From: Torpedo marmorata
Taxonomy: Eukaryota
Length of the DNA: 64,000 nucleotides
Assembly (NCBI GenBank): GCA_977017645.1
Contig: OZ360232.1
Location: forward strand, 18,848,001 to 18,912,000
Direction of reading: 5' to 3'
In this document: positions 1-64,000 of the stretch, one piece after another
How positions within the stretch are numbered: position 1 is the stretch's first letter
How the letters are laid out: every line of letters starts with the position of its first letter
The notes under the pieces: generated by a model
Databases searched by the model: none
What the model was told of the DNA's origin: nothing
What the model saw: only the letters and a program-made list of their open reading frames with translations
Translations under genes and position numbers: made by a program

Positions 1-481
1 ACAAGAGCGGTGCGGTTGTGGTCTGGCGCACTGACCTCTACCTTGCCGAGGCCAGTCGACAGCTCTCAGACACCTCCTCCTACCGACCCCTCCCACAGGA
101 CCCCACCACTACACATCAAGCCACTGTCTCCAACACCACCTTCAACCTCATCACCTCTGGTCACCTCCCCTCCACGGCCACCAACCTCATTCTCTCCCAC
201 CCCCGCACTGCCCGTCTCTACCTTCTACCCAAGATACACAAACCCAACCATCCGGGCAGACCCATTGTCTCCATCCTTTCTCCCCTGGTCCAATCCCTCC
301 CCACCTACATCCGCGACACCTCACATGCCCTCCATCGCCTCAATGACTTCAGATTCCCTGAACCGGACCGCATCATCTTCACCATGGATGTCCAATCCCT
401 TTATACCTCTATCCCCCACACAGAAGGTCTGAAAGCACTTCGCTTCTTCCTGGACCAAACACCCGACCACTCACCCTCTAC

Positions 482-1403
482 TGTTATGGACCATGACTGA
501 CCATTTGGACTGCGGACGGTCAGCAGGAAGGATGAAGTCTTTTGGAGTATACACTGGGGCCAGGTACTGAAAGAGTTAACTTCCCCAGGACTTGGTGTAC
601 CCAGACAGAGAGAGAGACAAGCTGTGGACAAAGATACATTGTTGCACTTTTGGTGTACCCAGACAGAGAGAGACCAGAGAGAGAGAGACAGACTGGACAA
701 GATACATTTGTTGCACTTTTGCAAAAAGCAGGTGTAGATCTCTGCAAGAAGCAGACAGTTGTAAGTTGCAAAGGCTAGAGAACACAGCCAAATCCAGGCT
801 TGTGCAAGTCAGAGAAAAGACTGGCAGAATAGCACATGGCCTCCTGTCTCAGAGAAATTCTGAGAAAAAGCAACTTCTGTGGAGAACAGGCGTGAGATCA
901 GCGAGACTAGCTGTGAGATTCAAGCATACGCCTAAATCAGTGGTATACTGATCTGAACTCGAAATCCTTATGAACACCCAAGAAGGGGACGTCATCAGAG
1001 AAGAAAACAAGTATTTGTAAGCATAAACAGTCATTGTCTCTCTCCAACGTTCATTCAGAAGTACTTCTACCAGACACAGAGCTGAATTTGAAGCCTGAAC
1101 TTAGAGAGTGAATTTTGTAGAATGTATTATCCTTTTTTTTGACTGACATGTTTTTTATGACTGACCTGGGGTTTTTGGGGAAAGTTTTTCCATTTTTACA
1201 CAAGGGTTGGGCACAGACTGTAATGGTCTGGGCTTTACACACACACACACACACACCTTTTAGATAAGAATAGTGTTTATAGACGTTTATAGTGGGGTTA
1301 ATTGTTGTGAAATTATATGTTTAATTGTCTTTAATAAATAGTAATTTCAATTTTACCCCTTTTGCAATGCATCTTCTGTCGTTACTGGTTTGATTTTGTA
1401 ACA
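482..1403 (+). mobile_element. Solo LTR of the Gmr1-type family at 52378-58265
   Basis: TGTTA...TAACA ends; 4-bp TSD CTAC (478-481 and 1404-1407); colinear with LTRs at 52378 and 57380. Confidence 0.95.
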
Positions 1404-2839
1404 CTACCACCACCCTCCTCCGCCTGGCAGAACTTGTCCTCACTCTAAATAACTTCTCCTTTAACTCATCCCTCTTCATCCAAATCAAAGGAGTAGCCAT
1501 GGGCACCCGCATGGGTCCCAGCTACACCTGCCTGTTTGTGGGTTTTGTGGAGCAATCCATGCTGCAAGCCTACACAGGCAAGACCCCTCATCTCTTCCTC
1601 CGGTATATCGACGACTACATCGGGGCTGCCTTATGCACCCGCGATGAGCTTGTCAACTTCATCCACTTCGCATCCAACTTCCACCCCGATCTCAAACTCA
1701 CCTGGTCCATCTCCAATAACACTCTCCCCTTCCTGGATCTCTCTGTCTCCATCTCGGGAGACAAACTTTCCACCGATATTTACTACAAACCCTCCAATTC
1801 CCACAACTATCTGGACTACACTTCCTCACACCCTGTCCCCTGCAAGGATATCATCCCCTTCTCTCAATTTCTCTGTCTCCGCTGCATATGTTCCCAAGAT
1901 GAGGCCTTCCAGTCCAGGTCTTCTGAAATGTCTGCCTTCTTCCACAAACGTGGCTTCCCCTCCACCACCATCAACTCAGCCCTCACCCGCATCTCCTCCA
2001 TTTCCCGCCCATCTGCCGTGGTCTCCTCTGCCCCCAGACGCAACAAACATAGAATCCCCCTCATCCTCACCTACCACCCCACCAGCCTCTGCATCAAACA
2101 CATTATCCGCCGGAATTTCCGGCACTTACTACAGGATCCCACCACCAGACACATTTTTCCTTCTCCTCCCTTCTCGGCCTTCCGCAGGGACCGCTCCCTC
2201 CGCGATTCCCTCATGCACTCATCCCTCCCCACCCATCGCACCCCCGGCACCTTCCCCTGTGCCTGCAGGAGGTGCAACACCTGCGCCCACACCTCCCCCC
2301 TCACCACGGTCCGGGGCCCCAAACAGGCCTTTCAAGTGAAACTACACTTCACTTGTACATCCAGAGAACTTATTTACTGCATCCGGTGCTCCCTTTGTGG
2401 CTTTCTCTACATCGGAGAGACCGGTCGTAGATTGGGAGATCGCTTCGCTGAGCACCTCCTCTCCATCCGCAACAACAGCGACCTCCTAGTAGCCAGCCAT
2501 TTCAATTCCGAGTCACACTCCCACACTCACATGTCTGTCCATGGCCTTATGTACTATCCCACCCAGACCACCCGCAAATTGGAGGAACAACATCTCATTT
2601 TCCATCTGGGCACTCTCCAGCCAGATGGCATTAACATTGACTTTTCTGCTTTCCACTAAACCTGCTCGCATTTTTCTTCCCCTCCCCCCTTACCTGTCCT
2701 TCCAGTTTTTTTCCACCCACCCAGCCATCCCTCCTCCCCCTCTTTGCTGCTGTCCCCTCCCTCCTTTCTCCACCTATCATCTCCTGCCTCCCCCCCCCTC
2801 ACTCTTTTGTTTGGACGCCTGCCGGCATTTTCTCATACT

Positions 2840-2868
2840 TTGATGAAGGGCTCAAGCCCGAAATGTCG
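2840..2868 (+). ncRNA. Degenerate minimal hammerhead ribozyme motif in Penelope pseudo-LTR
   Basis: TTGATGA-A-GGGC-TCAA-GCCC-GAAA-TGTC: CUGANGA/GAAA core boxes around a 4-bp stem II. Confidence 0.6.
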
Positions 2869-3189
2869 GTTATGTATTTCTACCTTTGCTACATAAAAGA
2901 CACTGTTTGACCTGCTGAGTGTCTCCAACATTTGTGTTTTTTACAGATTTTCGTGATTTACTTATTGGATATAAAGTGCTTTAAGTTGAGTGGAAGCTGC
3001 ATTAATTGGCTCGATGATATTACTTTTAGAGGCAGGCAATTCAGTCAACTTTCTGTCAACTGTCTCCCAAAAGTCTTCCCCTTTTAAGCTTCAGCAGGAA
3101 GTACAATCTGTCTCCAACAGCCTCTATAACACTTTGGATCTGGTCTCATCCATCATAGATTTTCCCTTTTGATTCCCACTATCTTATCT

Positions 3190-3320
3190 GTAACTTAAAA
3201 TGATTTTTTTTTAAATCTCTTTCCCAGTTCTGACAAAAGGGGCCTGACCTAAAACATTAACATTCCCTTTCCACTGATGCTGCCTGACCTGACGAATGTT
3301 TCTGGTATTTTGTTTTATGT
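3190..3320 (+). mobile_element. Old Penelope-terminus-derived repeat fragment
   Basis: ctgacaaaaggggcctgacctaaaacatt...gatgctgcctgacctg...tttctggtattttgtttt resembles the pseudo-LTR at 2840-2945. Confidence 0.5.
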
Positions 3321-3419
3321 TGATCTAATGCTTAATTGTGCCTTGATATTGTCAGATGAGCCACTCAGGTACACCAACATACTGTGACAGTGCCTTCGTC
3401 ATCTGGAGTTCTATAGTTC

Positions 3420-3525
3420 AAGAGGACCAACTCAGTTTCAAGTGTAATTAGAGATGAATAATAAATGCTGGGATTGCCAGCAATGTCGCTGGGATTGCCA
3501 GCAATGTCCTCATCCTGTGAATATG
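3420..3525 (+). mobile_element. Decayed DeuSINE-like 3' tail with a 21-bp tandem duplication
   Basis: aattagagatgaataataaatgctgggattgccagcaatgtc...catcctgtgaat resembles the AmnSINE/SacSINE tail as I recall it; gctgggattgccagcaatgtc occurs twice. Confidence 0.4.
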
Positions 3526-4624
3526 TCTTTTAAATATTCTGGAACAGCAGCCCACAAAAATTTGAGAAACATTTTACTGTTATAATATCAGAATCCTTTG
3601 GAATGATCGTACTTCATCGATTATCACAACACATCAAAAAAATAAAAGTTCTGACCTAAAAATAGATTTTCTTGCTGTCTGGAAATAAACCAAAACAGGG
3701 AACTAAGACCAGAACACAAATATTTGAATTAGCTATTGAATGTTTATAATCTGTTTACCATTACTGGCTGGTCACTAAGAATAAATAGCCTGTTACTCAG
3801 TAACTCTGCTCTTCAATCTATTATCACCCTTTAGCAGACATTTATTGAGCCAATATATGAACAAACTGGAATCTATTGAAATAGAATGACTGATGCTGAA
3901 AGCTTAGCAGTCATATTTATCTAAAAGACAGACTCAGCTATTTGCAAAGTGGTGACCCTTCCAGCAGATTCGTAGGTCAAGCAAGAGGGCAGGGGTTTAT
4001 GAAGTAAAGGGAGCACGGTTAAGGTTAAGGTCAAAACTGTCCATCCCAAAAATAATTAAAACTTTAGATTCTATAACAAGAGACATGAAATACAGACTGT
4101 ACAACTTCAACATAAAGATGATAGGAAATATAGGGTCTGTTTTATATTGATTCTGGATCAACAACAATTTTGTTATTTCTACAGTTGATTTTTTTTTCAG
4201 TGGTTGGCCTTCTTCATTTTATCCTCTTAAAACTGAAGTAATTTAAAAAATGCACTCATCTAAAGCCTATGAGCATTTTAACTAACATTACCTTGAAGTT
4301 AAACAATGCCTTACTTTTAAAATGTTATCCTTTAATTTCAAATCATATCCATACCTACAACCCTCCAAAAAATCTGCATCCATTCACTTATGGCCTCTCA
4401 AGCATTCTTGTTTCTAATTGCTCCTTTTTTGGTGGTTCTGCCTTCAGTTTCCTTCTTTAAATATTCTTTAAACTATAATTTTGACCAGGTTTTAGTTGTT
4501 TGCCATTACAGCTCTCAACATGATATCAATTTATATTTAAGGGTCCTGTCATGTGTGTTGGTTGCTTTAATTCACCATGTGAAAAGTGAAATATTAAATG
4601 CAAATCATTTAAATTTTATTTTCT

Positions 4625-4873
4625 TTAATTTAGATATACACCTAATAACAGTCCCTTCTGGCCCACAAGCCCGTGCCATACAATTACACACGTGACCAAT
4701 TAATCAATTAACCCGTACATAACTTGGAATGTGGGAGGAAACCTGAGAACCTGAAGGAAACTCATACGGTTACAGGGAGAATGTACAAGCTCCTTACAGA
4801 CAGTTGTGGGTTCAAACCCAGTCGCTGATGCTGTAATATCATTGCACTAACTGCTATGCTAAATGTGCCTCCC
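4625..4873 (-). mobile_element. V-SINE (HE1-like, tRNA-derived)
   Basis: Reverse complement of the head (tagcagttagtgc; tgggtttgaaccc B box) and V-core ctgtctgtaaggagcttgtacattctccc. Confidence 0.85.
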
Positions 4874-5469
4874 TGACTGTTATGCTAACCATGGAATCTT
4901 TCATAATGCAAAGGTGTACCAACAAAATCACCGGAGGCACAAGGAAGAATATGAAAGCTAACCAAAAAGCAGACACAAAATTTATTATTTTCCTATCATG
5001 TTCTTATTCCACAATATAATTTTTTTTCATCTCAGTTTGTATACCTATGAAACTATCAATCCACTTTGTTTCATGCAAGACTATTCTAGTATTCGTCTAT
5101 TTTTGGCCTTCATAATTCCTTGAACATTTATTGCTGATTTCTGAATTTCTTTCCAATCCTTAGATTTCTTTCTTTTTAAAAACAATATAATGCAGTATTT
5201 TAATTTCCATTGTTAGACACAATTTGACCACATTTCCTGTTCGGATTCTGTGCCATAGAGGATGAATATTTGCTGTAACCAATGTATTCCTCTTTAAATG
5301 TTAGCCATGCTCGCTTATGTTCATAATGGTCTCTTTTAATGTAGCTTCCTTATCGACCACAGCCAATTGGGACTTCACATCTTTGTAGTTTTCTTCTTGT
5401 AGATTTAAGACACTCACTTTGAACTAAATTACTTTCAATAATATAAATACATTAGAAATAAAAGAGTAG

Positions 5470-6264
5470 GAAAGAATTATGTAAACTAAGTATGACTAAG
5501 ATTATTAATGTCAGATATAGATTAGTGCAATATAATTTTTTCCATCAATTATATTTAACACCTAAAAAATTAAAGAAATTTAACCCGACGTTATCAGGTT
5601 TATGTTTCAGATGTAATAGAGAAGAAGGTTCTTTTGTACATTCTACATGGTTCTGTCCAAAGATTTATGATTTTTGGTTGAGAGTTAAAAAGTTTTTAGA
5701 CAAAGTATTAAGAATTATACTCCCAATGGATCCTATGATATTTTTATTTGGAGATATTAAAAGAATTAGTATTATGATGAAATTAAATATGTATCAAATA
5801 GAGTTTTTGAGAATTGCTTTAGCTGTTGCTAAGAAATGTATTGCTATTACTTGGAAATCTGATGTAGATTTAGGGTTAGAAAGGTGGCATGCAGAACTTC
5901 GTTCATGTATACCACTTGAAAAAATTACTTATAATTTACGTAATAAATATCATTTCTTTTTGAAAATATGGAGCCCATATATAAAAGCGGTTGGTTTAAG
6001 GATTTGAAGATCTCTGGATATCAGATCTGACTGGTGAACCTATTTTCCACAATAAAATTAGTCTATAGTTGTTCTTTTTTGTAGATTGACATTCTCCTTA
6101 TTCTATCTTTTTCTTTCTTTTATTTTATAGATTAGTAGGGGTGGGAGGGTTAGGGTGGGGAGGGAGGCTGGGGGGGAGAAAATGTATCACATGTATTTTG
6201 ATAATTTTAGATTTTGCCTTATGTATTTTGTGATTTAAAATTTTAAATAAAATATTTAAAAAAA
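5470..6264 (+). mobile_element. 5'-truncated L1/Tx1-clade LINE
   Basis: ORF 5492-6007 is the ORF2 C-terminal zinc finger (CFRC..H..WFCP). G-rich 3' UTR at 6137-6177, AATAAA and A tail. 16-bp TSD AGAAATAAAAGAGTAG at 5454-5469 and 6265-6280. Confidence 0.92.
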
Positions 6265-6587
6265 AGAAATAAAAGAGTAGAAAATTCAGCCCCTCTTTGC
6301 TCTGCTTTTGATATACCGGTACATCTTTTACACTCACCATTTTCTTGCACTAACTCCACATCCCCCCATTCTCTTAACATCTAAAACTCAATCCTTCTGT
6401 CTTGTGTATACTCAGTGACTGAACCTTAATGCTGTTTTTGTTTTTTGAATTCCATCTAGAGGGCAAAAGATCTTTGAAGACATTTCTTCTCGTTTCCGTT
6501 TTAAATAACTGTCCCTTTACTTTGAGACTATTGCATCTGCTTTCAGATGCAACATGGGATTCTATCATATCCTGTTCACTCTTCCCT

Positions 6588-8830
6588 TCAGATTCAGATT
6601 TCAGATTTCAGATTTATTGTCAGATTACATACCTGACATCACATACATAAGAACATAAGAACATAAGAAATTAGGAACAGGAGTAGGCCAACCGGCCCGT
6701 CGAGCCTGCTCCACCATTCAATAAGATCATGGCTGATCTGATCAATGACCTAACTCCACCTACCTGCCCTTTCCCCATATCCCCTAATTCCTTTTTTATG
6801 TAAAAATCTATCCAACTGAACCTTAAATATGTTCAATGAAGCAACCTCAACCGCTTCCCTGGGTAGAGAATTCCACAAATTCACCACTCTCTGGGAAAAA
6901 TTGTTTTTCCTCATCTCTGTCCTAAATCTACTCCCCGAATCTTGAGGCTGTGTCCCCTAGTTTTGGTCTCACCCGCCAGTGAAAAAAACCTTCCTACTAT
7001 CCTATCCATCCCCCTCATAATTCTATATGTTTCTATAAGATCTCCTCTCATTCTTCTGAACTTGAGCGAGTATAATCCCAGACAATTTAACCTTTCATCA
7101 TAAGTCAACCCCTTCATCTCAGGCATCAACCTAGTAAACCTCCTCTGGACTGCCTCCAAGGCCAGTATATCCTTCCTCAAATATGGAGACCAGAACTGCA
7201 CACAGTACTCCAGGTGCGGTCTCACCAGTACCTTGTACAGTTGCAACATTACCTCCCTGCTCCTGACTTCAATTCCTCTAGCGATGAAGGCCAACATTCC
7301 ATTTTCCTTCTTAATAACCTGCTGCACCTGCAACCCAACATTTGCGATTCGTGCACAAGCACTCCCAAGTCCTTCTGCACAACAGCATGCTGCAGTTTTT
7401 CACCACTTAAATAATACTCTGCTCTTTTATTTTTCTTGCCAAAGTGGATAACCTCGCACTGTACTCCATCTGCCAGACCTTTGCCCACTCACCTAACTTA
7501 GCTATATCCCTCTGCAGCCCCTCCACATCCTCAGTACAATTTGCTCTTTCACTCAATTTAGTATCATCCGCAAACTTGGCTACACCACATTTTGTCCCCT
7601 CCTCCAAATCATCAATGTAAATGATGAACAGTTGTGGGCCCAGCACCGACCCCTGCGGCACCCCACTTACCACTGTCTGCCAATCAGAAAAACACCCATT
7701 TATCCTGACTCTCTGCCTCCTTTCAGACAACCAATCCTCAATCCATGCCAATATACTTCCCTGGACTCCATTCACCTGTAGCTTACTGATAAGTCTCTTG
7801 TGCGGCACCTTATCAAACGCTTTCTGGAAATCCAAATATACAACATCAACCTGTTCCCCTCTATCTACCGCACCCATTATGTCCTCAAAGAACTCTAACA
7901 AGTTTGTCAAACAAGATCTGCCCTTCCTAAACCCATGCTGTGTCTGCCTGATTGAACCCTTTCATTCTAACTGTCTCACTATTTCATCCTTAATGACAGC
8001 TTCAAGCATTTTCCCAACTACAGACATTAAGCTAATTGGCCGATAGTTCCCAGTCTTCTGCCTACATCCCTTCTTAAAAAGTGGCGTGACATTTGCTGTC
8101 TTCCAATCTGCCGGGACCTGCCCAGAATCTAGAGAATTTTGGTATAAGACCACCAATGCATTGACTATAACTTCTGCCATTTCCCTCAGAACCCTGGGAT
8201 GCATTTCATCACGACCAGGGGATTTGTCTGGCTTTAGTCCCATTAGTTTGTTCATCACCATCTCCTTTGTGACAACTATTTTATCAAGGCCTTCACCAAC
8301 ATTCGCATCCCTATCTCCACTCTTTGGCATGCTGGACGTGTCTTCCACCGTGAAGACTGACACAAAATATTTGTTCAAGGCCTCGGCCATTTCCTCATTA
8401 TTCAATATCAATTTCCCCTTCTCATCTTCCAAGGGTCCTATGTTAACTCTAGCCACCCTCTTCCGTTTTATATATTTATAAAAATGTTTGCTATCTGTTT
8501 TTATATTTTGTGCCAATTTACCTTCATAATCCTTTCTCCCCTTTCTTATTACCCGCTTTGTTGTCGCTTGTTGTCTTTTAAACCCTGAGATTCCTTTTTC
8601 AGCCGGCGCGGCAGAATTACTACTAATTGGTAGTGCAAAAAATAAACTGTACACAGCGTAAAACATGTAAGCAAACAAAGAACTGTACACAGATAACGAA
8701 TGTAAACAAACTGTGTGCAATACAGAGAGAACAAAAGAAAATCAATAAATTGCACAAGTACACAAGTAAGATTGAGTTTGTCGTTGAGGAGTCTGATGGT
8801 GGAGGGGTAGCAGCTGTTCCTGAACCTGGT
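6588..8830 (-). mobile_element. Rex1/Babar-type 3' tail fragment split by a CR1 insertion
   Basis: (CAGATTT)n-ATTGTCAGA...acatcacataca at 6588-6647 resumes as aaccctgagattcc at 8581. An uninterrupted paralog sits at 14731-14870. Confidence 0.75.
6648..8580 (-). mobile_element. CR1 (HER1-like) LINE, 5'-truncated, frameshifted RT
   Basis: NYRPISL, YLDFQKAFDKVPH, GVPQGSVLGP, KFADDTK and VRPHLEYCVQFWSP motifs; (TTCTTATG)n tail at 6648-6670. Confidence 0.95.
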
Positions 8831-8902
8831 CTGAAATCACCCCTTCCCTTGATGGCTCAACATACAGATCTAGGAAAACCCATCTCTTATATGAATTTGT
8901 CC

Positions 8903-9782
8903 TGTTATAAACTCAAACCAGCAACGACAGAAGACGCAATGCAAATGGGGCAAAATTGAAATTTATATTTATTAACGACAATTAAACATATCATTTCACA
9001 ACAATCAACCCCACTATAAATGTCTATAAACACTGTTCTTATAAACACTATTCTTATCTAAAGAGTGTGTGTGTGTGTGTGTAAAGCCCAGACCATTACA
9101 GTCTGTGCCCAACCCTCATGAAAAACAATAGATAACCTTCGCCAAAACCCCAGGTCAGTCATAAAAATAAGTCAGTCCCAAAAATACAGTCCACTAAAAT
9201 CACTCTCTATGTTCAGGGTCCAAATTCAGCTCTGTGCGCTGGCACGAAGGACTTCTTAATGAACGTTGGAGAGAGACAATGACTGTTTAAGCTTATGAAT
9301 GCTTGGCCTGCTTTTCTTCCGATGACTTTCCCTTTTGGTAGGTGCACGAGGGTTGCTGTTCCAAATCAGTATACCACTGATGAAGGCGTGTACTTGGATC
9401 TCACAGCCTGTCTCGCTGATCTCATGCCTGTTCTCCACGAAAGTTGCTTTATATCAGGGATTTTGCTGATACAAGAGGCCTTATGCTATTTTCCCCCAGT
9501 CTTTCTTACTGGAATGCACAAGCCTGGTTTTGATGTTGTTGCTTCAGCCTTTTGCAACTCCAAACTGAATGCTTTTTGCAAAGGTTTGCAACTGCTTTTG
9601 CAAAAGTGCAACAAAGTATCTTTCCACAGCCTGTCTCTCTCTCTCTATGTGTCTCTCTCTCTGAGCACAGCCAGTCCTGGGCAAGTTAACTCTTTCAGTA
9701 CCTGGTCCCAGTGTGTACTCAAAAGACTTCATCCTTCCTGCTGACCGTCTGCAGTCCAAATGGTCAATCATGGTCCATAACA
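8903..9782 (-). mobile_element. Solo LTR, Gmr1-type family
   Basis: Reverse complement of the family LTR; TG..CA ends; 4-bp TSD GTCC (8899-8902 and 9783-9786). Confidence 0.95.
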
Positions 9783-9786
9783 GTCC

Positions 9787-10110
9787 TCCACAAATTTACT
9801 GCTAATTTGGTTTGTCAAGGTTATATGTAAATTAAAACCTCCCAATGATTATTATAGTCTCTTTGTTTCAAAGTCCTCAAATTTCTTTAATTCTACTGAA
9901 TCCTCCATCACTATTATTACTTGGATCCTATTAACAACTCTCACCAATGTTTTCTGGCCTTTGCTCTTTCTTAGCTCCATCCAGACTGACTTTATTTTTT
10001 GAATTAATGTGGATAAAGTATAATTCTTTCTCTCTATTGCCTTTATCTCATTCTTCATCGCAGCTACCTTGCTTCCTTCACCATGTTCCTATCTCTTCCA
10101 AAGTCTTCTG
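9787..10110 (-). mobile_element. Old CR1 endonuclease fragment
   Basis: Residual SVWMELRKSKGQKTLVRVVNR matches the CR1 EN stretch AIWVELRNGKG..GVYYRPP seen at 51450. Confidence 0.55.
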
Positions 10111-11897
10111 GAATATTTAATTCAAAACCTTGTACATATTTCTAATAGATTGTACCTTTTCCAATTTATTTGCCCCATTAATTCAGATAAAGAGATTTCC
10201 ACCATTTTTTTTAAACCACTTTTTCCTGCTGTGACTACGTAGAGATGTACTCTGTTCCTTCCTGATGAACTCTGGCTATCATTATCTGGATCACTTCCCT
10301 GATTACCATTTTGCCCTTTCTCTTTCATTTTCCAAATTTCGCCTCACTGGAACCACACTGAACTAAAATTAGTTTGAAACTTTACCCAGAACTCTAGTCA
10401 TTGGATTGAATACTTGTTCCAGTTCAGTTCAGGCAAAGCTCCTCCGAGTAGAATAGCTCCCTCTATCAATATTATTTGGTCTAGGGTCCTATGAATTGAA
10501 ACACACTTCTCCCACATTAGCCTTTAAACCACACTTAACTCTGATCTCTTTGATTCCATGCTAATTTGCATTTGGGTCAGAATGTAAACTAGAGATTATC
10601 ACATTTGCAGTTCTGCTTTATAATTTGGACCAAATCAATTCACACTTTTATCCCATCATCCTTGTTTTCAAATCTCCACATCCTCAGCCTCCCTGTTCTG
10701 TAAACTTCTCCTGCACTTCAACTCCGTAATTTCCTCAACTCTTATGCATAGCCTTCAGTTATCTCGATCCCAGGCTTTACAGTTTCCTTCTTACACTTCT
10801 CCACACCTCTTCTCCTTTAAGGTGCTTTTAAGAAAGTTGCCTCTGAACAAGCTTTAAGCTGCCAATCCTAAAATACCTTTTATACTTCACTCTCAAATCT
10901 TTTGCCAATAATACTCTTCTGAAGCAATTTGGGATGTTTCATGCTGATAAAAGTGAAAGCTTGTTGTTGCCAATAATTTTTCAAATTATTTTTCTGAAAA
11001 GCTTTAATGAAGTTGATGGTGGACGAAATCCAACACAAGCCTGCCTATATTTCCTGGGTAAATGTATGTTAGAGATTGAGAATTTGTTTTGTATTCTGAG
11101 CACCCAAACTGAGTCATAAGCATGTTTGTCATCTTAAAGAGTAGAAAATTGTCTTGCATTACTTGTTGGTGCTGCATGGAATAGTTTCTTCTTTAATCTA
11201 ACTTGAAACAAATTACGTTTCTGCTTCAGTGAGTTTCTTCCCGTATGTTACCTGAAGCATTTGCTTGGTTTATTTCTACCACAGAAAGAAGGTTAAATTA
11301 TCACAAAGCATAAAAATATCCAACAGAAGGGCATTATTCTTCAATGGTAAACAGATTATTGTAAACATTGTGATTTAATGCCTTAGTGAGCAATTCTTCT
11401 GACCTGAATGAAATTTCCTTCCTTTCTTTGTCAATTCTTTCCTTGCATTATTTTAGCTAAAGAATAGAAATCTCTTTAGAGGTCACACTTGATTTAAATA
11501 AAAACAATGTACCCAAGGCTTTCCTTTAAAAGGGAATCTCCATTGCAACCAATGTATTTTATGACTTAAGTGTGTTGCTGTGCAACAACTTTTAGCAGAT
11601 CTATTTTTAGTTTAATTCTTTCCGTACTATTGTACTAAGGGGTTTAAAAAGATGTAACATTTTAATTCGCACAACCAAACATTTAGGTGCTGCCCCTTTA
11701 GCCTGTATTTTATTGCTTACACAAGTACATTATCCTGAGCTTTTGATAGACCTGTAAGCAGATATATTGCCTCGTGCATCATCGATCCATGGAGGTCAGG
11801 AAAATGCCAGGCTTGATCTCTCACTCATTTTGAGTCAAAATTCTTCAGCAAGAGCAGCATTGAGGGCGTTACAATTGGGTGTTAGCATCTGACAAAC

Positions 11898-12615
11898 CAG
11901 TGGCTTGTTTGGTGCGGTAACTCATGGTGTCACCCCCACCCCCCCTATGGACCTCCTCCCGTACCAGACCATACAAAATCCTTAGTAATGTTTTTTGTAC
12001 TAATGTTACTTGTAAATCGTAATTCCCTATATCACTGAATGCAATGGCAATAGTAGTGCGATAAACAACTAGCAAAATTAAAATTACACCTTTAAATTAC
12101 AATATCATACGCACAGCCTAAATTTATTTACATTTACATAAGTTTTATGTGGTTAAAGTGAAAATTCGGTAAGAAAACAATAGAATTCAAAATTAAAATG
12201 TTTAAGAACTACATCAAAATTATGTTGATTTTAATGTTAAACTTTATTGTTACATGAGATACATTAACACCAGCAGCAACAAAAACAACAGCGCGTGCTT
12301 GTAGCGCGTGCAGACGAAACCACGTGATTCGAAGTGTCATTGTAATTGGGTAATAATGACAGCTCTGACCGAAGCGCATTAGAAGGTTCAAAAAGTAAAT
12401 TAGCATAGAGATTTAGCCTTGTAGATTTATTGATACATGTAAGCTGGGCTTATGAAAATTGTTTTTGTTGTTATAACTAACTACAGGGATATTTTTATAA
12501 AGAATAATAAATTTCTGCTGAAGCACTGCACTAAAATTTTATAGACAGTCACTTTGGTGTCACCCCCTCTGATGGTGTCACCCGGTGTGGTCCGCACCCC
12601 CTAGTGGCGCAAGTG
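11898..12615. mobile_element. Non-autonomous hAT-type DNA transposon
   Basis: Ends CAGTGGC.../...GCGCAAGTG (degenerate TIR); subterminal GGTGTCACCC repeats at both ends; 8-bp TSD TGACAAAC (11890-97) / CGACAAAC (12616-23). Confidence 0.8.
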
Positions 12616-13154
12616 CGACAAACCATTTTCCAAAAAAAGGGAACAATCAACAATGCATTTACCCCTAATTACTGTTCAGTGACATATGCTTTCAAGTATA
12701 TGCATTTGAATGTTATTTATAACCCTGTCTTGCTCATTCTCCATGCTTAAATTACCTGCTGATATCAACTATACCCATATGTGAATGATGGCCATCTGAA
12801 TTAAATACTGGAAAGATATTGGTTTCTACAGTACATGCGTAGAACAGTAAAGCACTGTACAGATTCTTTGACCCACAATGTGGTACTGAAGAGCCAAACC
12901 ACACTCTCACATTTGCATTACTGAATTAATTTACCTACACATATACAAACTTAGATTAGAAGCATGGGAAAATAAATAAAAAAGAGGTAATTTTACTATT
13001 TTAAAGCAACAGCTTACTTATATCATGGCCTTCTCTATGTCACTTTGCCTGATTAGATGATCTTAGAAAGAAGTGGGAACTGGAAAAAAATAATCACAAG
13101 GCCAACACAGTGGTTTCAAGATTTCAGATGGGATACTCTTTTAAAAGCAAGATT

Positions 13155-14684
13155 AATCAGAATCAGAATCAGAATTTATTGTCACGAACAAGTCATGAAA
13201 TTCGGTGTTTTGCGGCAGCATCATAGTGCAAACATTTATATTATAACCATCTTACGACATTACTACAAAAAATATATAAATAATAGTGCACGAAAAGTAA
13301 GGCAGTGTCTTTGGTTCATTGATTATTCAGGAATCTGATGGCAGCGGGGAAGAAGCTGTCCTTGTGCCGTTGAGTGCTCGTCTTTAGGCTCCTGTACCTT
13401 TTTCCCGATGGTAAAGGTAAAGGTTCCATTATTGTCACGTAATACTACATTTAGAATGCAACATACATGAAATTCTTTAATTTTGTCCAGCATCCCTCAT
13501 AGAAACCTACAGCACCTGATGTTCCTTGGCGGTCTCCCCTCCAAGTACTGACCAGTCCTGTGCCTGCTTAGCTACCAAGATCAGACAATCCCAGTTGTAT
13601 TCAGGCTATTGGTGCTGTTAGCAGAGTGAAGAGGGCATGGCCTGGGTGGTGGTGGTCTTTGAGGATAGAGGCTGCTTTTTTAAGACACCGCCTCATGTAG
13701 ATGTCCTCGATGGAGTGAAGTCTGGTGCCTGTGATGTCACAGGCCGAGTTAACAACCCTCTGGAGTTTACTCTTGTCCTGAGAGTTGGCGCCTCCATACC
13801 AGGCAGTGATGCAACCAGCCAGAATTCTCTCCACGGTACACTTGTAGAAGTTTACGAGAGTCTTCGGTGACATACCGAATCTCCTCAGACGCCTCACAAA
13901 GTATAGCCACTGGCGAGCCTTCTTTGTGATTGCATCCATGTGGAGGCTCCAGGACAGATCCTCGGAGATGTTGACAGCCAGGAATGTGATGTTCTTGACC
14001 CTCTCCACTACTGAGCCCTCAATGAGGACTGGGTCGTGTTCCCCTGACTTCCTCCTGAAGTCCACAATCATCTCCTTGGTTTTGCTGACGTTGAGCGCAA
14101 GGTTGTTGTCATTACACCATTCAACAAGCTGATCTATCTCCCTCCTGTACGCTTCCTCATTGCCGTTTGTGATTCTGCTGACAATTGTGGTGTCATCGGC
14201 AAACTTGTAGATGGCATTGGAATTGTGCCTGGCCACACAGTCATGGGTGTATAACGAGTAGAGCAGTGGGCTAAGCATGCATCCTTGGGGTGCGCCTGTG
14301 TTGATAATCAGTGAGGAGGAGACGTTGTTTCCAATTTGTACTGACTGTGGTCTTCTGATGAGAAAGTCAAGGATCCAGTTGCAGAGTGGGGTACAGAGGC
14401 CTAGAGTTTGTAGCTTCTTGACCAGTACTGAGGGAATAATGGTATTGAAGGCCGAGCTGTAGTCGATGAAGAGCAGCCGTATGTATGAATTGCTGTTTTC
14501 GAGGTGATCCAGAGCTGAGTGGAGAGCCAGTGATATTGCATCTGCTGTGGAGCGATTGTGACGATAGGCGAATTGCAGTGGGTCCAGATCTTTGCTTCGG
14601 TACGTGTTAATTCTGGCCATGACCAGCCTCTCAAAGCATTTCATCACAGTAGAAGTTATTGCTACTGGGCGATAGTCATTGAGG
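13155..14684 (-). mobile_element. Rex1/Babar LINE, 5'-truncated, interrupted by a 5S-derived SINE
   Basis: ORF 14647-13601 with [29 protein letters not shown] and KFADDTT; (TTCTGA)n tail at 13155-13175. Confidence 0.93.
13414..13620 (-). mobile_element. 5S rRNA-derived SINE (SINE3-like) with (ACCTTT)n tail
   Basis: Reverse complement of 13503-13612 reads ...gtctgatcttggtagctaagcagg..ctggtcagtacttggaggggagaccgcc..gga..caggtgctgtagg, matching vertebrate 5S rRNA. Host LINE text gatggta|gcagagtg is split. Confidence 0.85.
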
Positions 14685-14730
14685 AGATCCTTTGGACATA
14701 TACAAGTCTAAAGAGATCGCATTGATGAAC

Positions 14731-15010
14731 AGATTTCAGATTTATTGTCAGAGTACATACATGACATCATATACAACCCTGAGATTCTTTTTCCTGTGGT
14801 CAAAGCAGAATTACCACTTAGTGGTAGTGTAAAAAACTGTACTCAACGCACACGTGTAAACAAATAAAGAAATCCCGCACTGTCTGTAAGGAGTTTGTAC
14901 GTTCTCCCCGTGTCTGCGTGTGTTTTACCCAGGAGCTCCGGTTTCCTCCCGCTATACTAAACGTACCGGGGGTGTTGGTTAATTGGGTGTAAATTGGGCG
15001 GCACAGACTC
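14731..15010. mobile_element. Rex1-type tail fragment (-, 14731-14870) abutting a headless V-SINE (+, 14871-15010)
   Basis: agatttcagatttattgtcagagtaca tail, then aatcccgcactgtctgtaaggagtttgtacg V-core. Confidence 0.75.
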
Positions 15011-15269
15011 TTGATTGCAATTAGTCAACAATATCACATTTATTGATAACATTAATAATTAAGCTAATAGACAAGGTTTTATTTGGAATAGGAACCCAAA
15101 GCATTGAGCTAAGACAATGAGACATGAGTGTTTGAACCAAAAAATAAGTTCTGAGTGGATGCTTATATATTCTAAAATTGTGAAAAATTGCTGTTGATTA
15201 GCCAGTAAAGAATTGCATAATTTTGATTACTTATGGAAAATAAATGAGCTAGTTGATGAATTGAGTTTT

Positions 15270-15840
15270 AGTTTCTTTTTCTTTTTAAATATTTTTATTG
15301 GTATTTAAAGTATAAGCAATTGAATGGTACAATTATACAATGTGCTACAAAGTTAGAAGAAAAAAAATTACAAGTATGATCATAATTAAAGAATCCAGAG
15401 CGCATTTTTAATAATGAAATAACAACAGCAAAAAAAAAACACAAAAGAAAAAAAAAGGAAAAAAAACCCTTCCTCTAAGCAAGGTTGAAAATTGACATAT
15501 ATAAATCAAGTAACCCCATCTTGGAGAGGGACACCACAGCGCCAAAATACCAGAACAACACTAAACCTTAAGATTATGATAGTAGTCCATAAATGAGCCC
15601 CATGTCTTTTGGAATTTAATATTTGAATCTTTGATAGCTTATCTAAGACATAATATTGTTTAGCCACTGTGCATGTGTAGGTGGGGTATTATCTTTCCAT
15701 TTTATCAAAACTGCACGTCTGGCCATCAACGAAGTGAAAGGTAAAATTCGGCTCTGAATGGAAGTCAATAATACATCATCCTTTTGAGATATTCCAAAAA
15801 GAGCAATTGAAGGACAAGGTTCCAATTTTAGTTTCAATAT
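15270..15840 (-). mobile_element. L1-clade LINE 3' fragment
   Basis: PCPSIALFG...LMARRAVLIKWKDNTPPTHAQWL is a typical L1 ORF2 C-terminus; T-rich tail with TTTATT near 15294. Confidence 0.8.
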
Positions 15841-15841
15841 A

Positions 15842-16063
15842 CAATAAAACCCCCGGTATCTGGCACCTATGGGGATTGGTAGATGCCGGAGAAGCGAATT
15901 TGCCGGTTGCTTGAGTTTGCGTGTTGCGTGGATTGGCAAACTAACCGCTAAGGGCGGCAATTTTAAACTTTCGTGTTTTTTACCTATTTATTTTCCCCGA
16001 TTTTTTTGCTGGTTGCTTGAGGCTGCCGGTTGCTTGAATTCCGGATAACAGGGGATTTTAATG
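15842..16063. mobile_element. Tigger/pogo-like MITE
   Basis: TA|CAATAAAACCCC...GGGGATTTTAATG imperfect TIRs; internal gccggttgcttga repeats. Confidence 0.65.
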
Positions 16064-16549
16064 TCATTAAATTTCAAGGAGGAACAATATTGCCTGGAAA
16101 GCAGATTTCACACCTTTTTTGATGTATAAACATGTGCTCCATGCAATCTTAATCCCTAGTTAGATTACTAAAAATTTACGAAATTAGGTTAAAAAATTTT
16201 TTTTACATACAATATTATGTATCAAAGTCACATAATTGGCTTGCAACTGCTTTGTCAGCCTGATTGGACAGAACACCAGCAAAAATACCTTTCCATGAGG
16301 GTGAAGGAAAACAATGTGGATGGAAGGGAACAGTGTGCTTCCAGCATGTCTGAGCAGCTCCCCATTAATTGTGCAGCTGCTGGACAAGTGACTTTAGCAC
16401 ACAGCTCAAATTTGATTTGCACAATTATACGGTGTCCAGTGAAGGGACCGATAATGAGGCAATGTCTTGTGTTTTGACAATTAAAACTGAGCCTACAGCT
16501 GCTGTATTGAAACATCATTTTCAAATGCAGAGCTTTTCCGCTCATGCTA

Positions 16550-16754
16550 ACCATCCGAGACTCTCATATGTACGAAACAATATTTATTTATTTATTGGTA
16601 TATATGAATACTTGTCCTGCATATGTATTGTTTGTCTGTATGTGTGTTATGTCTGGTTGTGTGTCTGCTTGTTTTGCACCGAGGACCGGAGAACACTGTT
16701 TCATCAGTTTGTACTTGTGCAATCAGATTACAATAAACTTGACTTGACTTGACT
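16550..16754 (+). mobile_element. Rex1/Babar-type 3' tail
   Basis: gcaccgaggaccggagaacactgtttc...acaataaa(CTTGA)3. Confidence 0.6.
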
Positions 16755-17339
16755 GTTGGTCTTTATGCAATACGTTCCTAGCTTATTTTAAAGAGTGATT
16801 AAGAAGCAAAGGTTTCTTGATAAATGCAATCGTCCTTTGAGTTTATTTTATTTTGACGTTCAGTCAAGTAATTCAGTCATTAAAAGGAAACAGATATTTT
16901 TGTGAAATATTAATATGAATGCTAAGAGTTGCATTTATTTGAAGTTTAGTAGCAAAGATACACTCAAAAATTGAGATTACTTCATGTGATAAATTCAACT
17001 CCATTGTCATGAAGGTCTCTCATATTTTGCTTTTGCCCGAAAATCCAGCTGGGCCTGCTCCGTAAGAGCCCCCACTTTCAGAACTTTTTAGATTCAGGTT
17101 TTGCAGGGTGAGGTTCAAGCACAGCAGTGCTTAGAAGCAGTAGAGGTCCCTGAAACAAACAAGTCAGCAAATGCTGAGCGGTGCTTTAAGGGGTGTTCAA
17201 AATGAAATTGAAATAAAGTTTGCCTTACTTATGAGAAAGGCTAATAACTAGTGTAAACAAATTTAAGATTGTCACGAGACCCAGAGATAGGATGAAGTAA
17301 ATGTTCGATGCAAATACTATGGCCCTTTAAATTTAAAGA

Positions 17340-17600
17340 GGCCCTTTCGGCCAACGAGCCCGTGCCGCCAAATTACACCCAATTGACCTACAACCCCTGT
17401 ACGTTTTTGAACGAAAGAAGGAAACTGGAGCCCACAGGGAAAGCCCATGCAGACACGAGGAGAACGTATAAACTCCTTACAGGCAGCACGGGATTCGAAC
17501 CCCAGTCCCGATCACTGGTGCTGTAACAGTGTTGTGCTAACCACTACGCTAACCATGCCGTCCTTATGCTAACCGTGCCGCGCTTACGCTAACCGTGCCG
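17340..17600 (-). mobile_element. V-SINE with triplicated 5' head
   Basis: V-core and B box ggattcgaaccc; gctaacc(a/g)tgccg repeated three times at about 20-bp period. Confidence 0.85.
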
Positions 17601-17809
17601 AAGGCTATTGGCGCCTTCGGACTCTGCTCATAGTTTATGAGCCCCCTTCCCTATGAAGCAGTCAAATTTTGGTTTCTTCCATACTTCTCTCCTACTGACT
17701 ACATTAAAAAATATAAAAAAAACAATTTATGTGAAAAGACAACAAGGCTTTTACTTAAATGTGCTGTGGCACCCAGGGGCCCCATTGAGAACGGCTGCTT
17801 TAGATTATA

Positions 17810-20800
17810 ATGCTTCTCATTATTTGACCATCCTCTGTTCTGACAGTGTAGGATTTTGGATTTACTTCCTCCAGAACAGTAGACTTTTTGCCCCAAGTGT
17901 TGGAATCTCTGAGGCTCACTGCGTCATGTTGTGCCAGGGCCCTATGTTTCTCGCTGACTTGTCATAGTTTGCTTTTTGTCTCCATTGCAGACGCTTTTGT
18001 TTCCGTTTAACATCTCTGTTCTTGTTTGGGTCTGCAGAGTAGGGAAGTGTGGTGCGTAGTCTATGTCCCATCAGAGAGCTCAGCTGGTGTCATGCCATGT
18101 TCAAGTGGTGAAGCTCTGTAACTCAATAGAGCTAGATACGGATCTGAGCCACTGTCTAGTGCTTTCTTGAGCAACTGTTTAACTATGTGAACTCCTTTTT
18201 CTGCTTTACCATTTGACTGGGGATGCAGAGGACATGAAGTCACATGTCGAAAATCATACTCTTATGCAAAGTTCTGGAATTCTCTACAGCTGTAGCATGG
18301 TCCATTGTCACTGTAGACAATTTGAGGAATTCCATGTCTTGCAAAGATAGATTTCATATATTTGATCACGCAAGCAGCAGACATATTAGGAAGCAATGCA
18401 ATCTATGGATAGTTCGATAGATAGTCAATAACCAGCAAGTAATTCTTTCCATCCATGTGCAACAGATCAGTCCCAATTTTCTGCCATGGTTCTGCTGGTA
18501 CATTCTGTCAATGTCAGTGTTTATCCCTGGCCAATAAACAGCAGTTCTGGCCCTCCTCTTGAATTTTTCCATTCCAAGGTGCCCCTCATGCACCCTTTTC
18601 AGCATTTCTTGTCGCAGTGATTGAGGAATGACAATTCTGCTCTGTCTGAGTAGAAGCCCATTGACAACACTCAGCTCAGCTCTGATGTTGTAGTATAGCT
18701 GACATTCACCTCTAGGCCATCCTTCATTCAGATTCTTGATGACCATCTGTAGAACTGTGTCCTTTTCTGTTTCAGCTGCGATCTGCTTGGCTTTCATGTC
18801 AGATACGGGAAGAGATTCAGTGATCAGATTCATGTGGAGGTTCACATCTGTCTCTCTGGAACTCTCATTGTGTGCTTCACTCTGCGTCGTTGCCCTGGAT
18901 AACACATCAGCTAACACAATAAGTTTCCCTGGTGTGTACAGCAATTCAAAGTCATAACGTTGTAGCTTCATCATCAGTCTTTCGATTTGCGGCGACATTT
19001 CACTGAGATTTTTCTTGATTATGGCTATTAATGGCTTGTGGTCTATCTCTGCCATGAATGTTGGTAGACCATACACATAACTGTGGAATTTCTCGAGTCC
19101 ATAGACCAGACCTAGACACTCTTTCTCTATCTGTGCATATCGACATTCAGATGTTGTCATCGTCCTTGATGCGTATGCTACTGGCCTCCAATCTTCTCCC
19201 ACAGCCTGAAGTAGTACGGCACCTATTCCATCTTTTGAAGCGTCTGTAGATATTTTCTTCCTTCTGGATGCGTCAAAGAACGTCAAAAGCACTGGTTCTG
19301 TAGTTAGAATGGTCTTCAGTCGTCCCCATTCTTCCTCGTGGTTGTCTTTCTGCTTGAATTCACATTTGTCCTGTAACAGATTCCTTAGGTATATTGTTTT
19401 GGAAGACAGGTTTGGTATGAATTTACCAATGAAATTGATCATTCTCAGCATTCTCAATATACCTTTCTTGTCAGTGGGTCTGGGCATCTCTAGAATTGCT
19501 TTCACCTTGCTCTTGCCTGGCTTCACACCTGCCTCTGACAGTTTATCTCCCAGAAAGGTGATTTCCTTCACACCAAACTGACATTTTACTCTGTTTAACT
19601 TTAATTCATACTTCTGGATGCGTTATAGCACTTTGATGAGCCTCTCGTTGAGTTGTTCTTGTGTGGATCCCCATAGGATCATGTCATCCATGTACACACG
19701 TACCCCATTTATGCCTTCTATGATGTGCTCCATTGTCCTGTGGAACACTTCTGCAGCTGAGTAAATTCCAAAAGGCATCCTCAGACTGGAGTATCGGCCA
19801 AACGGTGTATTAAATGTACAGTATTTTGTGCTATCTTCATGCAGTTTTATTTGCCAGAAGCCCTGGGATGCATCCAATTTGTTGATAAACTTTGCACTGG
19901 CCCTCTCACTTGTAATTTCATCCCTGGTCAGAATCTGATAATGTTCCCTCTTTATATTGGCATTCAAGTCTTTTGGGTCCATGCACACATGTAGATCACC
20001 GTTCTTCTTTTTGACACACACCATTGAATTCACCCATTCTGTGGGCTCCTCCACTTTCTTTATGACCCCTAGGGCCATCATTCAGTCGAGTTCCTGCTTG
20101 AGCTTTTCTTTTAGTGGTGCTGGAACCTGCCTCGGGGCATGCACTACTGGCTGTGTGTCCTCCTTTAACTTTATCTTATAGGTGAATGGTAGAACTCCAA
20201 ACCCCTTGAAGGTGTCTGGAAATTAATCCAGTATTTCCTCTATGCTGTTCCGTGCATTGTCACTGTTGATGTGGTACACCCTCTTGACTAGGCTTAAGTT
20301 TTCACATGCCTTGTCACCAAGCAGTGATTCATGTCCATCTGGGGCTACTGTGAACCTGAGGTGGTGCTCTTTATCTTTAACTTTCACCTTGAGTTGACAT
20401 GGACCTTTTGTGTCGATGCTCTGTCCATTGTAGGCTTTAAGCTGTACAGGATTTGCATGGATGTATGGCTTTATCTTCATTGCGCTGATGTCACGCTCAC
20501 AGATCAAATTGACCATTGCCCCTGTTTCCAGCTTGAAAGGAATATTTGTTCCATTTGAATGCAATGACACAGTCCACTTGTCCGACTCTGTTCACATTTG
20601 GCTGTTCAGTGTCTGTTGGTTCATAATCTTCCTGCACTACCATACCAACAAAAAAAGGCGTATCACTGAGAGCAGTTTCTTCTATACTGTGTACAGTTTC
20701 ACTTCTGTTTTGTTTCTCTTTGGAAAAACATTGCTTTGCATAATGATTCTGCCCTTTGCACTTATTGCAGACTTTTCCATAGGCTGGGCATTGTTTTGGT

Positions 20801-21644
20801 GCATGTAGAGTGCCACATCGTTTACACTTGAATGTCTTTCCATCTTTTTGTTGTTTCCTATATCTTATTTTTTGTTTATGTGTGTGGACACACACTGTGG
20901 CTACGGCTATGCCTTCGTTGTCACTGGCTTTTGCACTCTCACCAAACTTTTTTGCGTGCTGCAGAACTAATTCACTGGTGTGGCATATCTTTACAGCTCC
21001 AGCTAAGGTAAGCTCTGTATCTCGCAGCAACCTCTCTCTCACTTTCTTATCACTAATTCCGAACGCAATTTGATCACGGATCATTGAATCTTGCAGCGAT
21101 CCAAAATTGCATGTTCTTGCTTTTGGTTTTAAGTCGGTTAAGAAAGTATCAAAGCTCTCTCCCTGTAGCTGTGTGCGCGAGTGAAACATGTACCTCTCGA
21201 ACGTTTCATTTTTCTTTGGTGAACAGTGTTCATCAAACATCTCGATAACCTTGTCAAACTTGCCCTGGTCTTCTACCTCGGCAAAAACAAATGTATTGAA
21301 AACCTCTAGTGCTTGAGGCCACACCACGGTAAGTAGCAGTGCAATCTTCCATGCATCATGTTTGCTATCGAGTCCAATGGTTTGCAGGTACAGCATGAAT
21401 CTTTGTTTGAACAACCTCCACTTGTGGTCGACATTTCCAGTCCAATTTACAGCGTCAGGAGCCTTTACACTTTCCATATCTCTGCTGATAATGATTTATT
21501 CTCACTCCTGGTACCATGTGATGTTTCTTTTATTACAATAAAGAAACTTGGGTTCTTTTAAAACAACTATTCTTTATTAGCTCGAGAACTCACACATGAC
21601 CTAATGTATGGAGGCATCCATCTTGAATCTCCCAAGCTACAACA
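17810..21644 (-). mobile_element. Decayed Ty3/gypsy LTR retrotransposon (two-CCHC gag, Mag-like), 3' end lost
   Basis: gag 21477-20497 with CKRC..H..C and CNKC..H..C; protease FKLETGA; RT LDASQGFWQI and YMDD; RNase H TDASKDG..EKE; integrase HEGHLG..PQSNGKAE; multiple frameshifts. The LTR starts at 21517; its far end is uncertain (21644 or about 21892). Confidence 0.9.
21503..21516 (-). promoter_or_regulatory. Primer binding site, tRNA-Leu(UAA)
   Basis: TGGTACCAGGAGTG directly after the LTR end (..CATCACA); complementary to the 3' end ..CACTCCTGGTACCA of vertebrate tRNA-Leu(UAA). Confidence 0.85.
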
Positions 21645-22464
21645 AACTAGTCTCCGACTCCCTACAGTGGTCGGGAGGATCTCTAGCACTCGATCACTAC
21701 AGCCTGCATCACCACTGGTTCTCTTACCAGGTACCTTAAATTTGTTTCATCTTATTATTGACCGTTTTCAGTTGCAAGAGTTCTCTTATTTCCTTGTATC
21801 TTGGCCCTCTCTAGTATTGCAGTAACTTTCTTCAGTATTAGCTAAGCTGCAGTATTTTGTCAAATATTTTCTCTTAAAAGAACTGCATAACAGATACTAT
21901 ATTATTCAAACTCCTTGGCCCCTCTTTATTATCTGGATATCTTCCAAATGTATGCCACCTAAAAATGAACACAATATTAACCACTGCTTGTACCCCAACT
22001 GAAATAAATGTTTAGTATGATGCCTGCTCAAGCAGGTAGGTCATTTTTGGGAATCTTTGTCAACCAGGAAAGGTAAAAAGATCAACAGCTGGAAGTTTCA
22101 ATGGTACTCAAATGTTTTCTAAAGTACCAGTGCCATGAGGAACCGAGCAACACATTGAACTGGATAGTTTTATAATGCTACTGTATTGTTATCATGCCAA
22201 ACAGGATAAATTCCCCAGCTGTTCACATATTTGTGTCTGTTATCTGTCAAATACATGCCCAGATGGGAATTAGTTGATAGAATGCAAATCTTCTCAGTTG
22301 TGCAAGCCACAAACACACACACTGATTCATCGTCTCAGCTACAGGTCGGGCTAAACAGTGGATTTTGTCATTGGAGGCTATTTAACCGCTGAAAACTTTT
22401 CCTGCCAGTTTATATTAAGAGTTCCACTAAAAACTTTATGAGACCTACATGGACTGCATATTCT

Positions 22465-22885
22465 ACCCGCAAATTGGAGGAACAACATCTCATATTCCGT
22501 CTCGGCACTCTCCAGCCAGATGGAATTAACATTGACTTTTCTGCTTTCCACTAAACCTGCTTGTTGTTCCCTTCCCCTCCCCCTCACCTGTCCTTCCTGG
22601 TTTTTTTCCACCCAACCAGCCATCCCTCCTCCCCCTCTTTGCTGCTGTCCCCTCCCTCCTTTCTCCACCTATCATCTCCTGCCTTTCCCACCCCCCTTCC
22701 CCCCTCACTCCTTTGTTCGGACGTCTGCCGGCATTTTCTCATACTTTGATGAAGGGCTCAAGCCTGAAACGTCGGTTATGTATTTCTACCTTTGCTACAT
22801 AAAATACACTGTTTGACCTGCTGAGTTCTCCAGCTTTTGTGTTTTTTACTTCTACCACGGTGTCTACAGATTTTCGTGTTTACTT
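22465..22885 (+). mobile_element. Penelope-like 3' fragment with pseudo-LTR and hammerhead-like motif (22746-22773)
   Basis: Near-identical to 2570-2960; TTGATGAAGGGCTCAAGCCTGAAACGTC. Confidence 0.9.
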
Positions 22886-22887
22886 TT

Positions 22888-23492
22888 GACTTCTTAATGA
22901 ACGTTGGAGAGAGACAATGACTGCTTATGCTTACAAATACTTGGCTTGCTTTTCTTCTCTGATGACTTTCCCTTCTTGTGTTTTCACAAGGATTGCGAAT
23001 TCAGATCCGTTTTGGATTAAGGCGTATACTTGGATTTCACAGCCGGTTCCTCACAAAAGCTGTTCTCACAACTCAGGATTTTGCTGAATCATCAGGCCCT
23101 GTATTTCTCCCAGCTGTTTCCCCTGGGATGCACAAGACTGGACTTTTCTGATTCAAGAGACTCTGTGCTATTCTCCCAACTTCTTCTCTGGGATACACAA
23201 GCCTGGATCCTGCTGAGTTCTCCTGCCTTTGCAACTCCAAAACTGCCACTGATTTAGTTTTCCACTTCAGGCCTTACAGTAGAGAGAGAGTTTCTCTAGC
23301 TTCCTTCTTCCAAAGTTCCACACCCAAGTATATTTCCACAGTTTGTCTCCCCCTGATGTCTCTCTCTGGTAAATACAAGAAGTCCTGGGCAAGTTAACTC
23401 TTTCAGTACCAGGTCTCAGTGTGTACTCCAAAAAAACTTCATCCTTCCTGCTTACCATCCGCAGTCCAAACTGTCAGTCATGGTCCATAACA
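22888..23492 (-). mobile_element. Partial LTR, divergent Gmr1-type subfamily
   Basis: Ends ..catggtccataaca (LTR 5' end on the minus strand); the 3' third is missing. Confidence 0.85.
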
Positions 23493-24459
23493 ATAGAAAC
23501 AAATGAATGCCTGTTGGAATTCCATGGTCAAAAATAGGCATTTAGAAACTCTGGCGATAAATAGATACCGATGGGCTAGATACCTTCGGATTATTAGAAA
23601 TGAATCTTGGTGCAAGACAACATAATACTTGAAGAAATGGTGAATGTAAAATATGTGACAAAGAACATTTTGATCAATTCAGGGGAATGCAGTGCTAGAT
23701 CAAACAATCTATTCAATACATTTACATACCAATGAACCTAGAACAGGAAATAAGCCAAAGAAAAAAAACATGAAATATGCTTAAAAAGGCATACAAACAT
23801 TTAGGAAGTGCATTTTCTAACATAGAAGAAAGGCAACAATTTGTCCAGTGATTAAATACCGGTAGTTTTCTCATTGCATGGAATTGTGCTTGTTTCCAAT
23901 GTCCTGCTATGCTTTACTATTATCTTGCGGTGATGGTACAGGTATCATAATTTCTTTGTTCACACTTAAGATCTTAACATATCCCTGTTAGGGAATTAAG
24001 GGGGACATTGGAATTGATCTCAATGTTCTCAGGTTGTGGAAAGAAAAAAACCATTCTGACTCCTGTTCATGTATGTGCAGGCATAGGGAATAAACAGAAC
24101 GAGTTTCTGTAGTCAGAGTGGAAATATTGAATATGCTTTTCTTATGTTTATAATAATAATTTGGATGAGATTCTAGAAAGATGCTGCTATTTCTAACTGA
24201 ACTTCTTCCCAATGAGTCACCAACTTCAAAAGCATGATTAATGCTGGTTAGAAGATTCCAAGACAATTTATTTCCATGTGAAGGAGACTTGTTAGACTAC
24301 ATCAAGTAAAATGGAATTAAAGGAATTTAATCACAAGCACAATCCAATAAACCTCATGAGCTTTGTTTCAGCAATTTATGAAATAATTTTGACATTATGA
24401 AGAGAACAGGGAATCTTCAATGTGAACAACATTTTTTTTACAGTATGTTGAAGCACTCA

Positions 24460-25125
24460 TTCAGGGGACAAATGGGAGATTCTGTGAATGTGAACGAGAC
24501 TCTAGGATGGTGTGCTGCTTTCCAGGTGCAGGAACAAGGGTAGTCTCCGAGCAGTTGCACAACATTCTTAAGGGGGAGGACAAACAGCCAGAGGTCATTG
24601 TACACATCTATACCAACAACAGGGATAGAAAAATAGATGAGGCCCTGCAGAGCAAATATTGGGAGTCAGGAAGAAGGTTAAAAGCCATCAAGGGTTATTC
24701 TCTTTGGTTTAATTTCCATGCCAAACACCAATGAGGATAGGAATAGGAGGAAAGGGCAAATGAATCCATGGTTGAAGAGCTCGTGCAGAAGGAAGGATTC
24801 AGTTTCTTGTTAGGACCCCTTCTGAACCAAAGTGACCTGTACAAGAGGTAGGAACAGTTGTCGGGTTATTTGTTAAGGAGAAATTAAACTAAGTTTTAAT
24901 AGGGAGTGGGGATGGAATCCAAAGTCATAGGGTGGCAGATCAGGTAGTTGAAGTAAAAAGAAAGGTTGGAGTGAGCAAGTCCAGTAGCCAGGGCAGACAG
25001 AAGCAAGGCAGAGAGAAAGAACTATCTGAAGGCTAAACTATTTATTTTAATGCAAGAAGCCTTACAGGTAAGGTGGATGAACTCAGGGCATGGATTGGAC
25101 CATGGAATTGTGACATTATAAGCCA
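24460..25125 (+). mobile_element. Old CR1 fragment: ORF1 esterase-like region into ORF2 start
   Basis: MVCCFPGA..DKQPEVIVHI.TN; then tattttaatgcaagaagc (YFNARS). Confidence 0.7.
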
Positions 25126-27200
25126 CCTTCGTACCAGTACCCTAAATGACTATTGACTGGTGGCTCTGAATTTACAATCATGAAGTACTTTGAGGCTGGT
25201 CATGGCTCACATTAACTCTAACCTCCCAGTCAGCCTTTGCCCACTTCAATTTGTCGACTGTCTCAACAAGCTCACAGCAGATGCCATTTCTCTGGCTCTC
25301 CACGTGACCCTGTATCCCCGAGACACCAAGGAATCTATATCAGGCTACTGTTTATGGACTACAGTTCTGCCTTCAATACCATCATCCCCAATGAACTTAT
25401 CCCCAAAGTTCAAGACCCGGGCCTCAGCACCCTCTTTGCAACTCGACCTGCGCAATTCTTGTCTAACAGAAGGCAGTGAAGATAGGAAGCAACACCTCGT
25501 CCACAATTGTACTTAACACCAGTGCTCTGCAAGAATATATACTTATCCCCTATTATATTGTCCATTCCCCTCTCTACATCAATAGCACCGAAGTGAAAAT
25601 AGTAGATAACTTTGTTCTTGGGAGCAAACATCTCCAGTGACCTGACCTGTACCAACCATGTTGATGCAACAGTTAGGAAAGTGCACCAATGCCTCCATTT
25701 CCTTAGAAGGCTCAGGAAGTTTGGTATATCCCTCATGTACCATAACAACATCTACAATTGCGCCATCAAATGCAAGCTAGTTGGATGCATCACAGCATGG
25801 TACGGGAGTAGCTTGGCCCAAGATTGGAAGCAGCTCCAGAAGGTAGTTAATGCAGATTAGAATATCACAAAAACCTCTCTCCCCTCCATCTTACTTCTAA
25901 CTGCCTCAGAAAGAAAACCAACATTCTGAAGGATTCACTCCACCTCAGCCATACTCTCTTGTCCCTCTGCTCATCGGGGAGAAAGCTCGAGTATGAAATC
26001 ACACATCAATACGTTTAAAGACTGTTTCCTCCCTGCTGTCCTCAGCTCCCTGAATGAGCATCACAATAGTTTTCCCATGTGTAACAGAGTTAAAAATGCA
26101 TTTTAATAATTTTTATTCTCAATTCTGTATTTGTGAATTTTATCTCAATGAGTTATTTGTATTTACTGTTATTTTAATAATGTTTCCGGTGGGAACAAGT
26201 TTTGTGATGCACACCTCTTCTGCACCTCCCATCCTGTTCCTCACATTGCTTGTTACTTGCTAAAGGTAAGTGTGAGGGAATTTGCTGCAGGGCTATTTTA
26301 ATGTTTTCTTTGGAAAATGAATTGTTTATGTTATCAATCTTAATGTATATTGTTCATTGCTAATATTATTATGTTTTACAGTTGGTTTTGTATTGTTTTA
26401 ACCGTTAATATAAGTTTTATGGACGTTTTTATCTAACTTGTGTTTAGGCGCCATTAACATGTGTTGGTCATAAGACCCGCGTAGCGTTGCTGAGATTTCA
26501 TAGTGAAAATTCTGTTATTTTGCATGCTTAGGAGCAAAGGTGCAGAAAAGGATGAAAAACCAGAAGGCAATTCTGTGTTATATTGTCTTCTACAGGTACA
26601 AAATTTTCCTTGTTAACTGTAAATTCTGGCCAGTGAGTCATCTCTATGCAGTTTTTAACTCACCCACCGGGTGTCACTGTTCTCACTTTTGTATATATAG
26701 TTTTTCAGTTTAAGAAGACTTAAAAAATGTGAAAGGTTTTCCTGGAAAAATTTAACAGCTCTCGGCTAATATCGTGTACACTGAGTTGAGTACATATTGA
26801 AATGTAAAATAAAGTATCTGTGTGTAGTTTGAGGAAAAGGATGAAATGACACTGCTTGTTACTTGCCAAAGGAGCAAAGGTGCAGAAAAGGATAAAAAAC
26901 CAGAAGGCAATTTCTGTGTTATATTGTCTTCTACAGGGAGCGAATAAATGCTGGAAAACCATTCTGTGAGTCGTCTCTTTTTCTACGCCCTATGCGAACC
27001 CGTTACACATGCTCCCCACTAATTGACCTTTTCACTGTAATGCTTCACACCAATGCTCTCTTGCTCTTATACTTTGTACTGTTATATGCATATTAGAGTT
27101 AACCTGTGGACAGCTCACAGAATGGACCCATCTCTCTGTACTAAGTATAATGTGACAATATATGTGAACTGGATTCTTTATGTATATCAAGAGCAAATGG
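25125..27200 (+). mobile_element. Decayed Rex1/Babar LINE hosting solo LTR 26080-27007
   Basis: [16 protein letters not shown] and FLG.NISSDL..LRRLRKFG; the 3' tail is split at cccatg|ctcccc. Confidence 0.75.
26080..27007 (+). mobile_element. Solo LTR of a second family, with internal unspliced and spliced leader copies
   Basis: TGTAAC...GTTACA inverted ends; 4-bp TSD CATG (26076-79 and 27008-11); AATAAA at 26808 and 26943. Confidence 0.88.
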
Positions 27201-27384
27201 TAATCAGGGAGAGAATAGACCCCATTAAGGATCAGCATGGTCATGATGTGTGGAGCCATGGGAAATGGCTGAGGTCTTAAATGAACAGTTCTCATCTGTA
27301 TTTACCATGGAGAAGGATTTGGAAGCAAGGGAAATTCAGGAAATATCCTGAAACATACTAATATTACATACAACATCAACACAT

Positions 27385-28030
27385 ACAGTACATCAGGCTA
27401 CTCTTCATCGACTACGGTTCAGCCTTCAACACCATCATTCCCTCAGTGGTGGTCAACAAGCTTCAAAACTTGGGCCTCTGCATCCCCCTCGGCAACTGGA
27501 TCCTTGACTTCCTCATCGGACGACCACAGTCAGTACGAATTGGAAACAATGTCTCCTCCTCACTGACGATCAACACAGGCGCACCTTAAGGATGCGTGCT
27601 TAGCCGATTGCTCTACTCACTATACACCCATGACTGTGTGGCTAGGAACAAATCAAATACTGTCTATAAATTTGCTGATGACAACACGGTTGTCGGCATA
27701 ATCACAGGCGACAATGAGGAAGCGTACAAGAGGGAGATAGATCAGCTAGTTGAGTGGTGTCACAACAACAACCTTGCATTCAACATTAGCAAAACCAAGG
27801 AGCTGATTGTGGATTTCAGGAGGAAATTAGGAGAACACGATCCAGTCCTCATCAAGTGGTCAGCAGTGGAGAGGGTAAAGAACTTCAAATTCCTGGGTGT
27901 CAACATCTCTGAGGATCTGTCCTGGGTCCTTCATGTCAATGCAATCACGAAAAATTCTCGCCAGCGGTTATACTTTGTGAGGAGTTTGAGGAGATTTGGT
28001 ATGTCAACAAAGACACTCGAAAATTTCAGA
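27385..28030 (+). mobile_element. Rex1/Babar RT fragment
   Basis: [27 protein letters not shown]. Confidence 0.85.
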
Positions 28031-30680
28031 CATTGTCAAAGGCCTTGCTAAAGTCCGTGTAGATTATGATTTTTATGGGACGCTGGTCTGGAAGGTTAGA
28101 ACCTTTGGGATTCAGGGCAAGTTCACCAATTGGATAGATGGTCATTGGAGGCAGAGGGTGATTGTGGAGGGTTTCTTTTTAAGATTAGAGGTGTGTGACC
28201 AGTAGTGGGTGCCACAGGGATTGGGTGCTCAGTCTCATATTGTTTTTCATACATATTATTAATTTGGATAAGAATTTAAGTAGATTGATTAATAAACAGT
28301 GCCCACTAGAATCCCTGAAAAGGCTGAGGACACTGTGATATCTGTCTCTGAGGGCGACGTCAGAACATCATTCAAGAGGGTGAACCCTCGCAAGGCGTCA
28401 GGCCCTGACGGCGTACCTGGCAGGGTACTGAAAATCTGCACCAACCAACTAGCCGGAGTGTTCACGGACATTTTCAACCTCTCATTGCGGCAATCAGAGG
28501 TTCCCACCTGCTTCAAAAGGGCATCAATCATCCCGGTACCCAAGAAGAGGGCTGCCTCAACGACTAACTTCTACTGTGATGAAATGCTTTGAGAGGCTGG
28601 TCATGGCCAGAATTAACACATACCTAAGCAAAGATCTGGACCCACTGCAATTTGCTTATCGTCACAATCGCTCCACAGCAGATGCAATATCACTGGCTCT
28701 CCACTCAGCTCTGGATCACCTCGAAAACAGCAATTCATACATACGGCTGCTCTTCATCGACTACAGCTCGGCCTTCAATACCATTATTCCCTCAGTGCTG
28801 GTCAAGAAGCTATAAACTCTAGGCCTCTGTACCCTCCTCTGCAACTGGATCCTTGACTTTCTCATTGGAAGACCACAGTCAGTATGAATTGGAAACAACG
28901 TCTCCTCCTCACTGATTATCAACACAGGCGCACCCCAAGGATGCGTGCTTAGTCCACTGCTCTACTCGTTATACACCCATGACTGTGTGGCTAGGCACAA
29001 TTCCAATGCCATCTACAAGTTTGCCGATGACACCACAGTTGTCGGCAGAATCACAAACGGCAATGAGGAAGCGTACAGGAGGGAGATAGATCAGCTCGTT
29101 GAATGGTGTAATGACAACAACCTTGAGCTCAATGTCAGCAAAACCAAGGAGATGATTGTGGACTTCAGGAGGAAGTCAGGGGAACATGACCCAGTCCTCA
29201 TCGAGGGCTCAGTAGTGGAGAGGGTCAAGAACTTCAAATTCCTGGATGTCAACATCTCCGAGGATCTGGCCTGGAGCATCCACGTTGATGCAATCACAAA
29301 GAAGGCTCGTCAGCGGCTATACTTTGTGAGGTGTCTGCGGAGATTCGGTATGTCACCGAAGACTCTCGTAAACTTCTACAGGTGTACCGTGGAGAGCATC
29401 CTGGCTGGTTGCATCACTGCCTGGTATGGAGGCGCCAACTCCCAGGACAAGAGTAAACTCCAGAGGGTTGTTAACTCGGCCTGTGACATCACAGGCACCA
29501 AACTTCACTCCATCGAGGACATCTACATGAGGCGGTGTCTTAAAAAAGTAGCCTCTATCCTCAAAGACCCCCACCACCCAGGCCATGCCCTCTTCACTCT
29601 GCTACCATCAGGAAAAAGGTACAGGAGCCTAAAGACGAGCATTCAACGGCACAAGGACAGCTACTTCCCCGCTGCCATCAGATTCCTGAATAATCAATGA
29701 ACCAAAGACACTGCCTTACTTTTCGTGCACTATTGTTTATAATTTTTTATAGTAATGTCGTAAGATGGTTAATATGAATGTTAATTGCACTATGATGCTG
29801 CCGCAAAACACCGAATTTCATGACTCGTTCCTGACAATAAATTCTGATTCTGATTCTGATTCTGATTCTGAAATTTTCAGATAGCAATACAATATAAAGT
29901 GAAGAAAGTTGACTGAGATTACAGTGATCAACTGGGAAAGTGCCAGTAGAATTGCAGATGGATTTTAACTCAGACACCTGCAAAATCATGCATTTTTGGC
30001 AAGTCAAATCAGGGCAGGACATACACAGTGAGTGGCAGAATAGAGTGTTGTCAAACAGAAAGACTGGGGGTTGGGAGGGGGACAAGTACATTGTTTTCTG
30101 AAAGTGGCAACACAGGTAGGCAGAGGGACAAAGACATAGGGCATGGTTGCCCTTCATCAGCTGTGGCATTGAGTACAAGAGTTGGGATGTCACGTTTCAG
30201 TTGTACAAAATGTTAAGTTACAAACTCTTGTCGGCAGCTCTGGATGTGATTGAGAGAGGGTGCCAAAAGCTTCGTAAGGATGTTACCCGGAATTGAAGGC
30301 TTGAGTTTTAAGGAGAGACTGGATAGGCTGGGACTATTTTATCTGCAGTGAAGGAGGCTAAGGGATGACCTTGTAAGGATTTATAAAAGTATGAGGGGCA
30401 TAGATAGGGTAGATAGTCACGTCGTTTCCCATGGTAAGGGGATCTAAAACTAGAGGACACGTTTATGGTGAGAGTGTGGTGGATATATAGAACAAGATGC
30501 CAGAGGAAGTCGTAGAGGCAGGTACAATTGCAATGTTTAAAGATATTTGGACAAGTACATGGATAGAAAGGTATGGGGAGATATGGGACAAAAGCAGGCA
30601 AATGGGACTATCTTAGATAAGCATCTTGGTTGGCAGGGATGAGTTGAGCTGAAGGGCTTGTGTTGTATTAACTCTATGTC
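28030..30680 (+). mobile_element. Decayed CR1 LINE 3' part, interrupted by Rex1 28290-29870
   Basis: CR1-like text ggcagagggtgattgtggaggg..gtgaccagtagtgggtgccacaggga on the left; ttaaaagatatttggacaagtacatggatagaaagg 3' region on the right. Confidence 0.7.
28290..29870 (+). mobile_element. Rex1/Babar LINE, 5'-truncated, with stops
   Basis: [30 protein letters not shown] and [11 protein letters not shown]; (TTCTGA)5 tail. Confidence 0.93.
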
Positions 30681-30721
30681 TATGACACCAGAATAGCAAC
30701 AAGTATATACATTGTATATTA

Positions 30722-31360
30722 AATCAGAATCAGAATCAGAATTTATTGTCTTGAACACGTCACGAAATTTGTTGTTTTGCGGCAGCATCACAGTGCTAAC
30801 ATTTATATAAACCACATTTCAAAACAAATAAAAATAGTGCAAGAAAAATAAAAAGACAAGGTGAAGTGTCTGTTGTTGATTGTTCATTCAGAAGTCTGAT
30901 AGCAGAAGGGAAGAAGCTGTCCTTGTGCCGCTGAGTGCTCGTCTTCAGGCTCCTGTATCTTTTTCCCAATGGTAGCAGAGTGAAGAGGACATGGCCTGGG
31001 TGGTGGGGGTCCTTGAGGATAGAGGCTGCTTTCTTAAGACACCGCCTTTTGTAGATGTCCTCGATGGAGTGAAGACTGGTGCCTGTGATGTCATTGGCTG
31101 AGTTAACAACCCTCTGGAGTTTTTTCCTGTTCTGAGCGTTGGCACCTCCGTACCAGACAGTGATGCAACTAGACAGAATGCTCTCCACTGTACACCTGTA
31201 GTAGTTTTCAAGAGTCCTTGGTGACATACCAAACCTCCTCAAACTCCTCATAAAGTACAGCTGCTGGTGAGCCTTCTTCTTGATTGCATCGACATGGAAG
31301 CTCCAGGACAGAGATGTTGAACCCCAGGAATTTGAAGTTCTTGACCCTCTCCACTGTACA
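30722..31360 (-). mobile_element. Rex1/Babar LINE 3' fragment
   Basis: (AATCAG)n tail; [24 protein letters not shown]. Confidence 0.9.
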
Positions 31361-31672
31361 CAGGACATTTTTTTGAGAATGAGCCAAGTTCAGCATAAGC
31401 CCTGCAACTTGTAATGCGCTTAATTGTACAATAAATTTCATAAAGTTCTTAGCTTGTTTCATACATTTGAACAGGAGATAGGGCAATCACATTCACAATG
31501 GACATTCCATTAATTATAAAAAGACAGTACTCCAAATATATGATACCACTGGCAGCTTTACTGTACCTCTGTGGCTCAAAGTCCATTTCAAATGATCATG
31601 TTTTCCTGTATTCCAGTGATATTGCCAAAGTTTAAAAATTACTAATAATTATAATGTTATACATTAGGATGA

Positions 31673-31920
31673 GGGCGGCACGGTTAGCATAGCGGTTAGT
31701 GCAACGCTATTACAGCGCCAGCGACACTGGCTCGAATCTGGCGCTGTCTGCAAGGACTTTGTATGTTTTCCCTGTGTCTGTGTGGGTTTCCTCTGGGTGC
31801 TCTGGTTTCCTCCGACCCTTCATAATGCACGGGATTATAGGCTAATTGGGGTATTTTGGCGGCACAGGCCTGTGGGCCGGAAGGGCCTTTTACCGTGCTG
31901 TATGTCTAAAATTAAATTAA
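31673..31920 (+). mobile_element. V-SINE
   Basis: gggcggcacggttagcatagcggttag head; V-core; AT tail. Confidence 0.9.
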
Positions 31921-32106
31921 AACAATTAAATTAATAGAACAATCTATTTATAGCCATCATTAAAGTTAATATAAAGCAGCAATAAAACAGAAGGATACAA
32001 ACTGAGCCCTCACATTCTCAGATAATTATTTACATTAACCTTATACAGGCACAGAAACCAAAATGATTATCATCAGTACAGTTATGTCAGAAGTTTTATT
32101 TCGTGC

Positions 32107-33087
32107 TGTTATGGACCATGACTGACCACTTGGACTGCGGACGGTCAGCAGGAAGGATGAAGTCTTTTGGAGTACACACTGGGACCAGGTACTGAAAGAG
32201 TTAACTTGCCCAGGACTTGCTGTACTCAGAAAGAGAGAGACACCAGAGAGAGAGAGAGACAGGCTGTGGAAAAGATACTTTGTTGCACTTTTTGCAAAAG
32301 CAGGTGCAAACCTCTGCAAAAAGCATTCAGATTCAGTTGTTGTTTTGGAGTTGAAAAGGCTGGAGAACACAGCAAAATCCAGGCTTGTGCATCCCAGGGG
32401 AAAAGGCCTCCTGTATCAGCAAAATCCTGAGTTAAAACAACTTTTGTGAAGAACAGGCATGAGATCAGTGAGACCGGCTGTGAGATTCAAGTATACGCTT
32501 CAATCCAAAACCAATTTGGAATCACAATCCTCGTGTATCTACCAAAAGGGAAAGTCATCAGAGAAGAAAAGCAGGCCAAGCATTCGTAAGCTTAAACAGT
32601 CATTGTTTCTCTCTCCAATGTTCATTAAGAAGTCCTTCTTGCCAGCACACAGAGCTGAATTTGGACCCTGAACATAGAGAGTGAATTTTTGTGGACTGTA
32701 TTTTTGGGACTGACTTATTTTATGACCGACCTGGGGGTTTTGGGGAAGGTTTTCCATTTTTACATGAGGGTTGGACACAGNNNNNNNNNNNNNNNNNNNN
32801 NNNNNNNNNNNNNNNNNNNNNNNNNNNNNNNNNNNNNNNNNNNNNNNNNNNNNNNNNNNNNNNNNNNNNNNNNNNNNNNNNNNNNNNNNNNNNNNNNNNN
32901 NNNNNNNNNNNNNNNNNNNNNNNNNNNNNNNNNNNNNNNNNNNNNNNNNNNNNNNNNNTGTTTATAGACGTTTATAGTGGGGTTAATTGTTGTGAAATGA
33001 TATGTTTAATTGTCTTTAATAAATATAAATTTCAATTTTACCCCTTTTGCAATGTGTCTTCTGTCGTTGCTGGTTTGAATTTGTAAC
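32107..33087 (+). mobile_element. Gmr1-family LTR spanning an assembly gap (N 32781-32958)
   Basis: Family 5' end TGTTATGGACC and 3' end ..TTTGTAAC; flanks GTGC / CTGC (imperfect TSD). Confidence 0.85.
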
Positions 33088-33766
33088 CTGCTGCTCAAAA
33101 TCCATTTTCTCCTCAAACACATGCAGTTCAATCTGTTTAACAAGACCACACATGGATATTCTGCATATGTTGTACAGCTTGCTGCTTTCTGGAAGTTATT
33201 ACACATGAGAATGTTGCTCTTAGCAAGATTAAGTGATTCCAGAATAAACTTGTGGCCGGATGTCATTCCATGCTCAAGTTATTTCAGGGAAAAGATGGCT
33301 CATTAAAGAACAATCCTACTCTTCTCACTAATAATTTGGAATTTTTTATTTGTTGGAAACTATCTCAAAAGCCAATGGCAAAATATTCTTAAAAGCCAAT
33401 GCTGACCATCACTTAGTCCATCAATCATTGAGTCATGTTCAAGTTCAAATTAATTATCGGAGTACAGTATATACATGACATCACATACAACCCTTAGATT
33501 CATTTTCTGCTGGCCAATGAGAATTTCTACTTATCAGTAGTGTGAACTGCACGCAAGGAAAATACACATATACAAAAGAGAGAAATTTAAAAAAAGAAAG
33601 AAATGTAAACAAACTGTGCAATACAGAAATAAAATTAATATTCAGTAATAAATAATGTTGTAAGACTCCTTAAACGCATCTCCGATTGAGTCTTTTGTTT
33701 CGGAGTCTGATGGTGGAGGGGTAGCAACTCTACCTGAGCCTGGTGGTATGAGTCTTGTGGCATCTA

Positions 33767-36700
33767 TGATAGGCCTATCAATAATCACTCAAAAGACTAT
33801 GAGTGGAAACGAACCATAGGCTTTTATTATCATTAAACACAGCTACAGTCGACCTGCAGATCTGATCCCGGACTGTGGGCGGGACGGTGGCACAATGGCC
33901 TTTATTCAGGTGAGGAAGGGGGAGGGATTACCGCGACACCCAAGGGAGGGGGAGGAGACACCGGGACAGACCGCAAGACATACTCATACTACACAATATA
34001 CCTAAACAGTGGTTTACCACATTCACCCCTCCTTTTAAAAAGAGTCCAGCGGGGTGACGTGACCACAGTGACTATTTTACAGAAACAGATATTTACATTC
34101 CATTTTTTTTTTTTTTTTTACAGGTCAAGGCAATCCGGTGGTCTGATTCGCCGCTGCGACCTGCGCAGTCCCCGTGGTGACGGGGCGGGTTGTGGTGATG
34201 GGGGAGATGGCAGGATTGTCTGTAAGGTCACCTCCTGCCTGGCTTCTTGGGGTGTATTTGGTCCCGGCGAGGGTGCTGGGTCTGGCGTGCTGGAAGGGGG
34301 ATTGGGGAGGGGCTGCAGCAAGTGGTCTTGCCTGTCGAGGGTTTCTTCAGGTGCTCCAGCGGGCGCCAGGTCACGAATTGACACCGTGTCCTCTCGCCCA
34401 TCAGGGAAGACCACGTAGGCATACTGCGGGTTAGCGTGCGCTAACTGCACCCTCTGGACCGTCAGCTCATATTTGCTGCTCCGAAGGTGGTTGCGGAGCA
34501 GCACTGGTCCCGGGGACGTCAGCCAGGCAGGTAGGGTGGTTCCGGTATTCGACTTCCCGGGGAAGGAGAAAAGTCGTTTGTGAGGGGTTGCATTTGTGGA
34601 CGTGCACAGCAGGGACCGGATAGAGTGAAGGGCTTCGGGGAGGACATCTTGCCAGCGGGAGACCGGCAGTCCCCTGGACTTGAGAGCCAGGAGCGCGGCC
34701 TTCCAGACAGTGGCGTTCTCCCTTTCCACCTGTCCATTTCCCCGGGGGTTGTACCCTGTGGTCCTACTAGTGGCGATGCCTCGGGCCAGCAGATACTGTC
34801 GCAGCTCCTCACTCATAAAAGCTGATCCCCGATCGCTATGTATATAGTTCGGGAAGCCAAATAGCGTAAATACCTGGCGAAGAGCTTTTATGGTTGAGGT
34901 AGCCGAAGTGTCGGGGCAGGGGATGGCAAAGGGGAACCGCGAGTACTCATCAATAATGTTCAGAAAATACACATTGCGGTTCGTGGAGGGAAGGGGACCC
35001 TTGAAGTCAATGCTGAGACGTTCAAAAGGGCGAGTGGCTTTGACCAGCTGTGCCTTGTCGGGGCGGTAGAACTGAGGTTTGCACTCCGCGCAAACCCGAC
35101 AACTGCTGATCATTGTCCTGACCTCTTCCAGGGAGTATGGCAGGTTCCATGACTTCACGAAGTGAAAGAGCCTGGTAACTCCTGGGTGGCAAAGGTCGTC
35201 ATGTAGGGCGTGTAACCGGTCGATCTGCGCGCTGGCGCAAGCTCCCCGGGATAGAGCATCGGAGGGCTCATTGAGCTTCCCGGGCCGGTAAAGTATGTCG
35301 TAATTGTAGGTGGAGAGTTCTATTCTCCACCTCCTGATCTTGTCATTTTTGATCTTACCCCGCTGCTGATTGTTGAACATAAATGCCACAGAGCGTTGGT
35401 ATGTCAGCAGGGTAAAATGCTTACCGGCGAGATAGTGCCTCCAGTGCCTGATGGCTTCCACTATGGCCTGGGCTTCCTTCTCCACCGCGGAGTGCCGAAT
35501 TTCGGGGCCTTGGAGGGTCCGTGAGAAAAACACCACCGGCCTTCCCGCCTGGTTGAGGGTAGCAGCCAGCGCGAAGTCCGATGCGTCGCTCTCTACCTGA
35601 AAAGGTGTCTCTTCATCCACCGCATGCGTTGTTGCTCGTGCAATGTCCCCTTTTATAAGGTCAAACGCCTTACGTGCCTCCGAAGTGAGGGGAAATGCGG
35701 TGGATTTCACAAGGGATCGGGCCTTATCAGCATAATTGGGAACCCACTGTGCATAGTATGAGAAGAACCCGAGGCATCGTTTAAGGGCTTTGGGGGTGGA
35801 GGGAAGTGGAAGTTCCAGCAGGGGCCGCATGCGATCGGGGTCGGGTCCAATAACCCCGTTCTCTACCACATACCCCAAAATGGCGAGGCGAGTGGTACCA
35901 AACACGCATTTGTCTTTATTATACGTGAGGTTTAATGCTTTGGCCGCCTGCAGGAACCTCTGGAGGTTGTTGTCGTGGTCCGGACGATCATGACCACAGA
36001 TGGTAATGTCGTCCAGGTATGGGAAAGTGGTCTTGAGTTTATAGTGATCCACAATCCTGTCCATCTCCCGCTGGAATACTGACACACCATTTGTGACCCC
36101 GAAAGGGACGTGCTGGAAATGGAACAGCCTGCCATCCGCCTCGAACGCAGTGTATGGACGGTCCTCCCTTCGGATAGGGAGCTGATGGTATGCAGATTTT
36201 AGGTCTATCGTTGAGAATAACCTATACTGAGCAATTTTATTCACTATATCCGCTATTCGTGGTAGCGGATATGCGTCCAGCTGCGTGAATCGGTTGATGG
36301 TTTGGCTGTAGTCCACCACCATCCTACTCTTGGCCCCTTTTACTACGACTACCTGGGCTCTCCAGGGACTATTACTTCTCTCAATAATCCCCTCCTGTAA
36401 TAATCGCTGCACCTCCGTCTTGATAAACGCTCTGTCCCCAGCACTGTATCGCCTGCTCTTGGTTGCCACCGGCTTACAGTCAGGGGTCAGGTTGGCGAAT
36501 AACGACGGGGGCGAGATCTTAAGGGTGGAGAGACCACAGGTAGTCTGAGGCGTGTTGTTCAGGAACTGGTGGTTCGCTACAGTGATCGCAGGGTGGGGAC
36601 CGTCATATCGCATCGTGACACTCCGTAAGTGGCTCTGAAAATCAAGACCCAGTAATACCAGCGCACATAAACGATTCATAATAAATAAGGAGAATTGCCG

Positions 36701-38283
36701 ATACTCTGTCCCTTGTACCACAATGTTCACCACACAAGCCCCCCGGATGTCTGTTGTGTGTGACCCGGACGCCATGGCCACCCTCTGGCTTACCGGTATG
36801 GTAGTCAGGCCACAGCGCTGAACAGTGTCGGGGTGAATAAAACTCTCCGTGCTGCCAGTATCAAATAGACAAGTTGTCTTGTGCCCCTCCACCAGGATGT
36901 CCATCATGGATCGCGACAGCTGGTGGGGAACAAACTGGTCGAGGGTGACCGAAGCTGGGGTCGAGATGTAGTCGTCTTGATCCGCAGTTGTTAAAGATGG
37001 CCGCTCCCATGGGTTGCAGATGTCGCTGCTGCTCACGCTGCAAGATGGCGGCGGTAGAAGTGCCGGAAGTACCGATGTAGGGCTATAAGATGGCGGCGCC
37101 GGAAGTGCCAGCATCAAAGATGGCCACCTCCACTCCTCACATGAGGTCGACGCCGGAAGTGACAGCAGGTAAGATGGCCGCTCCCGCATCTCGCACGCGG
37201 CGCTGCTCGGACCCGCGCGCGACTTAGAGCGGCAGGCCTTCGCATAATGGCCTTTCTTGCCGCAGCTGGAGCAAGTCGCGTCGCGGGCCGGGCAGCGTTT
37301 CCTTTGGTGCTTATCGAGCCCGCAGAAGTAGCACTTCTCGGGCTCGCGGTTAACTGCTGCGGCGGTGAGGATAGCGGCGGTAGCGATCGGCTCGTGCGAA
37401 ACGGCGGCGGCAGTCAAATCGCTGGCAGGGTTGGGGGACGGGGCTGACCACGCGGCATGCTGGAGGTCGCGCGCCTGCATGGCGTCCGAGTTCCGCAGCG
37501 CGGCCTCCAGCGTGTGTGCCATTGAAACAGCAGTACAGAGGTCCAGGTCGGCGTGCTCCAGCAGCCGCTGGTGCACGTATACCGACCTGATCCCCATGAT
37601 GAACATGTCCCTCTCCAGCAATTCGGCATGTTCCTCTGCAGTCAGCGCCTTACAGTCGCACGCTCGTACCAGCGACTGTATGTCTCTGACAAACTCCACG
37701 ATCGACTCCCCGGCCCGCTGTTTTCGCGTTGAGAGTCAATACCTTGCGTAGACCGCGTTAACAGGCGTAACGTAGATTCTCTTCAGCGCATCCATCGCCT
37801 CCGTGTACGTTTTACAGTCCCGAACCGTCGAGAATAACCGAGGGCTTACCCTGGACACGAGGACCCTCGGTTTCTGCTCCTCGCTTTCCGCTTTGATCGT
37901 CATCATAAAGGACTCAAGACAGCGTAGCCAGTGTTCAAAAGAGTTACCAGCATCAGGAGCTAGATGGTCGATGTCCAGTCGGTCCGGTCTTAGAGCGCTC
38001 TCCATCAGATTTCAAATGATAATAAAATTGATAGGCCTATCAATAATCACTCAAAAGACTATGAGTGGAAACGAACCATAGGCTTTTATTATCATTAAAC
38101 ACAGCTACAGTCGACCTGCAGATCTGATCCCGGACTGTGGGCGGGACGGTGGCACAATGGCCTTTATTCAGGTGAGGAAGGGGGAGGGATTACCGGGACA
38201 CCCAAGGGAGGGGGAGGAGACACCGGGACAGACCGCAGGACATACTCATACTACACAATATACCTAAACAGTGGTTTACCACA
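33767..38283 (-). mobile_element. Full-length Ty3/gypsy LTR retrotransposon, recent insertion
   Basis: 255-bp LTRs (33767-34021 and 38029-38283) differing at 2 sites by eye; 5-bp TSD ATCTA; PPT AAAAGGAGGGGTGAA next to the 3' LTR. Confidence 0.97.
34118..38005 (-). pseudogene. Single gag-pol ORF (gag-2xCCHC-PR-RT-RH-IN) with one in-frame TGA at 37738-37736
   Basis: ORFs 38005-37736 and 37699-34118 are in the same frame (ARY*LSTRKQRAGESIVEF). Motifs: LFDTGS, YLDD, ESDASD..EKE, HHCC, IDFKG/SDRG/VERE. Confidence 0.93.
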
Positions 38284-39453
38284 ATCTATACCGCTTTCCT
38301 GGTGGCAGCAACAAGAACAGAGCATGTCCTGGGTGGTGTGGAATCTTGACGATTGCTGCTGCTCTCAGAAGGCAGCGTTCCATGTAGATTTTCTCGATGG
38401 TGGGAGAAGTTTTGCCTGTGATGTACTGGGCGTTGTCCATTACCTTTTGCAGGGCTTGTCACTTAGAGGTATTGGTGCCCCTACACCATGCTCTGACGTA
38501 ATCAGTCAGCAGACTTTCTACTACACATCTGTAGAAGTTTGTCAAGGTTTACGATGTCATAGCAAACCTCCACAAACTCCTGAGGAATAGAGGGACTGAT
38601 ATGCTATCTTCACAATGACATTAGATATTTCGATCCAGGAAGGGTCCTCTGAGATAGTGACTCCCAAGAATTTAAATTTTCTCATCCTCTCCACCTTTGA
38701 TCCCCCAAGATTACAGGACTGTACATCTCTGGTTTTCCCTTCCTAAAATCCACAATTAGTTCCTTGGTTTTGGCGATGTTGAGTGAGAGGTTGTTAGTAG
38801 ACCAATTCGCCAAGTTTTAAATTTTCCTCTTGTATGCTGACTCATCAGCCCACTACTATGATATTGTCAGCAAATTTGTAAATGGTGTTGTCGTACAAAG
38901 CCACGCCGTTGTAGGTGTAAAGCGCATAGAGCAGGGGGGCTAAGTTAGCAGCCCAGTGGTGCTCTGGTGCTGATGGAGATTGTGGAAGAGATGTTCTTGC
39001 CAATCTGCACTAATTGTGGTCTGGAGGTGAGGAAATCCAGGATCCAATTACATAGTGGGGTATTTAGGCCCAGGTCTTGGAGTTTGCTGATAAGTTTTGA
39101 AGTGATGATGGTATTGAATGCCAAACTGTAGTCAATAAAGGGCATCCTGATGTATGCATCTTTGCTGTCCAGATGTTCCAATGTTTTGTGTAGAGCTATT
39201 GATGGCATCTGCCGTAGACCTGTTGCTGCTGTAGGCAAATTGTAATGGATTCATGTTGTCGTCCATCATAGTCTATCAAAATGGTCATTCTTTACATTAA
39301 AATCTCCCAAATAGTACATTAATCCCTCATAACTTAGTTCAGTCAAACTTATAAAAAGCTATTGTAGTTGACCTGAAGTTGGTCGGTCCAGCAGAACCAA
39401 ATGGGTAAGTCGAGTCATCATCCTAATAATGTACAAGACATTGCTGGGATAAC

Positions 39454-40297
39454 TGTCATGGAATTTAATGCAGGCAAGTGTGAGGTGTTGCATTTTGTCA
39501 TGGAATTTAATGCAGACAAGTGTGAGATGTTGCATTTTGGAAGGACAAACCAAGGTAAGACATACACAGTAAATGGTAGGGCACTGAGGAGTGTGGAGGA
39601 ACAAAGGGATCTGGGAATACAGATACATAATTCCCTGAAAGTGGCGTCACGGGTAGACAGAGTTGTAAAGAAAGCTTTTGGCACCTTGGCCTTCATAAAT
39701 CAAAGTATTGAGTACAGGAGTTGGGATGTTTATGGTGAGGTTGTATAAGACATTAGTGAGGTCAAGTTTGGAGTATTGTGTGCAGTTCTGGTCGCCTAAC
39801 TACAGGAAGGATATCAGTAAGATTGAAAGAGTGAAGAGAAGATTTACTAGGATGTTGCTGGGTCTTCAGGAGTTGAGTTACAGGGAAAGATTAAACAGGT
39901 TAGGACTTTATTCCTTGGAGCGTAGAAGAATGAGGGGAGATTTGATAGAGGTTTACAAAATTATGAGGGGAAAAGACAGAGTAAATGTGGGTAGGCTCTT
40001 TCCACAGATTAGGAGAGATAAATACGAGAGGACATGGCTTTAGGGTGAAAGGGAAACGGTTTAGGGGGAACATTAGGGGGAACTTCTTCACTTAGAGAGT
40101 GGTGGAACAAGCTGCCATCTGACGTGGTAAATGCGGGCTCACTCTTAAGTTTTAAGAATAAATTGGATAGATACATGGATGAGAGAGGTCTGGAGGGTTA
40201 TGGAATGGGTGCAGGTCAGTGGTACTAGCGGAATGATGTTTCGGCACAGACTAGAGGGGCCGAATGGCCTGTTTTCTGTGCTGTAGTGTTCTATGGT
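39454..40297 (+). mobile_element. CR1 3' fragment with a 42-bp tandem duplication at its 5' end
   Basis: MEFNA.KCE.LHF occurs twice (39454-39537); LEYCVQFWSP; gtgttctatgg tail. Confidence 0.9.
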
Positions 40298-40427
40298 AGA
40301 GCTGGTCAGAAGGTAGGTTCATCAGCAAAGCCCCTTGGTCTTCTAACTGCCAACATTCCAAACATCTGACTGCTGATGAAACTGGTCCCTTGCCATGCTG
40401 CTAGGAACTGTGTCTTGACAGAAGTTA

Positions 40428-40602
40428 GTGAAACACGAATGTCTGCAGACACTGTGATTGTAGTAAAAAGACAGAACTGCTGGAGGAACTCAACAGGTCT
40501 CACAGTGTCCATAGGAGGTAAAGATATATAACCAACGTATCGGGCCTGAGCCCAACTTCAAAGGTAGAACTGCATTGCTCCAGCATTTCTGTGTTTTTAC
40601 TT
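40428..40602 (-). mobile_element. Penelope pseudo-LTR (minus) with a short inverted piece
   Basis: Reverse complement contains ttgaagttgggctcaggcccgatacgtt (decayed hammerhead); ctccagcatttctgtgtttttact at 40579-40602 is in the opposite orientation. Confidence 0.7.
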
Positions 40603-40807
40603 GACTAAAGTTAAGCAAGTTACTATAAATGAATTTTAATAACATGGATAGTGAAATCAGAGGAGCTTTAAAATGAAAACAGCTCAGCTGATTAGTGGTT
40701 CTAACGCTACCATTTATGATATTTCTTTAAATATTGTGAAGAAAAACAATTGTTGACCTACTTCAACACTTAAGGAATATAGTACACTGCCTACTTAGTT
40801 TTAAAGT

Positions 40808-41054
40808 GCATGGTTAGCGTAGTGGTTAGCACAACGCTGTTACAGCGCCAGCAATCAGGACCGGGGTTCGAAACCCACGCTGTCTGTAAAGAGTTTGTAC
40901 ATTCTCCCCATGTCTGCGTGGGTTTCCTCCGGGTGCTCCAGTTTCCTCCCACCGTTCAAAACGTACCAGGGGCTGTAGGTTAATAGGGTGTAATTGGGCG
41001 GCACGGGCTCGTGGGCCGAAATGGCCTGTTACTGTGCTGTATGTCTAAAAAAAA
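40808..41054 (+). mobile_element. V-SINE
   Basis: tggttagcgtagtggttagc A box; ggttcgaaacc B box; V-core. Confidence 0.9.
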
Positions 41055-41548
41055 TAGAATATCGAGAACAATACATTGGCATTGCATTTTCCTTTTATTT
41101 TGAAGCAACTTGCTGCAGTCCCAAAAATCAATGTAACTGCATCAAAATATTACAAATCATCATTTGATGCATCTGAAGTTAAATAAAAAAAGCAGAAATA
41201 AGTTGCAAGACTGTAACTAAAGATTTATTCTATCAAATATAGATTTCACTAGTAATTGAGAACACATTTTTATTTCACATCTTTCATTTAAGTCTACATT
41301 TTCCAATTTTTGACTCGTGTAAATCTGACATTTTTTTTTTAAAGTTCAAATATTAGCCTTCCCAAAGTGGCAGGAGATGTCTTTCATGTTCTCAGAATGA
41401 GTACTGTGAGGAAGTCAAGTGATCTGCATGTGCCAAAGATTGGAGAGGAACAAAAACTTCACCACAGGGCAAGCCCCCTAAACTCCTGATTATTGGTGAG
41501 CAGTGAGTGGCAACCACAACTATTCAGTGACTGGACATTGCCTCAGAT

Positions 41549-41916
41549 CAGTGGTTTTCAAACTGCCCCCCTAAACTCACATTCCACCTTAAGCAATCCC
41601 TATGCCATAAGTGCTCTGTGATTAGTAAGGGATTGCTTAAGGTGATATGTGAGTGGGAAGGGAAGGTTGAGAACCACTGCTCTAGACCCAGTTGTTACTG
41701 AAATATTTTGCTTGAGAAAAATGGTCATTGGCCCATTTCCTTTGGAGTTATGAAACCGTGCACATAACGAGTCAATTAGGTACGATTAAAACAGTGGTTT
41801 TCAAACTTTTTCTTTCCATTCACATACCACCTTAAGTAATCCCTTAATAATCACTTTTGGCATAGGGAATACTTAAGGTGGAATGTGAGTTTTAAAAAAA
41901 AGGTTGCCCACCCCTG
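41549..41916. mobile_element. Composite hAT/Charlie-like MITE (two palindromic units + 112-bp spacer)
   Basis: CAGTGGTTTTCAAAC...GTTGAGAACCACTG units; CTCTAGAC next to unit 1. Confidence 0.8.
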
Positions 41917-42797
41917 CCCTACCATATGCTCTTTTCAGCTGATTCTGCTTGAAATCATCTGTAAGAAACCAAGATGACTGCCTCATGATTTATTGAGGAA
42001 ATATCCTCAGACATCAACTCAACAAGGCAGGGAAAGTCACACGCAATCCAAGCGAGTCAAACTTTTGACTTCTAAATATCAGTTAAATTGGAATAGATTA
42101 TATATAGTAATTTGGTTCAAAAGCATTTTTGCAACACAAAATAAACATAATTTTATTGTATAGAGATGTAACATAGTTCTTTCACACAGAATTTTTTATT
42201 GCTGTAGATTATGGTGAATATCAGATTACAGTCACAGGAAACTGCGGTTATGAACATTTCCAAGTTCAAATCATCTGCTGCATGAACTCTTTATTCTTTG
42301 TCTACTTGGGTGAAATGTGACACCAACAACCATTATACTAGTACAGAGCATTGTATTTAAAGACCCTCCAAAGACTGAAGTATAGGTAAAAATGAAGCAA
42401 CAGCCAAAAGTTAATGTTCATGGCTTTATTTGTATTTTCTGGTGGTGTTTCGTGTTATAATTATACTTTATTAGACTGAATATGGAGGAACATTGTAACT
42501 TGTAGGGTTAACAAACTACAGAGTTAAAAATGAAACCGTAAAAATGCAGATGACATTAAATATTCTAAAATACAGATCATAGACTTAACATTCAAAATCA
42601 AAAGGAATCGGGAAATAAATAGAGCAAGCATTAGTGTCTTCAACATCCATTGTGGAAAGTTTCTGTTCAAACATGGACACAGGAAATCAATATACCATAC
42701 AAATTTAAAATGAAATCTATGATGCTCTAACAAAAGATTTAAATTGAATTTTTGACAAGCATGTGAAAATATTGATTCTTTTCACCCATCGTTGTTA

Positions 42798-42978
42798 TTT
42801 TTTTTATTTAGACATACACCACGAGTCCGTGCCGCCCAATTTACCCCCAATACGTTTTTGAACGGTGGGAGAATGTACAAACTCCTTACAGACAGCGCGG
42901 GATTTGAATCCCCGTCCGGTCCCGATCGCTGGCGCTGTAAAGGCGTTGCGCTAACCGCTACGCCAACCGTGCCGCCCC
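42798..42978 (-). mobile_element. V-SINE, internally deleted
   Basis: Reverse-complement head ..gctacgccaaccgtgccgcccc; V-core. Confidence 0.88.
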
Positions 42979-44228
42979 ATGAAGATACATTTCCTGTCAC
43001 TATGATTTTAAAAAATGTATTATTGTTCAGCCATCAAAATTGGGACAGAGTTGTTTTCAGAGAATGTCAACAAAATACTGACAAGTTACATTTTTAATCA
43101 TGAGAGGTACCAATTAAAGATAGATTGTTCATATACTTATTCTGGTACTTATTTTCCAATGCAACTAGCATTTGAGACTTGTATTCTTTTAAGGCTTAAT
43201 GCATTGAAACATATAACATTTCAGAATTAGTCAATATTCCAAAAATTTATGACTAGCAAAAATTATACCAGGCTTCAAATTTGGTCAATAAAACAGTCAA
43301 CATTAATGAACAGCCTAAATGGTCTAACCCAATTTGGTGCCACTTAGATCCTTAAAATTAGTTTAGCTATTATCAATTTAAAGGTAGGTGGCTATCTATT
43401 AACTGTTTAAAATAAATGATGCTCTTTTCATAAAAAGAAAAAGTGGCTTAGCGAAGTCATCACTTCTGAAATGCTATGAATATGTAATTCGTACTGAAAT
43501 TCATTTTGCCATTTCACTCACCTTTTGACACAATATGCATTGTATTACACTTCACTCAGATATTTGTTGCTTTTAAAAATCTTCCTATTCATTTTGAACA
43601 GGATTATTATAATGCTTTAGAATTTGATGATCCAAATGAAGGTTTTGGATGGAACACAAGCTCTAATGCAATGCATTGATAACTAATAAAGACAATTAAT
43701 CATTCCAACACGTGTCTAATTGATGGCAATGATTCAGGAGTGGTTAAAACAATTACTGGAGATAATATACAACTTGATTCTACACGTACACATCTGTTGC
43801 TGTGTTAGGTATGTATACTTAACTAGATGGCAACGCACACAGAATGTAATATATTGCTGTTGCATCAGAAAGATCAAATCATGAATTTTTACTTCAATTT
43901 CTCCCATAGCTTTGGTGAAAAATGAGCAGAACAAAATTTTTGGGTCCACCTGTAACAGAACAAAAAACAGCAGAAATCTCTCAGACACGTTACTAATGAA
44001 TGGTACATTGGATGGTGGGAGTTTTCTGTGAGCTAACTAATTTAGCAGTTAGGTGATTTTTGTGGTTTTACCATATTACCTGTTATTCCATATAGTATGC
44101 ATGAGATTTATAGTAATTTAGCTGTAAAAGTGTGCTGCTAAGGGAATGGTATGTAGTAGATAAAGACTGATCCTATTGATACTACATTACCATGAACAGA
44201 ACAAATAAGAGGATTGCCTATCTCAGTT

Positions 44229-45515
44229 CCTCAATGACTATCACTCAGCAGCACTAACATCTACTGCGATGAAATGCTTTGAGAAGTTGGTCATGGCTAG
44301 AATTATCACGTACCTAAGCAAAGATCAGGACCCACTGCAATTCACCTATCGTCATAATCGCTCCATAGCAGACACAATATCACTGGCTCTCCACTCAGCT
44401 CTGAATCACCTTGAAAACAGCAACTCATATATACAGCTGCTCTTCATAGACTACAGCTCAGCCTTCAACACCATTATTCCCTCAGTGCTGGTCAACAAAC
44501 TCCAAACCCTAGGCCTTTGCACCCTCCTCTGCAACTGGATCCTTGACTTCCTCATCCTAAGACCACAGTCAGAACGAATTGGAAATAATGTCTCCTCCTC
44601 ACTGACTATCAACACAGTTGCACCTCAAGGATGCGTGCTTAGCCCACTGCTCTACTCACTATACACCCATGACTGTGTGGCCAGGCACAATTCCAATGCT
44701 ATCTACAAATTTGCCGATGACACTACGGTTGTCGGCAGAATCACAAACAGCAGTGAGGAAGCATACAGGAGGGAGATAGATCAGCTTGTTGAGTGGTGTC
44801 ACACCAACAACCTTGCACTCAACGTTAGCAAAATCAAGAAGATGATTGTGGAAGTCAAGAGAACACGATCTAGTCCTCATGAGGGCTCAGTAGTGGAGAG
44901 GGTCAAGAACTTCAAATTCCTGTGTGTCAACATCTCCGAGGATCTGACCTGGAGCCTCCATGTCGATGCAATCATGAAGAAGGCTCGCCAGCGGCTATAC
45001 TTTGTGAGGTGTTTGAGGAGATTCGGTATGTCAACGAAGACTCTTGAAAACTTCTACAGGTGTTCCGTGGAGAGCATTCTGGCTGGTTGCATCATTGTCT
45101 GGTATGGAGGTGCCAACACTCAGGGCAAGAAAAATCTCCAGAGGGTTGTTAACTCGGCCTGTGACATCATGGGCACCAGACTTCACTCCATCGAGGACAT
45201 CTACAAGAGGCGTTATCTTAAGAAAGCAGCCTCTGTCCTCAAAGACCCCACCACCCAGGCCATGCCCTCTTCACTCTGCTACCATCGGGGAAAAAGGTAC
45301 AGGAGCCTAAAGATGAGCACTCGGCGCACAAGGACAGCTTCTTCCCCGCTGCCATCAGATTTCTGAATTGAACCAAAGGCACTGCCTTACTTTGACTTTT
45401 CGTGCACTATTTTTATTTATTTTTGTAAGGTGGTTTATATGAATGTTTGCACTGTGATGCTGCCGTAAAACAACAAATTTTTGTGACTTGTTCATGACAA
45501 TAAATTCTGATTCTG
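44229..45515 (+). mobile_element. Rex1/Babar LINE, 5'-truncated
   Basis: ORF 44269-45366 with RT motifs; tgacaataaattctgattctga tail. Confidence 0.93.
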
Positions 45516-45989
45516 AGAATTGTTTACTTTGCACAGATGACTGGACTACAAAAACAAAGGAAAGCCTACACACATCACAGCATTGAACTGAGAAAATGGG
45601 AAGAGTAAAGCTATCTAACATTTTATTTTCACTTTATGTGAAAAATGATTGAATGTCAACCATCCAAGAGCAGGGTACATTTTGGAATACCAAATTATAT
45701 TTGGACATGCATTTACCCCAAATGCCTTCAACCAAAAAAATTGCAACGGTATTTCTTTCATATTATGTAAACATATGTGCTGATATCCACAAAATATCCC
45801 ACATTGTCTTTGGATACTTGCCATCTAACTGTTGTAGGACAATATGGTGCACAACAAAAGCAGCTGAAAGTAGGTTTTTAAATACAAAAAGGTCCTTACA
45901 AAGAGGTCAACTGAAAAACCATGTGTACAACATGGCAGTCACAAACCTCCATTGAGCTCAAGGACAGTGGCATGCATTTCCATGATTTC

Positions 45990-46560
45990 ACTCACTTTCC
46001 CTCCAGTCCCGTACACAACTGAAAATATCCTGTCCAGATTCGTCAGTTTGGTATTGAAATTGCTCTACACAAGACCGCAAGCAACTGCAGAGAGTTGTGA
46101 ATGCAGCTCAGGCCATCATGCAAACCCACATCCCTTCCACCAACTCTATCTATACCTCCTGCTGCCTTGGCCAAGTTGCCAACATATTCCACCCTGGTCA
46201 CACTCTCATCCCCCCTCCCCCCCTCCTCTTCCATTGGGTAGAAGGAGCATAAGCTTGAAAACATGAACCTCCAGATTCAAGCGCAGTTTCTTTCCTGCTG
46301 TTATCAGACTCCTGAATAGACCTCCCATTGGTAAAAGAGGATGCTCCTGCACTGTTTAACCATGCTTTACAATATCCTGCACTTCGTCATAGTAACACTT
46401 TACCCTGAACTTTTTGACTTAATGTAAAACCATTCCCTTCACTTTTCTTTTATTATTGCACAACCTACAGTACTTAAGCATGGGTTGATTTGCCTGGGTA
46501 AGACTAAAACAAAGCTCTTTTCTGTATCTTGGGACATGTAGCAATAAACAATTCAACTCA
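45990..46560 (+). mobile_element. Old Rex1/Babar 3' fragment
   Basis: caactgcagagagttgtg..tttttcctgctgttatcagactcctgaat..caataaacaattcaac. Confidence 0.6.
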
Positions 46561-46591
46561 CATTCAAGCATAATACCAGTCAAAGCACATA

Positions 46592-46819
46592 ATTTTAATT
46601 TTGAGATACAGCACAGCAACAGGTCCTTCCAGCCTACAAGACCCCCACGTATACCAATGTGACTAATTAACGTACTAATCCAATACGTCTTTCAAATGCG
46701 GAAGGTAACCTGACCACCTGGAGGTAAAGCCACGTGGAGAACCTACAAACTCCTTACAGATGGCAGCGGATTTGAACCCAGTTCTCTTGCGCTGTAATAG
46801 CGTTGCGCTAACCGTGCCA
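46592..46819 (-). mobile_element. V-SINE
   Basis: acaaactccttacaga..ggatttgaaccc..gcgctaaccgtgcc. Confidence 0.85.
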
Positions 46820-47147
46820 CACATAATGCAAAGTATATTTGAATACCAACCAGTCATCCTTTTAATACATGTCCCAATCCTTTTCCCACTACCAACAAGA
46901 GTCAGCACCATCCAGTAGAATAAAAATTGGACTGCATACCAGTTCCAATTAGTGTAACAATGTCAATCATTGCTCAGAAGGCAGCCACTTCTTTGGATGA
47001 CTACTGTCTTTCCAGGAGGGAACCCAAATGAAATCCAGAACATAAAGAGTAGCAAATGAAGAATAGAGACTGATATGAATATAGCCCTTCAACGATATTT
47101 ATCCATTTCCTCCTCATTCAACATCCATAACCAAAACAGTTACATAA

Positions 47148-47416
47148 GGGCGGCACTGTTGGCGTAGCGGTTAGCGTAACACCTTTACGGCGCCAGCGTT
47201 CGGGACCGGACCGGGGTTCGAATCCCGCGCTGTCTGTAAGGAGTTTGTACGTTCTCCCCGTGTCTGCGTGGGTTTTCTCCGGGTGCTCCGGTTTCCTCCC
47301 ACCCTTCAAAATGTACCGGGGGTGTAGGTTAATGGGGTGTAAATTGGGTGGCACGGACTCGTAGGGCCGAAATGGTCTGTTACAGTGCTGTAAGCCTAAA
47401 TTTAAAAAAAAAAAAA
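47148..47416 (+). mobile_element. V-SINE (well preserved)
   Basis: gggcggcactgttggcgtagcggttagc; ggttcgaatccc; V-core; A tail. Confidence 0.92.
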
Positions 47417-49294
47417 TCAGACTCAATTGGAAGGGCATCTTGCACCTCGCTGCAAATAAAAAAACAGGCAAGCACTTCAAACCCATGAAGGTGAGTCTTT
47501 AAAAATCCATTCTTTGTGCCATGGAAGTAGTGAATGGGCAGTGTTTCTTCAAACAAACATTACCTTATGGTCTGATGCAGCCTTTCTCCCACAATACCAA
47601 ACTGAAATTACTGTCAAAGGTTTCCAAAATAACTAAAAACATTTCAAAATTGCTCCTGAAACCATTTACCTAGAATCCCCACCGTGTCTCATCAAGTTTG
47701 ACTCTCACAGCCTCCCTCCAACACCTGTTCTGAATGAAAAGTACTTCCAGCCTTGAATTCAAGCAGTCAGTTAATAACCTTTATTGCTCTTCAAATGTGC
47801 AAGAAATGAGGCAGCTATTCAGAATGAGCAGGTATAAATGATGGGTCCCAAAAGGATACAATTAAGAACCCATTTTGCAGCATTTCCCAGTAATGCTCAT
47901 TGTTTCATAGTCCCATGTCCATTGGTGGAATAGTTACTTACATTATTTACAATATTCACGTTCTGGATTACTGGCAAAATGAGCAACTCACATTCGGTCG
48001 TATTCTCTGACTAATTTTACACAAAGATTTATTCAACAGGGGAGCTTGATGTTTCAGCACTTAATACTAGTTCAGATCTGCCTTAATTTACAATGCAACA
48101 CCAACCAGAATTAACAGTTTGGTTGATAGCAGTGGGTTTAATAACGTTGCAACATACACGTCATAGTTTAAAAACGATCAAAGGCCAACAATCACAATTA
48201 AGTCCAAAGTGTATAAAAAACAGTATTACTACACAAGATGAAATACAGTTCCTATCAGGGCAGGGATACTTTGTTGTCTGGAAACAATCAACATGATTAA
48301 TTCCAGAAGGAAAGTAGCATTGATCATTTAAAACAGGACAGCACACATTAGCAATCTGTCTGAAATAACTACTAAAATATTTGACATGGCAAACACCCCA
48401 CCCCTGCAGAAAAAAGCCACTCTTTCATGTTTAAGCAGTATTAATTCTTTGTATCTACTTGTAGTTAACCTGCAAGATCTAGAAGTGCATTCAGAATTTT
48501 TTTCTCATATTGCTTTCAAATGTAATTAGAATTTTAAAAAGTTACTGCTACTAAAGGCTAAAATAACACTTATTCAGTTGCAATTCTAAAAGAAATTAGT
48601 AAAAATTTTGTGCCATAAATGTGGTCTGTGTTTTGTTTTCAAAATGAAAGAAAAATAAATTTGACCAAATTTCTCATTGGAATTTCACAAAGGCAGTCTA
48701 AGTGAAAAAGACAAGAACAATTTGACATACCCATATTGAGAAACAAGTGCAATTATTAATCCATGTTGAGTTTTGTTGTTATGAATTTAACTGTGGATGG
48801 TGCAAATAAAGTGTGCCAATTTAAATAAAAAATAGAGCATTTATCAGACCTCACAAGTGATTGTCTTTTGATGTTCTTCACCTCTCCTCCCCACCATCAA
48901 TGGAAAGACAGTTCTGTTGAGATTTCTTCCACAATAAAATATCCTCTATTAGTACTCAGTCTGTGATTAAACACGAGTGATGGATATCCAAATACAGCAG
49001 AAATAAATGTTTACAGAGGACAAGCAGCAGAGGTAAAAAAATAAGAATAAGAAATAAATCTAATGCAGTCAACTGTGTTAATTTAATAACATTGTTTGAA
49101 CATGCTTGGTAAACATTTATAATTCAACTCAACTTGACAAAGTTATCTTGCCATTTCTGGATGCACGATTTTGATTCACTCTCTCAATACTAACTCAGAT
49201 TTAAATTATGGCACAAAGGTGTCAGAATCCAGATCTTAGAGCAAAAATAATTATTGTTTTTTTTTAAATACAAGGAGATCCAGAAGGCATCTGC

Positions 49295-49490
49295 TTACAC
49301 CCTGGAGTTGGGATACACAGCTACAACTTCATATCCTTCTGGAGGCTGCACTCTTGCTTTTGCATGGGTCTCACAATATAGTTGCTCTTCAATGAAGAAA
49401 TATCCTTTCTGCTTCAGATTTAATCCACAGTCAGAACACATGAAGCATGCTGGATGATATAGCTTATCTCGTGCCTTAACAACAGCACCA
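49295..49490 (-). CDS. PDLIM4: PDZ and LIM domain protein 4 (RIL)-like, last coding exon (LIM domain)
   Basis: ttctttctag| acceptor; [87 protein letters not shown] fit PDLIM4 better than PDLIM1/3. Confidence 0.9.
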
Positions 49491-49950
49491 CTAGAAAGAA
49501 TAAAAATACAAATGATGAGAGATACATAAAGGGTCAATTCAGATGAATGCTGAGATATACAGTTAATTAAAATAACCAGGTTAATAATGGGGGAAAGACT
49601 GAAGGATGAACAATGACAGTCTTTTTTTAAAGTGACCTGTGACTCACAATGTGATGAATGCTTATATTTTCTTCAAGATCTTAAATTATGAAATCTGGAG
49701 CAAAACCCATTGAAAAAAGGATTGGTTACTTCACACTCTTGGAAACGTTTTCACCCCACTTCCAGTGATGTGGATGTTGTAACAGTATCTCATTCCTCTT
49801 GTACCCTTTCATAGGTGTGTGCACTCGCAGATTATAATTAGGTATTAAAACATTAATCATATACTTTCTCCTCATTCATTCTGGGGAGCACCCTTATAAC
49901 AAAGTTAATTTTGCACAAATGAGAGGTCTACTGAAGCTTTGTATACTTAC

Positions 49951-50071
49951 ATAATGCCAGTCTCACATCGAGTACATTGTGGTAACTTCTGCAGTGTGGG
50001 TGGAGCATTGCTGAATTTTGATACAGGGGATTTCATACTTTTGATGGCAGATGGCCTTTCACTTCTGTCAC
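49951..50071 (-). CDS. PDLIM4: PDLIM4-like penultimate coding exon (121 nt; absent from the ORF track)
   Basis: ttcttgtag|...|gtaagt; (G)DRSERPSAIKSMKSPVSKFSNAPPTLQKLPQCTRCETGI(I). Supplies the first CxxC of the LIM domain; phases 1 and 2 match both neighbouring exons. Confidence 0.9.
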
Positions 50072-50332
50072 CTACAAGAAATTTTACAAGATGAATATAC
50101 TCATTTTCTGTCACTGCCAATATTTTTCATATAGATAAAAGACCGATACATATTCATGCAAGTACTTGGTCAGTTTCTAATTATGCTTTTGATGTTGAGT
50201 TTACAACTACTTAGCCAAATTAAAAAAAAAGATTTCTGACAGGAACATGCAAACTATCACTCACTTTCTGATAGATACCACAGCAAGACTCTGGCATTAT
50301 TAATTTATTTGCAGCTTACTGAAGGCTTATAC

Positions 50333-50802
50333 CAGTGGTTTTCAAACTTTTTCTTTCCACTCACATACCACCTTAAGTAATCCCGATGCCATAGGTGCTC
50401 TGTGATTAGTAAGGGATTACTTAAGGTGGTATGTGAGTGGAAAGAAAAAGTTTGTAAACCACTGTTTTAATCGTACCTAATTAACTCGTTATGTGCACGG
50501 TTTCATAACTCCAAAGGAAATGGGCAAATGACAATTTTTCTCAAGCAAAATATTTCAGTAACAATTGGGTCGAGAGCAGTGGTTCTAAACCTTTTTTTAC
50601 CAGTCACAAACCACCTTAAGAAATCCCTTATTAATCACAGAGCACCTATGACAGTGGTTCTCAACCTTTTTCTTTCTACTCACAAACCACCTTAAGTAAT
50701 CCCTTACTAACCACAGAGCACCGATGGCATAGGTGCTCTGATGTTAGTAAGGGATTACTTAAGGTGGTATGTGAGTGGAAAGAAAAAGGTTGAGAACTAC
50801 TG
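50333..50802. mobile_element. Composite hAT/Charlie-like MITE, inverted relative to 41549-41916
   Basis: Palindromic unit 50333-50464, spacer 50465-50576, half unit 50577-50651, unit 50652-50802. Confidence 0.82.
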
Positions 50803-52377
50803 TATTAGATCATCATAACTATGAATGGGAATATTAAAAAGCCATGACCTGAAACCGCCAAATGTAATTTCCTGATCATATTGTTGATGGAGCAGTAGAA
50901 TGGATGACCTGAGCAGTAGACCAATGATATTCTTTAAAAAGTCTAAGATATGTAGATGTATTCTTTAATTTTTCAAGTGGATCCATCTAACAAGAATCAT
51001 GACGATGCTTAAGCTTCAAATATCTTTTGAATAAACTATATATTCATGAACCATACAGGTTTGCTAGAGCTGTTGGGGAGGGTTTAAACTAGTTTGGCAG
51101 GTGGGTTGGAATCAGAATGAGAATGCGGAGATTAGGGTAGAAGAACACCTAGATTTGAAGGAAGAGAGGAATCAGAATGTTAAAGTTAATGTAGGAGAGT
51201 ATAATCAAAGGAGTGTATGTGGGGGACATTCTCTCAAGTGTATATATTTCAATGCAAGAAGCATCAGTGAAACCATCAGTGAAACTTGGTTGCAGGAGGG
51301 GCATGATTGGCAGCTAAATATTCCAGGATTCCGTTGTTTTAGCCGTGATAGAACAGGGGGGATAAAAGGTGGAGGAGTCGCATTGCTTGTTAGAGAAAGC
51401 ATTACAGCGGTGCTATGGCAGGATAGATTGGAGGGCTCATCCAGTGAGGCTATTTGGGTGGAATTGAGGAATGGGAAAGGCATGAAAACACTAATGGGAG
51501 TGTATTATAGACCACCAAATGGGCAGAGGGAATTAGAGGAGCAAATTTGTATGGAGATAGCATATATGTGTAATAAACATAAGGTGGTGATTAGAGGAGA
51601 TTTTAACTTTCCACACATTGACTGGGACGCCCATACTGTAATAGGGCTGGATGGGTTGGAGTTTGTCAAATGTGTTCAGGAAAGTTTTCTAAATCAATAC
51701 ATTGAAGAACCGACTAGAGAGGGGCAGTATTGGATCTCCTGTTTGGGAATGAGATAGGTCAGGTGACAGAGGTTTGTGTTGGGGAACACTTTGGCTCTAA
51801 TGATCATAATACTATTAGTTTTAGGTTGATAATAGAGAAGGATGGGGCTGGGCCTAAGGTTGAGATTCTTGATTGGAATAACGCAAATTTCGAGGAGATG
51901 AGAAAGGATTTAGAGGGTGTGGATTGGGATAATTTATTTTCAGGGAAGGATATAACAGATAAATGGAGGATATTCAAATGGGAAATTTTGAGAGTACAGA
52001 GTCGGTTCGTCCCTGTGAGGATTAAAGGAAGAGTTAGAAAATATAGGGAGCTTTGGTTTTCAAAGGATATTGGGAATTTGGTTCAGAGGAAGAGGGATGT
52101 GTACAACAGGTATAGACAGCAGGGAATAGATGAGGTCCTTGAGGAATATAAGGAGTGTAAAAAAAAAATCTTAAGAAAGAAATTAGAAAGGCTAAAAGGA
52201 GATAAGAGGATGCTTTGGCAGGCAAGGTAAAAATAAATCCAAAGGGTTTCTACAGGTACATTAAAAGTAAAAGAATAGTGAGGGATAAAATTGGGCCCAT
52301 TGAGGATCAGACGGGTAGGCTATGTGAGAAGTCAGAAGAGAAGGGGGAAATTTTAAATGATTTTTTTTCTTCAGTAT

Positions 52378-55300
52378 TGTTATGGACCATGACTGACCAT
52401 TTGGACTGCGGACGGTCAGCAGAAAGGATGAAGTCTTTTGGAGTACACACTGGGACCAGGTACTGAAAGAGTTAACTTGCCAAGGACTTGGTGAACCCAG
52501 AGAGAGAGAGTCCAGAGAGAGACAGGCTGTGGAAAAGATAATTTGTTGCACTTTTGCAAAAGCAGGTGCAAACCTCTGCAAAAAGCATTCAGATTCAGTG
52601 GTTGTTTGCAGTTGCAAAGGCTGGAGAACACAGCAAAATCCAGGCTTGTGCATCCCAGGGGAAAAGGCTGGGAGAATAGCACATGCCCTCCTGTATCAGC
52701 AAAATACTGAGTTAAAACAACTTTTGTGAAGAACATGCGTGAGATCTGCAAGACCGGCTGTGAGATCCAAGTACACGCCTCAATCAGTGGTATACTAATT
52801 TGAAGTCACAATCCTCGTGTATCTACCAAAAGAGAAAGTCATTGGAGAAGAAAAGCAGGCCATGCATTCGTAAGCTTAAACAGTCATTGTTTCTCTCTCC
52901 AACGTTCATTAAGAAGTCCTTCTTGCCAGCAAGCAGAGCTGAATTTGGACCCTGAACGTAGAGAATGAAATTTTGTGGACTGTATTTTTGGGACTGACTT
53001 ATTTTATGACTGACCTGGGTGTTTTGGGGAAGGTTTTCCACTTTTACATGAGGGTTGGGCACAGACTGTAATGGTCTGGGCTTTACACACACACACACAC
53101 ACTCTCTTTAGATAAGAATAGTGTTTATAGACGTTTATAGTGGGGTTAATTGTTGTGAAATTATATGTTTAATTGTCTTTAATAAATATAAATTTCAATT
53201 TTACCCCTTTTGCATTGCGTCTTCTGTTGTTGCTGGTTTGAATTTTTAACAAATTGGGGGCTCGTCCTAGGATTTGAATCAAGATCCATCTTGGGAAATT
53301 GAAGGAATCCCAGTCTGGTTTAAGACATTCCTTTTGTAAAGCTAATTAAAAGCGAGTGTGTGTGTAACGAAAAACCAGCAACAATGGATGTAGAATATTT
53401 TTTGCAATCACCTGAACCTGATACTTTACAAAAGGCTAAAAAGGAACAGTTAGTGGCAAAAGCAACAGAGTTGGGCATTGCTTCTGTAAAACCATCAATG
53501 AAAAAGGCAGAGATTGGGAGAAAAATTGTCAAATACTATATAAAAGGAAAAAAGTTTGAGGAGAGCGTGTTAGAGCAGTTTCCCCAAGGGTAAACCTTCT
53601 CAACACATACAGTTGGAACTAAAGAAATTGGAATTGGAACAAAAGAAATTAGACAGGGAATTGGAACAAAAGAGTTTAGACTTGGAGGTAGCCAGGGAAC
53701 AAAAGAAATTAGACAGGGAATTGGAACAAAAAAGATTAGACTTGGAGGCAGCCAGAGAATGAAAAAGATTAGACAGAGAGAGAGGAGAACATTAGGCAAT
53801 ATGAGCTGGAAAAGATTAAGTTGGAAAATGAGAGGAGACAAGAAGAGCACCAAGATCAAATTCGTCATCCTGTTGAGAGGTTTTTGGCCAGTAGAGAAGT
53901 TAGGTTGGTTCCTCCATTTGAGTAGGTGGAAATAGATATTTCAACATTTTGAGAAGGTGGCTGTGAAATTAAAATGGCCACAAGACCAATGGTCTCTTAT
54001 GTTACAAAGTGTAATTAAAGGAAAAGCTCAGCAAGCTTATTCTATTCTTACCACGGAGCAAGATGCTGATTATGAAACGGTGAAAAAGGCCATACTCCAG
54101 GCTTATGAGTTATTTCCACAGGCTTATAAACAGAAATTTAAAAATTTAAAAAGATCAGCAACCCAACCTTACACAGAGTTTGCCTATGAAAAGGTTGTGT
54201 GTTTTGACCGGTGGTGCACATCCAAGGCGGTAAACAATGATTACAATCAATTGAGAGAATTGATAATAATTGAGGAGATAAAAAGGTGTGTTTCTGAGGA
54301 TATTAAGACATACATAGATGAAAAGGAGGTGAAAACTTGGCAAAATTCAGCTAAGTTAACAGATGAATATGCTTTAACCCACAAGCCTAAGTGGACGTCA
54401 GGCAGAATTTTCCAAAAGGGCACTGTGGATAATCCCAAGCAAGTGGAAAGTAAATTTGGAAGTGATGTTAAGGAAAGAGACGAAGGGAAGTGGAAAAGGG
54501 AAAACCCTTTGGGTCCCATTTGCCACTACTGTAGGAAGGCTGGTCATATGCCAGCAAGCTGTCCAGTGTTGAAAAAGAAGAGAGAAAAGGATGCAACACC
54601 TAATGCTTGAATTCAGAGTGAGAAGAGGCATAACACCCAGGAAGGAGAAAAATTTGCTGACAAAGTTACAGATGTATTTAAACCTTTTGTGACTGATGGT
54701 TTTGTTTCAGTTAAGGCAGGATCAAAGCAAGTTCCAGTGAAAATCTTACGAGATACTGGAGCTGCTCAGTCACTTGTGTTAGATAGTATCTTGGAATTTT
54801 GTGAAGTCACTGACACCGGTGAAATGAATTTAATTAAAAGAATTGGGGGTGATGTTGAGTCCATTCCTTTGCACAAAATAATGTTGAACTCAGCCTTGGT
54901 GGAAGGACCTGTTATAATAGGAGTGAGATCAGAGTTGCCAGTGGAAGGAGTCTCACTGTTGCTTGGCAATGACTTAGCTGAGGGTAAAGTAGTTCCTGCA
55001 GTGCGAATGACCACTAAGCCAGTCATTGATAAGTCAGAGAAGGACTCTGATATTTATCCGGCATGTGCCATAACCAGGGCCATGTCTAAGAAAAATGTCA
55101 CTGCAGAGAAGGCAGTGGAAAATAAATTGGTGAAAGAAAAAGTCGGTGATAATCAAAAACACCTGGAAAAGGTTGAGCAATCTCCTGTGTTACACCGATC
55201 AACTGATAAGACACCTAAAGGCACAGATTTGTCACTATCCCGACAGGAGCTAATAGCAAGGCAAAAGGACGATCCTGATCTTGCTGAGGTGAGGGATAAG

Positions 55301-58085
55301 GTTCTCTCTGAAGAGGAGATTAAGAACGTGCCAGTGGGTTATTATGAAAAAGATGGGGTGTTGATGAGAAAGTGGAGACCATGTGATGTTCCTGCCTGTG
55401 AAGAATGGGCAGTAGTGCAGAAGGTAGTGATCCCTAAAGTATATAGGGACAAAATAATAACTTTGGCTCATAGCACACCCTTAGGTGGTCACCTTGGGGT
55501 GAAGAAAACTATACTGAAGATCATGAAACAATTTTATTGGCCCAGTTTGAGAAGGGAGGTTGTAAGCTTTTGCCGGGCCTGTCACACTTGTCAGGTGGTG
55601 GGTAAACCTAATCAGGGTCCCCCGGTGGCACCCTTGCAACCTATCTCTGCTTTCAGTGAGCCTTTCTCGAGAGTAATTGTGGACTGTGTTGGCCCATTGC
55701 CCAAAACCAAAGCGGGGAATGAATATTTGTTAACAATTTTGTGTGCAGCCACCAGATTTCCAGAGGCCATTCCTCTGAGAAACATTAAAGCAAACGTAAA
55801 GGCTATGGTAAAGTTTTTCACCTTGGTAGGTTTGCCAAGGGAAATTCAATCAGATCAGGGCAGTAATTTCATGTCAGGCGTATTCCAACAAGTGGTTGAT
55901 CGACTGGGAGTTAAACAGATTGTATCCTCTGCGTACCATCCAGAAAGTCAAGGGGCCTTGGAGAGGTTCCATTCGACTTTAAAAAACATGATTAGAACCT
56001 ACTGTTGTGAGGAGGAAAAGGATTGGGATGAGGGGGTTCATTTGTTGTTATTTGCAGCGAGGGAGTCTGTCCAAGAATCACTTGGTTTTAGTCCATTCGA
56101 GTTAGTTTTCGGACATGAGGTGAGAGGTCCTTTAACGTTATTAAAAGAACAGTGGATTAATAGTGATGTGCATTTAAATCTGTTAGACTATGTTTCCAAA
56201 TTTAAGGATCGGTTGCATAGGGCTTGTGAGATGACAAGGAGTCTTTAAAGGCCACTCAACAGAGAATGAAGGTTTGGTATGATCGAAAGGCCAAGATGAG
56301 AACTTTTAAACCTGGTGAGAACGTATTAGTTCTGTTTCCCATCCATTCAAATCCTCTTAGGGCTAGATTTTCAGGACCCTATAGAGTTAAGGCAAAACTT
56401 AATGAGGTCACCTATGTCATAGAAACACCTAATCGCAGACGAGACACACAGGTCTGTCACGTGAATATGATTAAGCCATATTTTGAACAGGTGCCGCACA
56501 AAGTGACTGAACATTTACCAGAGCGGGGTAAGGAGGAGACAGATAAAACCAGTTTCAGAGAGGGTCATGGGACTGTTAATTCTCTGGGTTATGTAGTAGA
56601 ACAGACGCAGTTGGCGCCAGTAGAGGCAAAGGTTGTGTCTATTTCCGAGTTCCCTGTTCCAACTGGTAAGAAAACTCTGAGGAGGTTCCTGGGAATGATT
56701 GGCTACTAGCGCAAGTTTTGTAAAAACTTTGCAGATCTTGCGCTTCCTCTCATAAATTTTTTCTTAGAAAGGGAGAAAAATTTGTATGGTCGACAGGTTG
56801 TCAGGAATCATTTGTCAAATTGAAAGCCATGTTATGCCACCAACCTGTGCTTAAATCACCTAATTTAGAACAGTTGTTTTCTTTAGCTGTGGATGCCAGC
56901 GATGAAGCTGTGGGCACGGTGCTATTGCAGAGGAAGAACAAAGAGGACATTGACCATCCAGTATCCTACTTCTCAAAGAAGTTCAATGATCATCAAAGGA
57001 ATTATTCAACCATAGAAAAAGAGTTGTTAGGTCTTGTGTTGGCTCTACAACACTTTGATGTGTATATCTGTACAGCTCAAAAACTACTCATAGTGTATAC
57101 TGACCATAATCCATTGGTTTTTCTTTGTAAAATGAAAAATAAGAATCGACAGTTGTTGAATTGGAGTCTAATTTCGCAAGAATATGATTTGATAATAGTA
57201 CATATAAAAGGGAGAGATAATGTAATCGCTGATTGTCTTTCTAGATGCTAAACTTTATAAATGAAAATAGTTCATATTTTGTGTTTGTGGATGAACATTG
57301 TGGGTTTTGTTTATATTGTAAAACCTCAATTTCCAAAATTTTGTTCTTGCAGATCAAAATTTTCTTTGTGGGTGGGAGGTGTTATGGACCATGACTGACC
57401 ATTTGGACTGCGGACGGTCAGCAGGAAGGATGAAGTATTTTGGAGTACACACTGGGACCAGGTTCTGAAAGAGTTAATTTGCCCAGGACTTGGTGTACCC
57501 AGAGAGAGAGAGACCAGAGAGAGAGACAGGCTGTGGAAAATATACTATGTTGCACTTTTTCAAAAGCAGGTGCAAACCTCTGCAAAAAGCATTCAGATTC
57601 AGTGGTTGTTTTCAATTGCAAAGGCTGGAGAACACAGAAAAATCCAAGCTTGTGCATCCCAGGGGAAAAGGCTGGGAGAATAGCACATGGCCTCCTGTAT
57701 CAGCAAAATACTGAGTTAAAACAACTTTTGTGAAGAACAGGCGTGAGATCAGCGAGACCGGCTGTGAGATCCAAGTACACGCCTCAATCAGTGGTATACT
57801 GATTTGGAGTCGCAATCCTCGTGTATCTACCAAAAGGGAAAGTCATCAGAGAAGAAAAGCAGGCCAAGCATTCGTAAGTTTAAACAGTCATTGTTTCTCT
57901 CTCCAACTTTCATTAAGAAGTCCTTCTTGCCAGCACACAGAGCTGAAATTGGACCCTGAACATAGAGAATGAATTTTTGTGGACTGTATTTTTGGGACTG
58001 ACTTATTTTATGACTGACTTGGTGGTTTTGGGGAAGGTTTTCCATTTTTACATGAGGGTTGGGCACAGACTATAATGGTCTGGGC

Positions 58086-58119
<34 letters not shown>

Positions 58120-58265
58120 CTTTAGATAAGAATAGTGTTTATAGACATTTATAGTGGGGTTAATTGTTGTGAAATGATATGTTTAATTGTCTTTAATAAA
58201 TATAAATTTCAATTTTACCCCTTTTGCATTGCGTCTTCTGTCGTTGCTGGTTTGAATTTGTAACA
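52378..58265 (+). mobile_element. Gmr1-like Ty3/gypsy provirus (gag-PR-IN-[RT core deleted]-RH), defective
   Basis: LTRs 52378-53251 and 57380-58265; TSD GTAT; SCAN-like capsid and CHYC..H..C; LRDTGA; integrase HHCC/VDCVG/SDQG/ERFH placed before the RT thumb (RRFLGMIGY) and RNase H (VDASD..EKE..TDH); PPT at 57370-79. Confidence 0.95.
53255..53267 (+). promoter_or_regulatory. Primer binding site, tRNA-Pro
   Basis: TGGGGGCTCGTCC 3 nt after the LTR; canonical tRNA-Pro PBS is TGGGGGCTCGTCCGGGAT. Confidence 0.92.
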
Positions 58266-60870
58266 GTATTCACAAAGGAAAGGAATATTAAGCCAGGTAA
58301 AGTAAAGAAATCTTGTAGTGAGGTCATGGATAATATAAAGATTAATGAGGATGTAGTATTGGCTATTTTAAAGAGAATAAAAGTGGATAAATTTCCAGGT
58401 CCTGACAGGATATTCCCGAGGACCCTGAGGGAGGTTAGTGTACAAATAGTGGGGGCTCTGTCAGAAATATTTAAAATGTCACTGGCCACGTGGAAGGTGC
58501 CGGAGGATTGGAGGGTAGCCCATGTTGTCCCGCTGTTTAAGAAGGGCTCCAAAAGTAAACCTGGAAATTATAGGCCTGTGAGTCTGACGTCGATGGTAGG
58601 TAAATTAATGGAGAGTGTTCTTAGAGATAGTGTATACAGTTATTTGGAAAGACAAGCATTGATTAGGAGTAGTCAACATGGTTTTGTACGTGGTAGATCA
58701 CGTTTAACAAATTTTATAGAGTTTTTCGAGGAGGTTACTAAGAAGGTTGACGAGGGGAAGGCTGTGGATGTTGTCTATGTGGACTTTAGTAAGGCATTTG
58801 ACAAGGTTCCACATAAGAGGCTAGTTAGGAAGGTTCAAGTATTAGGTATTAACGACGAAGTAGTGAAATGGATTCAACAATGGTTGGATAGGAGATGCCA
58901 GAGAGTAGTGGTGGAAAATTGTTTGTCAAATTGGAGGCCGGTGACTAGTGGAGTGCCTTAGGGATCGGTACTGGGTCCATTGTTGTTTGTCATATATATT
59001 AATGATCTAGATGATAGGGTGGTAAATTGGATTAGTAAGTATGCAGATGATACGAAGATTGGTGGTGTTGTGGACAGTGAAGAGGGATATCAAAGCTTGC
59101 AGGGGGATATTGGACAGTTAGAAGAGTGGGCGGAAACATGGCAGATGGAGTTTAATACTGATAAAAGTGAGGTGCTACATTTTGGTTGGACTAATCAGCA
59201 AAGGTCATATATGTTAAATGGAAGACAATTGAGTAGTGCAGTAGAACAAAGGGATTTAGGAATTATGGTACATAATTCCCTGAAAGTTGAGTCACACGTA
59301 GATAGGGTGGTGAATAAAGCATTTGGTATTTTGGCCATAAATTAGAGTATTGAATATAGGAGTTGGGATGTCATGTTGAAGTTGTATAAGGCATTGGTGA
59401 GGCCAAATTTGGAATATTGTGTGCAGTTTTGGTCACCGAATTATAGGAAGGATATACACAGAATAGAGAGAGTGCAGAGGAGATTCACAAGAATATTGCC
59501 AGGGTTTCTGGGTTTGAATTACAGGGAAAGGTTGAGCAGGCTGGGACTTTATTCCCTGGAGCGTAGAAGATTGAGGGGTGATTTGATAGAGGTATTTAAA
59601 ATTATGAATGGGACAGATAGAGTCAATGTGGACAGGCTTTTTCCATTGAGAGTGGGGGAGATTCAAACAAGAGGGCATGGATTGAGATTGAAGGGGGAAA
59701 AGTTTAGAGGAAACATGAGGGGGAATTTCTTCACTCAGAGGGTGGTGGGAATGTGGAACGAGCTTCCGACCGAAGTGGTAGATGCAGGTTCAATTTTAAT
59801 GTTTAAGGAAAAGTTGGATAGGTATATGGACGAGAGAGGTGTGGAGGGTTATGGGCCGGGTGCGGGTCAGTGGGACTAGGTGGGAGAAAGTGTTCGGCAT
59901 GGACTAGAAGGGCCGAACTGGCCTGTTTCTGTGCTCTAATTGTTATATGGTTATATGGTTGTGCTCCCATGAACTCTTTGTAATTTAAAGTGAAATTTGC
60001 TTTTCTATTGGTCTTTTAAGTCTTCTGTCTGAGGGGAAGGACACATTCATTAATGCTGGTCTAAAATTCTCAGTGATATGGATTGGGAACAAATTAAACT
60101 TCCTGATTCTACTTTCAAATAGAAGTTATCTGCCAACATATCTGATTCTTGGTCATTTTTAATTATAAAACAAAATAGAATTTAAACACTCTTAATTGAA
60201 TTTAAATGGGAAACATGAGAAACATTATAAACTTCCAAGCCATCTCATGGGTTTGGCAAAATTCAAAATCTGAGACCAACCAAAAAATTTAAAGGCTGAT
60301 TTTTCAAAATCATTTTCAAGATGCAGAAAATGCAGACAAGGTTAGCATGGCCCTTCCTTGATTACTTAACAAAGCCAACTTTAACTACTACCGTTGGAGG
60401 TCTTACAGATCAATGATCAGCATGAAGTTAGAGATAATTTTGAGGCCATTAAGAAATTTTACATTATTTATTTTTAAATTCTATTCCTTAATGTCATGAC
60501 AGACAGCAGCCAGCATAGGACAGCTAGCACAGAGGTGATGAGTCAATGAAATTTGAGGTCAATAGCATGTATGGAGAGAAAATGAGAGGCTGGCCAAGAC
60601 TGAGCTGGAATTGTCATGTGTCGGAGGTAGAAAAGAACTTGACGATGGTTTCAGCAATGCACGATCTAAGATGGGACAAAATGACCAACAAAGCAACTGG
60701 CAGGGACACAGACAGAGTGGAGGAAAAAAGAGAGTTTGTGGTAGATACCCTAAGTGACGGTTGCATGTAGCTGGAATAAAAATTGCTGCCCGTTTAGTAA
60801 TGGGTGGGAGAGTGGATAAAGACAAACTGGGCACTATTTTCCTTTGTTTCAGCTGTACGCGGTCTGTTAC

Positions 60871-61028
60871 CTGTCTGCTCAGCTTCCAGCATGCCTTGCA
60901 GCATTTTGAAAGATCCTGACTGCTTGGGTTGCGATGGTGGTTCCTCACCATCCCGAAGCATCTTATAAACATCTGATTCAGTGTCAACCTCATTCCACAA
61001 TTTTGGTGATAGCTTTGATGGTTCGCTA
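60871..61028 (-). CDS. PDLIM4: PDLIM4-like internal coding exon
   Basis: ttttctttag|...ACAG|gtaac; SEPSKLSPKLWNEVDTESDVYKMLRDGEEPPSQPKQSGSFKMLQGMLEAEQT resembles PDLIM4 SEVYRML..PKQSGSFRYLQGMLEA. Confidence 0.88.
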
Positions 61029-61217
61029 CTAAAGAAAACATAGTTCCACAAATTAAGCATTGACAAAAAAAAGTAACATGTTCATTGCTAATTAGCTGCA
61101 ATTAAGCAAATCTGCAATTCTGAAAATGCTGGCCATCAAATTACAACACGCCTCTTGTACCGAATCATTCAAATCTTCGATATTATTCTATTGCACTACA
61201 CATTCATTTATTTTATG

Positions 61218-62061
61218 CAAAATGGCGGTGCTGCCGGAGCCGCTGTAGCGGCAGCGCAGCCGCGGACCCACGGGGAGTATGGGAGCGGAGATACAGCGCT
61301 CCCGCGGGGTCCAGCCGCCCAGTCGACTGCCGTCGGTTCCGCACGGGCTTTGAACGGCCCGTTAAAGGAGCCGACAGTGGTTTTATTTAAGATCCCGCGA
61401 CCACGGGGTCTGCGCCCAAGATGGCAGCACCTTTTAACCGGCAGCAGCCACGAGGGGCTGCAGATTCCGGGGAAGCGGAGGACTGGAGCAGGGCACCAGA
61501 GGATGGGAAGATCACCCCCCGTCTGAGAAGGAGAAGCGGAGGAGATGACCCACGGGATGGTGACCACGGCGGCGGACCGGTGAGGGGCTCTGAGGCTGAA
61601 GGACCAGTGCATGCGGCGGGCTGCTGGCGACTCGAGGCGAGGAACTCGCGGAGGCTGTGGGCTGCTGGAGACTGCTGTCGGGGGACTCACGCCAGGCTGC
61701 GGACTGCTGGAGGCTGGCTCGAACTGGCTGGAGGAGTACCAAGTATCGGAACCGGGATGCGAGGGGGTGCCGAGGGTGACCTGACCGTGTTGGAGGTTCG
61801 GATCTGGAGCTCGGGTTGCCGATCATTTGGACTGGACTCTGTGTGGCTGCGGAGGCTGCGGAAGCGCTGGAGGAGAATCTGTGGACACTCGGTGACTCTG
61901 GGGGGACTCTCTTTTGCTTCTCTTTCTCTGACTGTAAGGAATGTTAGAGGCACTTAGGCAATTTCTGCCGGTGGCGAATCTGTCTGCCTTGCAGCAGGCA
62001 AAAAGAAATTTCATGGAATATGACACTGTCTTATTACTATGACAATAAATTGAATCTTGAA
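61218..62061 (+). mobile_element. GC-rich non-autonomous retroposon with Rex1-type tail
   Basis: Sharp CpG-rich block starting AAAATGGCGG; ends aaagaaatttcat..tgacaataaattgaatcttgaa. Confidence 0.65.
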
Positions 62062-62185
62062 ATGTTTGAGTACACTTTTTCTCCATTCTAAGCTGTGGGA
62101 GCCATATCATATTTATACCCAAGTACACTGAACAAGAATAATTTATAGACATTCCTGTCCCTCAAGAAGAAGAGTAGAAAATGCA

Positions 62186-62420
62186 GGCCACGGCGTGGTT
62201 TGCGTAGTGGTTAGCGCAAAGCTATTACAGCGCCAGCGACCTGGGTTTGAATCTGGTGCTGTCTTTAAGGAGTTTGTACGTTCTCCCCGTGTCTGCGTGG
62301 GTTTTCTCTGGGCGCCCCGGTTTCCTCCGACCTTTCATAATGTACGGGGGTTGTAGGGTATTTGGGCAGCAGGGGCTCAGGGCTGTGCTGTGTGTCTACA
62401 TTTTTAAATTTAAAATTTAA
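62186..62420 (+). mobile_element. V-SINE
   Basis: gcgtagtggttagcgc; gggtttgaatc; V-core. Confidence 0.88.
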
Positions 62421-62510
62421 TAATCAACCAATCACAAAAAACACCAAAAAAAAAAAAAAAAATTAGATTGACTATTTTTCATCAGAAACACAACTGGTGA
62501 GAGATTAATA

Positions 62511-64000
62511 CAGTGCCCTCCATAATGTTTGGGATAAAGGCACTTTTTTCCTTTATTTGCCCCTGTGCTCCACAGTTATAAATTTGGAATTAAACAATTC
62601 ACGTGTAATTAAAGTGCACATTCTAGATTTTATTCAAGGTTATTTGTATACATTTTGGTTTCACCATGTAGAAATTACAGCACTTTTTATACATAGTTCC
62701 TTCATTTCAGGGACCCATAATGTTTGGCTTCACAGGTGTTTGTGATTACTCAGGTATATTTAGTTGCTTCATTGATGCAGGTATAAAAGAGCTTGGCTTG
62801 CTTCTAAGCTTTTGTTCACCTTTGAAGTCTGTAGTTGCCATTTTTCAACATGAGGACCAGAGTTGTGCCAATGAAAGTCAAAGAAGCCATTATGAGGCTG
62901 AAAAACAAGAATAAAACAGTAAGAGACATCGCCCAAACCTTACGATTACCAAAATCATCAGTTTGGAACATCATTAAGAAGAAAGAGCGTACTGGTGAGC
63001 TCAGTAATCGCAAACTGACTGGTATTCCAAGGGAGACCTCCACTGCTGATGACAGAAGAATTCTCATCATAATGCAAAATTCCCAAACGCCTGTCTGACA
63101 AATCAGAAACACTCTTCAGGAGGCAGGTAAGGATATGTAAATGACTATGTCCACAGAAGACTTCATGAACAGAAATACAGAAGCAACACTGCAATATGCA
63201 AACCACTAGTTAGCCACAGAAAGGATGTCCAGGTTACAGTTTGCCAAGAAGTATTTAAGAGCCTGCAGAATTCTGGAAAAAAAGGTCTTGTGGACAGATG
63301 AGACCAAGATTAACTTGTATCAGAGTGATGGCAAGAGCAAAGTGTGGAGGCGTAAAGGAACTGCCCAAGATCCAAAGCATACCACCTTTGCCATGGTTTG
63401 CATTTTGCAGTGTAGCCTCTGTATTTCTGTTCATGAAGTTTTCTGTGGACAGTAGTTATTGACATATCCACACCTGCCTCCTGAAGAGTGTTTCTGATCT
63501 GTTGGACATACGTTTGGGGATTTTTCTTCATTATGTTAAGAATTCACCTGTCATCGGCAGTGGAGGTCTTCCTTTACCTACCAGTCCTTTTGCGATTACT
63601 AAGCTCACCAGTACGCTCTTTCTTCTTAATGATGTTCCAAACTGTTGATTTTGGTAATCGTAAGGTTTGGGCAATATCTCTTACTTTTTATTCTTGTTTT
63701 TCAGCCTCATAATGGCTTCTTTGACTTTCATTGGCACAACTCTCGTCCTCATGATGTAAAATGGCAACTACAGACTCCAAAGGTGATCAAAAGCTTAGAA
63801 GCAAGCCTCGCTTTCTTGTACCTGCACCAATGAAGCAATTAAACATACCTGAGTACTCACAAACACCTGTGAAGCCAAATGTCCCAAACATTATGGTACC
63901 CTGAAATGAGGGGACTATGTATAAAATGTGCTGTAATTTCTACATGGTCTAACCAAAATGTTATCAAATAACCTTGAATAAAATCTGGAATCTGCACTTT
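62511..64000 (+). mobile_element. Tc1-family transposon, fold-back derivative (right end outside window)
   Basis: TA|CAGTGCCC start; decayed transposase HTH (DIAQTLRLPKSSVWNIIKK) and VLWTDETKINL; 63394-64000 is the inverted copy of 62611-63205. Confidence 0.92.

Follow-up and report, generated by a model that had tools for sequence, protein, structure and literature searches.

The minus strand of the analysed stretch of the Torpedo marmorata genome (64,000 nucleotides; hereafter the window) carries a full-length Ty3/gypsy LTR retrotransposon of 4517 bp (33767–38283), bounded by an LTR pair and a target duplication, whose 5' LTR is not followed by a tRNA primer-binding site. This raises the question of what primes its reverse transcription. 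Tf1/sushi chromoviruses self-prime by pairing the 5' end of their RNA with the primer-binding site, and in Tf1 the primer is formed by the first 11 nt of the RNA. To our knowledge, yeast Tf1 is the only element in which self-priming has been proven; for Tf1 relatives and a few plant lineages it is predicted. Comparison of the leader of the window element with its own LTR, with related families, and with aberrant insertions makes it likely that this element would also prime with a 5' piece of its own RNA, ending in the 5' copy of an LTR segment (P) that pairs with the leader, and not with a tRNA. The duplex and its register are conserved, and the proposed priming would be a variation on an established mechanism, for which the literature searched contained no earlier report from this group.

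The window element and its leader-LTR duplex

The two LTRs, each 255 bp long with TG...CA ends, are located at 38029–38283 (5' LTR, running from 38283 to 38029) and 33767–34021 (3' LTR) and differ at two positions. They are flanked by identical 5-bp target site duplications at 38284–38288 and 33762–33766. A polypurine tract with a 2-nt AA spacer precedes the 3' LTR (34022–34036), and a single gag-pol frame (34118–38005, with the gag ATG at 38005) codes for gag, protease, RT, RNase H, and integrase, the last four of which were found by a Pfam search of the window protein. The TG...CA LTRs, the target duplication, the polypurine tract, and the order protease-RT-RNase H-integrase identify the element as a member of Ty3/gypsy, and the best relative of its RT among solved structures is the RT of Ty3 (E 2e-50). 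The two-CCHC gag described in the initial annotation corresponds to two zinc-knuckle-like motifs that can be read from the letters (the Pfam model zf-CCHC reaches no better than E 0.09), and, as also stated there for the chromodomain, neither a chromodomain nor an SH3_Tf2-1 domain was found when the window protein was searched with Pfam.

The frame of the window copy contains an in-frame stop at gag codon 90 (37736–37738), which is common to three others (L019, L023, and L030) among the 30 closest copies, and 13 of these 30 copies have no stop within the first 518 codons. Since several copies share the codon-90 stop, copying in trans from a defective template is probable. In the 6.2-Gb host genome, 40/40 scored matches to a 201-bp probe were near-identical, and 1651 LTR-leader junctions belong to the wider family of the window element, which is a young copy of a high-copy family. 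Its insertion site is a decayed LINE fragment (38284–39250), and several fragments of LINE RT occur in the window (at this site and at 27389–31389).

In agreement with the initial description of a young gypsy element without a tRNA site, the LTR end is followed by a one-base spacer (A; 38028), a 13-mer (38015–38027), and the gag ATG, with no TGG. The 13-mer is a non-tRNA primer-binding site and the exact reverse complement of P (38084–38096), which contains an AATAAA (38090–38085) that is likely the poly(A) signal; a second AATAAA is found in the 5' LTR at 38168. Folding of the LTR together with the leader, which had been proposed as a first check, extended this pairing by 6 bp (38083–38078 with 38040–38035) across a 7-nt bulge holding the LTR terminus (38034–38028), and an inner stem (38067–38062/38053–38048) formed within the rest of R and U5 (38035–38083). 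The perfect inverted repeat, its extension, the bulge, the inner stem, and the inclusion of the AATAAA in the paired LTR segment had all been read from the letters of this one copy and were recovered unchanged. The fold has a free energy of −23.6 kcal/mol (z −3.6), and shuffled sequences reached equal stability in 1/200 cases. A perfect 13-nt complement was obtained by chance in 0/5000 shuffles of the whole LTR, in 1/5000 shuffles of its AT-rich last 80 nt, and in 0/5000 shuffles of the leader.

A mechanism that would make use of this duplex can be followed along the 5' LTR. A putative TATA-like promoter element, the upstream AATAAAGG (38161–38168), is assigned from its spacing, and transcription would start about 30 nt past it, near 38137, at an initiator-like sequence (38136–38138). 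The paired segment probably lies about 40–50 nt inside the RNA and not at its extreme 5' end. Upstream of it, the predicted 5' primer fragment contains a small hairpin in the fold (38105–38121), and family C, one of the further host families described below, has a hairpin much like it. The 13-nt P, roughly 40 nt inside the RNA, would pair with the leader, and cleavage by RNase H would follow, as in Tf1, at the end of the duplex (between 38084 and 38083), beside the short stem that comes directly after it. The capped fragment of 50–65 nt would then prime minus-strand DNA over U5 and the remaining 20–30 nt (approximately) of R, the spacer A being the first base that RT would copy. Plus-strand synthesis would normally stop once the paired part of the primer has been copied. 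In the second transfer that follows, LTR variants would replace the sequence of the primer site. Plus-strand copying beyond the paired part would leave inverted arms.

Conservation of the duplex between and within families

Sixty-seven loci came from metagenome contigs; 46 of them were examined for LTRs and 21 were left out. With near-identical loci reduced to one per family, the junction between LTR and leader could be read or inferred in 14 metagenome families. A motif search of the host genome that fixed only 3–4 paired bases added families B, C, and D. It returned 12,588 matches, compared to 3,557 with a control pattern. Thirty motif loci were read: all 19 with gag downstream pair over 13–14 positions with 0–2 mismatches, and 10 of the 11 without gag downstream have a run of 3–6 bp only.

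With the LTR ends fixed by two diverging LTR copies in only 7/18 families and inferred in the others, the best duplex starts one base after the LTR end and ends 30–65 nt inside the LTR in 17 of the 18 families. The letters differ between these 17 families while the pairing is kept, which answers the call for compensatory changes made in the initial annotation. Shuffled sequences reached the observed duplex score in 0/100 cases in 15 families and once in one family. For family D, a single decayed copy with two mismatches, the score was reached by 16/100 shuffles, and for the one failing family (L079), in which the LTR parts present on the contig contain no duplex, by 97/100. Leaders scored at least 13 with their own LTR in 13/18 families, versus 1/306 comparisons with foreign LTRs. 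The first 3–4 bases after P are paired into a short stem in 10 of the 12 families that were folded. P ends in TAAA-like letters across families, with a canonical AATAAA or ATTAAA in only about half of them. As negative control, gypsy families with a TGG site from the same genome, which we take to be Pro-like and Mag/Ser-like, were inspected; their leaders start with TGG and show self-pairing of at most 9 nt. Most outgroup loci had no readable LTR end, and the positive control consists of one chromodomain-bearing element (L350), which has a 14-nt self-match at offset 3.

Duplex length ranges from 11 to 22 bp between families. At five family C loci (L242, L243, L247, L248, and L256) the primer site is lengthened by 4–8 nt of LTR complement, followed by a return to the leader or to gag, and extensions of this kind may explain the range. 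Two near-identical copies in one metagenome assembly (L098 and L100, 3670–3735) differ by a compensatory double change in the duplex. The LTRs of L074 and L075 contain a pyrimidine tract and CAG upstream of P, a splice-acceptor-like motif through which a shorter or rebuilt primer could arise in the hosts concerned.

Within the window family, 30/30 fetched copies are perfectly paired, and three variants of P occur (in 16, 10, and 4 copies). For family C, a free position was tallied by hand in the first 100 of 1855 junctions, giving 82 Watson-Crick pairs, 6 G-U pairs, and 12 mismatches, and the first 30 junctions agreed with a script. Because such within-family counts are inflated by subfamily structure, they show a few compensatory events and not many independent ones. 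An extra pairing of the 5' fragment with the leader near the ATG is present in family A and not evident in family B.

Read-through insertions and alternative explanations

In LTR elements, plus-strand DNA passes the end of U5 only by copying the primer. An LTR end joined to an LTR-derived complement is therefore what a self-primer predicts, and such junctions exist in the host genome. The first case (L172, identical to L208; 1317–1749) is a 433-bp palindrome flanked by a 5-bp duplication and consists of a full LTR, one A, and then the reverse complement of the LTR from P back to the first base of the LTR. Junction patterns matched 14 loci in family A, 58 in family B, and 82 in family C (154 in total), and the reversed control patterns matched none in any of them. 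The loci read numbered 74 (14/14 in family A, 30/58 in B, and 30/82 in C); two were dropped before the counts, one from each of the two classes described below, namely L199, in which the arm is broken by a 10-nt duplication and continues to the polypurine tract, and L262, which has an ordinary leader. An assembly artefact was rejected as explanation based on the fixed internal junction, the 1–5 differences between arms, and the presence of target duplications in two cases.

A full LTR followed by a partial arm was observed at 21 loci, with arms of 18–22 nt (6 loci), 40–74 nt (14), and 109 nt (1). Beyond the arm, 17 of these 21 loci continue with internal sequence in plus sense, entered at many different positions, which is the pattern expected if second-strand transfer went astray after copying of a primer of limited length; the short arms could stem from ordinary template switching at any inverted repeat. 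In family A the three arms end 52, 52, and 54 nt from the end of P, consistent with the start site predicted for the window element. AATAAAGG is located 84–95 nt upstream of the P end in families A, B, and C and, if it acts as a TATA-like box, would place the start 54–65 nt upstream of the P end, near the central arm lengths. Five of the 15 long forward arms overrun this predicted start (65, 68, and 109 nt in family B; 73 and 74 nt in family C), so that the start may be dispersed or mis-predicted, or another template may have been used for some arms. Three arm ends lie in microhomology with the start of gag, and three locus pairs may share an ancestor. The ends of the insertions suggest a cut at the end of the duplex and a primer of about 50–65 nt, not of 11 nt as in Tf1.

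Priming by the 3' copy of P is an improbable alternative. It would need no extra jump to account for the arms that reach the LTR start (45/74), at least five of which go on into the polypurine tract and pol, whereas under priming by the 5' copy such arms require a further template jump or else recombination with an LTR already resident in the genome. Furthermore, the fold leaves the 3' copy of P unpaired. However, the forward arms are bounded, with 20/21 ending no more than 74 nt from the P end, and the opposite class of loci is not, as its extents past P range from 26 to 173 nt (Mann-Whitney p 0.002 versus forward arms; 0.006 for values of at least 30). Moreover, the distance from the 5' copy to the primer site is 57 nt, and the two pair in a local fold; a cut at the 3' copy would remove from the same RNA the R on which strand transfer depends.

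The opposite class also fits priming by the 5' copy of P. Its junctions cluster at the 3' end of P (18/45 within −5 to +15; p 4e-8 versus uniform), where a cut would terminate minus-strand strong-stop DNA. Inverted internal sequence is attached in 32/46, the arrangement that jumps onto the 3' end of such strong-stop DNA would produce. Both parts are full at six loci, of which two (L172/L208 and L253) have target duplications. These two are mini-insertions of about 430–440 bp, in which one LTR is followed by part of an LTR in inverted orientation; they have a U3 at either end and lack all coding sequence, and such palindromic mini-insertions with a 5-bp target duplication are apparently integrase products. 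Hand counts in family C, made to see if the copy in read-through products follows the LTR or the old leader, gave 0/24 versus 6/36 discordant cases in one haplotype and 4/55 versus 7/59 in the other and do not decide between the two.

A similarly small chance is given to the explanation that the hairpin is kept only because it hides the 5' poly(A) signal, or controls translation of gag, that another, unseen primer is used, and that the inverted insertions arose from template switching at the inverted repeat. Inverted repeats do promote template switches, and in most families the last letters of P form a hexamer resembling a poly(A) signal. Masking is also predicted by the fold, in which the AATAAA has an unpaired probability of 0.007 in the 5' context versus 0.91 in the 3' context. 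Yet masking alone would not require a duplex that starts exactly one base past the LTR end, as it does in all but one of the families, and several families have no canonical hexamer in P; in addition, no other primer site is visible, and the junctions cluster at the duplex end. It is plausible from the modelled folds that the duplex proposed for self-priming also hides the 5' poly(A) signal and that the signal is free in the 3' LTR.

Priming at the site by a host tRNA, a tRNA half, or another small RNA is largely refuted and very unlikely: the majority of gypsy elements are tRNA-primed, and copia lineages that prime with tRNA halves are known (PMC6317226), but the tRNA comparison proposed in the initial annotation, made with a set of 27 host sequences for 7 amino acids and none mitochondrial, found complements of at most 6–7 nt to the leaders of families A–C, and the four families of this one genome have four different leaders that each match their own LTR, with leader variants tracking LTR variants copy by copy. 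The proposal of self-priming, made originally from the window copy, is thus supported by the compensatory changes between and within families, the absence of a match among the tRNAs tested, and the read-through insertions.

Placement of the clade and comparison with known systems

The clade is abundant in the host genome (thousands of copies), and its protein matches span cnidarians, insects, and cartilaginous fish. Among named proteins, those of rays and catsharks are the closest (74–84% over RT-RH), followed by cnidarian, nematode, and insect proteins and many animal-like contigs (55–65%). Quick, unrooted RT-RH trees, which contained no named Tf1, sushi, or Mag references and do not give the sister group, were used for placement. 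In the first tree (34 of 99 rows left out) the window element belonged to a clade of 34 rows with an SH-aLRT of 100 and a long stem, apart from 10 chromodomain-bearing rows. The repeat tree (25 more rows left out; 40 rows, 23 of them from the clade) again gave an SH-aLRT of 100. The clade branch was also separate from four TGG rows of the same genome, which are presumably Mag-like judging from their primer site. The idea that the element may self-prime independently of the Tf1/sushi group held insofar as it falls outside the sampled chromodomain-bearing elements, but independence itself does not follow, the tree being unrooted. As far as these RT-RH alignments can tell, the trees exclude nesting among the sampled chromoviruses; shared ancestry of self-priming with Tf1/sushi is possible, as is an identity of the clade with the Cigr-1 or MolGy clade.

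A chromodomain search for tree references gave 15 matches. Matches to SH3_Tf2-1 were rejected as chromoviruses, as they represent a tRNA-type lineage with LTRs of about 860 bp. The gypsy lineage with LTRs of about 860 bp and a TGG site is very abundant (L140–L154), several of its copies matching just the RNase H half of the RT-RH query, and the window repeats D2, D4, and D6 (of families D2–D10; 32094–33087, 52365–53251, and 57367–58265) resemble, by eye, solo LTRs of this lineage. Intact gypsy frames for RT/RNase H, in some cases with a chromodomain, are present in many of the 88 matches in a prokaryotic collection (L300–L379), and these gypsy matches are probably eukaryotic contamination of metagenome bins. 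Scans of viral contigs with the RT or the alignment yielded no relative, and a search of the ESM Atlas yielded generic RT/RNase H clusters only. A search for a sushi-type gag found no match in the host genome or in anything else searched, which is not evidence of absence.

In the literature outside subscription journals, GyDB, and Repbase, a scope that also took in PMC3601003, PMC6934838, PMC4600332, PMC3670739, and PMC8556966, self-priming was found only for Tf1/sushi, Tcn1, and TAR copia elements, and there was no report of self-priming in this clade, of a long self-primer, or of palindromic insertions. The supplements searched for PMC6238403 list names without motifs of this clade, and those of bioRxiv 10.1101/2023.10.26.564294 list primer sites of sponge and echinoderm gypsy elements and may bear on novelty.

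The evidence is evenly balanced on a wider reading, according to which a broad animal gypsy clade outside the chromoviruses would use a long, capped primer of about 50–65 nt that ends in its own poly(A) signal, one duplex would both make the primer and block premature polyadenylation, and the tail left over from the primer would cause plus-strand DNA to snap back or to jump, yielding palindromic mini-elements with two U3 ends that integrase inserts. If true, this would be a second self-priming animal gypsy clade, making tRNA-free priming a common strategy of LTR elements, and fossil insertions in an assembly would by themselves reveal, for any LTR element lacking a tRNA site, its primer and the positions of the cut and of the transcription start. 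A self-priming clade also bears on whether this mode of priming is ancestral or has evolved repeatedly, and would account for the label “PBS-less” that results from tRNA-based annotation, while read-through insertions offer a route to primer identity that requires nothing but sequence.

Among known systems, self-priming has been predicted from LTR-leader complementarity alone for Tcn1 (gypsy) and for TAR, Houba, and Osr-1 (copia, plants; PMC6317226). These elements differ from the clade in lineage and host, and the available part of the same source mentions neither read-through nor an overlap with the poly(A) signal. The Mag lineage (A, B, and C clades) and Cigr-1 resemble the window element in their short LTRs, a length of about 4.5 kb, one ORF, a 5-bp target duplication, and two zinc knuckles (partly after PMC3286476). 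In contrast to the clade, Mag elements carry primer sites for tRNA-Leu/Ser/Arg (PMC3286476); the corresponding TGG site was not found in the window element or its clade, and in the trees the Mag-like elements of this genome, with their TGG sites, branch apart from the clade.

Tf1 and Tf2 of Schizosaccharomyces pombe, Tj1, and the Tf1/sushi elements share with the clade the lack of a tRNA site and the pairing of an LTR segment with a site adjoining the LTR end. Neighbouring stems in Tf1 form a “pretzel” (PMC10085805), to which the stems of the clade can be likened, and the Tf1 primer is released by RT (PMC5341516). The ends of Tf1 cDNA are reported to keep a copy of the primer, as the read-through insertions suggest for the clade, and to recombine through it (PMC11042837). 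The clade is distinguished from Tf1/sushi by the absence of a chromodomain and of SH3_Tf2-1 from 38/38 aligned proteins and by its separate long branch, and its offset of 1 nt compares with 3 nt in the single chromodomain-bearing control. Unlike in Tf1, P ends in a poly(A)-signal-like TAAA. The insertions point to a long, capped primer ending in this signal, with a predicted length of 50–65 nt and only its 3' end paired, whereas the primer of Tf1 is formed by the first 11 nt of the RNA.
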